NCBI RefSeq assembly: GCF_964204645.1
Contig: NC_134029.1
Coordinates: 19,276,950-19,340,949, forward strand
Source: Tubulanus polymorphus
Lineage: Eukaryota; Animalia; Nemertea
Direction of reading: 5' to 3'
DNA: 64,000 nt
Shown: in pieces, positions 1 through 64,000 of the stretch
Numbering within the stretch: the first letter of the stretch is position 1
Layout of the letters: every line of letters starts with the position of its first letter
Notes under the pieces: generated by a model
Told to the model about the DNA's origin: nothing
Seen by the model: only the letters and a program-made list of their open reading frames with translations
The model's database searches: none
Translations under genes and position numbers: made by a program

Positions 1-151
1 TATATTTTATTTTACAATCATCATAAAAATGAAACAATTGTTTCAAACTATAAACTGAAAATGAAAGTAACCCTGAAATCATCATAATTAATTTCATTTT
101 CTCTTGATTTCTGTAAATAAGATTTAACAAATTTAATATATTTTCACTCAT
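1..151 (-). CDS. Small hypothetical protein with a hydrophobic segment, 3' end off the window (MSENILNLLNLIYRNQEKMKLIMMISGLLSFSVYSLKQLFHFYDDCKIKY...)
   Basis: Manual translation: ATG at 151-149 and 50 open codons to the edge. Start context TTTCTTATTAAATG resembles that of the neighbouring ORF. Not in the ORF track. Confidence 0.5.
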   Translation of the reverse strand, partial: MSENILNLLNLIYRNQEKMKLIMMISGLLSFSVYSLKQLFHFYDDCKIKY

Positions 152-187
152 TTAATAAGAAAAGATTTTAATAGATTAATTCACTAT

Positions 188-406
188 TTAATCTGATTCA
201 ACAACTTTCTTGTGATTATTACCGTTTTTATAATTATTTCCATTTTTAGTATTTAACTTCTTTAATTTCTTGCTTAATTTATTATTTTCATTTATTAAAT
301 CTTTTGAAATATTTTCATAATAAAAGTAAAGCGCAGCTAAAATTAAACCTCCAGCAACTAAATAATGTTTTAAATCACTTTTCCCAGTTGGAATGAAACC
401 ATCCAT
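188..406 (-). CDS. 72-aa hypothetical single-pass membrane protein with a basic K/N-rich tail
   Basis: ATG in TTTCTTAAATAAATG context; hydrophobic stretch YLVAGGLILAALYFYY; compact tandem spacing with the ORF at 1-151. Confidence 0.6.
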   Translation of the reverse strand: MDGFIPTGKSDLKHYLVAGGLILAALYFYYENISKDLINENNKLSKKLKKLNTKNGNNYKNGNNHKKVVESD

Positions 407-530
407 TTATTTAAGAAAGAAATTAGAAAATTAATAAACATTTGCTTGTTTTTATTTAAATATTTTAAAATCATTTTTAAAATATTAAACTTTTAAATGA
501 TTAAATCAAATAACAATTAAATTTACAGCT

Positions 531-2150
531 AAACAATTTATCATTTCAACTGTCAAACAATTTATCATTTCAACTGTCAAACAATTTATCATTTCAACAG
601 TCGAACAATTTATCATTTCAACTGTCAAACAATTTATCATTTCAACTGTCAAACAATTTATCATTTCAACTGTCAAACAATTTATCATTTCAACTGTCAA
701 ACAATTTATCATTTCAACTGTCAAACAATTTATTATTTCAACTGTCAAATCATTTCAACTGTCAAACAATTTATTATTTCAACTGTCAAATCATTTCAAC
801 AGTCGAACAATTTATCATTTCAACAGTCGAACAATTTATCATTTCAACTGTCAAACAATTTATCATTTCAACTGTCAAACAATTTATCATTTCAACTGTC
901 AAACAATTTATTATTTCAACTGTCAAACAATTTATCATTTCAACTGTCAAACAATTTATTATTTCAACTGTCAAATCATTTCAACAGTCGAACAATTTAT
1001 CATTTCAACAGTCGAACAATTTATCATTTCAACTGTCAAACAATTTATCATTTCAACAGTCGAACAATTTATCATTTCAACTGTCAAACAATTTATCATT
1101 TCAACTGTCAAACAATTTATCATTTCAACTGTCAAACAATTTATCATTTCAACTGTCAAACAATTTATCATTTCAACTGTCAAACAATTTATTATTTCAA
1201 CTGTCAAATCATTTCAACTGTCAAACAATTTATCATTTCAACAGTCAAACAATTTATCATTTCAACTGTCAAACAATTTATCATTTCAACTGTCAAACAA
1301 TTTATTATTTCAACTGTCAAATCATTTCAACTGTCAAACAATTTATCATTTCAACTGTCAAACAATTTATCATTTCAACTGTCAAACAATTTATTATTTC
1401 AACTGTCAAATCATTTCAACTGTCAAACAATTTATCATTTCAACTGTCAAACAATTTATCATTTCAACTGTCAAACAATTTATCATTTCAACTGTCAAAC
1501 AATTTATCATTTCAACTGTCAAACAATTTATTATTTCAACTGTCAAATCATTTCAACTGTCAAACAATTTATCATTTCAACAGTCAAACAATTTATCATT
1601 TCAACTGTCAAACAATTTATCATTTCAACTGTCAAACAATTTATCATTTCAACTGTCAAACAATTTATTATTTCAACTGTCAAATCATTTCAACTGTCAA
1701 ACAATTTATCATTTCAACTGTCAAACAATTTATCATTTCAACTGTCAAACAATTTATTATTTCAACTGTCAAATCATTTCAACTGTCAAACAATTTATCA
1801 TTTCAACTGTCAAACAATTTATTATTTCAACTGTCAAACAATTTATCATTTCAACTGTCAAACAATTTATTATTTCAACTGTCAAATCATTTCAACAGTC
1901 GAACAATTTATCATTTCAACAGTCGAACAATTTATCATTTCAACTGTCAAACAATTTATCATTTCAACTGTCAAACAATTTATCATTTCAACTGTCAAAC
2001 AATTTATTATTTCAACTGTCAAATCATTTCAACTGTCAAACAATTTATCATTTCAACTGTCAAATCATTTCAACAGTCAAACAATTTATCATTTCAAATG
2101 TCAAACAATTTATCATTTTAACAGCCAAACAATTTATCATTTCAACAGTC
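531..2150. repeat. 24-bp minisatellite (AAACAATTTATCATTTCAACTGTC)n, ~70 units, with interspersed 17-bp truncated units
   Basis: Directly visible. Variants are TTATTATTT vs TTATCATTT, CAGTCG vs CTGTCA, and a short unit AAATCATTTCAACTGTC. Confidence 0.97.
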
Positions 2151-2223
2151 TATTAAATATTTAAATCATTTAACTAAATTCAATAATTATTTGACTATTT
2201 AATTTATTTTCAATGTAGAATTG

Positions 2224-2538
2224 TTACTCTTTACACCAGTTTTTATGTTTAATTGTTTGGTAATGCTTTGATTTATGTGATTTTGAATATTTACCTCCGC
2301 AATAACAATGAATTTTTTCATTAGGATTAAATCTTTTGAATTCATTTTCTAAATCACATTGAATTGCGATATGTTTAAAAGATTTACTATTTTCTAAATC
2401 CGGAATCTTTTTATTATCATTGCTAAATAGTTCATGATCTTTGGGATAATTGCGAAAATCAAAATTATGTTTTAATGTTGTTAAGTCTTTTCTTATGTTA
2501 TTTGTTTTGATTTTTAGAGTTGAATTATTAATTTCGAG
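2224..2538 (-). CDS. ATG-less 104-codon frame, probable frameshifted continuation of the 2514-3137 ORF; second C2H2-like finger plus pPolB-like motif
   Basis: Manual translation: LEINNSTLKIKTNNIRKDLTTLKHNFDFRNYPKDHELFSNDNKKIPDLENSKSFKHIAIQCDLENEFKRFNPNEKIHCYCGGKYSKSHKSKHYQTIKHKNWCKE*. The C-terminal half is paralogous to the C-terminus of the upstream ORF. Confidence 0.6.
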   Translation of the reverse strand, partial: LEINNSTLKIKTNNIRKDLTTLKHNFDFRNYPKDHELFSNDNKKIPDLENSKSFKHIAIQCDLENEFKRFNPNEKIHCYCGGKYSKSHKSKHYQTIKHKNWCKE

Positions 2539-3137
2539 TTATGATATTTTGATTTAAGATGGTGGGATTTATTGCTTCGAGTATAATATTTTCCACAATC
2601 ACATAACACTTTTTCATTAGGTTCATATTTAGGCGTAACAATTTCATTATCTAAGTTACATTGAACTGCAACATCTTTATATGATTTTTCATTATCTAAA
2701 TCACATTGAATTCCAATATTTGATGAATTTTCATTATAGATAATTTGTTTATTATCAAAATTATAATAATATAATTGTCGTTTTTCAATTCTTAAGTCTA
2801 TCCTATCATTACCTTTTGAAAGTATTATATCACTTTCTCTTTCATTAAAAGGACATTTAAGAATATTTATTATGTTTTCATCTAAATTACCTTTATAATT
2901 TAAAACTGTATTAAATATTTTAGGATTTTTGGCGCCATTATCTAAAGTATCTATTAGTTCAGTAATTAAATATGTTTCATTTAATAATATTTGATTAATT
3001 ACAGTAATATTATCAATTTTATAATGTCTTGCGGACACTAAATTTGTTGCTGAAATATAATTTTTAATGTTAAACTGTGAAAATGATTTATTGGGTTCAT
3101 TGATTTCGATTTTGAAGTTGGGTTCTTCTTTCTTCAT
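2514..3137 (-). CDS. Hypothetical protein with a C-terminal viral-type C2H2 zinc finger (CDCGKYYTRSNKSHHLKSKYH)
   Basis: Longest non-repeat ORF in the window. First ATG at 3137 (ATAAAAATG); the track's start at 3161 is a GTG inside the 47-bp repeat. CxC-x9-HxxxxxH-type fingers are common in Polinton and large-DNA-virus accessory proteins. Confidence 0.7.
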   Translation of the reverse strand: MKKEEPNFKIEINEPNKSFSQFNIKNYISATNLVSARHYKIDNITVINQILLNETYLITELIDTLDNGAKNPKIFNTVLNYKGNLDENIINILKCPFNERESDIILSKGNDRIDLRIEKRQLYYYNFDNKQIIYNENSSNIGIQCDLDNEKSYKDVAVQCNLDNEIVTPKYEPNEKVLCDCGKYYTRSNKSHHLKSKYHNSKLIIQL

Positions 3138-3153
3138 TTTTATAACAAAATTA

Positions 3154-3435
3154 TTACTCACACTTTACTCACACTTTTAATATTGAACAATTTTATCATT
3201 TTACTCACACTTTACTCACACTTTTAATATTGAAAATCTCAATTATTTTACTCACACTTTACTCACACTTTTAATATTGAAAATCTCAATTATTTTACTC
3301 ACACTTTACTCACACTTTTAATATTGAAAATCTCAATTATTTTACTCACACTTTACTCACACTTTTAATATTGAAAATCTCAATTATTTTACTCACACTT
3401 TACTCACACTTTTAATATTGAACAATTTTATCATT
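3154..3435. repeat. Six tandem 47-bp subterminal repeats
   Basis: Unit TTACTCACACTTTACTCACACTTTTAATATTGAAAATCTCAATTATT starts at 3154, 3201, 3248, 3295, 3342 and 3389. Units 1 and 6 carry the variant GAACAATTTTATCATT. Confidence 0.97.
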
Positions 3436-3533
3436 TTATTAGCGCTTTTATATTAAAAAGTGTGTTTATTTTTGGAAAAAAGCAAAAAAAAAGCAGCTGT
3501 TGTTACGCGCACTCACTGTTTATGTGTGTCACA

Positions 3534-4421
3534 AGAAGTGAAACGCAAGAAGATCAAGAAGAAAGAACAACGCGAGAAACTCGTCGAAAAAATCAGACCG
3601 GGTTTGGGTAACACGTACAGTAAAAAACGAGCGCTTTCCGAACGAGAGAAGGCTAGTAAAGCAACGGATAAGCTTATTAAGGTATGTTTCAGAATATGAT
3701 CAAATTTTATAGCGTGGATACTAGGCAGGGGTTTACAACGAAACCTCGTTATAATGGATGTCGATATAGCGAATTATTACATCTGAAAACATAGAATTTC
3801 GTCCAAAATGAGAAAATCTATCTTTATTTCGTACTATAGACTATAGACAAGTAACGTAAGGAACAGATCTGTTCGGCGTTGTGCCGATATTCTGCGGTAT
3901 TTTTCACGTGCAGTTTAATCTTTTCTTTCTGATTGAAAAGTTGTTAATCTGACCCTGTAGATAAACGGGACGATTTCATGAATGTAACAGACAAGAAAGC
4001 AAAGAAACTCAATGCAATCGTTAGAAAGCAGGGGCCAGACTTTTGTCAGATAAAAATGTTGAATATGCGTAGACTGGAAATGACTGAAGGCAGTCTATTT
4101 AACAAATACATTTTTTGAAAGCCTTCAAATTTTCTTGATCCTCAAGTGATTATCTGGTGGAGCCTGCAGTATAAAATCACTGGTCGCTTCTTGACGTGAT
4201 TTATGATGATTGAATGCAATAGATGGTGCATGCATCGCACAAAACATTCGTCGTCTTCGTTGCTATATTTCTGGGATAAATCCAGTTCCGCTAAAAAGTC
4301 TCTGACCTCGTCGAAACAGTTCTTCATTTCAAGGCAAAGTTACGTCCCATAAAATCGTCAGAAAGGTGCGCCACAAGTGAAGAAGAAACAAAAAAGTTTG
4401 GCTACAAAATTGATGTTGTAG
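3534..4421 (+). pseudogene. MPHOSPH10: Decayed 3' fragment (last two exons) of U3 snoRNP protein MPP10
   Basis: Exon ~3534-3681 reads EVKRKKIKKKEQREKLVEKIRPGLGNTYSKKRAL...LIK, then a GTATGT donor. Exon 4275-4421 reads DKSSSAKKSLTSSKQFF...KKKQKSLATKLML*. This matches the recalled Mpp10 C-terminus (KLLEK..GKYSK; LKSSQAFF; KLKL*). The phase-0 junction is consistent, but the acceptor is mutated (CTGG) and there is an in-frame TAA at 4350-4352. Confidence 0.75.
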
Positions 4422-4726
4422 TAGACAAAGTGATTCTAGAAATATCTTGTATATAAATAGATTAACTGTCAATAAAACTATAACGATATTTAGAATTTTT
4501 TTGACTTGCCGGTGTTTTATTTTCGGATGGTTGCAGAAGACAAGCTGTTCATATTGGAATTATAATCTATAGACGTTACAAATTCGTTTACTGCTGTGGC
4601 CACATAAGATTCCTGATTTTCTTTAGAAGAATATCTGAACGACCCCGATGATTTAGTTTAAAAAAGTTTATTGAATTGCTTTCAACGAATGACTTCCCTA
4701 GGAAGCGAGTGCGTGCTGCGTTCAGG

Positions 4727-5560
4727 CATAGAACTATTCCGTTAAGGCTGACTTATGTCGACAAGCAACGCGACGCCTACCGACGCAACTGGATTTATCG
4801 CCGATTAGCGGCATCTAGCGGCCTACAAGAGGCCGCCAGTTGCTCCTCAATCGGTTCGACATAAGCCGGCTTGCGACGGCAACGCGACGCCTACCGACGC
4901 CTACCGACTCGTCGCAAGCCGTATCCGGCTAGTTGCCCATGTTCTACTCCGGCCTACGGTAGGCGGGCAGTTGCTTTCGATCGCAGCCGACATAAGCTCA
5001 TCTGCGACGCGACGGAACTGAGCGCAGGGGTTCCAGCCAATGAGAAACTGCATATACATAGTACAAATTATCACCGCTAGTTAGCGTCATTCGTAATTAG
5101 TCATAAACTTTCAAATTCAAGTAGTTCAAAACGTAAAACAAACCTACAGCACGGCAGAGGACTGGACCGAAGATCTAGAAACGAAATTGGTAGAATTATG
5201 GTGTGAGCGGCCATCTTTATAGATGTCGCTAGCACATCGTATTCAAAACAGAATCAGAAAGATCAAAGTCTTAAAGAAATAGCTTTTCTAATAGAAATAT
5301 ATTTCCTAATAATTCAAATTTATTCTCAAAGTGCTAATCACGTGACCATTTGAGCCGTTGCAGTTGCTAGTAATCGCAACCGACATAAGCAGGGAATCAA
5401 CTGGGAGGATCTCATATCCCGCTAGTCGGCCTCAGTTGCTGCGAATCGGAGCGCAGTCGACATAAGCTGGGCTGCGATCGCGGTTGCTCTCAGTTGCGTC
5501 GGTAGGAATCGGTAGGCGTCGCGTTGCTTGTCGACATAAGCCAGCCTTTATAGTTCTATG
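4727..5560. mobile_element. 28-bp P-superfamily-like micro-MITE split by the Harbinger insertion
   Basis: CATAGAACTA (4727-4736) and TAGTTCTATG (5551-5560) are inverted termini flanked by a perfect 7-bp direct repeat GTTCAGG (4720-4726, 5561-5567). Confidence 0.7.
4745..5547 (+). mobile_element. Non-autonomous PIF/Harbinger DNA transposon with a MADF (Myb/SANT-like) ORF remnant
   Basis: ~40-bp TIRs AGGCTGACTTATGTCGACAAGCAACGCGACGCCTACCGA / ...CATAAGCCAGCCT with TTA on both flanks. 5151-5298 translates (one frameshift) to AEDWTEDLETKLVELWCERPSL-DVASTSYSKQNQKDQSLKEIA, a MADF-like pattern. Confidence 0.88.
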
Positions 5561-5794
5561 GTTCAGGGTCGTTGGACCATGACTAACGAACGAGGAACGC
5601 GCGTCGCCGTCAAAATAAGCACAAACACTTAAACATTAATAGGAATAGGACATTATTATTGTCGATCAAAGTTTATCACAAGTATAATAACAATACTCTA
5701 CATCTTGTTTCTTTCCCGGGACATTATGCGAAAGAACTTTGGAATAAAACGAATACCTTTTCTAAAATCGACCTAATTCTCCCCACACACACAG

Positions 5795-6000
5795 TGTTGG
5801 ACGCGGGAAGCAAAGAAACATGGAATCGAACATGTTTGATCTAGGAAACATTGTTGCCGTGACTATGTTTCTCAGTTCTTGTAAACGAACACATATGTCA
5901 CAGGAAAACATTCGTTTCTTCTCCTGTTTCCGTGTTTTTTCTGCGTCGGGTGCGTTGGGCTTCATGTCGATTTGGTTTCCTAGTTCAGTACGTATGCTCT
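5795..6000. repeat. Dispersed repeat (GGAAAC-rich MITE-like family), copy 1
   Basis: GAAACATGGAATCGAACATGTTTGATCTAGGAAACATTG aligns with the copy at ~45930-46085. Confidence 0.6.
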
Positions 6001-8651
6001 TCCGTCCAATTGGTTCTTGTTAAGATAAGCGATGCAAAATGACTTTATCGCCATCCATCAGTAGGACACTAAGAATTTCAAAACCCAACTCTGCGAAACC
6101 GAGAGAGCGAGAAAATAATGATTCTCATCCATTAGATATATGAGTTGATAGATGAGATGCGAAAACATGTTAAAACTTGCCGAGGGATATTCAATTTTTT
6201 TATAACCTATTACACATTTGCTTTGTTATTTCTTTGTTATGTGAGAATATAATATTAATCATCAATTACGGCTCGCGGATATATACGAATATGTGAATGT
6301 ATTTTGAACCGTTGGCGCTTTTCATTTCAGTGGATAATTTCAAAGTGAAACATTACGCATCGGAGTTAGCCCGCGGTGTGCCCGCAAGATTGATTTTTTT
6401 TCGCGTTAAAACGTTTACAACGCGGAGAAAAAAAAACAAAAATATGTGCGCAGATACCTCGCCTACCCAGGACAAACTTTGACCGGTAATATTGGTCCGA
6501 GGTAAGTTAAGTGTGAATTTAAAAAAAATATTATAATCGTTTTTGTCCGAGTCAAAAGCCCAAGTAGGCGTCACATATCCGGTGAGTGCGAGTGTGCTCT
6601 GAGAGTGCCCTTATTTACCGAGAGGTGCCCTAAATCTTTCCTGCTCCCCCTCCTTGATTTATACCCGAGATCCTCCCCTGTATACATAGCCTTATAGTAA
6701 ATAGTAACGTTAAAAAATTTTGTTTACATCGGAATGCATTTTACCCATATATCGATCTCATAATACAATTTATAGATATATGTATAATAAAAATCCATAA
6801 ATGAACACTCGTTAATTGTAGTTGTTTTCACGCCCGATTTTCCGATAGATAGAGACTACTGTATATTAAAGACATATTCTCTCATTATAGGAAAAAAGCT
6901 TTGCGACGGGAAGGTGCACCGTCGCCAGTGCATGGCCCCGAGCGTCGAGGCTGAACATATCTGCGGTTTATTTGCCGTAGATTTGTGCGGATGATAATTA
7001 TTAGTCCTGTGTCATCATTGATTAGATAGAAATTGTCTATCAAACACGAAGCCAATTCCGTCTTCGGTTCTCGGGCAATTAACGGCTAATAAACCAGTTT
7101 TAGCAACGCCGACGGAAAATACCGTGTGGGTGATGTATCGACGTATTTGGAATCTATCTTAAACGTGAAACGGCTTCATCACGGGGATTCACATAGGAAA
7201 AGTTTTTATGGTTTTCTTTTAAACTTTCTTTTCTCGCTGATTCGAAATATAGCCCTTGGCAATTTTACCTGCTTAATATATTCTCGGTCGTGTAACACAG
7301 CTTTGCATTTAGCGCGACGATGCCGGCTTTTCGTTGGGAACCAACTTCACTCATTTGAAGTTCGATGTTTTTTTTTCAAACTATAAGAGCTATTTCTGGC
7401 TTGAGCCCGAAGCTGTTTTTGTAAGAAGTTACCCTTCCGAGGTTTTGTAGTCCCCGCGGCGCTGCTAACCGATGACTAACGGCAATGATTTTTTTAGTCT
7501 CCGGACAACGCTCGCGATTGTCGCAATTTTTTCAGCGCGGCGAAGGCGAATAGCCATCGATTTATAATTCAGAAAGCTGCCGGTAAACGTTCCACATCAG
7601 TGATCGGAAAACAAAGTGCCGTGTCTATATAGCAAAGCAGTTGCTTGTGGCCCTGTTGGTTTGAATCCGAAATTCACGAGTCAGATTGTACGTCCTTCCC
7701 GCTTTGCTCGTTGATCGTTCACCTGCTTCCTCAGCCGAGGGAGTTTCTAACCCTTCTCGAAGCCTCTAATTAGCTCACCGATACTCCGCTCAGTCTGTAC
7801 GTCTGCATACCTATCCTTTCGCGAATTATGCTGCTTTGATAATATAAGCACCTAGAAACACCCAGTTTGACATTTCAACTATGATATGTATATTGATCAG
7901 TTTGTTCTTTTATGCAATGTCTCTCAAATTGTATACGAAATTCATGAGATATAATGCCGCAAAATATCTATAGATAGCACTTGGAGAATGGTGACCGACA
8001 CAGAATATCTAATGTAGAAAATTATTGACTTTAAAGTGTGACATTTATTTTCGTTAAATATTGTGAATTACACACCTCGATTGTGCCGCAATTTCCAAGA
8101 TAAAAGCCTTTGCTGCAAACTTAGTGAAAATTCTAGAATTTACTATTTTGATCCTTTGAAAGGAACGCACAACTTGGTACAATGAATCGAATTGCTATCG
8201 ATAGAAATTGCATCAGCACCATGAGTTGAAAGTATTCGATTTTGTGTCATGTCATGAAACAGTTGTCTTCGGTCGAATCTTTTCAAGGATATTTCCAAGA
8301 TGGAATTCTACCAGGCTATATATATGTTTTATAGAAAGTTTATATATTGATTATGTTACCATCAGGTTTTGCCGTCTATATAAGATTATCTACGTAATAA
8401 TGAACGGAATTGTAGATGATTATTTCCTCACATAAATGACATTGTATTTCACGCCGATTACGACCAATATTTGTTAGGATTGGTCGTATACGTAAAAATC
8501 CCCAATGCTTCAAAGTAGGTAATCTCCCGTTTAAATGCGAAGTGCATTCAATTTATTCATATTTTACTAAGTATACATTACATACGAATATCATGAGCAT
8601 TGATTGAATTTGAATTGAAAAATACGAATTACAAATCAGAAGTCCAGTATT

Positions 8652-8974
8652 TACGGAAGCGTCCTGGGGACATAATTAATTTTTCTATTTTTTGCTGATT
8701 GAAAAATCATAGAATAAATTAAAATTCGATTTCCGACTTTTTTCACGGAATTAAATCACCACCGGTCGAAAAAAATGAAATTTGGAATTAAATCGCCAAA
8801 GGTCGAAAAAAGATAAATCTAATAATAAATGATTTAATTTCGTGAAAAAAGTCGGAATTAAATCGCCACCGGTCGAAAAAAACATTACATTTTCTAGAAA
8901 ATCGAATCTTTATTTGATTCTATGATTTTTTAATCAGCAAAAAAAATCAATGATATCCCCAGGACGCTTCCGTA
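8652..8974. mobile_element. MITE with long imperfect TIRs (TACGGAAGCGTCCTGGGGA ... TCCCCAGGACGCTTCCGTA)
   Basis: 19-bp perfect terminal IR extending imperfectly for ~80 bp; three internal copies of GGAATTAAATCRCCAMMGGTCGAAAAAA. Confidence 0.85.
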
Positions 8975-11087
8975 AGTTAACTGAAAATTATCGCACAGCT
9001 AAAATATAGTTATATCAAAAGTTAAAAAGAGGGTCTATCGCAGAAGAGGATTATGCGCAAGGATCATGCATTAATTGGTGATTCTGTTAATCACATCCAT
9101 CATGTAGGTTAGTAACTCAACTTCAATTTCCATTTCAGTCCCCCCCCCCCCCCCCAGTTTTTGTCACACGATACCGGATGTACAATACTTTCAAGTAGAA
9201 TATTTGATGACAAAGAAGCGTCGGATTTAACTTAATTTTCTAATATTTGTCTCAGGTTCACACATCGCATTAAAGCAATCACTAAATCTTGTGCTAGAAT
9301 ATCAAATAATTTTTCTTTGGAGATTTAACATTTTAAAAAAACTCCTTCTTGGACGCCCAGAGATACATAACAAACACTGGTATTCCCTATATACGCTGCC
9401 AAATTGATAACTTCGAAAACATATCATGATCATACAGATTCGCAGGCATATATAATCAGTTTGTCAGTCCGAATTATTTTTAAGCGGATCGATATGTACG
9501 ACGAAGCTGACAAGTAAGAGGGACTATTTTTTGACACGATTCGTCCATTATCTCTACATAGAAAAATGACATTTGACGTCGAATCAGCTGGCATATAATA
9601 TGAAAGCCGCCTCCAATCGATCGCAGGTGGACATACGTAGCTGTAACGGAAAACAGCTTGCTTCAAAGCAACTTATTCTGGAACGTGTTCTGTGTCCAAG
9701 CTTCGTCCATGTTTAGTCCTAGCGGTGGCCTTGTATAAATATTCCGTATCAAGCGCTCATATTTCTGCAGGCGGATACAAAATTCTTGGGAGGAAAAACT
9801 TTTCAAACTATCATCTTACGGACCTAGGAAAAGGATACTTGACCATAACGAAGGCTGTAGCTCGTTAAGCTAAGTTGGTTTATATGTTAAAAATTAGAAT
9901 ATACAGTAGTTTTGAAACCAACTGTATAGGCTGAGCAACCTTTCTTCTTGAGTTTAGGCCGAAAATGCCAGAACGAATCAGTCCTGGATACAATTTTACG
10001 CGATTTTATTCGTTACGAAGTTCTGTTACGAAGTTCTGGCGCCCTAAATTGCCTTTCGCGTTAATTTATTCAGAATTCTGTCATCGTTATTTGCGTGGTA
10101 CGAATTTTCCTTTTTATTCCGTGGCAAATACTTACGAGCGTTATTGAACTGGTAAAATATTTACTTTTTTTCCAACGTATAAATGAATAGTTCGTTTCTC
10201 GGATTACCGACTAACGATAAAGGCAGTTCGATAAAAACCCGGCAGCAGTTATCGTATAGAGCTTTTAAAATAAAGATGATGTCAACTGCGACTGTTCCTC
10301 GGGCGCTGGAAATTATTTCGAATGATCACAAACATTCGTTGTATACAGGGGCGCTATATTATAGGGTGTAATATAATGCCGTTTAATTCTTAGCGGCTTC
10401 AAAAGCATAATGAAAAGGCAATACGTTTGCGTATGACGAAAATGAAAAAAAAAATGTCAAAATCATTTCCGGGTTAGACTTTCTCGATCTTGATTCGTTG
10501 AGTGCATTCGGCGATGAAATTCTGGATTGCCCCTCAGAGCGGCTGTGATGTCTGCCTTTTGTCAAAGATAATTATACATATTCTTTATACTCATTTTATT
10601 AAGAGCCATTTTAGCCTGTATACACAGTATAATCCGATTAGGCCATTAAACGCTTTAAAAGAAAATGAATTATTATTATTATTATTATGATAGGAACTAT
10701 ATATATAAATTCTTTATCGAATATGCTTCAGAAGATCCATCGCGGCCACAGTAATCGCTAAGCTGAAATTCGTACGGCCATACCTATTGAATAGGCTTAA
10801 TTTTCGATTAGACTTCTTCGTACAACATCAAACGTTAATGGAACAGCTTTGTTTCGTGGATGTTAGTTTATTTCGCGTGTTCATTTTTTTGGTCCAGACT
10901 ATATTCTCAGGTGAATCTTTCCAACAATGCGAGACCCGCGGGACCGCCTCAAAATGGCGACTTCCCTATTGTATCCTACGATATTGATATCAGTGGTTTC
11001 GTGAGAGTTCCAGTCGAATACACATAAGAAACGATCTTTATATAACAAACCATTAAATACGCGATGATATCAATATACCTCGTCCAT

Positions 11088-11387
11088 CAGGCCCATGCCG
11101 ATCTTTTTTGAGGGGCAGTTCAATTTCGAGGAAAATACCACTTTTTCACCGTGAAAAGGGACACTTTCCTATTGAAAGAGGACAGATCTTGAATATGAAG
11201 TGCCCGGGTACCATGGATAAATCATTTCAGGATGGATTACTTTTCATTTCCAAATAATAAACGTGAAAATTGTATCCAAATTTCGGGAAATCCTAACCCG
11301 AATTTTTTTACACTGTCTTTTGAAGGGCACCTCTGAGGCCTCTTTGAAAATTCTGGGTGGTTCGTTCGCTACCTCTGGACGGGCCTG
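11088..11387 (-). mobile_element. hAT-like MITE (CAGGCC...GGCCTG termini), family copy 1
   Basis: Short TIRs; internal sequence is reverse-complementary to the copies at 15320 and 36428. Confidence 0.65.
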
Positions 11388-11524
11388 GCATCTTGCTCTA
11401 TTGGTCACACTGACCAAATGGTATGGAGCATGACGTTACGAGTTGACAGGTACCACACCCTCTCCTAATAAGAAAATCAATCGTAAGGTGCCCCTAGAGA
11501 TCACGCGGTTCATCTTTTGATCTT

Positions 11525-11800
11525 AGAATCGGGATTGAGCCTGTTATTTATATGATTGGTATATTTCGTTTGATTTGTTTTGATTTGGTGTCCGTTACAG
11601 ACCCACCACACCTGCCGGGAGCGAAACGGAGGAGCGAAAGGGAAGTTTGATTCTGATATCGGAAATCGAAGTACATATAGTTGTTTAATCGGCGGTCGAA
11701 TTTACAGAGATCGTTGTTTACATCGAAGTATATGATTGAAAATTTCGGTTCCGGTTCATTCTGACAATCTTCCTGCCTGAACCGACAAGCGACAGATTGG
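11525..11800 (+). repeat. Unclassified ~280-bp dispersed repeat, copy 1 of 5
   Basis: Core GATTTGGTGTCCSTTACAAACCCACCACACCTGCCGGGAGCGAAAC...ATCGGCGGTCGAATTTACAGA recurs at ~46.6, 46.9, 56.3 and 62.1 kb. Confidence 0.85.
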
Positions 11801-12589
11801 GATCAATTTTGTTGGCTGCCTAATCTAATACATAGAATTTAGAAATTACTATATTACAAAGTTGAAGATAATTTTGTCCATTTTTACATATTTTGGTCGT
11901 TTTCCTCGTGCAAATAGTCCGATTGTAGTTTTTCCCGGGTATATGTCGATGTAGAAATCCTCTAAGATGAGTGTCCCGCGTGCTGACTAAAAAGAAGCAT
12001 ACATTTCGAAACGAAAATTATGGTCCTGGTATCAGCATCTTATGTCTTATCAGCATCTGCGGTTGTGTTGTGTGTTCGGTGCTTTCATCGTTTTTATTCA
12101 TAACTCGCAACACAACCTGCGCTATCAAAAAAAGATCATTACAATCGATTTTTATTATGATATTTAAGGGCAGGGCTTTTGAGCCGAACTTCAAAAGTAA
12201 GATTTTACAACGATTGTACACTTCATTAATGATTTCACGTATATATGGGAGACGCCCGCGCTGTCTATCTAAAAAGTACCAATTTTTCTGACGTATCGAA
12301 TTTTCTCAATTTCAATCAATTTACGATTCTCATATTTCTGGAGTCGGTTTCGACCCGACTCGTTTAAAATGGGTTTCTATGTAACATCAAACGGCTGAAA
12401 ATCGCCACCCTATTTATAGCAAGTTGTCTTCGTAAAAGTTTCGAGCGAAACCCGCGGCGCTTTTTTTATACTCGCGAATTCGTAGCATAGTTACTCAGCG
12501 GTATCGTTTACTTGTTTTAAAACCTTTCGTTCTCCCTTTTTTTTGATCATGTACATCTTCGTATATGAAGCTGAAACTGAGAGAAGCAT

Positions 12590-13467
12590 TTCTTGTTAAA
12601 CTACGTTTACGAGACCAATTTAAACAGAAATGGCACCAGACTATTGAAGCCTCAACAAAACTAGATGCTTATGGAAGTATTAAGCTGAATTGTGGGTGGG
12701 AAATAATGTTCACTAGCATTACCATTTGACCTAAGGACAAATTTAATACGGTTCCGTTGTCCTAACCATTACCTACCGATTGAAACGGAAGATACGAAAA
12801 TATTCCCCGGAATGAACGACTTTGTACCAAATGTAACCTTGGAAAAATTGGCGACGAATACCATTTCATAATGGAGTGTACTTTTTTCCATCCTCGCTTG
12901 CCAGGGGTCCAGTATCACTCCCGAACTCGCTTCCACCAGCCCCCTGGCCTCACGAAGCGTGATTTCATTACTGGCGCTGTTGCGCATGACGTCATATATC
13001 GATTTGCGAAATACTTCCTTGTTCGGTAAAACGTTCGCTGATTGGTCCATTTAACGGGAAAACAAACAGAAGTCTACTGTCGGTTTGTTACAAGCGCTGT
13101 GATTGGTACGACCGGATTCTGGTCGGCTAGTAACGACTCCAACGACTCGTGAGGTCAAGGGGTTCGGGAAACAGCTTTAGCGTAGTGGGTTCGAATCCCT
13201 TGACGGGTGAAGATGACTTTTTTCGAAAGTTTAAGAAGTCGGTACACACCGCAACAACTAGTAAATTTCCCTAACTTAAGAAAATGTATGAATGTTTTTA
13301 CATCACAACACCGGAACATCTTGAAGAAGCTAGCAGTATTTATAAAAAAGGCACATAGCCTCATCTAGCCATCGCTGTGCACACACGTCTTAATTGCGTG
13401 TATAGTGATATGTATAGGAGAAATAACTTTTACTGTATTTCTGGAGCAATAAATCAAATCTGAATCT
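12590..13467 (+). mobile_element. 5'-truncated non-LTR retrotransposon 3' end with C-terminal zinc knuckle, interrupted by a MITE
   Basis: Translates with frameshifts to LRLRDQFKQKW...FRCPNHYLPIET-RYENIPRNERLCTKCNLGKIGDEYHFIMECTFF. Resumes after 13215 as FESLRSRY...LKKLAVFIKKA* and ends in an AATAAA + TCTGAATCT tail. Confidence 0.85.
12889..13215. mobile_element. Non-autonomous DNA transposon with a 9-bp TSD (AcademH-like or MULE-like)
   Basis: Perfect TSD ACTTTTTTC at 12880-12888 and 13216-13224; imperfect TIRs CATCCTCGCTTGCCAGGGG / CCCTTGACGGGTGAAGATG. Confidence 0.8.
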
Positions 13468-14883
13468 TCTCGATTTACGTAATGACATATTTCTGAGATC
13501 AATCTCATCCCGGGACTGTAGACATCTATCGTTTATCTATTTTTTTCATTTTATTTATTCATTTATTCTAGTGACTTGTACATCATATATGAAAATAAAA
13601 ATAATTTAATTTTGTTCAAATTTGCCCCAACCATACTGAATTTCGATCTATCTTACTGCAGCAAAAAATGAATTCGAAGGCTTTGAATTAAAATCACCCG
13701 AATCCAAATTTATAAATATCACGAAGAACCTTCAATTCAAATTTTCACACTATATCTCATCAGCCTTGACAAAATGGAATTCGTGCTTGAATAAAAAATC
13801 TAAGAACTTTTCCCCTTTTTCTCCTGTACTATCTGCCTATCGTAGCTGATTTTTTTCTTCTGTTTTTCGTATATTTGGCCATGATTGTGTTTGACCTATG
13901 TTATTTTCTAATTCTCTTACACATTTCTTATGGCTTGTAGCCTATATAATTGTAAATACAATTGTGACTTGTTAGCCCATTTTGGCTGGGCACCAATTTA
14001 TATGTTATATGTTAATCTAAATATATGTGTATGTCACATAAATAAATAGATAAAAAAATGTACCTTAAGTACCCAGCCCTAATCATCTAATGTCGGTAAA
14101 ATGAAAATTCTACTGAGCAATAAATAAGTCGTCTCACAATTAGTGTTTGCGGGTTTATATCCTGTAACTTTAACTTCATAACTCTAACTTTATCGACAAA
14201 CTCAAGGTCACAAAGTAATGTCTGTCATGAGAATTATGATAATAACAAGCGAAGTTTACATAGAGAAGAGAAAGCATAATAAATACGCAATATTCCGATC
14301 GGTAGCAGTCTGTAGTAAGAAGTAGATAGTCTCTGAATTGCCCGAAAAGATGACCCAGGAAAGCTCTCCTTTTTCGAAAATATGAGTATTGTCTGTCGGT
14401 CAATGCCTGCTGAATTTCTGAATACTAGGATCACAGGTATACTGTTCAGGAATGTAATTGGATTTGATATTTTCAAATCCGCTGCAATGAAATTTTGCAA
14501 TTGCTAATGCAATTTAACCCATTTACTGCACACCAATTAAAAGCTTAATGTTTAAAAGTTGAAAACTTAAACGTTGAATTAGTTGTATGTAACATTGTTG
14601 TGTAACTTGTAAATGTCAATGCGTTAGCGAGGCGGTATCGTGTGGCTATATATTTCCCGCTACTGAAAGCAATATATGATAGTATCATATGAACGGACCA
14701 ACTTGCGTGAAATCATGATAAGGTGACGTTACGTATTTCTTGCTAAAGCATGCGATCCTTGCTAGGTAAAATTACGAATTTCGCCGCGGTTAAATTCTGA
14801 TCCCTAAGAGGAAAGCGTCGCCGTAACGTTACCCGTCTTAACACGATACCCGAGGGCCGGTTTTATACGTAACATTTACACTA

Positions 14884-15130
14884 ATTCGGATTCAGATTCA
14901 GATTTTATTGCCAACAAAAAGGTAATTTTACACCGAGCAAAACTTAGTACGTGATGTAAATGCAAGTACGTAAATGATTTGCTTGACAGATGGTAAAAGG
15001 ATAACGATAACCGAGATCAAAAATTTTTGAAATAAAAGAAATACAAAGTAAATTGAAATGAATACATATAAAGACTTCTGAATGAATATATGGAAGCAAA
15101 AACATGAGAAAAATGAAAGAATCAGAAATT
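14884..15130 (-). mobile_element. LINE 3' tail remnant
   Basis: Reverse complement reads GGCAATAAAATCTGAATCTGAATCCGAAT, the same tail type as at 13447-13467. The extent is approximate. Confidence 0.5.
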
Positions 15131-15319
15131 ATAGCACATAATCGTTTTATTTTCTACTCAGCGTCTCCGAGTTCGTCCTGTTGTAGCTGATACGATTTGA
15201 ATAATTCGGTTTCATTTTGTAATCCGTTTTCGTATACGCTGATCGTTGAAAAAGGGTAGGTTAAAACGGAAATTGGTATTCGTTTCGCAGTACAGCTATG
15301 TTACATTTGCGGGGTATAC

Positions 15320-15576
15320 CAGGCCGGTGCCGAGTGGGGGTTCGCGGGTATCGAACAACCCCCTAAAATCTTCAAAGTTCCCTTCGAAGTCAGTATAAAC
15401 AAATCTGGGTAAAGATTTTGCTAATTTTCATGTTTTCTTTCCGGAAAATGAAAAGGAATCCATTCTGAAATGATTTGTTCAGGTGTCCGGGAATTTCATA
15501 TTTTAGATGTGTCCTTTTCAATAGGAAAGTGGCCATTTTTCTTGAAATAGAACCGTACTCTCCCGGCACCAGCCTG
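15320..15576 (+). mobile_element. hAT-like MITE, family copy 2
   Basis: CAGGCCGGTGCCG ... CGGCACCAGCCTG TIRs; colinear with 36428-36682. Confidence 0.7.
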
Positions 15577-15619
15577 GGCACGATTGTGTCGACACACAAT
15601 TCAACCGTAAAAACAGGGC

Positions 15620-15830
15620 AGGGTCCCGCGATGTCATTAGGTTCGAATCCCTGCCGAGGGAGGATTCGATTCGGTACACGTATATAATGTTAAAAAATTA
15701 CTGATTCATTTTAACGAATTGAACGCGGCGGGCCAAGTAACCGCTAACAAACCGGGTTGATCCTTACTTACCATAGAATCCTCGATTATCGCATTAGCGT
15801 CTAGACGTCTCAGAATAATGATGGCATAGG
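15620..15830 (+). mobile_element. Possible decayed tRNA-derived SINE
   Basis: B-box-like GGTTCGAATCCC at ~15640; no full cloverleaf and no clear A box. Confidence 0.25.
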
Positions 15831-17285
15831 AAGAATAACCGGTAAACTGGAAGTTTCACTTCGACAGCGCTGCATGATTTGCATTTCTGTATACAAAGAC
15901 GGTGGTTCAGATGTATTTTCGTCCTGTAATTGAACACGGCTTTTCCATTGTAGACGAGGGGAACTTGACCAGGCTATTTATTAGACGGGGCTGGTCAGTC
16001 GATGAGTCTTGTCCATTAGTGTAAGCCGAGAAATCATTTACGCTAGCCGATTCAGTTTTCATCGGATTCATTATTCATTCGTGACGCGTTATACACTGCA
16101 GCGTGTGCGTTCGAGTCGGGCTTGCTTATGGATTTGGATTCCTAGGCCCTGTCGTAAGGTGATGACGTCTCAAGCTGATAAATCATTTCGGCCTTAATCA
16201 GATAGATCCACATCTGTATATTTTCCATTGTATCTTTTTTTCGGTGCTTGACAGTATTGTAATATATCTATTGTGTAATTCGTATGCGCTTGTGCTTCTA
16301 TTTCTCGAAGTGTTAACAGTGTTATTGTAATTCAAGTTACATACGTTCATTATTTCACAAAGAACAATGAGAATCTCTTCTTGCAGTTTACAAAAGAAAC
16401 CTTTACGAACAATACATACGTGAAAATCATCTTTCAGAATATCAAACAGAGCTTCAGTTTGATATCTTAATAAGGATAATGAGAAAGTGGTGAAATTTAG
16501 GAATTTAGAAATCAACCTAGGTGATATAGGCTTTGGCTAGCCATACGTTTAGCGTGTTAGATCCATACGTGGCCACTTGATGGAGTAGGGCTGGACGGGC
16601 TAAGAGTTTCGAAAGGTTACTATGGAGATAGTGAATGACACCGACACAACAAGAACCAATTTATACTTTCTTTGATGAGCTTTTTTGAGTAAACCAGACG
16701 TCCTGACGTCACAGGACGTAATACAATGCCAACTCTCTTTCGTTCCCCAATAATTGTATTTTGCTGGCTTGCGGAAAGCTAGTCTACTCCTACTGGGAAA
16801 AAACCTTTGAAGTTTGCATCACCATTTTCTCAATAACCGTTAGGGCAAGATCAAATTCATTCACTTTCAGTTATGTCTCCGTAACTTTTCATCGGCATTG
16901 TAATTCGAATGCGGTGTCGGTACGTTTTAATGAAATACTATAATTCTCGAAACAAATACACATAGATCTGTTAAATTCCACATGGCGAGGATTATTCAAG
17001 CATCTTCAAAGAATATATATAATCAGAGATTAGCGAATACACGATTTCATCCTACGTATGTGTAAGCAAAATTCGCTTTGACGGAATTCCTATGAAGTGA
17101 GATTTTATAGCTGCATCTTCGGGAAATAGCTTATCGGTACAGTATTACGAATAGTAGAGAACTCTAAATAGGAAATCTCAAATTGCAGCAGTTTTCAATA
17201 TTCGGCTTAATATAAAATTTTCCGACGATTAATCGAAACGAAAAGCGTTCCATTGAACGACGGTTCGTGTGAATAGATATCATAA

Positions 17286-17674
17286 GCCGGGCGCACACCT
17301 TTGCGATCATCGTGTCATCGTATCATCGCATGCGATGACACGACGAAAATCGCATCATCCCCGCATACCTTTGCGATTTTTATGAGGGCCTCGAGTTGGA
17401 TTCGATCACGTGACTGGGCCGCCATTTTGGGCATCAGTTGAGCGTCACGCTTCATCTTCAATTCTGATTGGCTACTAAAAAATTTCGTACAGAACATCGG
17501 CAGTGAAGTCCGCGCACCTTTACGATTTTTATCGCACGGAAAAATCGCATGCGAAAATATGTTTGATTTGTTGCGATGAAGCGATGATGCGATGAAATCG
17601 GCCCCGGATGCCACCGCATACGATGCGATAAAACCGTGCGTTGAAGCGATCAATCGCAAAGGTGTGGGCCGGGC
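17286..17674. mobile_element. Harbinger-type MITE
   Basis: TIRs GCCGGGCGCACACCTTTGCGAT / ATCGCAAAGGTGTGGGCCGGGC; TAA on the left flank; ATCGCA/TGCGAT subterminal repeats. Confidence 0.75.
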
Positions 17675-18819
17675 ACATATAGACACATGGCCCTTCAAGC
17701 GTGTTGGATTCGCACCTTCGCGTCTCGTAAAGATGCAAACAACTCATTTAGTTAAACTTATTTTCGAATAACCCATGTACTGAAGTATATTACGGCTGTT
17801 TAAAAAAAATCTATTGTTTATCGAACTCCACCCATTTTAATGAAAATGTACAGAATATCCGATTTTACCCGATACTGCAGCGTGGAAAAAACAGTATCAG
17901 TCTCAACAGCAAAGGACTGCAGCGAAAAGCTCGTCGTGAATTCACTTCTAGGTCTATCGGACGAAGTAATAGCTGGCGCCTTATGGCGTATCTGCATTAT
18001 GCAGTTCACTCTGTTAGCATCGCGGCTTTAATCTCCTTACACGATGTTAAACTACCTGAGGATAGATTTTATTATCGGCGGATTCTGCTGATTTAGACGG
18101 CATTGCCGTTCTATCATCATAAAAATCCGTACTCGTCCCCCCGTGTACGTTATGTCATCTGACCTGAAGCGGTGGATTTAAGAAATATTTGGTTCCGCTA
18201 TTGTTGTCGCGTCGTAATGCGATATTCTCATCATTTTATTTTTAATGCCTCCTCTCTCTGAAATGCGATCAGTTTCTATATGAATAAAGATTATACCTTT
18301 ATACACGAACCAAAAATTCAACAAATATATTCTTCTGATTTGGGAAACGTTCTATCAATAAACATCATGCGTCCATCCTACGGTTTCGCTCATAATGAAC
18401 GGGTATTGGCCTCCTTGCTGAAACCGTTTTGAAAATCCTAATTCGTGTTATTTTTCGAGAAAAAAAGATTTCAAATAAGTTTACATAAACCCGAAGAAGA
18501 ATTCTATAGCTTTTGGTTTTTTAATGGTGTCGGTTTATTATTTCTGTCTATCATTGCTGTCGGTTCATTATATACTTTTTCTTCCATGGTGTTTAAAAGG
18601 TTTTTGTAAGTCTATCATATATGCAGTATTTATTTTCCCCGTAAGTATGTAATCTTTCTATACGTTTTGTTGACATTTAAAACCGCGACAATGACAGCGA
18701 CTTCATTCAGAAAAAAATGCAGTTTTCTGAATTTCAAACTGCATCTAATCTGTCTTTCGACGTCTATACCCTGTCGTCAACTGTAGACGCAGTCATTTTT
18801 TTCTACCCTGGCTGTATTT

Positions 18820-20152
18820 TATGGTGGCTGATAAGGGCCATAGCGTAAAATTCCTGGTATGTAAATGAGGGCGCCAGAACGCCAGAACGCCAAAACGAAA
18901 AAAAACGTCCAATTTTCTCTAAAAGTTCGTTTTGGCGCGCCAAAACGGAGAATATTCCGTTTTGGCGCCCCCGCCAAAACGAACTTTCATTTTGGCGCCC
19001 CCGCCAAAACGAACTTTCGTTTTGGCGCCCCCGCCAAAACAACGAAAAACGTCCAATTTTCTCTAAAAGTTCGTTTTGGCGCGCCAAAACAAAGAAAATT
19101 CCGTTTTGGCGCCCCCGCCAAAACGAACTTTCATTTTGGCGCCCCCGCCAAAACGAACTTTGGTTTTGGCGCCCCCGCCAAAACAACGAAAAACGTCGAA
19201 ATTTCTCTGAAAGTTCGTTTTGGCGCGCCAAAACGGAAAAAAATTCCGTTTTGGCGCCCCCGCCAAAACGAACTTTCATTTTGGCGCCCCCGCCAAAACG
19301 AACTTTGGTTTTGGCGCCCCCGCCAAAACAACGAAAAACGTCCAATTTTCTCTGAAAGTTCGTTTTGGCGCGCCAAAACAACGAATATTCCGTTTTGGCG
19401 CCCCCGCCAAAACGAACTTTCGTTTTGGCGCCCCCGCCAATACGAACTTTAAACCACGTAAAATAATTCTATATATACGTAAAATATTTTCATTTATGCA
19501 AATTTATGCAAATTACACACAAGATCAACGCGCCAATTTGAAAAATAATTTTACTGTGGTTGAATGCTTGTTTTGGCGGGGGCGCCAAAACGAAAATAAC
19601 CGCGCCAAAACGAACTTTTCTTTGTTTTGGCGCGCCAAAACGAACTTTCAGAGAAATTTCGACGTTTTTCGTTGTTTTGGCGGGGGCGCCAAAACGAAAG
19701 TTCGTTTTGGCGGGGGCGCCAAAACGGAATATTCTCCGTTTTGGCGCGCCAAAACGAACTTTTAGAGAAATTTCGACGTTTTTCGTTGTTTTGGCGGGGG
19801 CGCCAAAACGAAAGTTCGTTTTGGCGGGGGCGCCAAAATGAAAGTTCGTTTTGGCGGGGGCGCCAAAACGGAATATTCTCCGTTTTGGCGCGCCAAAACG
19901 AACTTTTAGAGAAATTTCGACGTTTTTCGTTGTTTTGGCGGGGGCGCCAAAACGAAAGTTCGTTTTGGCGGGGGCGCCAAAATGAAAGTTCGTTTTGGCG
20001 GGGGCGCCAAAACGGAATTTTCTTTGTTTTGGCGCGCCAAAACGAACTTTCAGAGAAAATTGGACGTTTTTTTTCGTTTTGGCGTTCTGGCGTTCTGGCG
20101 CCCTCATTTACATACCAGGAATTTTACGCTATGGCCCTTATCAGCCACCATA
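18820..20152. mobile_element. 1.33-kb foldback element with ~600-bp modular inverted arms, TATGG...CCATA termini and a 6-bp TSD
   Basis: The terminal ~85 bp are perfectly inverted; GTATTT is duplicated at 18814-18819 and 20153-20158. Arms are built of GTTTTGGCGCCCCCGCCAAAAC and GTTTTGGCGCGCCAAAAC palindromes; AT-rich spacer at ~19451-19569. Confidence 0.93.
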
Positions 20153-20269
20153 GTATTTGACAACATCCGGCGATTTTTCTATTTTTCATCGTCATCAAGT
20201 TTAAAATCATCGAATTTCCCTTTCTGTATCTGTCTCTGATACGCTGTGCGCGATCGCTTTTCGCTCACT

Positions 20270-20590
20270 GTGCTGCAGGAGCTCGGCTGTCCTCTCTCTC
20301 TCGTGTCGCGCAATCATTCTTGAAAACAGCTGTAACTGAAAACTCAGCGCTCGTGGATCGCAGGAGAAACGAGAACCTGGCGCGCGCGCGCGCGCGCAGT
20401 TGAACAGCGTTTAAACCAATCAGCTGCCGGTTTTATTTTCTGCAGTGAGACTGCTGTTTTCAAACTATCAGTAATTGATGCGCGCACGCAGTTAGCAAAC
20501 GGAGTAGTACTGCTGAGACCACCTCTATATCCTAGTCATCGCAGTAAATCCGATTGTTTTTTAAGCACCACGCGGCTTTTAAGGTAAATG
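20270..20590 (+). promoter_or_regulatory. Putative promoter and non-coding first exon
   Basis: (GC)n run 20380-20397, CCAAT at 20416, TATAT at 20526, and AAG|GTAAAT donor-like site at 20584. Motif evidence only. Confidence 0.3.
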
Positions 20591-21983
20591 TTCGATCCTT
20601 TTCGTTATCTTTGTTCGTATCGTCCGTCGTTTTTTCCCGCTTGTTATGTTTTCTCTCATATTTCGGGATCGGCGAAGAAGCTGTTGCTTGCGCATATATA
20701 CATGCATGTATTATTTTAAATTCATCAATTATGCGTAAAATATATTTGACGATATTATAAATTCAACTAATGATTGGATTTGAAAATAACAATCTCGAAA
20801 ATAGATTGATTTTGGTCCGTATTGTACATCATTTCCCAAGTTAACTCATAACGGAAACGTTGCTCGCGGAAATGTCAGGTGCATGCTGGTAAACGAATTT
20901 AAAAATCATTTCAAAAAAGCAATAAGTTCTTTGTGAGCAGAATTTCTTGATGGTATCTTTCATTAATATACTAGTAGCATATAGAATTTCCACCGTCAGA
21001 TGTTGCGATAATTGGACGAAGCCTTTTTCGAAAAACACTCCTACTAAATTATTCACCTTAATGCATTTTGTCGATCTTCCCCACTCGTTTTACCTTAAAC
21101 AGTCCCTGATGAAATATTGAAACTATAATCTCCAAAAGAAGCGCGATGGACTGTCGAAACTTGAGTGTAAATGTTGTTTTTGTCAAGCAAGGGGACGGAT
21201 ACAGCTGGTTAAGTTTTCTCTACCCGTTTGCGCAGTTGTGACTCCTTAAGACGAGTCATTAAGTTGTTAGATTCACTATAGAATTCTTGAATCTATGACT
21301 GGCCCCTGGGACTCAGTTGCGCCGTTGTGTCCCAAAAAATTGTTTTCATTAAAATTATCTTTGATTTTCAATTTCTAGTATGGCTACACCCTTCTGGAAA
21401 AATGGCTTCTTTCATTAAATTTCCCTACTCAACCTAGTGACATCATCCTACGAAACCTTTGATAAAGCAGACTGGTTCTAAATAAGTATTTAATATAAAT
21501 GTAATAAAATATGCCCATATACACATGTAGGGGCGAATCCAGGAAAATCGTGGTATATTCTGGTAATGAAAAAGAGCACTTCTATAGAAAGGGATCATAT
21601 AGAACTGAGTTACGGACGTACGGAGTTCAAAAGATGAAATTATCAAAAATTATAAACACAAAATTCAAATCTAGCGTAACAAAAATATTAACTCGTGATG
21701 ATATAATCGGTGCACGAACATCAGTATAGTACTATTTATCTGTTTTTATTTTGATCTGTGATACTTAAAAAGGGAACGCAAAGAGGGGTTTCGGATCCGG
21801 GAACCCACTCCCCGGGAAGGAGGGGGGGGGGTATCAAACTTCAAAGCTTTTAGTTATTGAGAGATGTTCTGAAGAAACGAGTATCAATGAGACAATGAAT
21901 TTCACCGCACAATTCGAAGAGAATTACAGAAAATTCCATAAAATAAATCCATTAAAAAGATGCCATGAAATGTTCTGTGAAAC

Positions 21984-22146
21984 GTGAATGCATTTTTCAT
22001 CAACATTTCGGCTATCATAGCCATCATCAGGTGCGCTGGTGTGGGATTAAGTTACATGCATAAGAATTATTAATGATACTAGTAACATATTCCTGATGAT
22101 GGCTATTAGATAATAGCTGAAACTTTGATGAAAAACTCATTCACAT
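21984..22146. ncRNA. Divergent inverted pair of degenerate Penelope-type hammerhead motifs
   Basis: Minus strand CTGATGA-T-GGCTATGATAGCC-GAAA (22006-22030) and plus strand CTGATGA-T-GGCTATTAGATAATAGCT-GAAAC (22093-22123), enclosed by inverted flanks TGAATGCATTTTTCATCAA / TTGATGAAAAACTCATTCA. Confidence 0.6.
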
Positions 22147-25100
22147 TTAGCCGAACCGTGGAATCTAAAACGTTTTAGTCTTATAACATGGGAATTGCTC
22201 CCCCACTATAGAATTTTTAGCAGCGTTGATAATCTATGATCGCCATCATCGAAAATTTGAAGGACACTTTTTCAAAAGGGGTCCGTCCGTCGAACTAACC
22301 CACATCCTGCGTACGGCCCAGCCCAACTGATACATGTTTCATTGATCGCCTAAACCTTATTTTCAGTAGCTCATCTATTACAATTACGTAAACACGGAAC
22401 AAGGGCTTAGAATTGCTGAAGTGACGCTTCTTAAGGATTTAATCTGTTTCTTGCAAATCAAAATCGTAAAAAACAATCAGGAATAATTCTCGTCGAAATA
22501 ATTAGAATTCTTGATATCTCCGCGCGCTTGTAAGCTTTTCCTCAAATTCGTAAAATCCGGGAAACCGGTCTGATTAGACAGATCAGTCGGACAGATTTTG
22601 AAACCGATCCTTCTAACGCAAGCCAGTTTCATTAGTGGCCGATCATTTAAGAAATTTAACAAATTCGAAGTATCGAAGTTATAAAGAGAAGACTTAAAAG
22701 TGACGGAGATTTTCAATCGAAAAATCTAAGTTCGGTGAAATCGTTGATGAGTGTCTTAACCCATAAGCCCGTTCCTTCTTAGGTCCGTGGTAGCGAGCTT
22801 TATCTTGGAGTATTAATTTTGACTGCTTTAACTATTGCATTTACAGTAAGAACCGACTGTAGTGACGAAAATAATATCACAGGTAAAAACACTCGATATG
22901 TTATTCATCGTAGTCAATTCCTCGATGGACTCGAGAATGAATACGAATTCTTTCGCCGGTCTTGTATTACAAGTATTTACCTTTGTAAGACAAGACAGCG
23001 GAGGGAACATTTGATAACCTGTTTTTTTAGCGCGACACACGAGAACCACCGACATTTGCTTTTTGTATCGGCTTTATGTCGAATCGGAGCCGAAACCAGA
23101 GGAGACAGGCGTATCAGAAAAAACTACGATCAAACGAGTAAAACCGAAAAGATTTTTTGCTTAATGGTTTCGTGATGAAAGATTAATATCGACGAAAGAT
23201 TGCAGATCTTTTTTCGCCGGGATGGATTGCTGGGTTTAGGAATTTTTCGTGACAAGGGTCAAACACTGTTAGTAAATATAAGAGACGTATTCAATGTATT
23301 AGTTTTGCTAGGAATTTTATGATATTTTATAATAAACTTATAAGTAAATATGTGTATGAAAATAAAGAAACCGCGTTTCGTATTCGTAAAAGAAACCGAT
23401 GAATCTTAAAAATATACCCGGGTCAGTGAGTTGCTCAAAAGTTGGTTAAAATTAGCAGCAAAAAAAAACAGCGGATATAGTTGGAAAAGGTCTCTCTGTA
23501 CTATGTACTAAGGAAGGCTCCTGATTCTCGAATAACGGCGCAGATCAAGAACATACAATGCATCTTAGAGAATATAACCAAAAGGATGTGGTATTGTGAA
23601 ACGGCAAACTGCAGTTTCACTGGTTAATTAGATGAATTCATTTCCAGTGATGCGCAGCCCTTGGGTCAAATTTTATGGAACTGAGTCACGTTCTATATAT
23701 TCTAATATCCAGATATTCCTTTCGGGTACAATCTCTAAATCTATGGATCCTTTTGGCGCGAACTAGCGGCTATTTCATTAGTTGTGTTAGGTCCCCAATA
23801 AAAACCTCGTAGACAAATTCTCACCAGGCGATGCATGCAAGCGGCCTGCGCATACCTAGCTGAAGTTCGCCATCTTCTCCCAGCAGATATTTCTGGAAAT
23901 ATACCGCACGCCTATGACTGATAACAACCATATACATGTACTAAGGTTGTATTTTTAAAAAACAACGTCCGCGACCTCTGCGTTTGACGAATTTGTTTAG
24001 ATCGGATGTATAGTCCGACAATACATAATCTGCATAACAGAACGATAACCACACTCATCTTCAGGTCACCTGACAATACATAATCACAATACATAATCTG
24101 CATAACGTTTCGGTTCGTGTCGATCCGTGTTTCAGTTTGTATTCTTTTCGGGGAGTATTCATCTTACGATTCAGGGTTTTAACTTAAGATTCCGATTGGC
24201 GCTGCAATTTTTGCGGCAAACCAGCGCACCCGTTCTAGTGTGGCAGTGTATATTTACATTTTAAATAGGAAATACTTAAAATATTTCCTTTTTTTATAAA
24301 TACTTTCAAGTAGTTAATTTTTCCTTTCACTCCGCGTCCTAATTCTTCAAATATTGTTTTCCATGACACCGGATCACCCTCGGTTTCAACGGTGTTTTCG
24401 CTATGTAGTTACTGAATGTGTCTAACGGAGTTGAACTCATTGTGTTAGCGCGCAGAATGTTTTATGGATTGTTTCTTTTTATCTCTCACTTCTGGAAAAG
24501 GCGATTAAATTTTTGAGCTTTAAAAACTGTCCGCAAACCGAGGAAACGTCATACCGCAGACAGAATTCCATCAAATATATAAAACGTATTAAGCACTTAT
24601 ATATATTCTTTGAATTGAAATACTATAATTGCCATCTACCTCAATGAGTTCCGTAGGTTTTTTCTAGTGTCTAGCTTCTAGCGTGACGTACGCGCGTCTA
24701 GAATTTCTCGAAGCCATTCGCATTTTATAATCGTAACGAAATACGATCAAGTTTATTGTTTTGCGCATTCGTATTTCGAATTCAAAGCAACTGCTGAAAC
24801 TTGACGAGTGCCGATCGATTCGAAATTAGAAAAAGATTAAGTCATTTCTATTTATATGAATCATGCCACGCATTATCACCCTTGCCTACATAGATGTCGT
24901 TTGCCGATTGATTTTTGAGCCGAAAGAGCTGCTGAAAATTGAAGATATAATGTACATACTATTTGTTGATGGTGGATTTCAAATTGTAGGGAATAGGAGC
25001 TACAATCTCATATCTCACACCTTCTCTACTTTTTCGTTGAATCGTCGTTAGATTCGCAAACTTAGATTCCCGAAATCTATCTCTATGAATAATTTTCGGG

Positions 25101-25359
25101 ATCCGTGAAATAATTGGATTTAATTCTATCTAAATTACCATCGATTCCAAAATCTATGTCTACGGAGGAAGTAAGAGCCTGCATTCCTCTTTCTTTCGAT
25201 TCTCGTAGATAATTGAAGAAATCACACGATTCGAATTTTATATGATGAAATTTATTATTTTGAAACCACGACTTTTTGGCTGTTGACTAACAGCCATTAT
25301 CAGGTGGAATGATTACCTTCAAGTATCGACACGCATTAGATTGTCATCCGACTATAATT

Positions 25360-25749
25360 CACGCCCGTAGCCAGCCATGTGATTGGCGGAGGGGGGGGGG
25401 GTCGGTATTTACAATAGTGAACTTTTTGTAAGGTGCACACCCCAAAAGGCGCGTAGTTTTATTCGGGGGTCCTGAGAGTGCTCACTCAGATTTTTTTTTC
25501 AAAAATCGGTTGCAAAGAGGGGCGATTTCAAGGCTTCTGGCATATTGCAATTCTGGCATCTTCTGCAATTTGGCATCGAATCAAGCAAGTTTGAAAGGAA
25601 TATGTCTTGAACTGAAAGGGCCAATGAGTGAATTAAAAAAAAATAGATGCTCGGATTTTCTTTAAGGCTGTCATCAGGGCGGTTCTTCCGAGAGGATTGG
25701 GGGGGGGGTTCATCCAAACCCCCAGAACTCCCTTTTTAATACGGACCTG
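25360..25749. mobile_element. Decayed hAT-like MITE
   Basis: CACGCCCGTA ... TACGGACCTG termini with G/C runs; no TSD retained. Confidence 0.45.
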
Positions 25750-26433
25750 GAATTGTCAAGCATTGTTTAGTATCATTCCAATGGTATCATTTTCACGGCG
25801 TTCAAACTGCGACTGACGTCTTCCATCCATAATGACTAGGTACGCAGTCGAAATGCTACATTTAGTGACGGTGTGACTCAATTTAAATTCGCGCTGATGA
25901 GGATGGAAGCTACGTCCTTCTTGTCACTTAAGGATGTTTTGCGCTGAGGAATTGCCCCGTAAATGACACGGTGGAATATCCGAGCGCGATGCGCGGTGCC
26001 TTCCGGGGCAAGGGGAACTGTCTTCAATAACGCCAAATGCTTCGACGCAGCGTGTCTCATCAATAAAATTGACAAACTTCAAGCTTGTGGATATAATTCC
26101 ACATTAAAGTAATCTCTTCGCGAAATCTCTTTTCGAATGTCCCCGCGCCCCGCGTTCTTACGGAATGGGAATTTGATGGTGGATCTGGCGGCGTGTGAAT
26201 ATACGCTACGGCAAAAATTTCGACTCGTATAAACTGGATCAAACTGGATTTTCTCAAATATGATTGATCCTCCTTCGTAAACCGGGAATCAGCTATTTGA
26301 AATGAGCTTTTGAAAATATCGTCAATTGGTTCAACTTACAACTGAAACAGTTAACTCATTTAAAAACCCAAAACTTGAAAGCAAGGAAAAACGAGACCGA
26401 AAGATTTTCTTCAGATTATTCATTTCAATAACA

Positions 26434-26448
26434 TTAATGATAATGATA

Positions 26449-26521
<73 letters not shown>

Positions 26522-26526
26522 TAATC
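26434..26526. repeat. (ATA)n microsatellite, probably the tail of a minus-strand LINE
   Basis: Directly visible; followed by CTTTATT (AATAAAG on the minus strand). Confidence 0.95.
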
Positions 26527-27050
26527 TTTATTTACATGGAAATCATAACATGATATAACACTCAGTTAGAACGATGACCACACTCAAACGTGGTGAACGG
26601 ATAATAAGATAAAATCCCACTATTTACAGATTAAAAGAATTTTTAAATATTTTAGATTTAATAAATAAATTCTTGTTTTTAAATTCTTTTAATCTGTAAA
26701 TAGTGGGATTTTATCTTATTATAACACTCAGTTTTATGGATGCATAATTAAATAGATATATGATTAAATAGATAAATATGTTGTAGAAGTTATAATATCG
26801 ATGAAGATGCCCAAGAAGCAAAATGCTTGTAAAAAGGGTCACCTAAACACATACACACTCACATTCATCCAGAAGAAAAATCGGTTATGTAATAAATGGC
26901 GAATAATTTATGCTAAATCATTTAGCTAGGGATTGTATTATTTTTGAATTTATATTTAAGTTCGTTCAGAGATTTAGAAATTTGTAAGCTGTTGGGATCT
27001 TTCCACTTATATCAAATTTATGAATAAAAATCCCAATACCAGTGGCCACG
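26527..27050 (-). mobile_element. CR1/L2-group LINE 3' remnant
   Basis: Minus-strand translation WKDPNSLQISKSLNELKYKFK resembles an RT C-terminus; polyA signal plus (TAT)n tail. Confidence 0.5.
26601..26722. repeat. Perfect 42-bp inverted repeat with a 38-bp spacer
   Basis: 26601-26642 is the exact reverse complement of 26681-26722. Confidence 0.95.
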
Positions 27051-27064
27051 TTAAGGTGTTCCAA

Positions 27065-27492
27065 TGATAATTTTTGCATTGAAACTAGCCTGTTGGCTGC
27101 GTCCTGTCTTCCCCAATGTCATGGCAAGAACATGGCAATACTGTAATCTAAATATTGCTAAAAATGAATATCATGTTCTGGTAAAATGCCCGTTGTACAG
27201 AGACGAACGAATGAGACGCATCACACAAAATGTTCTTTGTAACCCAAATAGCTGTATACGCTTTTTCTGAAAAATCCAGGCAATATGAATGCTTTCCCTT
27301 GTTTCTCTTAAAGTTTTAGATTAAGCGCGATATAGTATGCATTTCGTAGTTTCGAAATCAATTTCCGTTTGTAAATTGTTTATCATTTCTCTCATCAAAT
27401 TGTTTTGTTGCCCGTGTGGTCATGATATGTATTTTTCCAGATTTTTATTGTAAAAGAAATTATCGTTGACACTAAATTCTATTATTATTATC
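27065..27492 (+). mobile_element. LINE 3' remnant with zinc knuckle
   Basis: QYCNLNIAKNEYHVLVKCPLYRDER is the same motif class as at 12.8 kb; (ATT)n tail near 27480. Confidence 0.7.
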
Positions 27493-27659
27493 ACATTCCA
27501 ATAGTCATCTGCAGGACTACTAATGTTACAACAGCAATTATTAGATATATGTGTATATACAATCCGAAACAAAATACTAATCAAAATCAGAAGAATGAAC
27601 GAATTTATTTTTCATCGTATCGATGACAATATAGATATAAGCAATGATTATATACAATA

Positions 27660-29348
27660 ATCTTTGGGTACAGTCACGTCACCACGTCTTGGCTTGGTCC
27701 AAAGTTGTTACAGCCTGTGGGCTCTGTGACTGCACCCTCACTTACTGATGTAAACTCGGCATTGATATTCTTTCATTTCAATGCTATCTTTAAGTGAAAA
27801 GTAAATCATTATTCGATAGGTTTTGAGGCAATGTGTGGGAGCCCGGCTGTACACTTGGTGGCCGAAGAAGAGAAAAGAGATAGACGGCCTATAGACGTGT
27901 ACGTGGCTTATACAGGGATGAAGCTAGAAATGGAAATACTGGAGTAATAATTGATGGGTAACACTCGGTAGGGAGAGATCACTGATAACAGTTAATGATT
28001 CAAGAAGTTATTCATTCCATGGATGTTTTATTCATCTCGTGTCTATGTTAATGGTATCCAGAAATTGTATGCTTTAATACCAATCAAAAAAGTGAACAAA
28101 TAATCATAACGTTTAGATTTGCGTATGGCATGGATCGTGTATCTATTAGATGTATTGGTAATAACAATAATCACGCTGCACTGTGTCTCAATGCGGTGTA
28201 GTTATGATTACATACGTATCAAAAAGGTAGTACTTATGAAGACGAGTTTTGATTTACCAAATGTTAACATTTACCCAGAGGGTATAAGGGACAGCAGCTA
28301 CGGGTGCATTAACTGTAAACCGTTAATGTCTACTGACGACTTGGTTTCAATACCGCATATGCCCTTTGAATGTTACGCTCGTTTACCGCTATCTTTTTAT
28401 ACCTATTATACTTGCGCCTCGATTTTTCAAACCGATATCGATCGTGCGAACCACTTCCCGTTCTCTTCATTTCTTAAATGATATCAGAATCGATCGTAAA
28501 GTTCCATCGATTACAGAATAATCTAGTCCATCCATGATGTCGTGGTGGAATCAAACCGTTCAAAACTCGGTGAAATTGAAATGAAATATATAGTTTGTGA
28601 ACGGGGTATGGGATAGAAAATGTGCCTACTATTACAAACTTTAACTTTAAACTTGATTTGACAAAGCCAAGGTCGCATAATTGACAATCATAATTGGTAT
28701 GATAACATACAAGCGGATTTAACAAAAAGATTATTCATATTTTGGTGGATGCCAAGGAGTGTAGGTAATGAACACGGAAATAGTAAATTGAGTCCCTGAG
28801 TTGTCTGATAAGATGACCTGACTTTGATTAACCGTTCAATGAATGAATCGATAATGATTTGTGACGGTCTACTTGTATCATTCAAATAAAAAAAAAAATT
28901 TCTTTTCGAAATTTTTAGACGACCGTCAATAGTGTAAAGATTGGATTATTTTGACTTATGCGATATCAACAAAATTTGTTATTACCGATCTGGAGGTCTC
29001 GAGTTCCTGCTGGATCATCCAGACGGCGACTCGTTTTACTATTCACGCCTCATTTCTTTTAAATTTGATAATCATGTCAAGATGAAACGAACATAAACAG
29101 TAGCGAAGTAATTCACAATAAACCTTTCTCTATTATAAGAGCTTTCATCCTGTCTACCGTTACATAAGAGACTGGATCGACCAATGATTAATCATTGGTG
29201 TAATCTATTGTGGCTAAACGCTTTTCTGGAATAGGCTTGTGTAGTTATTCGCTGGAATACGAAGTGGCGAACGCTTTGTAAAGGATATCAGAAACCCTCA
29301 ACACCTCCTTTGATAACTTCTCGTTCGGACTTTAATGTAACTGTCACA
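27660..29348 (-). mobile_element. Decayed LTR retrotransposon: LTR ~28977-29348 plus internal remnant
   Basis: Minus-strand segment TGTGACA...GGTAATAACA with TATAA and AGTAAA boxes. Adjacent minus-strand translation VILSDNSGTQFT...YTPWHP resembles an integrase core. No second LTR or TSD found; left boundary approximate. Confidence 0.4.
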
Positions 29349-31619
29349 CGATACGTCTTTTACATCATTCGGCGCGCAATGCAAAGCGCCGCGCACTTTG
29401 ATTTGATTCATGAATGAAGCGAAAAATATACGCGCACCTCTTCTCTAAAAGCATCATTCATTTGCATTCCCCTTCTCTCATTGAATTACGTCGTGAGAAT
29501 TACGCAGTTTCTAAGCTTTCCTTTGAAGCCTCTGTATAAAGCGTGGGATTTGCCTTGTTTTTGAGCATGTATTCATTGTGTGAGTTGCGTCGTATTTTCC
29601 GAATAATTTACTTTTTACCCCGTTCAAAAGCGTTCAGAACCGGACGCGTTAACGAACTCAATTTGCAACTGGTTTTGATGAGCTTCGGCGGGAGCTTCCG
29701 TGCATGCCATTATGCATATAATTCAAAATGGTGGTTTAAGTTCTCTGTTCGTTTATAAAAGCACTTTCCATCATTCGCATCTTTGTTTCATTTCCACAAT
29801 TCTGGCAAAATCACGTGTTCTTCCATAAGTATAGAAAAGGTCACTGTAACCTCTAATTGATGGTCTAAACCAAATGAGTTCAAGCCCATACCTTATGGGA
29901 CAATCTAACACCTGAAGAACAAGATTATAGAAACAGTTAAGGTTTACTTAATTGTGGGTTTACTTTGAAACAACTGAAATAATATATTAGTCGACTTCTC
30001 AGACAGATTTCAATTCGCTGTAGTTACAATATGGTATGATGTTCAGGGGCAAATTAAGGTTCATTTTTTTTTGTGCTGCATTTTTGTTCATTTTTTTTGT
30101 GCCGTCGTTCGATTCATTATTCACTTTTCAGTGCCTTCCGCTTGTTCGCCATCCATTTTGTTTAGACTCTCGATGCGAGCAATGTGTTTTCAGCGCCAAT
30201 TTAACATCCTACAATGAAACTCATTGACGTGACGAAAACGGAGTTGAAAATGATAGTATTTTCGCAGCGCGCGCGCGTGTGATTTATTTCAGCTCGCACG
30301 AAAGCTGATTTCGCATTTTAATGGCTCGGCGAAATGTGCCAGCTACAATCTCTGAAAATCAGCTCGCTTAAAAGTTGGAAATGGAAATCTTTCTTCGGCT
30401 TCAAAAAGCGACGGCAACCAACGAACTAAATATTCAATAGAAACGACGCGATCAATCTTTGTTAAACTCGGAAGAGACTGAAATCGTCGGCTTGTCTCGT
30501 GTCTGTTTATGGTAATCCCGAACCAACATTCAATATTAGCCTTTCAATCCGTGGATGCGCGCGGCTTCCATTTTGAGGATTGAATAATCTCCTAAAAAAG
30601 CAGAGTTTACGAGAAAGAGATAACGAGGCAAAAATCAAATGAACTAAGTGAGCTGTATTTTGACTAGGGATAAATTCGTCCATGAAAGTGCGAATATATC
30701 GTGGTCTGCCCATGGTGCGTGGTTATCAAGTTCTCCATTTTTATATCTTATCCTCGTTCGGGATCAATCGGTATAGGGAAAACGTTCTCCGCCAAGCTGG
30801 TAGCATTAAATATTTCAGAGTATTTAGAACATTTGACACCATGCGCACTTAACGGGGCTGAAACAACGGGCCGCTTGCTTTTGCATTTTTAATATCCTTA
30901 GGTTTTAGTCGTCTGTTGCGACAGTTAACAGCCAGGCGAATCCATCTACTAGTGAGAGATCAGAATACACCCGACACGGCTCAGGTATCAAACGGGTTTA
31001 ACTGAAAATGAATATATATATATATTTGTATCAAACGAGTTGGCAAGCGAATTGCTGGAATACCGGCGGTGGCGCTTTAATTTCAAACCTGTTGAAGGGT
31101 GTTTATCTTTATTCAGAAAAATTGAATTCCTACCCGATGATATAAGCGCTATAAATAAGTATTCACCGGTTAAAGTTGTCGAGAAGTTTTCAGGCCACGC
31201 CCCAGAAACGCTGATTCCCGATGTTTTTGTTCAATGTTATGTCGTAATACGTCGCTAGTCCATTCGTGTTCATTGCTGAAACCACTTTCAAACGACGGGC
31301 GCGCCTCGCGAGATATTTACCGAAAATCTGGTTCGTATTCTCCGAATCAATCATTTCTAACAATCTGATGGACTTGAACAAATTGTCTATATAAATAATG
31401 TTTATATGCTTCAACCTCTATATGGCCCGGTGCCCAACTTAATTTCTGCATCTCGATACATAATGATGCATAACGGTAATGTGCTGTATACAATCATGGT
31501 GTTTAACTTCATCTCCGGGGTTATTTAGATTGATTTTAAGAAGATTCAAACAAGAAAACTCGAAACATTATTGATGCCTTGAAAATAACACATACATTGC
31601 TTAATATTGTCGACAAAAA

Positions 31620-31990
31620 TAATATCATATAGATTATATGATATTAAAGATCAAAATAGTTATCTTGGATTTTAGTACATCGATGAGTGAATTGAGTTGA
31701 CCGGCCACCAGTCTAGCCCCGATATATTGATGACGTAGTGCACATCTTCTCCTCAAACAATGATTATCACAATCTATCGAACATAAAAAATAGAGATATG
31801 AAATATATTTAATTACAAAATAAACGCTAGAATTCACAATAATTGGAATTTCTAATTTGAAAATCCAAAATTGATGACGCAGAACACATTGACTCACTCA
31901 GAACTCCTTGAATAACGCATATACTAGATATAATTGTATATAATAAACATTATTGTAACGTATTGTATCATACGCCGTCAAAAAAATTTA
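31620..31990 (+). repeat. Dispersed repeat, copy 1 of 2
   Basis: TTGACCGGCCACCAGTCTAGCCCCGATATATTGATGACGTAGTGCACATC and flanks align with 35430-35780. Confidence 0.75.
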
Positions 31991-34716
31991 CGACTTATGT
32001 GCATGGCAACCCTTTCGTTTTCAATGCCTCCGTCAATTAGTGTTAGTCCTTATAAGCTTTGCGCAGCAGCTCCGGGCGTTAATACTAAACTGATCTATAA
32101 GATCAACTCGAAGGAAATCACTGTTGTTTTAAACTACTCGCGTTCGATTTTAGTTTCTTGTCAAGTGGATCAATACAGACCGATACTTCATACACGATTG
32201 CGTTTAGAATAGAATGTATTGATGATATCGATAAACGTCGTGAAAATGAATAAATCAGTAAAATAGTACATTGTTACAGGGACGAAAACGAATGCTGACC
32301 ATTTATTGAGTTTATGTCTGTCTCTCGCTTTTCGCTCCGGATCAAAATACGCCTAGATGATTTCTTTGCAATATTTCATGGGTCATTTGCGTGTCCATTC
32401 GCCGTGATCAGATGATATTGTTGTTTAGTTCTGAAATACATCTTTCGCCGCTCTCATTTCTCCCATCAAAAATTGATCCTGACGGTTTGCAATTTTTCAC
32501 GGCCCATTACACTGCCATACAAAAAAAAAATGATATACGGGGAACGCAAACAATGACTAGCGGCTATGTCGGTTTGATGACCTGGCCGGCATGATGCGAT
32601 TGCGCGTGGACAGGATGTGAAACAATTTTTGCGCAAATAAACGCCCGATTACTTATATTGGATAAGTCATCTTTTATTATGACGTGCATCTTTTCTTTTC
32701 GTTAAAAGAGCGACGGGCATATTACGAACGACGCGATGATCGATGGCCGTAGACGAACAGAGAGAGAGAGGAATAGCCTTCGCCATCATCATCATCGTCA
32801 TCATCATCGCCGACCAAATTAACTTGTACACACAGAATCGTCTGCAGCTAATTGATCGAGATAACCTCGCGATAAACGATGGTCACTCAGCCGGTAGAGA
32901 TTTATTTCATCGTCTGTCGGCAGTGGTCGTCTGCGATGGCCGTCTGCGTCGAGCAAGATGTCGCGGCTTCTATTATACCTTGCCATCAATACAATCAAAA
33001 GCCGAATGCTGTAACGGGCACCGGGGGCGATCTTGGGAAAATTAATAAATCTTTTACGACTGCTGCACGAGAAATCTGTCCCTGTTTGCTAAAGAATAAA
33101 TATATTGGCGTTTTATTAGGTGACTGCTTTCGTGTTTCAAGATAGTTCTTCATATAAATCCTATATGAAGATTCGCCCACTTTGAAGGGTAGTCAATGGA
33201 TTTCATGTGTACAATTTCGTTTTCAATTTCAAAGATATCTTCGAATTTCACGCATTCGCGTTTTAGAAATAGTCGCTACATATTTTCTCTTCGTGAGCGT
33301 AGCGTTTCGTTGAATCTCATATACCAACGTGAATAGAACGTATTCCGCCCGACAGCAAGACACTTTGTTCCGATGTAATTCAGAATATACGGTTTCAATT
33401 TTAGACGTATAAGGCTTAAAAGCGATTTAGAAGAAAATCACGTCTGATATTAAAAAGTCAAACGGAATTACGTAACATAAGCGGGAACAGTATCTCCGCA
33501 ACTCTGAACATGAAGCGTGTTCGACGAAGAAACCGAACGATCGTAGATTATTTGCATAATATTCGTTACACTAGGGATTGATTGGGATTTGGCATTACAC
33601 GACTTCCTAATCACGTGTCAAATTGATTAAGCCTGTTCAATATTTCAAACTTGTCAGACGGCTTGCTCGTATTTTAATACGGCGCGCGGCGAATGATATT
33701 TTCGACGAGACCGTGCTATAGCGTCGATGCCGCTCTAATTCTGAAAAATTAGCCTTAACGACCGTGCTCTTATCGGTTAGAAGAAGCACCGAGTCGAGAG
33801 CTGTGAATAAAATTCCGGGGGTAATTTGCATCTGAACGTTTCCGTAATGCGGCGTGACATTGTCTTTCTTCAGTTCTCGAGCAGAATTTTCTCAACTTCA
33901 CGCGAAAGATTTGTCTGATCATACCGCGCTAACGGTAATCAGGTCTTTTGATCATGACAACAAGACTTTACTTAGTCTGAATTTAGCCGCGAAACAACGT
34001 CGCGTGTTGTTGTACATTAAGGTTACATCGACGTGATATTTTGCGTATGTTTTCCCCATTTTTTACTATGATAATTCGTGTATACCGATACCATTGAAAA
34101 AAAAGACCGCGGGCAGAACGTTCTCAGTTCCTCGAAAGGATAGTGGTAACGATGCAAGTCAAAGCCAATCCATCCGTAGAAATGAAGTCGCTTTTCTCGC
34201 TGGTAAAATGACCTTAAGGTTGGCGCATTGTTCCCAGGCGTGTTTACGTATGAGCAACGTTGGAGAGAGGACTCACCAGAGAAGTTTAATAAAGATGGCT
34301 TCGCCTTAATGCCCTTATTGATTTACTCGCGAGACAAGATTTCAGCTAAATATTTCACTGTCACCGTTTTTACGATAAGAAACGTGAAATAGCGTCGGCG
34401 CCTTGAGCTATTGCCAGCATATTAGCGTCGTAGCGAATAACCCCTTCACATCAAAAAGGAAACGGCATAAGTCAGAGTAGTTCGCTGATTTTTAACTGCG
34501 CATCGCTAAGAACTTAGATAAGCACCCGACAAGAACTCGGTGATGTAACGTCAGTCACCGATGAACGAGTCGGGAATTTCTGATAATGTCAACGCCGAGT
34601 GAATCGTGCGTTTTTAACGAGCGCCTATCGCAAATCGGTGGTTTTAATTAGAATGAAATATTTAAAATATCGTTACGCAGCAGTTGGCGGTCTTTAATCA
34701 CGGCGGCTTTGTGTCG

Positions 34717-34745
34717 AGAGAGAGAGAGAGAGAGAGGGAGAGAGC
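34717..34745. repeat. (GA)n microsatellite
   Basis: Directly visible. Confidence 0.9.
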
Positions 34746-35134
34746 GGGATTTCTTTGCGGAGATTACGCAAACGCCGGAGATTTCATTGACATCGACTCC
34801 TTAATTAGCAAGTCAAAGAAAACGAAGCGCTCATCAGATGAACAGCAAGAGAAAAAAACCAGAAACCGAAGATAATTTTAGACGATTTTATATTTTTGAG
34901 ATATCGCTGTTGTATTAAGCTATTATTTTACAAAGCAACGATTCCGTTCGTCGCTACTCGAATTTCCGTTTTTTTTAGTTAATTCTGAATTAAGCTAATC
35001 ATGTTGACGTGGAAATTACGTAAATACCATCCGCAATCGTGTAGGGATTCGAACCTGATGACATCGCAAGACTCGGCATTCGATGACGTGATCAGGATGA
35101 CTCAAATATATACGATGTCTATATATACTCAGTC

Positions 35135-35268
35135 AGTACTCCTGATGATGGCTAACAGTTGTTAGCCGAAACATCGCTCCTCAAATACAATCATTCTGAT
35201 ATAGAATTTTTCAATCTTGGCTTCGTTATTGTGGGATTTCTCTCGTCATCATCATACACGGATATTGT
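35135..35268 (+). ncRNA. Degenerate Penelope-type hammerhead motif with conserved flank
   Basis: CTGATGA-T-GGCTAAC(AGTT)GTTAGCC-GAAAC at 35142-35172. The downstream sequence is reverse-complementary to 50892-50950 and similar to 48480-48590. Confidence 0.6.
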
Positions 35269-35429
35269 GTATCTTCTCGTCTAATACGATGTCTATCCTT
35301 AAAACGCGAATTCGAATTTTGAAAACGGAATGAATGTATCGATATCACGATGACAAGAAAACTAACTTGAAATTTTATTGACGCCTGGAGAAACGACAAA
35401 CATATTGCTTGATACGGTCGACAGTAAAA

Positions 35430-35780
35430 AAGATGATATTAACCGTATACACATGTAATATCAAGGATCAATTAAGTTATTTCATCTTTGAATATATCAA
35501 TGATTGAATTGAATTGACCGCCAACCAGTCTAACCTCGATATATCGATGACGTAGCACACATCCTCTCGAAAATAATTATCAAAATTTATCAAAAATAAA
35601 GACAGAGTTATGATTTAGTTAAAAGATAAATGCCAACATTCAAAAGTGTAATTGTTATTTTGAAACGCCGATATTGATGACGTAGTGCACATCGACTCAC
35701 ACAGAGCCCCTTATATGACGCTTACTAGGCATCAATGTATAAAAACATTATTAGAACAGTTTTTACGGCGTCTAAAAAGA
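35430..35780 (+). repeat. Dispersed repeat, copy 2 of 2
   Basis: Aligns with 31620-31990. Confidence 0.75.
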
Positions 35781-36427
35781 AATAAGGGCGATTTTCCATG
35801 CGCTTTTAGAATACAAGCGAAAAGAAGTTAAATCATTCCAGCATATCGGCTCGACTCGAATTTCGTTATAGCCCCGCGTGCTTAAGCGAATCGGTCGGGG
35901 ATTTACTACGCGTAAACGAAGTCAATGCCGGGTCAAGTATCGGAGATTTTATTTCAAAAATTTCTATACGCGCATTATCGAAAATGAAATCGATGTCAAA
36001 ACTGCAAAAACCGCGGCATTAGTATTAGCAAACGGGCGCAGGCGCGTTATTTTCATGAATCAGTCTTTTAAAAAGCAAACGACTTAGCGCTCGGCTATAT
36101 TGTAGCGTGTCCTATAATACAGTTTCATATTCGTCGTTCGTGACTGATAAAAATCCAATTTTTCCATCGGAAGAGAAGAAATTGCCTGAGATTAGTGTGA
36201 CAAAACGCCAGCCCCCCCCCATCAACTATCGGCACGCGATGTTAGTTCGGTGCGAACGATCATACGTCGAGAAATAGATTTTTTCGAGTGCTTCGAGAAT
36301 TTTGGCAAGATATTCATTGCACGACATATTTTTGATACTGGCCCGATAAACGTTCGTATGCGTTGTTTTGAATCGAATTCGTATATATGGTTAACTGTAT
36401 ATGCATTTCGATCTAAAGGTGTCTTGT

Positions 36428-36682
36428 CAAGCCGGTGCTGAGTGGGGGTTCTGGGGTAGCGAACGAACCTCCTAAAATGTTCAAGACACCCTTCTAAGTC
36501 AGTGTCAAAAGATTTTGGGTCAAGATTTTGCGAAACTTGGATGAAACTTTCATGGTTTCATTCTCAAATGATTTGTTCAGGTACCCGGGCACTTCATATT
36601 TTAAGATGTGTTCTTTTTTCGATAGGAAAGTGGCACTTTTCTTGAAATAGAATTGCCCCTCAAAAAACTCGGCACGGGCCTG
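36428..36682 (+). mobile_element. hAT-like MITE, family copy 3
   Basis: CAAGCCGGTGCTGAG ... CTCGGCACGGGCCTG; colinear with 15320-15576. Confidence 0.7.
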
Positions 36683-39600
36683 AACTTGTTATAGCTGAAA
36701 ATACATTCACGCTTGTTTTTCGCCCCGATTCTGTAACGCCGGGCAATTTCAAACGTTTCACAGAGAAGCATTACGACGAATTAGCCGCATTAGCACGTGC
36801 ATGTCACGAACTTCACAAATTCATCCGGCGTTATGTGTAGGAAAATTGCTCGCATAAAGGCATAATTCGGGTTCAAATTGATTTCAATATACGTCCCCGG
36901 CTGGCTTATAATTCGGTGTAATTTCGCTAATGAGCCGCCATCTGGCTGATCCTGAATTGCTTATCACTTCATACGATGAATAAATTTACTTTAATAGTAA
37001 ACACATTAGCCGTTTCGACCGGCAGTTTCGTGTTGACTGAAACCGAAGCCTTGTAGTCCTTTGCAAATACTGCCAGTTCATTTTAAGACAGCCAGCCTGT
37101 CGATGTTGTTTATGTAATGGCGAAATGTATACCGCGTGTTTTATGGCATTTATCATTCATAATTTGAAGTATTTGTTCGCATATTTTGCCACACGCGACG
37201 CTTGGTCGACGGACGAAGTGTTTGCTTCAGTAAATTTTCGAAATTCCATTCAGTGTAAAAAGCTATAAATATATAATGATATCCGCACTTTACGTCACAT
37301 GAGAAAATAAAAGATATATAAAACAAACCACCCCGGCGACAAAAAAAAGTTTGAAGATAAGTCAATTTAAAAAGATAGATTTTAAGATTTCGTCTTCAAA
37401 ACAATGAACTGATGGGCATTCCCTTAATGACTTGGGAAGGAAATTGCATGGGTGCAGCCCTAATGCCACAAACGAGTTTTAGGAACATCGCTAGCCACGG
37501 CTATAGTCAGATTGTGTAAAATATAGAACTCGAAGGCTTGACTTCCGTATTACAACTGATTGTGTATTTCATTCCTAAAACAATACATGATTTAACTGCG
37601 TATGTGCTGGGGGGGGGGGGGTATGGAGATGTGGATTACACCAGGATCGAAAATGGATGACGTTGGCAAGTCTGACATTAAATTGAGCTGATCGAAGAGG
37701 TCTAGTATAGGTTGGTACAATGATATACATTATATTAGTTCTTGTTGGTAAAATGGCGCAATATTGTTTCAGCGATATTTTAGGGCCTCGCACGACATAT
37801 CTCGTTCGTCTATAAATTCCCAATTATTAAGATATTTTCTCTTTTCTGGATCCGACCCAGTTCTTCAGGTTTTTTTTCAATGATGCATGTGTAAGATGCG
37901 TATAAGTATGGTAAGATTCTTCTTTCGAGACGGATATATCATCCAACCATTAACCGTCGTATTTTCTTGCGAGGTATATTTCATTACAATATGTACCAAT
38001 AATTGAAGGTTGACGTATACGCTATTAGAATATTACGTTTTTTTCCCCGCGGAAGACTTTCAGGCCTGCGGGCCGTGGGCTGCCATTAAATTACTAATTG
38101 GCCGGCGGAGTGAAGGGTCAGGCTTGGTGTATGTCGAATTAGTGTAATCTCATCCGATTTTACTCGGAGCAATTTTCCAACCGCGGCTTCGAAAATTGTC
38201 GAGTAACACGACAAAATTTGCTATCTTGCCCAATTAAGGTTTGACCAAGGGCTGAAAACTTGTCGGATATTATTACGCGAACGACACCCCCACATCACGC
38301 GAAGCCTACCTTTTGCCGTAATTCGTGACTCAGATTTTTTTCCTACAAATTCGAGCCGATGATTTACTTCTTGAAAAATACAGTTTTCATAAAAACACGT
38401 TATGTATATAACGCAAGCAAACATGGCGAAAATCGTCATTAATCTGAATCAGTTTCTACGCGTCGTGGTTACACGGTTGGCGGGTCAATATTTCAACTAT
38501 TTCTGGTAAGGTTTTGATAAATCCACACGCGAGCTCTGATGAATTAGTCACGCTTGATAAGCGCCAGAATCCTTTACAGTTTTATTTACGTTCTCCTCAT
38601 ATCGGAGCCCTCGAACTCGACTCTATGAAATTGATATGATCATAATGACGTTGGTTGAATACGAAAGTATATCATTCGGAACGTATTCTTACTAGAACGT
38701 ATAGGAATCAGTTCGATCCCCTAAATCTAAGACCCAATGCACAGTCATGACTGAGAGCGATAAAGCAAAGCTCAACTCGTTTCGGCTGAAGTACCTTTTT
38801 CGTTTCGGTTTATGTTCTTTAGCCGGTCTAAGAAATTGAAGTTAAGTGCATTTTGGACTAAAAGTTTTTCCAAGCGTTAAGGGCCCAAAATATAGATATA
38901 GCGAGTTGAGTGGAATGACTCATAATCTATTGCAGGTCGATTGGGTCCGATATCTCGTTGGATTTTCTAAATTGTTCGCAGAATTTTGACAATAAGCAGA
39001 TGAATTTTCTTTATATTTGAGATCATCTACGTTGTTCATATCTCACTAAACTTTACGGAATTTTCTTCGTAATTTGTCACCGGGTACACATTCAAACGAC
39101 GCACATAGCCCGGCAATCACTCTCGCTACTCTGGATTCGTGCGCAACGTAAATTTTGATTTAAATTTCATCGCTCAATGATTGCCGGTGAAGCTACCTCG
39201 GATTGCACTTCCGAGGCTTGATCTGTTGTGACAGCATTCGTAATTATTTTTTGACGTGCCATTTTGTTTCATTTAGAATTCGGAAAGAAGCTCTCCGTAG
39301 CGTGAGTCAACTCCAAAACGGACACCGTAGCTGTCAAAAGTTTTCATATCATCCGTTATGTTGTATTCTCTCAGCCCTCTGAAGGAATATCCGTCATTGT
39401 ATCTAGTCATGTAAATTTCCATATTAGATAATCGGTTCAATGAAGCAGCGTTCATTAACTTGAAATTCAAAAAAAATCGTAACTCGCTCGAAGGGACGTA
39501 TACGTGTTCACGAAGTAAATGCATTTAAACTACAACCTGATAGAAATAATAGGTTTCGTATGAAGGTGTTTTTTTTAGATTATGAATGTCAATGTATATC

Positions 39601-42600
39601 TCACGTGTATAGAGAGACGTTGTTAACCCTGGTTATTATTGACGTGTCATCGATAGTAATCGCATTTTTCAAATGCACTTTTGTATATAGAATCAATTTT
39701 ATGAACGACGACATGCGAAGTTGCAGCGCAAAAAATTGCTTAAAAGACATTTGTTAGCTCCGGTAGGATAGGTCTCAGATTTCGGACTCAAAGCCCTTTA
39801 ATAAATACTGCAGTGAGTTGATATAGTTCATTTAGATTAGTTCAATCTTTAGTAACTGACTATTTTCTTATCTTTTTCTGTTGAAAATCATCATCCATGT
39901 CGTCATTTTGATAACTTAAGCTTTTATTGTCAGTTAAAAAACTATTGACAAATAACATTGAAACATCTATAACGATTGAAGCAACACCTGACAGTCCGTG
40001 TATCCGGAACGGCACACAATATCATACTGATGTTTATCGTGTCTCAAGTGTTTCCATAACTTCCGAACGAAATTTGTTTTGCCCATTAGATTTATGGATT
40101 TTGGCCGTACAAAATTCTTTCTAGGGATAACATTCCAGTAATGAAAAAAGATCTCGAGTGTTAATCGTAAACAAAAGGCCAAGACGAAAGTTTTTTTGAA
40201 ATATTTACATATATAAAAAATGTTGAAGGCAACATGGGCTTGCCAAAACATGTCAACAATATTTTTTGTATATATGTAGAATATCAATAAACGGATCTAA
40301 AATGTTTGCCTTGGCGTTTTGTTATTATTGACGCTTTCTAGGGATGTATCGAGATCTGGGTGTAGCATATGTGGTGCATCTAGTAAAAACGTGGCGCAAA
40401 TCTTCTATTTTGATCACCATTACAAATATTTATAATCCAAGACCCGTTTTTGTGTCAGTAATTTTAACGGCGTCTGCCGTAGACACGCTCGTGAAGTCGA
40501 GGCGCGAAAACTGCTGTGCATTTCTCCATTGAAGTACTTACCATTACCAGGTTGTTGTCACTCTCGACTGTCTTTCGTTTGTCAACGCGAATTTGCGAGA
40601 GCCGCGTCGACGACGACGGCGCAGCGCTAACGCGGCGAGGCCTTTACATCCGTTGCTAGTAAATTATCCCCGTGAGTCGCAAAATGACGGTGTTAGAAAC
40701 GTAATAACTGTTAAGATTCTCCCTCGGTGGTTTCAATGCATCTCGCCGCGTTCGCGTTGCCTTTACTTAATGGCATATTTGTTGCCCCGGCACACACTTT
40801 CTGTCCCCAAGTTGGCATTAGACGCAGTCACATGAACTCGTTTGCGAAGCGAATAAAAAATCTCTAATGATTAGCCTGTCACCATTTTAATGAAATCATC
40901 GTTTCATCATAAGTATAGAATTCACCGGCGCGCTATTAACTTTCCTAATCTACGTTTCAGTAAAAAGGCTCTCAGTTTTAAGTCGGTGAACTTTCTTCTT
41001 GTAATTTAGTCGTCGGATATTTACGACCTGTTTCGTAGTCAAATTACTATAATTCGGCGTCGTCAATTTAATACGAAACACACTATATAGTAGCAGCGAA
41101 TGTAACGCCATAATTCGATATGAAAAATACCGGGTCCCACTGGGGCTATATGACCAAGACGGCAATTTTCTTTATCAAATCTAATATATTGGATGTAATA
41201 TGCTGAATTAATGGCAAAATGGAGATATTCGCGGTGTTATCGTTTTGGCAAACATGCAATGCAGAAGATTTTAATTCGCAGGGGAGCGGAGGGGGAGGGG
41301 AAATCGGGAATTATTTAGAGAAGTACATATTTGGGTTTTAAGCTTCAGACTATTAAAGTCAAAACTCTGAACTGGATCTACGTTATAACCATTGATGAAA
41401 CTCTATATCCGTGTTGTGACGATAGAAAATTATTGATAATTTTTTGCTGTTAACTTATAGCGTTTCTGAAGATGACTTCTTTGTCGAATTCATAACTGGT
41501 TCTTAACATCATTGTGCTATTTCGTTTCGACTGTAACGAGATACCGTATTGTTAAAATGATAGAGACGAATCCGACATTTAGTTTAAGGAGTGAAAATTA
41601 AGGAGTGAAAATAATCGGATTCTGAATGCGTTGGGGGATTAGAAACTTTTATAAGCCTTTGTTGGCTTCATCTAATCTCCTCCACATTATATTAAAATGT
41701 CCCATACTTGTGTATATCTTTTGTATATCTTTATGGCATGTTGTAATTTATTGTGGAAATAGAATTATCATTATCATTCCATCTAGGCATCGATCGTAGG
41801 GTACGTATTTTACGTGGATATACCGGTAACCGTCTTTGCAGTTATTTATAGATAACTGCCATGCTTCACAGTCACTGGACAGGACTTTCGTTTTTAAAAA
41901 TGTTTAAAAGTTGACTAACTGTGTCTAACGTATAGACGATGCAGTAATCGACCGACAAGGCTGACCAGAAACACGAAGCTAAGGAAATAAAGATCTCGGG
42001 GATTCAGATGACAGTGAAATTCCATTATGAAACATTCAGGTGGTGAATAGTGTTACATCGGTCAACTCTCTAATATAGCTTTATTTTAAGGAGCGTCGTC
42101 ATCAATTTAGCGACGAGTTATCGGATCTGGTGAACACGGCTTCCTCTGCTCATCGCATTGTCACGCCGCCTCATCACGCGCTGGTCATAATTCAGATATT
42201 CGGTTACTCTGCGAATCGTGTTACGAAAATACGAAATCTTGTCTAAAGCGTCAAACTATATACTTCGTAGATTAAGTAAATTAACTACTTCGATGTTATA
42301 GCTCATTACGTTATTAATAGCTTACATGGAAAGTTAATTCTTTTTCAAAATATGACTCACTTCGTTTTGAAAACGCATATATTCTTTTTTATTTTCAACG
42401 AAGATGAAAATGAAAACGCTTTCGAATCATAACTTCGTCTGCAAATTTACTTCGAAATCAATATATTTATATTGATATTTATGTATATATGTATACATTA
42501 TTTTAATCGGATTAAAACGATGTTTCAGCCGACAGTTTAGTTCACGGTCCGGTCCATTTACGGTTGTTTTTGTTAATGAATAAATATTTCATAGCGTTAT

Positions 42601-44159
42601 CGGTAAATTGATTAGCTTCAGACATAAGGAATTGACAGCGCAAAGATGGATCGAGTGTTGCCCGCGGAGCGAATTTACTTTCATTTATTTGACCCAAACT
42701 GAGTCAATGTTTGCCCGGGGAGCGAATGTTTTCAGAGAATAAATCACAAGTAATTCGCTTAATGGCATGTAATTAGCACCGCGTATATATTTAGGTTATA
42801 TTTTTCGTCGAGTGGCTGCATTATTTTGCAAAAATACAATACAGCATAATAATCTCCGAGCTTGATCCCTGGTCAAAAGGTGAGCTACGTTTTTAGCATA
42901 CATGTTATATAAATATACATCGACAGAATAGCTCTTCTAGATGTACAGGCCTGTGTATATCCACGATTGTCTCATTTTCTATTTTATTCTGCAGGTGATA
43001 GTAGTATATTATGTATGTTGTGAAACAGACGTAGTTTTTACGTCCGTGGTTTGAACAGCCAACATCATGAATGTAAAATTACGTAGTCGCTCGCCTATAG
43101 TTACACCTCTATCCTAGGAATAATAATCAAAATCAAGGTCGCTAGCTTGGGCACGTTTTCTACGTTATGTGCATCGTTTAGTTAACACCGGAATTGGTAA
43201 AATTGCTAGTTCCAAAAACGGCACCAGTACGTCTTAAGCGTCGGTATTTGTAAAGGGTGTCATTGTGCCGAAGATGTCAATGCAACGGTTCGAATCCTTA
43301 TTTCTTAGATTTAAGGTTCAATATCATTACGTAAAGCATGTAGAACGCTTTGTTGTCTTGTCTCTCGCAACATACTTTTCTTCAATCTTTTGAATCACTG
43401 CCAATTATCTTGCGGACTTCGAGTGGAATACCATGGCAACAACAAAAGGCTTTCTCGAGTTTTAACTCGGAGTTAACTTTCCTCCGCAATACGTCGGAAA
43501 CTACGACTCGAGTGTAATGCCATAAACCACATTCTGCGAAGATGCCGTCGTGGAAATATGCATCGGGTCTGAATCGGAGCAGCGATGACGTGCTGTTGTT
43601 GTAATCTTGTCAGATTTCAATTCAGCACTTAGATAAATCAGGCCAAACAGCGACAATTATGAATAAATTCGCTATTAATCTTGCATTTCAAATACGAAAT
43701 GCCGCGTCACCTTTAAATCTTCCGAAACTCAGCGCAAAATGGAAATCGTCGTAGTTGATGTAACGATTATAGCGGGCAATCTGCACGCTGTGGGTTTCTT
43801 ATTAGACGGAATTAGTTCGCCGCGTGTGTTCGAGTATACGCCGAGCTTTGAATTTGCTATTTGCACCATAACGTTAATGCTTTTAAAAATATTGTATGAA
43901 ACATCGACGCGCTTTTTGCGCTGCGTGTTGTCATTTCACGATAACGCCGGATCGCGAGTCATCATCGGCTATAGAATCTGCTTGTCAGATTAACACGACG
44001 TGTAGCTGGGCAGGGTAGTAGTTCGAGATCGAACTCGCGCACGCGGCGTGCTCTGGATCAGCTTATTCCAGAATACACGCTTTGAAATATGAATATTGTC
44101 GTCTGTTCGATTATCGAGTTTTTATTCTACGCAGCAGACGATATTTTTCAAGAGTTTCG

Positions 44160-44530
44160 CTCATTCCACCGCGCTCGCTCGCGCGCGCGCGCGAAGATTT
44201 CCACTAAAACGTTGTCAACTTGAAGCGCATTTCGGAACGTACGTTCGAACGACTTGAAACGTTCGTAAATTGACGCGTGAGTGTTTACGGTGAGGTCTCA
44301 TCCGGGTTCATCACCACGCTGCCGACTGTCAGTTTTTGTTTGCAGACGAAACGACGACGCAAGAAGACGAACACAGCCGGTAAATTGACGAAGAAGGATT
44401 TGATTACTTATCGCATGTCATACTTCTCGGCGATTGCGAATAGGATTCGCGCATTAATCACTCATAAAAGTCAAAGCGCTGTTGTCGGAACCGGCAAAGC
44501 ACCGACGCGAGGATTCTAAAAAGGTGAATC
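44160..44530 (+). promoter_or_regulatory. Putative promoter with 5' exons separated by a 69-nt intron
   Basis: (GC)n run ~44178-44192; GTGAGT donor at 44277; TTTTTGTTTGCAG acceptor ending 44345; candidate donors at 44380 and 44524. Confidence 0.35.
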
Positions 44531-45929
44531 TTCTCTTCAAGTCTACTATGAAACTTCAAGCTATTTCCCTTTCAATATCCTATGCATTCTTTATGACAAC
44601 CAGCTAGCTGTACACACATTTTAAGATTTTGAAATTGTTTCCACTAATATTCTTCCATCAAAGCCCAGCTCTGAATTTGTTTTAATGCACTTTTCAATCG
44701 AATCGAGCTTTTTGAATTCAACTGCGCTTCCGAATCAATCATCAGTGATTAAACCCGACGTTTGATTTCGATGATTCCAGTTATTTACTCATTTCAGATG
44801 AGTCAATTTCATGTTTTTGCGATTGTTTTACAAATTTTTGCGTATTGCCGAAGTTTTAACGTACGTATGTTCCTCAATATGTAAACATTCGAATTCAAAG
44901 TCATCAACGGCGCGATATGAAATGACAATAACTATATTAAAAACGTATGTTTTCGTTGAAAGGTATATTAATCATAATCTTTTGTCGCCGTTAATGAACT
45001 GACTGTGAGGGTCGCCTGTGTGTCCCGTTTTCGCGTAATCAAACGCAATCCCCGAAGGCCCCGAACGGCATTAGTTTTTTTAGTAATTATTTCAAAGCTA
45101 TACCGAAATGCAAGAATCTATTTATGAGTTTCATTTCATCTACGTATCTCTACATCTCGTTGATATCGCTTTTTGATATATTTGAAGTGTATTACACGAA
45201 CTTCTAATATCGCGTACATGTCTACATTTTCTATTGCGTATTATTCCCGGGTGGCCGAGTGTGTATTGGAACAGTTTTCTATGTATTGTTTTGCGACGAC
45301 TGCCTCGCTTTTCAGCTGTATCGCGAAACGTTAATTGTTTTTTGTCGGGCACAAAAAGAATAATTCACCGCGAATTCTACCGGGAATCGATGGGAGCTGT
45401 GTGTATGCAAATAGGCCTGGATAAATATGAGCGCGCGTCGCTTGAATACGGACCCAGTCAGCTGTCAGCCGAGGCAAAGAGGGATCTTTGTTTAATCGCG
45501 GAAACTTCAATGATTTGCGTCTGTTTTTGTAAATCGAAGCTCGAACACGCGAAATCAACTACTTTACTTGAATGTTAAATGCGCTTATATAGCGCTATCG
45601 GTTTATTATTTCTGTATCCAGGATTGAGATAAGCCAGCCAGAAATGACCCTCACCACCCGGCCTTGGTAAAGCTTCGAGCAAAACACTCATATACATGTA
45701 CTTACCAATTGATCAATAATGCTTCATACCATTCAAAAGTATGACACACTCTCTTGTACTAGTTCCCTGTGAAACATCGCTGATCCTCAATGGTCTGCGT
45801 AAACATTTGCTCCTTTTCAAAATAACCTGAAATCTAGAAGGCTGTTATCAACTGCAAATTACCTTTTAAGGAAATTCGACATATTTCTTTTTTTTCGGCG
45901 CGGTTTCCGAAACAAGGGTTTCTGAGTAT

Positions 45930-46085
45930 ATACGGAAACGCGGAAACTTGGAATCGGGCGTGTTTGATCTCGGAAACGTTGATCCCGAAACAGTACGCAC
46001 ATTAACCAAGGGCAACGCTCGGAAACGTGTTTATGTCTCCTGTTTCCGTGTTTCTCTGTACCGTCTGTCCGTGTTTGGCTTGAGA
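45930..46085. repeat. Dispersed repeat (GGAAAC-rich family), copy 2
   Basis: Aligns with 5795-6000. Confidence 0.6.
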
Positions 46086-46569
46086 GAAAATTCGAAATGG
46101 TTTTTCATCGTTTTAGCCTGTCTGGCGTCCTAGCGTCCTAATTTGCATATCAGGAAATTTACGTTACGGCCTGTATCAGCCACGATTGATCGACATAATA
46201 TCGAAACATCTTTTTTTTCAATAAAAGCTTGAGATTAAAGTCGTGTAAATTACGAATATTTCTGGCTTTAGAATTGATTATCTTACATAAGAGTACAGAG
46301 TTAACAACATTTTCAGTTTTGATTCACATGGTTTTCTGCCAAAACCTGCATTTTACATTATCCGAAATCTATTTCATGCTGACTCCGGCGAAGTTGTCAG
46401 ATTTCTCGGTGGCATCACCTGTTCATTCATCATCTCAGGGGCTGAAAGAAAAAACCACCTTTATTCAGTAAAGGTTTCTAAATCGATATCGTAACTCCTA
46501 GAAGGTTGACTATCAATATAAATGGAACTAGACCAAGTGAGCCATAAAGTTTATCAAATAATGTTTTTG

Positions 46570-47095
46570 ATCTTAATAGGGATTATCCCCGTTATTCGTT
46601 TGATTGATTGATTAATTTTGATTTTATTTGATTGTTATGTCCCTTACAAACCCACCACAACTGCCGGGAGCGAAACAGGGGGTTTGATTTTAAAATCGGA
46701 AATCAGAGTACATTATAACATAGATGTGTGATCGGCGGTTGAGTTTACAGAATGTTTTGTTCAAATCGAAGTACATTACTGGAGATTTCGGTTCCAACCA
46801 GTGACTGATAGGGTTAATTCTTTAGCTTCCTATGGTAACTTAACCATAAGGGTTGAATATCAAATAAGGTTAACCGCATAAGACCCAATCCCCAGTGATC
46901 CAAATTATTTTTCTATCTTAAAATAGGGATTGACCCCGTTATTCATTTGATTGGTAGATTTCGTTTGATTTTTTCTCATTCAGGGTCCCTTAAAAACCCA
47001 CCAACCTTCTAATCGAAACAGGGGTTTGATTTTGAAATCGAAAATCGAAGTACAGATATTGTCGTGTGTTCGGCGGCCGAGTTTAGCCACGACAT
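46570..47095 (+). repeat. Two near-tandem copies (2 and 3 of 5) of the ~280-bp dispersed repeat
   Basis: Copies at ~46570-46800 and ~46915-47095 align with 11525-11800. Confidence 0.85.
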
Positions 47096-48611
47096 GTTTT
47101 AACCTTTAGAAGAGATAAATCTAATACATAATGGAACTTCTGTTCTGATGCATGAAATCATATTGTTGCAGTAGATATAACATTTTGACCACTTCACCTC
47201 AACTTAAGATAACGACGGCGCTTTAACTCATCTGATTCCCGATTATCAACACCAGTCTATATAAAAGATAAAATTAGATTTTGGACCTTATCTATATTTA
47301 CAGGTGGCCATCGGCCTTATCAACATTCTTTTAGCTATTTGGCCAACCTCCTAATCTATAATGGTCGTGAAGATTCGAATTTGATTGACGGAATGTTAGA
47401 AAAATCGTAGTCGCCGCCATCGTGCGGTTCTTAAGGTTAATAAAACATGTAGATAACTCAAAGACTTTATTATCCTGCAGTGATGCGAAATTGACCAGGT
47501 CATCGGCGCAATCCCCTGGCACTTTAAGCGACGATTAATCCCCTTCCGGACTCGACTGTCTTTCTTCGCCGTCGCTATCTAAGCCGTCATCGGCGTTTTT
47601 TTTGCGCGCGCGCGGCATTGACGGAGCTTAGCGCTAAAACTTATCTTCGGCACAATACGGGTGACAGCAATTCCTACATCGGGTTATGGACAGTACATAG
47701 CAGTAGATTACCCGCTGTCATTTTCTGTCATTGTATCGTTTGTTTCGGACCATGTCTGCCCGAGAAACGACGTCTCTCTAATATCGTAAGGATTACCAGT
47801 ATTCATCGTCGTCGAGTACCTTTAATTATACCCCGTTAACGATGAATCTGAAGTAACGAGGCGAATTCGCGATTAATGGAAAATTTAACCTATCAAGTTA
47901 AAAGAGCCAATTAATTCCGTTCTAATGCCGCTGGAAATCTATTTTTGATAAAGTGATCTTTTTGAAGGTGATCATTATCGATGAGGGCAGATTTCAGATT
48001 TGAGTTTGTTGATATACAATATCCATTTTTCCATCGGGAGAACGCTAGCTATGTTATCGGTAATATCAAACGATCTTTAACTCGCGCTTGCTTGCTCGTT
48101 AAATGTCATTATTCTTCGATATAGCCACGAATTCGATACAAGTCGCCGATAGGTGCGATGAAAGTATTTTGATAAAGAAAAAAGCCCCGAAACCTCGATA
48201 CCGATCAAGACGACGGCGGATTCGCGTCATATAACCTGTAGGTCTTGTAAAGACGGGTACAAAAATTGATAAAAGTTAACAATACTCTACGGGCTGAGAC
48301 TAATTTCAGACATAAATTTGCCAAATTAATCCATAAATTTGATTGCGTTCATCTGAAATTGTGCGATGTATAGATCCTTAGGTTGTTTTAACTCCTTAAT
48401 CCTCCTTTCTTCTTCTTAATCAATCACTTCGTTTGATTCTTGTATAGATATCTTGAAAATGTATTCTGTATCAGTATATACGCCCGATGATGGCTATTAG
48501 GCGAGGAAACGTTGCTCTGAAAGTACAATCATTTAATTCTAGAACGCAATATCTTTCGCTGAAATTATTGTTTGTTTTCTTACGTAAACCATATATACAT
48601 TATTTCGATTA

Positions 48612-48940
48612 AATAATGATAATAATGATGATGATAATAATAATGATTATAATGATAACAATAATAATTCATTGCCTTAATTAATTCCATATAAGATATG
48701 CTGTTTGGCTTACAGAACTACGATACACGAATTAGAATAAATAGTAAAACAACAGTTAGATATAAAAGAGGAGTCCTCAAGAATAAGCTTTGATAAAAAG
48801 GTGTGTCAAAATTTGAAATTTTGAGGCATCTAATGATGGGCTAAATCGTAATTTGTAAGGTAACCTATTTAAAAGAAACGGCGCACAATTTAGGATCAAG
48901 TTATTGTAAGTCGCGTGCAAGGACTACATGGAGTCTTCTG
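48612..48940 (-). mobile_element. CR1/L2-group LINE 3' remnant with (ATT/ATC)n tail
   Basis: Minus-strand LILNCAPFLLNRLPYKLRFSPSLDASKFQILTHLF; microsatellite tail at 48612-48668. Confidence 0.6.
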
Positions 48941-50962
48941 TTGAATTGGCGATTTTTAATCATGAAATGACTTCTGTTCTCATCGTGGCCCCTATACGCT
49001 GATATACATCGCTTATCAGTCCTCGCTTCGCCTTCGGTAATTTTTCATCTCTGACTGATTGACTGGTATACAGCGTCATATAAGAATTAATGCTGTGCTT
49101 TTATTTTCAACAAACCACTGTGTGCCACTTAGCCAAACGAGTTGGATTGATTGATTCTGCCTGTCAGAATCCAATTGCCCCGTAACTGTTAATCATACCC
49201 ATTTACTGCCGCAGAAATCGCGGAAATATAACTGCCATTTTGTTTGCCGTGGTCTTTTTGTGCATAGGTGGATGTGCATTGTGTCAACTTTTATTTCGCG
49301 ATGCGGCTTTCGTTCATCAACGATTTGTGGCCGGTCTCACTTTGTCGGCGCGTCTGTGCTGAGCGATATATATTACCGAGGCGGGCTTTTTGCTATTATT
49401 TTCGCCGTTAATAAATAAAGTGTAGGCTACATCCGTTTTCAAGCGTGCCTTGCTAATGAATATACCTATTCCGATGATAGTATCGTATAGCGCGCATAAA
49501 ATCAGAAATGATGATTTATATTCGTTCATTAACAACCAGACAGGCGTTACTTTATCCGAATATCTTCTTAGAAAAAAAAAAACGCAACCGACAGACCGCG
49601 ATATGAAGGTCAGGTTTATGAAAAAGGGCCACCGGTTTCCATTCCGAAGTTGGCCATCGCCAACACCCAAGCCCTTGTGTGGTTTCAAAAAGTGGCGAAA
49701 ATCAATATAACCGAAAGATGATAAATGGACCAATCAATCGATAGTGTAAACGGGCCCATTTCCATATCCAGATCAACATAATTCGACTTAGTGGTTACTT
49801 AGAAAACTATTCGAATCTAAAACCGTCGTTCGAAAAATTCTGAATTTCACCTACGTTTACCATAAGAACCCTTTTAGCTCTTTCGTCGAATTGAATGCAC
49901 TTCAAAAAATGATAATAATCTTATTTCATTCCTTTGATTGGGGGCCCCAAAAATATCAGAGGTATAAATATTTGCTTCTATCTTAGCTTAAGAGGCCAAT
50001 TTGAAACTTTTCTAATTTCAAGTTCAAACACGTGTAACGAGCCTTCGAGTGAAATAATTGGCCGTATTATATAAAAGCAAATTCGCTCTTTTTAATTCAA
50101 AAAGAAAACTTTTTAAAATTCTAATTGCAATTAGATTCCACTATCTAATTGACGGTACTTCAAAGCTTTCGCTGCATTTCTTGTGAGTTTCGTTATTGGA
50201 TACGGCTGTCCACTGGAGAATTGGAGTTGAGAGAGAAGGATTTTTTTTTTGGTCAAAGCAAATTGGACATGCAGACGATCAAAGAAGCACTGACCGATGC
50301 GGATTGTTCGTCGGCAATTCGCTTAAAACGGTGAGAAATAATACTCGTTCGTCGTCTGGCGACCGTCGTGTTTTAATTAGATCAAATAAAACAACTTTCG
50401 AAGGAGCACGTCAGTACATGATAAATGCATCTAGTGAGCCGAACTCGTGCCCGCGGGGACACTTAATTTAGTCGACTGAGTTTAAAAGGTTTTAGAATAA
50501 TGCGCGTGATAGTGTTGTTAAAACGGTTCTAATTACATTCGGGGTAGAGAAATTTAACGTATTGATCCCGCTGTACGCGAGCTCGACGAGCGCAGAGACA
50601 AATCGTATTTCGTACCGTATAGCGTGAAATCCGACGAAACTCTTTTGCAATCCATTTCTCACGAAGAAAAATTGGTAATATTCGGCAAAACGCTATGTGT
50701 AGATGTACGTAGATTAGGTTACGTATTCACTAAGGCGTATCACTTTAATGGGTGCATTTCGCTACTTTTAAAATGCCAAACTCAATTCAAGTGATTTAGA
50801 AGTTTATGTTAGGACAAAGCATATAACAAGATATAATCCTACAGCTGAGGTCTGAGGTCCTCAATTCCAACCAAAACGTTAGAAGGTCTCCATATCCGTG
50901 TTGTGACGATATGTGAGATAATTAGAGAATCCCATATTAATAACGAAAAAGTATAAGGTTCT

Positions 50963-51590
50963 AAAATGTTTCCAAGAGTATAGTAATGTTTATTCGACGT
51001 TGATACTGATATACTTCTGAAGATGACTGTTGGGATATAGTCGAAACGTCGAATAAACTACTAGTTCAAGGAATATAGTATTCCTGAAGACAACTATTAG
51101 GATATAGTCGAAACGTCGAATAAACTACTAGTTCAAGGAACACAGTATTCCTGACTATCAGGATAAAGTCGAAGACGCGTATTAGGATATAGTCGAAATG
51201 TCGAATAGACTACTCGTTTATGCCATACAGTATTCCCGAAGATGAGTATTAGGGTATTGTCGAAACGTCGAATAAAATACTAGTTCAAGGAACACAGTAT
51301 TCCTGAAGATGACTATCAGGATAAAGTCGAAGATGAGTATTAGGATATAGTCGAAACGTCGAATAAACTACTAGTTCATGGAATACAGTATTCCCGAAGA
51401 TGGCTATAAGAATAAATACGAAACGTCGAATAACCTGCTAGTTCAAGGAATACAGTATTCCTGAAGATGACTATCAGGATAAAGTCGAAACGCCGAATAA
51501 ACTGCTTAGTACGAGGAATACAGTATTCCTGAAGATGACCATTAGAATACAGTCGAAACGTCGAATAAACTATACTCAAGGAAACATTTT
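50963..51590 (+). ncRNA. Tandem array of eight minimal type I hammerhead ribozyme units (Penelope-type), ~67-nt period, enclosed by ~34-bp inverted repeats
   Basis: Consensus TATTC-CTGAAGA-T-GACTAT(TAGGAT)ATAGTC-GAAAC-GTC^GAATA. Cores at 51017, 51084, 51151, 51236, 51303, 51394, 51461 and 51529. Confidence 0.8.
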
Positions 51591-52239
51591 CGGACTTAAT
51601 ATTTTTTCCTCATCAAGTTCTCTCTATGCGCATTCAAAACGTCAAGAATAAGTCATAAGAATGCTATACAGTCATCGCCACTGCTGCTAATTTGTAGCGT
51701 TATGCTTCAAAGCCTAGACTGCCTTGTTAGGTTCGACACTCGAGCGACGGATTGATCTCCCCCCTCGTTTTACTGTCGCTCAAAACATCAACGTTAATTA
51801 GAACGGAGAGCGCGGTTGGTTGTGAAGTAATGAATTTGATTCTGTTCGACCACAAAGAAACAGCTTCGAACAGAACGAGTAATAATTGCGCTTAATAAAG
51901 CGTAGAATTACCGCTCGGCGGTTTACATTACAGCTCTCAGCGGTATACGGCTATATATGATCATTTAGAAAATCGCTACCAATTTCCTCTATAAATACCG
52001 CAGATAACGGCTTGAAATTTCACACTGCGTTTTTCTGTGCTGTCGTCTTGAACCGCACGGGGGCTGGATTGACTGACCTTTGGTCTAATCGCTATTTCAG
52101 AGGCGACGGAAGCAAATTTCCAACGGGCAACCAAAAACTGCTAAGACCTATATGGTACAATGCAGGAGGTAAAATACCAAGGGGTATACCATTAAAAATG
52201 CTAGAGGTAGAAATGTTAGAAGAACATGTGCAGGGAATT

Positions 52240-52430
52240 GATAGATACAAATATCATGATATCGTTTATGATAGTGGAACAAATATGGTCTTGCTTCTCC
52301 AATTAATGTTAGCAAGATGGTGTGGTAAAATGATTAAGGCAAAAGAATTTATACCGTTTCTCCATTCTGTTGAGCTTTAAAATTGACCCAGCTGGTGGCC
52401 TATTTATCTACCCTTTACATAACTCTTTTT
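52240..52430 (-). mobile_element. Possible LINE AP-endonuclease remnant
   Basis: Minus strand gives INRPPAGS (IYRPP-like), followed after a frameshift by LANINW. Confidence 0.35.
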
Positions 52431-52439
52431 AAAAATCAT

Positions 52440-52520
52440 GATCAAGCTAACTATAAGACGCGGCAGTTATAGAAATGAACTGATTACAAATCTTATTGCG
52501 ACTTACAAATTATGACCATA
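52440..52520 (+). repeat. Short dispersed repeat, also at ~61409-61490
   Basis: ATCAAGCT...CGGCAGYTATAGAAATGAACTG...ATTACA...TATTGC is shared by both sites. Confidence 0.65.
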
Positions 52521-53989
52521 TCGACACATCTCGCGGAGTAGTTCGGATTTTTAAACTATTTGTACGATTTCGAATGACGACGTGTTTGATACAAACAAAA
52601 TCAGCGAATCGGTAACGTCGGCGCCGCGACCCCCGAGGGATGACTCATTTAACAAATTTACAACTTCAAAACGTTCGCCAGTTCGAGATGAATTAAAAGA
52701 ATTTTTCCTCCGTTTCACGATTCGAGAGCATTAAAACCGGAGACCGATGGCAATTGCATTTAACTGCGTTGCGCTCGCTATACCTGACTTGAATGATTAT
52801 GGGCACTGATCCGTACGAAGATGGATGGCCTACGCCATTAATGCTAATCGTATATGTGTAAACTGATCTAACACACTTTGCCAAGGGAGTTCTACTGTTT
52901 GCTAAGTGGATTTCATTAAAACGTTTTTATCGAAATGATCCGTCGCGCGATGTTGTCAATCAGATATTAGTCTCGACTTCTTCGACTTCCGAGAATCGAT
53001 TTGATTCGTCTTCTTCTTTCATTTTTCGACGAAAATGACGACTGTAAAAGGACCGTGAAGCGCATCGTTATTCGAAACGTATTAATACGGATTAGTACGG
53101 TAAAATGACTTGCCTCATTCAGTCACCATTCACCTGTTCAATTAATGCCCGTCGCAATTTATTTTATGCCTCTCTTTTCGAACTGGTTTCGAATTAAGCC
53201 GGGAAAGTCGTCAGGAAAAATGAGGCAATTCCAAAACGATTCCAAAGACGGATCGTTCAATGCTTCAAATCAGAAGATAATTCCGTGAGATTAATCAATC
53301 GGCAAGGGTACCAACTTTTCAAAGATCGTGCCAAGAGACCGGCATGTATACTGAATCCATATGTAGTCAAATTGAAATATAGCCTTTACAATAATGTGTA
53401 GTTAATTGATTAATGTATAGTTAATTAGATTTTGCTTTTACAAAGCACTGCAAATGTTGAGACACGACCTTTCGACATGTTGGCACAATGTAAATTGCAA
53501 GTGAACTGAATGGATAGCTAAGAACTTGTAGTACGTCTGTAACTGAAAGTATCAAAATTCATAGTATACAAATTTCTAGCATATATACACAGTTCACTTG
53601 AAAATGACATCGTGTTAACATTTTAAAACGTCTTAATATTTCAAGCATGTAGTATAACGGGATCTTGAACTAACTTCATTCAAATCTTATAGTTGATCTT
53701 ATTCGCGATCTTACCTTATAAGACGTAACAAAAAACTAATAGCTGTTTGGATCCAGTTCCACAGTGACTCTCTGAGTTAAAATCAGTTAATATTTAATGG
53801 GTTAACCCCCTGTCAAATCTTAATTCACAACCGTGGAAATGGGTCGTGGGTTCATAGGCACGAATCCCGATGGTAGCACATTTATTTCGGGCGACAGGTC
53901 GATTCCCCCGTAAACGGGTTCGCCGATCTCTGAGTGGCGCGTGAGGCTCACGGGACTGGGAATTCAAAAATTGATCTGGCAGTCCCTCC

Positions 53990-54199
53990 TTCCACAGTTA
54001 AGTCAGTCCGTCTGCAGCCAGGTTTTCCCCAAAATTCTTGGAGAAGCTTGCTGTCAACCTACGTGCCATTTCATCCATTGATGAATTTAAGAAACATCTG
54101 AAATGTTTCCTTTTTAAGGAAGCAGCATTTCATCATTTGTAAAGCGCCTTGAGCAGCTTTACTGATTTAGCGCTATACAAGCCTCATTGTTATCATTAT
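53990..54199 (+). mobile_element. L2-clade LINE 3' end
   Basis: EKLAVNLRAISSIDEFKKHLKCFLFKEA followed by the typical L2 3' stem-loop TGTAAAGCGCCTTGAG...TTAGCGCTATACAAG and an (ATT)-like tail. Confidence 0.8.
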
Positions 54200-55619
54200 A
54201 CCAGTATTAGAAAGCCTGACAGTTAAAACGCGAATAAGTTGATTTCCCGATTATTGAAAACTTCAATGTACAATTTTAGCCCTCAACTGAGTACGCATCA
54301 ACCAATCAATCTCAGACAACGAGAATAGAATCGGAAACACAATAATATATTTTTCGTCTGCTCGCCTGGAGCAGTTCTTTTACGCTATTTAAGAACGTCG
54401 TTTATCAAAATTGGAAAATTGAGTTGATTTTATTTACGCCCTTTTTCGCGGATACCGAATTTCACAATATCTTATTTTGTTTTACCTTTGGTCTATTTTG
54501 CTACTATCGAATTTATCAGGCGAACTTCCACCCGGGGAAAAACAATGCGAAAAATTGATAACGACCGGTTTCGACATCGATCGTCGAATTAAAATATTCC
54601 GCTACTTCAAGTGTATTGATTCAAGACGTAGCTAAATGCATAACAATATCGTATTCTTCGCATCCCAATTACATCGATTCAAACGATCATAAGGAAATGC
54701 TGTTCATTCTAGATTTAGAATAAATGAAAACACAACGCGTACGCGCGCCATGTTAACCCTGTTAAACACCTGATTTTATTTGCGTTTCGCAGGCTATTTA
54801 TAGCCGCGCAAGATCATATTTGGTATCTTCGAAATTTCGCGACATCTCCGTGTTTTGGGTGTAGTCGCGTGAATCAGAAACAACGCCTGGGAATATGAGC
54901 TTTTTCTCGGTGTTGTGGTATTGCTTTGCAAAACATAAACTCTGTACGACGTGTGTGTGTGCGTGTAATGTCTTAAACGAAAATTTCACCTTCTTTCGAA
55001 AAAAGCTTGACTTTGAAGGTGGTTCATTGGAAAATGTATGGCCTCAAGATTTAACCCCATTCCGTTCATCGATCGAAATAGATCATAGTTGATCCTGGAA
55101 TTTCAGCTTCTGAATATTTAATCTAATAACTACACCGTGAAGTTTATTCGATCAGAATTCCGCCTTTTGGTTTTAGGTTATTTTCAGCTATGATTTTCAG
55201 AAAGACTTTAAGGTCTGAACACACGTCAGGGCAAGATGTTTAGCAAAATATTGATGACGATTACTATTTCTCGTTAGAAAAAGAGAGCTCAAAACTGCTT
55301 CGAAATAGAAAATATTAAGTAAAGTGTTAGTGAAAATACAGATTTCGTGAAGGATTTGTCATCACACTACCCAAATCCGAATGTTCGACTGGTCTGGACA
55401 GATTAGCTGTGTTCGGGATTTACGTGGATAAGCCGCCTGATCTCCGCTAATCCGCCACGGTGGACGTGTGAAGTACTTCACGTCGCAGAAAAAAAACATA
55501 GAAAAACGTGCGAGCCATTCTGGCGGTTCGTGCCAGATATACGTCAACTCCCTCGACTGATCGCTAATAGATTCTAAAGCGATCTAGCGACGCGCTGACC
55601 ATAAAACCCGAGACGCAAT

Positions 55620-55948
55620 ACGACGATCGTTCTCCATAAATACCTGGCCTGACACAAAGCTCTCACTCGATAAACAGTTATTATTATTGCGAGTGCTCTC
55701 TCCTCTCTGTCTCCCGCTGATGGATTAGACGTTGGCGTGCGCGCGCCTGCCTGCCTGCCATCGAGCTCGCATTTTTGCTCCGGTTGCTTATATCTATCTC
55801 GTCAGAGTCGAGTTGACGACGAGCCGAGCGAACTTACGTTCGTACTACTATACACAGTGACGCATCTGCACAATTAGTTAAAGTGCGAAAAATACGTCGA
55901 GTTTTGCCGCGATCGACGACGAAAGCCTAAGCCGCTGAACAGGTGAGG
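55620..55948 (+). promoter_or_regulatory. Putative promoter and first exon
   Basis: CATAAATA ~55635, GCGTGCGCGCGC ~55735, TTATAT ~55788, and CAG|GTGAGG donor at 55943. Confidence 0.3.
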
Positions 55949-56307
55949 AAATATTACTAACGTCATTATAGTTCGTTTTTGCGTCGTTCAAAACATGGGA
56001 CACATTTTTTGCCGTTCACGCGCGTATTGCGTGGCACCTCTTGATGCTTTCCAGCTTCAATTCTAGTTTTATGAATGAAATTTTTTAAGCTCGAAACATT
56101 TGTTGTTATGTTTGAATATTGTTGTCCTCCTTGGAAAAAATGAAGTAACATTTAAAAAAAACTTGAGCAAAACCATTTCGTGAAGCTGGCGCCTGCTCTT
56201 CTCATAAAAAAAGTTTACGGGAACTTTTTTTGTTTTTGTTGCAATGGAAAACAATCATGCAGAGATTGCCTCTTTTTCAAATGTCTTAAGAAAAAGCGTT
56301 TTTTACC

Positions 56308-56525
56308 TTAAAATAGGGATTTATTAAGACGGGTAGATTTCGTTTGATTTGTTTAGATTTGGTGTCCCTTATACAAACCCACCACACCAGCCGGGAACGA
56401 GGCAGGGGGTTTGATTTTGAAATCGGAAATGAAAGTTCAGATACATGTAGGATGATCGGCGGTCGAAATTGCAGAATTTTTTGCTTAAATCTCGAAATAA
56501 ATCCTAATTGGAAATTTCGTTTCAA
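56308..56525 (+). repeat. ~280-bp dispersed repeat, copy 4 of 5
   Basis: Aligns with 11525-11800. Confidence 0.85.
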
Positions 56526-58849
56526 CGACGATCGAAAGATCGACGATTATAAAACTATTTTGTATCATGAGATTTGAAAAATTGTCGCAATCATAATTTC
56601 ATAAAACTACACGATTCAAATGCGCTGAACGAATCGTAAGTTTAAGATTTTCATTTTTTCGCTTCGATGTTACGAAATACCAACAAGGGTCTCGTCGAAA
56701 AGATACCGAATCGGGGTTCGAAAATCGAGCCTCAAAAAACAGCGTTTACGATCATTTCGTTTTAATTCTCATTGAGCAACTAGAAAAAAATTCATACAAT
56801 GTATCTAAGTACTTGAATAAAAGATTTATTTTTCTTATAAAGAAGGTCTGGTATTTTTTTAGATCTCCAAAGTGTCTTGTATATAGATAACGGAACTATA
56901 TGTGTAACCATAAACTGTTTAAAAAACGATGTTCATTGCCGTATAGAGTTTATGATTTTTTCGTTCATTGTATCGCGTATCCCACAGTCACCGGAGAAAT
57001 CAGTTATACATCGCACGTGAATAGCTCATATACTGACGAACAATGCTCTCAAACCCCCGACCGCGGGTTAGCGTTCGAGCGTATCGAAATCGTGGTAACA
57101 GAGGACGAGAAATAGATCGCTTGTGTATATAAAGTGTTTATTTTACGCTGAAATTCTATATAGGGACATCGGCCGAACGCACGGCGATAGCGTTGCCGAT
57201 TTTAGACGTTGGAAAGTTATTTAATCGGCTACTAAAGTCGGTCCGCGAAGTTCCGCCGTAAAGCGCAACTCAAATCAATCGATAGCATATCCGCGGTCGC
57301 TTTACGAATCTAATACGCTTTTATGGCGCGGCTTTTAACATTTTCTTAATATCGTATGTTTGAAGCTTTCTCGATTACCCCAGCCGCATTAATGTTTCAT
57401 GTCGTCGCGGGTAGAATTCGGTATTGCTTTTGTGCCATTATCGACACAGCGAATATCGTTTGCTATCTCCAGTTACCTGATACCCCCATTCTGATGTCAG
57501 CTTTCGGCGAAAAAAGTAGCGCGCGCGTACCGCGTATACATATTATGTTTGTCTTAGTCGTTAACTTTTTTTGAAGTTGTATTATGTTTTTCCGAATCTA
57601 TATGTTCTAACGCGTCGCAGAACAATATCTGTGCCTTGCGGTCCTCGCTCATTTTTTGTCGTCGTTTACATAAGCTGTGAAGTTCACGGCGTTATACTTC
57701 TCGTCTATATACACATATATGATATCTGTGTTCAGACGAAAACACGATGAGACAGCAGTATATATCAAATTCGTCTCGAAATATCGACCGGTTTTGTTTT
57801 CTATCGCTGAAAAACCGAGAGCGACTTTGTACAAAACGGCTCGATAAACTTGGCCGTATTTTATTTCTCACCGCGAAGATCCGTTTTTATTGATTTTATA
57901 ATGAACATAAAGATCGATAAAGACGTACGTATATAATATCATGACTGTTCGGGGCTGACCTGAATGCGACGCGTGAATATCCTGCGAGGCGAAAGCGGTT
58001 TATCGTGGGCAAATTTGTCGGTTTTGATGATAGGCAAAATCAGATTTATGGTCATAATACGTCTGCTGTTCCGCCTTCGGGCAAATGATGGCTCGAATCC
58101 GTGGAGTGCTGTTTAGAGCGTTGTTATGGCTGTAACTTCAAATAGAAAGACGCCATTTTAATGCCAATATTCTAGTGGAATCAGGTGTTTAGGCGAGTCT
58201 CGTACGAATAAAACACCCTTTCAAGTAGTCGGAAAAATCTAGTGGCAAATCGGATATGATCTTCAGACATCATGGAACTTGAAAAATTTGTCATTTTGAT
58301 GGCCTGTTTAAATGATCGTTTGAACGCAGTCAAAAATCTACAACGTCTTTATGGTAAAAAATCGGCTTTCTTTTTTCCGGCTTCGTTTGTGCAAATAAGA
58401 TCAGAAATATTCGGAGTAGCCTGGTCTGCGTAATGAACGTTTTCAACGCGCTTCCGTGATTCGTTTTCATACTTCATTTAAGAATATTCCGTTTCCCAGA
58501 TGTTTAAAATTCTCTGAGATTTTGATTCGATTTGAATTCGCTGCAATTGAAAAGTGAATCAAGAGGGGACTATACCGTGAAATATTCATCGAATCGAATC
58601 AAGGCGTATAAGGAGTGGATTTTGAGTCTGATTTCATTTAGAAAACCGGAAAAAAGTTGTCAGTAAATACAAACTGAATTGCGAGCGGTAAAATCAATAA
58701 CTAGCGCCACCTCGTGACGAAAAGAGGACAGTACAGTGGCCGTGGGTGGTAATAGCGCGCTTTCTGTTGAGGTTTTTCTTCTTAGAAATTCGCGAATGAA
58801 ACCGCAAACCTGCTTAAGATATCCTATAAGCAGGCTTAGCGACTTTGCG

Positions 58850-58881
58850 CATAGAAGTGTAAGTTCGCTTACACTTCTATG
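58850..58881. mobile_element. 32-bp perfect-hairpin P-superfamily-like micro-MITE
   Basis: CATAGAAGTGTAAG-TTCG-CTTACACTTCTATG flanked by a perfect 7-bp direct repeat CTTTGCG (58843-58849, 58882-58888). Confidence 0.8.
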
Positions 58882-61800
58882 CTTTGCGCGAGATACCGAA
58901 GAATGCCTGTACTGAGAGGCGATTCGACCCTGCTTGCTGTCGAGATGACTGTGTGTTACAGACGATCAGATCTTATTAGCTCTTGCTGACGTCACACTCA
59001 GATTCATTATTTCGCATATTGCTTTTGCTATTTCATATATCGTTGATATTTTCACGTATCCGCTTAACCGATGACGTCATCGCTTGCTATGATCGGACGG
59101 CGATATTTCAAATTTCATTTCGTTTTATTGTAACTTTGTACAAAGTGCATTGTACAAATGTATCGTACATGTAACATTTTACGTTGAGTAAATGCATTTA
59201 AAAAAGCATTTTACAGATTTGACCCGATAATGTTGATGCATCGTTGCATTAAGGTTGTGCCCCAGATTTGTACCACTTTTACTCTCAATATCTATTGAAA
59301 GCGAGTTTGCACCTAATTTGCCATTGTATAAACCAGTCAATAACAAATGGACCGGTTTAGATTAAGTAGATATCTATAAAATCACCGGTAGCATTTCTCT
59401 GAAATAGCAGCAACCCATATACGCGTAAGGATTGGTTCGACCATAGCATCAAAGATTTGTGGACCTACGACTGTTTCCCGAGAGAACTGTTGGACTTTTT
59501 TCAGAACAAAGAAAATTTAGCTTATTTTCACTGTCCTCAATTTTCTTCCGACAATTCGCAAGTGTACCTATGTAATCGAATAGTAGGCTACTCAAAACTT
59601 CTTGCTGGTTCATAAAAAAGGTGAAACAGATGGAACGGTTCGAACGCGCTGTATTTAGAAATATTTGTGGAACAATATGTAGAACAACCCTAACACTAAT
59701 TCTTTTAAAGTAAACCTATGCTTCGATCAATAATCTATTGAAATGAATCGCCGAATTGATGAGGTTTAGAATCTATTAATTATTGAAGTTTTCAATCAGG
59801 TGTGCGTTTTTCTCGCTAATCCGTTATTTGTTTTTCTCCTCGCTGTACGCAGTTCTAAGGCTTTACTAAAACGTATCTAAATTGTCAGGGAAAATACATT
59901 TTATGTAAATCTATAACAGCTGGTATGACAGGTAAAGGTAAGCACTGCAGGACCTAAATATGCTTGTTGTTGCGATGGTCATCCTGTATGCATTTCACGG
60001 CCTCATTCAAACGGATATCAGTTTTCCAAGTTGAGCTGGATGATATCGGTTTCTATTACTTAAAAAGCGAGTTGCGCAGATCCGCGCGTAAGCCCCTTAT
60101 TGCTTTTAACTTAAATATGCATGCCACGACGACAGGGCTGCCGCGGAGGGTAAATCGAGCACCTTTCGGCGAAGCATTTTTCAGACGTTCGAATCGGCGA
60201 AACAAGTTCGCGTCTGGGATTCGGGTTACTGCGAGAAAGTCCCGAACTCGGACGTAAACGAAGACCACGAGCTGCTGAGTGAGACTTAGTTGACAGCCTA
60301 TCGGCAAACACCGACGCGATGCATTATTTATGGCACAAGGAATTGTCGTCGATAGGGTACTTCACCTAACGTGGATAAGAATCGGCGGTACTTCGCGGTA
60401 GGAGTATCATCGCCAAGTTTTTTCAAGTGAGCGGCTAAAATCCCATCTCGAAGAAACACGGTAAATACGTGCCGATGTTTGAACTGATGACATGCGACAT
60501 TATTTGACGAACGCAACGGGTTTCCTCGCGATTGTCTTCGTTCTAGATAGAGAGAACGCCCATGCGTCGTTTCACAAACCGCTTGTCATAAGCACCGTTC
60601 AGAACTTCGACAGTGACCGCGATACCAACTTCGATTCGCTTCGAAGCGAAAAAGAGCTTCGTAACAACCCGAAAAGTTAAATTATACATTTATGCATCGA
60701 TCAAACGCGTAGTTATTATAGTTTTCTTTGACATATGAAAAAAAGCCAATTTGTATATAAAACAGAAAATGCTGTGGGCAGTGTTGTTGATGAAACGGAA
60801 TTTTGCTTTGATAAAACGTCGCTTAGTGTCAAGCTGTAATGTCACAGAAACATCGATTATACGACAAAATAATAATGGGTGGCAACTCATCCAGTTTGCC
60901 GTCGACAGTACTAACAAGCTTTAATCGTTTGTCGATATACTTATAAAATATGTGATTCGCCCTGGAACTGCTTAACCGGATTTTACACCCGCGCCCAATC
61001 GGTTGATGTACACTTAAAATGCTTTCGACAGTTATAAACCACAATCGCCGATCGAACAAATCCGACGGAAATGTTTTTTAAATTGACTTAGATATACACG
61101 ACTGGATGACTGTGTGCCTAGCTGACTGGACAACCTGGATATTGCCTTATACTTTTGCACTATTATCCCGTATTGTAACTATAGTAAATGTCTCCGTCTT
61201 AATCGGCACCGGTCAAGTCAATGAACCGCTCAAATCGGTTTTCTAAAACTCATTAGGAAAAACCTACAGTTTCCCCGATTCGGCATATGGTCAAGTCGGT
61301 GAAATATTTAGGCTAAAAAATTGATACCTCGTTTCTCTTTCCTGCTGAGCTTGAAAATTGGCCTGGCCGGCCGCCTAATCTACCCTGTACATTCCATTTT
61401 TAAAGCGTATCAAGCTTACAATAACAGAACCGGCAGCTATAGAAATGAACTGGATTACAGATTCTATTGCAGTTTAGAAAAGTGACCCGGCCGATTACAG
61501 TCACAGCGACGGCAGGGTCTATCCGCACATTGTACGTAAAGTCTACTTGCGTAGTACAAAATACGCGATGTTAATGAGCGCGACTCAGAAATCATCGATT
61601 ACTGTCGACCGCGGTCTGAGTGACACCCGGGGGAACGAGTTTGATCTTTTCGTGTACGGGAGACAGTCCGACTGATTTACATCTGACCAGTTTTCAAAAA
61701 CAAAAGACATTGACAAATTATCAAGTGAGTCAAGCTTCGTCGCAAATGCTATCAGTGTCACACATCTTTCATCCCGCCCGATCGTACGGTCAATAACAAA

Positions 61801-62104
61801 AATAGGAATCCCCACCCAGGGAATATTACCGACAGTCGATAAATCGAAATATCTTGATCCGAACATAATTTGCTTTGAAACGTTCGCTGTTATTTCTGCG
61901 ATTGTATATTGAGCTATGATAATATCGGGCACGCCGTTGCTGATGGCTTGAAACCGTGCCATCCACATCGATGCTTTCGAGAGACGACGAACTGTTAATA
62001 TCGGGAAACTCTTAGAGCGAAGATGTTCAGGATTTAAAAGCTATATTTGCACTCTAAATCTTAACACGTACAGCGTTCGTAGAAAAGTTATCAGTTTTTG
62101 AAAT

Positions 62105-62395
62105 CTTGAAATATGGATTGTCCCCGTTATTCATATGATTGGTAGATTTGGTCTGATTTGTTTTGATTTGGTCTGATTTGTTTAGATTTGGTGTCCGTTA
62201 CAAACCCACTACACCTGTCGGCAGCGAGACGGGGGATTTGATTTTGAATTTAGGATACGAAGTACGGATATAGCTGAGTGATCGGCGGTCGAATTCACAG
62301 AATTTTTGGTCAAATGGAAGTACATAATTGGGAAATTCGGTTCCAGTTCATTAAAACGATCTTCCAAACAGCTTGAACCGGCTAGCGACTGGTTG
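62105..62395 (+). repeat. ~280-bp dispersed repeat, copy 5 of 5, with an internal 20-bp duplication
   Basis: Aligns with 11525-11800; GATTTGGTCTGATTTGTTT is duplicated. Confidence 0.85.
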
Positions 62396-63801
62396 GGAAA
62401 ACGGGCGCATCTTTCTATCGGTACGGCGGAATGATTCGAAATAGTTGGTAAAAATCAAAGAATTTTTGTCCTCGAAACTTGACTGAAACGGTGAATTCTT
62501 CGTTATTTCATTGCTCACGGAACATGTAACGTTTTCCGTGTCGAGTGGGGTCGGGGTATTCTCGATCCTCTATCATCGGTTTGTCCATTTGTAACCATCT
62601 GATGGCAAGAGAATTTCATTTTCTGTTGACCTTCAAACAATGCGAACAGATTCTATACCCAACCAATTTCATTGGAAATAGCGGGCTCAAATCTGCAACC
62701 TAATTGACGCAAGCATGAAATATTATCCATATGAGGCAAGGCGAAACATCATCTAAATACACGTCGCCACTATGGAATACTAATATCAGTGTATTCGTCT
62801 AATTACTTCGTGATAATGACTCGACTGTACACGAGTCCCTAGTCACATATCACAATGAAGCATCTTCGAATTTCTCTTTTTTTTTTCGTGTTATCCTTGC
62901 ACGGAGATACCGCCACGTCGATCGGGCGAATCCGACACGAAAGATATATACATTTCATATATTCCTTCGCGCGTTTATCGTGATATACTTCGGCGGTGTC
63001 TCCGTTCGGATCAAACGGACGCCGCTTAAATAGGGGAGAGATCATCGCAGATCACGCGGCGGTTGATTCAGGGGCTGAACGGCGCGGGCTGACGATCAAA
63101 CCGCGCGCTACCGTCGTCGACGCGAACTGAAACACGACGCGTTCGGGTTTTAATTAATGAAATTTGCGTCGCGGAGACACGCCGGCGTTTTTCGCTATAC
63201 GCTTTACATCCTGCAGTAAGTGGTTGACCATGTACGTCCCGAGGCTTTGCGATGTCTGTAAACATCAGTAATGACCCGGTCTGCGCGAATATTGTTCGGT
63301 AATCTCGCGTGTCTCAGCCGATTAGCGCGCACATCCTGACATCTATTCATCAAACGAACCTCGGCAGATTATTCGATCATTTGATCGTTTTCTGCGCGTT
63401 TTTTGCCTACTTTGCTGCGAATAACCGGCCACTTAGCGCGCCGTATAAATTGTAAGAATCTTGCGCCGTGTCCTTTTATGAAGTCATTTCGAGACCGGAA
63501 CTGCGTGTTAGTGTCAAAACTTATTGTCTGACAAATCACGAGACTCGAGACCTTCGCGCTATATCCATTGGCATAAGATATATTATATATCACTTGAAAT
63601 TTGAAAAATAATTTTTTTTTCTCCGAATTTAGCATAAAGTCCAGGAGGGAAAGAATGGTACTGCGTATCTTGTATTACTTACTACTTTACTTTATTTTCC
63701 GATAAACCCTTCCGATTTACAAGGAAAAAGTTTTAAATGGTACATGTATAATTACAGATGGTCGAAGCATCAACGTTTTGTAGACAGTAACGTTGATCTA
63801 C

Positions 63802-63887
63802 CATCCTCGCTTGCCAGGGTTTGATAGCCTCGCGCCGAACGGCGTGAGCTTCGCCGGGAGGCAATCAAACCCTGGCTTGCGAGGATG
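63802..63887. mobile_element. 86-bp hairpin MITE with the same terminus as the 12889-13215 element
   Basis: CATCCTCGCTTGCCAGGGTTTGATAGCCTC ... GAGGCAATCAAACCCTGGCTTGCGAGGATG; degenerate flanking duplication around GATCTA. Confidence 0.75.
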
Positions 63888-64000
63888 AGATCTATACGCG
63901 CAGATTGCCCGTAGTAACTCAATGTATCAACATGGTAACAAACAATACACACATCTCATTGTGCCTCAATTCTCATCCAGCATTACTATCATCAGTATTC

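What the first reader, a model, noticed from the sequence alone, without database searches (positions are those of the whole stretch)
50963..51590. Octameric array of minimal, dimer-dependent hammerhead ribozymes
Seen: eight ~67-nt units whose consensus gives stem I TATTC/GAATA, core CTGAAGA, stem II GACTAT/ATAGTC, then GAAAC-GTC. Units 2, 5 and 8 keep the core, the GUC triplet and stem I. Units 4 and 6 have CCGA, unit 7 has GCC, and unit 3 is rearranged. Established: Penelope-like elements carry minimal type I hammerheads whose loopless palindromic stem III (here ACGU) can form only between two copies. Inference: a transcript could self-process into ~67-nt multiples and possibly circles, i.e. 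a retrozyme-like satellite with a unit far shorter than typical retrozyme monomers and no PLE ORF nearby.
Basis: partly seen in the sequence, partly recalled or inferred. Interest (0 to 1): 0.85.

Follow-up and report, generated by a model that had tools for sequence, protein, structure and literature searches.

The report
Decayed Penelope-spread mini-hammerhead array
Eight tandem copies of a tiny self-cutting-RNA motif are really there, with an inverted copy of their own end in front; this is likely a worn passenger copied in by a Penelope-type jumping gene, a known kind of element, and it is predicted to cut itself poorly if at all.

Summary
The eight minimal type I hammerhead units are real. 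The element is larger than reported, 50937-51616: an inverted copy of its own 3' end precedes the array and a ~30-nt tail follows, the layout described for Penelope-like (PLE) insertions. Contigs of the same organism show a very abundant family: solo copies, the same tandem junction and head-to-head joints elsewhere. The same loopless hammerhead subtype, with a compensated stem II, lies about 80 nt behind a GIY-YIG endonuclease frame in locus L009. This copy is worn: no unit of normal geometry is intact, a 158-nt block was duplicated with its defects, and the dimer fold is 18-34 kcal/mol above the minimum. The tail lies outside the 67-nt unit yet marks both ends, which argues against a bare 67-nt circle as template. 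Units of 51-972 bp are already reported, and this scan found similar arrays on other DNA. Verdict: new member of a known kind; cleavage and expression untested.

The parts
50937..51616 (+). whole insertion: inverted arm + eight units + tail
   Evidence: outer limits are uncertain by a few bases
50937..51008 (-). inverted, 5'-truncated copy of the element's 3' end (cut site, 3' strand of stem I, linker, tail); shares the TATACTC variant with the last unit only
   Evidence: 65 nt, 77%, E 4e-8; score 57 against a maximum of 28 in 1311 control windows
51012..51055 (+). unit 1: core, stem II (6 pairs, one G-U) and GUC intact; 5' strand of stem I broken at the inversion junction; site 51050
51079..51122 (+). 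unit 2: core, stem I, GUC intact; G10.1 lost; site 51117
51146..51207 (+). unit 3: 24-nt stem II duplication plus 6-nt deletion in the core; site 51202
51231..51274 (+). unit 4: U4 changed to C, two stem II mismatches; substrate side intact; site 51269
51298..51365 (+). unit 5: 24-nt stem II duplication; all elements present if stem II closes a 30-nt loop (predicted probability 0.003 in the full array); site 51360
51389..51432 (+). unit 6: U4 changed to C, three stem II mismatches; substrate side intact; site 51427
51456..51499 (+). unit 7: best catalytic half (core, stem I, 5 of 6 stem II pairs); own site GCC; site 51494
51524..51567 (+). unit 8: core, stem I, GUC intact; stem II 4 of 6 pairs; site 51562
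51118..51427 (+). higher-order duplication: units 3+4 (152 nt) and 5+6 (158 nt), 134 of 152 aligned bases identical, sharing the 24-nt duplication and the U4-to-C change
51446..51462 (.). unit junction that is a perfect 8+1+8 palindrome (again at 51514-51530); the linker end is complementary to the 5' strand of stem I and the first core bases
51587..51616 (+). 3' tail, not part of the 67-nt unit; present after the last unit and in the inverted arm; family copies end at varying points within it
   Evidence: (depth falls stepwise 51590-51620; loose ends)

Best explanation
The array is likely an old insertion of a non-autonomous, Penelope-dependent mini-element (non-LTR retrozyme class) whose 67-nt unit is little more than a minimal hammerhead and a linker. 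Shown: eight units with hammerhead anatomy, an inverted 5'-truncated copy in front, a tail at both outer ends, an abundant family with the same tandem junction elsewhere in the organism, and the same hammerhead subtype behind a GIY-YIG frame in another source. Inferred steps: (1) the unit derives from the hammerhead-bearing terminal repeat of a PLE; (2) an uncut, tail-bearing multimeric transcript was reverse-transcribed from the tail by a PLE RT/endonuclease acting in trans, giving the direct array and the inverted arm; (3) afterwards the copy decayed and one 158-nt block was duplicated at the DNA level. If transcribed, stem III (ACGU) could form only between two units, each core cutting its partner's site; the least damaged pairing would be the core of unit 7 on site 51562 or 51427, and of unit 5 on any intact site. 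Competing hairpins (linker against stem I, tail against core, arm against arm) are predicted to dominate, so cleavage would be weak or need a protein.
For: Inverted arm; described as typical of PLE insertions, with an optional 30-40 bp tail (PMC8557442; PMC3846280). Family: 1829 contigs of run X1 lie on 50300-52300, summed depth up to 2.7e5 on the units against 24-28 on the flanks (not a copy number); many begin at 51521-51525 with unrelated upstream DNA (agreement 0.40-0.48) and end in the tail; 'goes back' joints with the linker between and opposite-strand joints at the unit's 5' end occur in other contigs. PLE link: 5 of 103 loci from a relaxed pattern scan carry the loopless subtype, 4 of the 5 with the same stem I; in L009 a 106-aa open frame stops about 80 nt upstream, its nearest Atlas clusters score 0.95 with GIY-YIG on 11-42% of members, and an 83%-identical protein hits PF01541 at E 1.1e-6; L068 has the same adjoining inverted copy. 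Covariation in the class: stem II pair 2 is A-T 72, G-C 44, G-T 2, A-C 0 of 118 motifs, though the pattern allowed A-C. Decay; the family majority restores both stem II mismatches of unit 8. In a PLE tested in vitro, uncut RNA was the substrate, RT started in the tail region and the ribozyme cut only with protein (PMC11167929).
Against: No target-site duplication at the element's edges. No autonomous PLE of this organism was seen: no genome is held, and the L009 link is to another source, 80-82% alike over about 50 nt only, with no RT on the contig; only 1 of 118 motifs had an endonuclease end within 700 nt upstream, and the L009 frame itself has no Pfam GIY-YIG hit above cut-off. Within the array stem I (0 differences in 70 cells) and the core (4 in 111) vary less than linker plus loop (24 in 221; p 0.002 and 0.034), which could mean constraint, though units were registered on these motifs, cells are not independent, three missing stem I strands were left out, and stem II varies freely (15 in 100). 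Folding programs ignore the tertiary core and any chaperone.
Confidence: 0.65

Rival explanations
1. A solo ~90-nt PLE stump with its inverted arm landed here and grew to eight units only by local DNA slippage or unequal exchange: a minisatellite with a hammerhead fossil in it.
For: The 158-nt duplication and the 24-nt duplication are DNA-level events that copied inactivating changes; the junction has a 2-3-nt microhomology and is palindromic; solo copies are common; the preprint discusses local amplification of terminal repeats.
Against: The same junction with the same linker stands in other contigs (goes-back joints; 20 contigs with the linker as loose end; summed depth 9e4 at 51513-51518), so the tandem form was not invented at this locus unless it arises again and again.
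Confidence: 0.17
2. One reading: the array is transcribed, cuts itself as dimers into 67-nt multiples, these circularise and are copied round by an RT, so this is a working rolling-circle retrozyme.
For: All eight sites keep H17 and six keep ACGU; stem I and core vary less than the linker; the high-depth family form has intact core and stems; dimers and trimers of such motifs cut weakly in vitro (PMC4209133).
Against: The tail is not in the 67-nt unit but is at both ends; solo copies begin at the 5' strand of stem I, not at the cut site; no adjacent pair is intact; the dimer fold lies 18-34 kcal/mol above the minimum for the 7 real pairs, 13.9 for the array consensus, against 7.6 for a young 94-nt array (L078); 83-92% of depth at H17 is U rather than C, a weaker triplet than GUC (PMC2238771); 8 of 9 tested retrozyme dimers did not cut.
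Confidence: 0.12
3. A miniature DNA transposon with ~70-bp terminal inverted repeats and internal repeats that resemble a hammerhead.
For: The element is framed by inverted arms.
Against: The arm is an inverted piece of the unit's own 3' end; no duplication; family copies are solo without arms; the subtype sits behind a GIY-YIG frame.
Confidence: 0.03
4. The unit number or order is an assembly artefact of a high-copy repeat.
For: No listed contig spans the array.
Against: Units differ from each other (76-88% identity among five) and from the family majority; both outer parts match contigs with 0 differences.
Confidence: 0.03

Closest known systems
Minimal type I hammerheads (min-HHR) of Penelope-like elements (Cervera and de la Pena 2014, PMC4209133; parts 1-2 of 4 read, 2 of 3 supplements searched)
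   Same: No loop 3, palindromic 15.2-16.2, extra base between 9 and 10.1, G10.1-C11.1, short helix I; thousands of mostly solo copies away from PLE frames; opposite-strand pairs.
   Different: Here also in a tight head-to-tail array; the text read gives tandems of about 3 kb and, in a supplement, 450 bp; helix II is 6 bp against 7-8 bp in Schistosoma.
Non-LTR (animal) retrozymes (PMC7229834, passages; Li, Clavereau and Pollet, bioRxiv 10.64898/2026.07.22.740005, parts 1-3 of 5)
   Same: Non-coding tandem repeats, one type I hammerhead per unit, GC below 50%, solo and multimer copies, proposed PLE origin; unit length inside the preprint's 51-972 bp.
   Different: Unit far below the 170-400 nt of the proven circular RNAs; minimal rather than canonical hammerhead; this copy fails the preprint's 'two consecutive complete motifs' rule; no RNA evidence.
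Endonuclease-bearing PLE insertions with direct and inverted pLTRs and tail (PMC8557442, PMC3846280, PMC11167929; passages, one section part)
   Same: Inverted 5'-truncated copy adjoining the 5' end, optional tail of about 30 nt, palindrome-rich junctions.
   Different: No RT-endonuclease frame, no clear target-site duplication, repeat reduced to 67 nt.
Dimer-cleaving small hammerhead variants of PLEs (Lunse, Weinberg and Breaker, RNA Biol 14:1499; title seen in reference lists only, text not held)
   Same: By title and by the review PMC6765202: short palindromic stem III, cleavage as dimers.
   Different: Could not be compared in detail.

Membership tests
min-HHR (type I) | CUGANGA core, GAAA and UH in order | tested here: met
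   Core intact in 4 of 8 units in normal register, 5 of 8 with unit 5's long loop; UH in 7 of 8
min-HHR (type I) | Helix I of 4-5 bp, helix II with G10.1-C11.1 and an extra base after A9 | tested here: met
   Met by the array majority; G10.1-C11.1 in 7 of 8; stem II complete in unit 1 and long-loop unit 5 only
min-HHR (type I) | Loopless palindromic helix III | tested here: met
   ACGT in 6 of 8 units
min-HHR (type I) | Compensatory changes among copies | tested here: inconclusive
   None inside the array or in the family rows listed; present between families; alone is weak (score reached by 8 of 500 shuffles, pairs with double change by 164 of 500)
min-HHR (type I) | Self-cleavage as dimer | not testable with these tools
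   Folding predicts the dimer form is disfavoured
Rfam RF00163 Hammerhead_1 | Gathering score 34 bits | tested here: not met
   No hit in 48000-55000; 12.6 bits, E 3.5, partly mis-paired, in 51430-51600; a model of the canonical form is not expected to fit a motif without loop 3 (inference)
Non-LTR retrozyme | Non-coding tandem repeat with a type I hammerhead per unit | tested here: met
Non-LTR retrozyme | Dispersed multi-copy family with solo and multimer forms | tested here: met
   (contigs of three runs, one study, at most two samples)
Non-LTR retrozyme | 'Active' copy: two consecutive complete motifs (preprint's rule) | tested here: not met
   No adjacent intact pair; checked by anatomy, not with the preprint's pipeline
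Non-LTR retrozyme | Expressed as linear and circular RNA | not testable with these tools
   No RNA run was available to lay
PLE insertion | Inverted 5'-truncated copy adjoining the 5' end | tested here: met
PLE insertion | Optional 30-40 bp tail | tested here: met
   51587-51616, also in the inverted arm; stepwise depth loss
PLE insertion | Target-site duplication | tested here: not met
   No direct repeat abutting both edges; one exact 6-mer lies inside the arms; PMC3846280 reports copies with and without
Autonomous PLE | RT + GIY-YIG frame | tested here: not met
   0 of 205 frames; tblastn with the L009 frame and 11 relatives finds nothing better than E 0.12 in the window

The most novel reading that the evidence does not exclude
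The window holds a worn copy, but the high-depth form elsewhere in this organism (intact core, perfect stems I and II, GUU site, same tandem junction) is a live retrozyme of only 67 nt, close to the smallest possible self-cleaving mobile RNA. Its unit folds into a panhandle closed by the 8-bp match between the unit's 5' end and the linker end, so a PLE reverse transcriptase could jump across that panhandle and make head-to-tail multimers without a covalent circle.
Probability: 0.15. Interest if true: 0.6.

Novelty: new member of a known kind. Interest (0 to 1): 0.25.

Why it matters
It adds one short-unit family to a known class and shows, in one locus plus relatives, the chain that the field has proposed: PLE-terminal hammerhead (L009), inverted-arm insertion (this locus, L068), tandem array (this locus, L078). 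The tail outside the unit and solo copies that start at stem I rather than at the cut site favour uncut linear RNA as the mobile template, in line with the one in vitro PLE study. A 67-nt unit is cheap to synthesise, so the family would be a convenient test of whether cleavage or circles matter for spread. The locus itself is probably ordinary transposon debris.

Tried and rejected
No genome is held, so no genome-wide count or search for the parent PLE. Run search: 3 holders, one study, no RNA holder listed; this says nothing on expression. Rfam: nothing meaningful. Family-specific patterns found 0 loci in viral contigs and 0 in metagenome contigs; only the relaxed pattern gave loci (103 listed from 1 of 64 parts scanned). 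My strict descriptor (stem II 4 or more, stem I 3 or more, no mismatch) found 0 motifs in the window, as in shuffles, i.e. no unit passes it; that regex also skipped overlapping alternatives. Pfam on 136 of 158 frames of 110 aa or more in the fetched loci gave one RT hit (L044, E 1.6e-8, not examined further) and no GIY-YIG; the L009 frame (106 aa) fell below that length limit and was found by reading the DNA. An endonuclease-like piece 1.96 kb downstream of the motif in L073 is separated by other sequence and was not counted. Single-unit folding z-scores are weak, -0.8 to -1.9, so the panhandle is an observation, not a result. Target-site duplication search negative. Look-ups of earlier findings by sequence and by place were empty. 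Literature: 6 searches; none of the listings showed this family or a 67-nt unit, but the organism is unknown to me, the preprint's supplementary tables (which list its 51-bp and other short families) were not seen, and Lunse et al. is not held.

Full report
Observation. The window is gene-poor, repeat-rich DNA of about 38% GC and looks like animal intergenic or intronic DNA (inference); no genome is held. Between 51012 and 51567 lie eight units with sites at 51050, 51117, 51202, 51269, 51360, 51427, 51494 and 51562, spaced 67, 85, 67, 91, 67, 67, 68. A 22-nt piece matches 7 times against 0 in 100 shuffles. Rfam does not call it.

State of the units. In normal register none is intact: unit 1 has a broken 5' strand of stem I, unit 2 lacks G10.1, units 4 and 6 have U4 changed to C and 2-3 stem II mismatches, unit 7 has GCC, unit 8 has two stem II mismatches. 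Units 3 and 5 share a 24-nt duplication of stem II; unit 5 is complete only if stem II closes a 30-nt loop. Units 3+4 and 5+6 align over 152 bases with 18 differences and one 6-nt gap and share the duplication and the U4 change: a DNA-level duplication that copied defects. Five standard units are 76-88% identical (mean 83%). No compensatory change occurs inside the array. Against a purely neutral reading, stem I (0 of 70 cells) and core (4 of 111) differ less than linker plus loop (24 of 221), while outer stem II does not (15 of 100); units were registered on these motifs, three missing stem I strands were left out and the cells are not independent, so this is weak.

The 3' end (51550-51616) has an inverted copy at 50937-51008, scoring 57 against a maximum of 28 in 1311 control windows. 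Arm and last unit share a variant that no inner unit has, as expected if both were copied from one template end. About 30 nt of tail (51587-51616) lie outside the 67-nt unit and appear in both arms. An adjoining inverted 5'-truncated copy and an optional 30-40 bp tail are described as typical of PLE insertions (PMC8557442; PMC3846280). No target-site duplication abuts the edges. No RT or GIY-YIG family is hit by any of 205 open frames of 62 aa or more (frames in two satellite regions left out).

The family in this organism. Three runs of one study, at most two samples, all contigs, hold the region. In X1, 1829 contigs lie on 50300-52300; summed depth reaches 2.7e5 on the units against 24-28 on the flanks. 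The tool warns that this is no copy number; I read it only as 'very abundant'. Laid on unit 8 and tail (720 contigs in X1), many copies begin at 51521-51525 with unrelated DNA upstream (44, 38 and 36 contigs, agreement 0.40-0.44) and end within the tail; others carry the linker upstream or go back from the linker to the unit start; opposite-strand joints join two unit 5' ends. So the family has solo copies of about 80-90 nt, head-to-head pairs and tandems with this same junction. The majority restores both stem II mismatches of unit 8 and shows no listed variant in stem I or the core at 51519-51539. H17 is U in 92%, 89% and 83% of depth in the three runs (seven sites listed), while all eight units here have C. 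Solo copies start at the 5' strand of stem I, not at the cut site.

Relatives elsewhere. A relaxed pattern gave 103 metagenome loci with 118 motifs from 1 of 64 parts scanned. Stem II pair 2 is A-T in 72, G-C in 44, G-T in 2 and A-C in 0, although the pattern allowed all four (about 27 A-C expected if independent, my arithmetic; kinship inflates this). 94 of 118 have a 6-nt palindromic stem III, 13 loci have opposite-strand pairs, and L078 is a 6 x 94-nt tandem at 95% identity. Five loci (L009, L060, L064, L068, L073) have the loopless subtype, four with the same stem I and all with a different, paired stem II. In L009 a 106-aa frame ends about 80 nt upstream. It has no Pfam hit above cut-off, but its nearest Atlas clusters (0.95) carry GIY-YIG on 11-42% of members and a protein 83% identical to it hits PF01541 at E 1.1e-6; the contig ends before any RT. 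That this is a PLE 3' end is inferred from the endonuclease-then-hammerhead order. L060 and L064 share 170-181 nt of that end, and L068 has an adjoining inverted copy like the window's. This is 1 of 118 motifs with an endonuclease end nearby, and it is another source, so it shows where the subtype lives, not the parent of this family.

How it would work. Stem III can form only between two units, and then each core cuts the partner's site. Catalytic halves are best in unit 7 and long-loop unit 5; substrate halves are intact in units 1, 2, 4, 5, 6 and 8. The dimer structure evaluates 18-34 kcal/mol above the minimum for the seven adjacent pairs (normal register) and 13.9 above for the array majority, against 7.6 for the young L078 array. 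In the whole element the two arms pair (probability 0.87) and inter-unit stem III stays below 0.01. The linker end is an 8-base complement of the unit's 5' end, and the tail pairs with the core, though z-scores are weak. These models ignore tertiary contacts and chaperones. Published behaviour points the same way: monomers inactive, dimers and trimers weak; 1 of 9 retrozyme dimers cut; a PLE hammerhead cut only with protein, was not needed for insertion, and RT started in the tail region of uncut RNA (PMC11167929). Because the tail is outside the unit yet at both ends, a bare 67-nt circle cannot by itself have been the template here. The simplest history is an uncut, tail-bearing multimer copied by PLE enzymes in trans, then decay and one local duplication. 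Transcription, cleavage, the parent PLE and the order of events are inferred.

Comparison and novelty. It works like, and meets the sequence features of, a minimal PLE hammerhead and a non-LTR retrozyme; it fails the preprint's rule for an active copy and was not testable for RNA circles. The unit is much shorter than the 150-450 bp repeats and 170-400 nt circles of PMC7229834, but family consensus lengths of 51-972 bp are reported in bioRxiv 10.64898/2026.07.22.740005 (its supplementary tables were not seen), L078 has 94 nt, and this scan has noted comparable arrays in other genomes, one with 15 units in 779 letters (unchecked notes). Papers seen: PMC4209133 parts 1-2 of 4 and a search of 2 of 3 supplements; the preprint parts 1-3 of 5; PMC11167929 passages and one section part; passages of PMC7229834, PMC8557442, PMC3846280, PMC6765202, PMC7761336, PMC2238771; Lunse et al. 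by title only. Hammerhead numbering and the general roles of U4, G10.1 and U16.1 are from my own knowledge.

Verdict. Real feature, new member of a known kind, this copy probably worn out. Interest 0.25. The open, more interesting object is the high-depth intact form elsewhere in the organism.

Noticed in passing
window 21972-22031 (-) and 22088-22156 (+): Head-to-head pair of decayed minimal hammerheads of another family (CTGATGA core, stem II with G-C at pair 2), 77% alike over 65 nt.
   Followed up: partly
window 35133-35195 (+) and 48475-48535 (+): Two solo decayed minimal hammerheads sharing a 3' part with each other, a probable third family.
   Followed up: partly
window 27495-27521 (-): 5' half of a unit of the array's own family, 85% over 27 nt, E 0.001.
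   Followed up: partly
window 51025-51027 and equivalent places: An ATG overlaps the start of stem II about 26-28 nt before the cut site, the geometry reported for the anole PLE start codon; the frame closes within a few codons here.
   Followed up: no
family contigs laid on window 51554-51563: C-to-T and G-to-A variants cluster at CpG sites in the core end, as from methylation-driven decay; C-to-T at H17 is far above its G-to-A partner, so U17 looks like a real subfamily trait.
   Followed up: partly
window 531-2150: 24-bp satellite, about 71 copies, with a 113-bp higher-order period; opens all three + frames.
   Followed up: no
window 2514-3164 (-): 216-aa AT-rich open frame ending in a CxxC...H...H zinc-finger-like motif, between two satellites; no Pfam hit.
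   Followed up: no
window 18820-20152: Foldback-like element: 448-nt inverted arms, 95% complementary, built of 30/144-bp sub-repeats.
   Followed up: no
window 8205-8432 (+): Weak Pfam hit to a P-element-type transposase insertion domain (PF21788, E 0.0027, below cut-off).
   Followed up: no
L078:2-565: Young tandem of six 94-nt minimal hammerhead units, 95% identical, 6-nt palindromic stem III; the last two have U4 changed. A better candidate for a cleavage test than the window's array.
   Followed up: partly
L068:3411-3565: Solo loopless hammerhead with an adjoining inverted copy, the same layout as the window element without tandem units.
   Followed up: partly
Metagenome contigs: The relaxed minimal-hammerhead pattern is estimated to hit about 30000 stored stretches, apparently eukaryotic DNA within metagenomes.
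   Followed up: no
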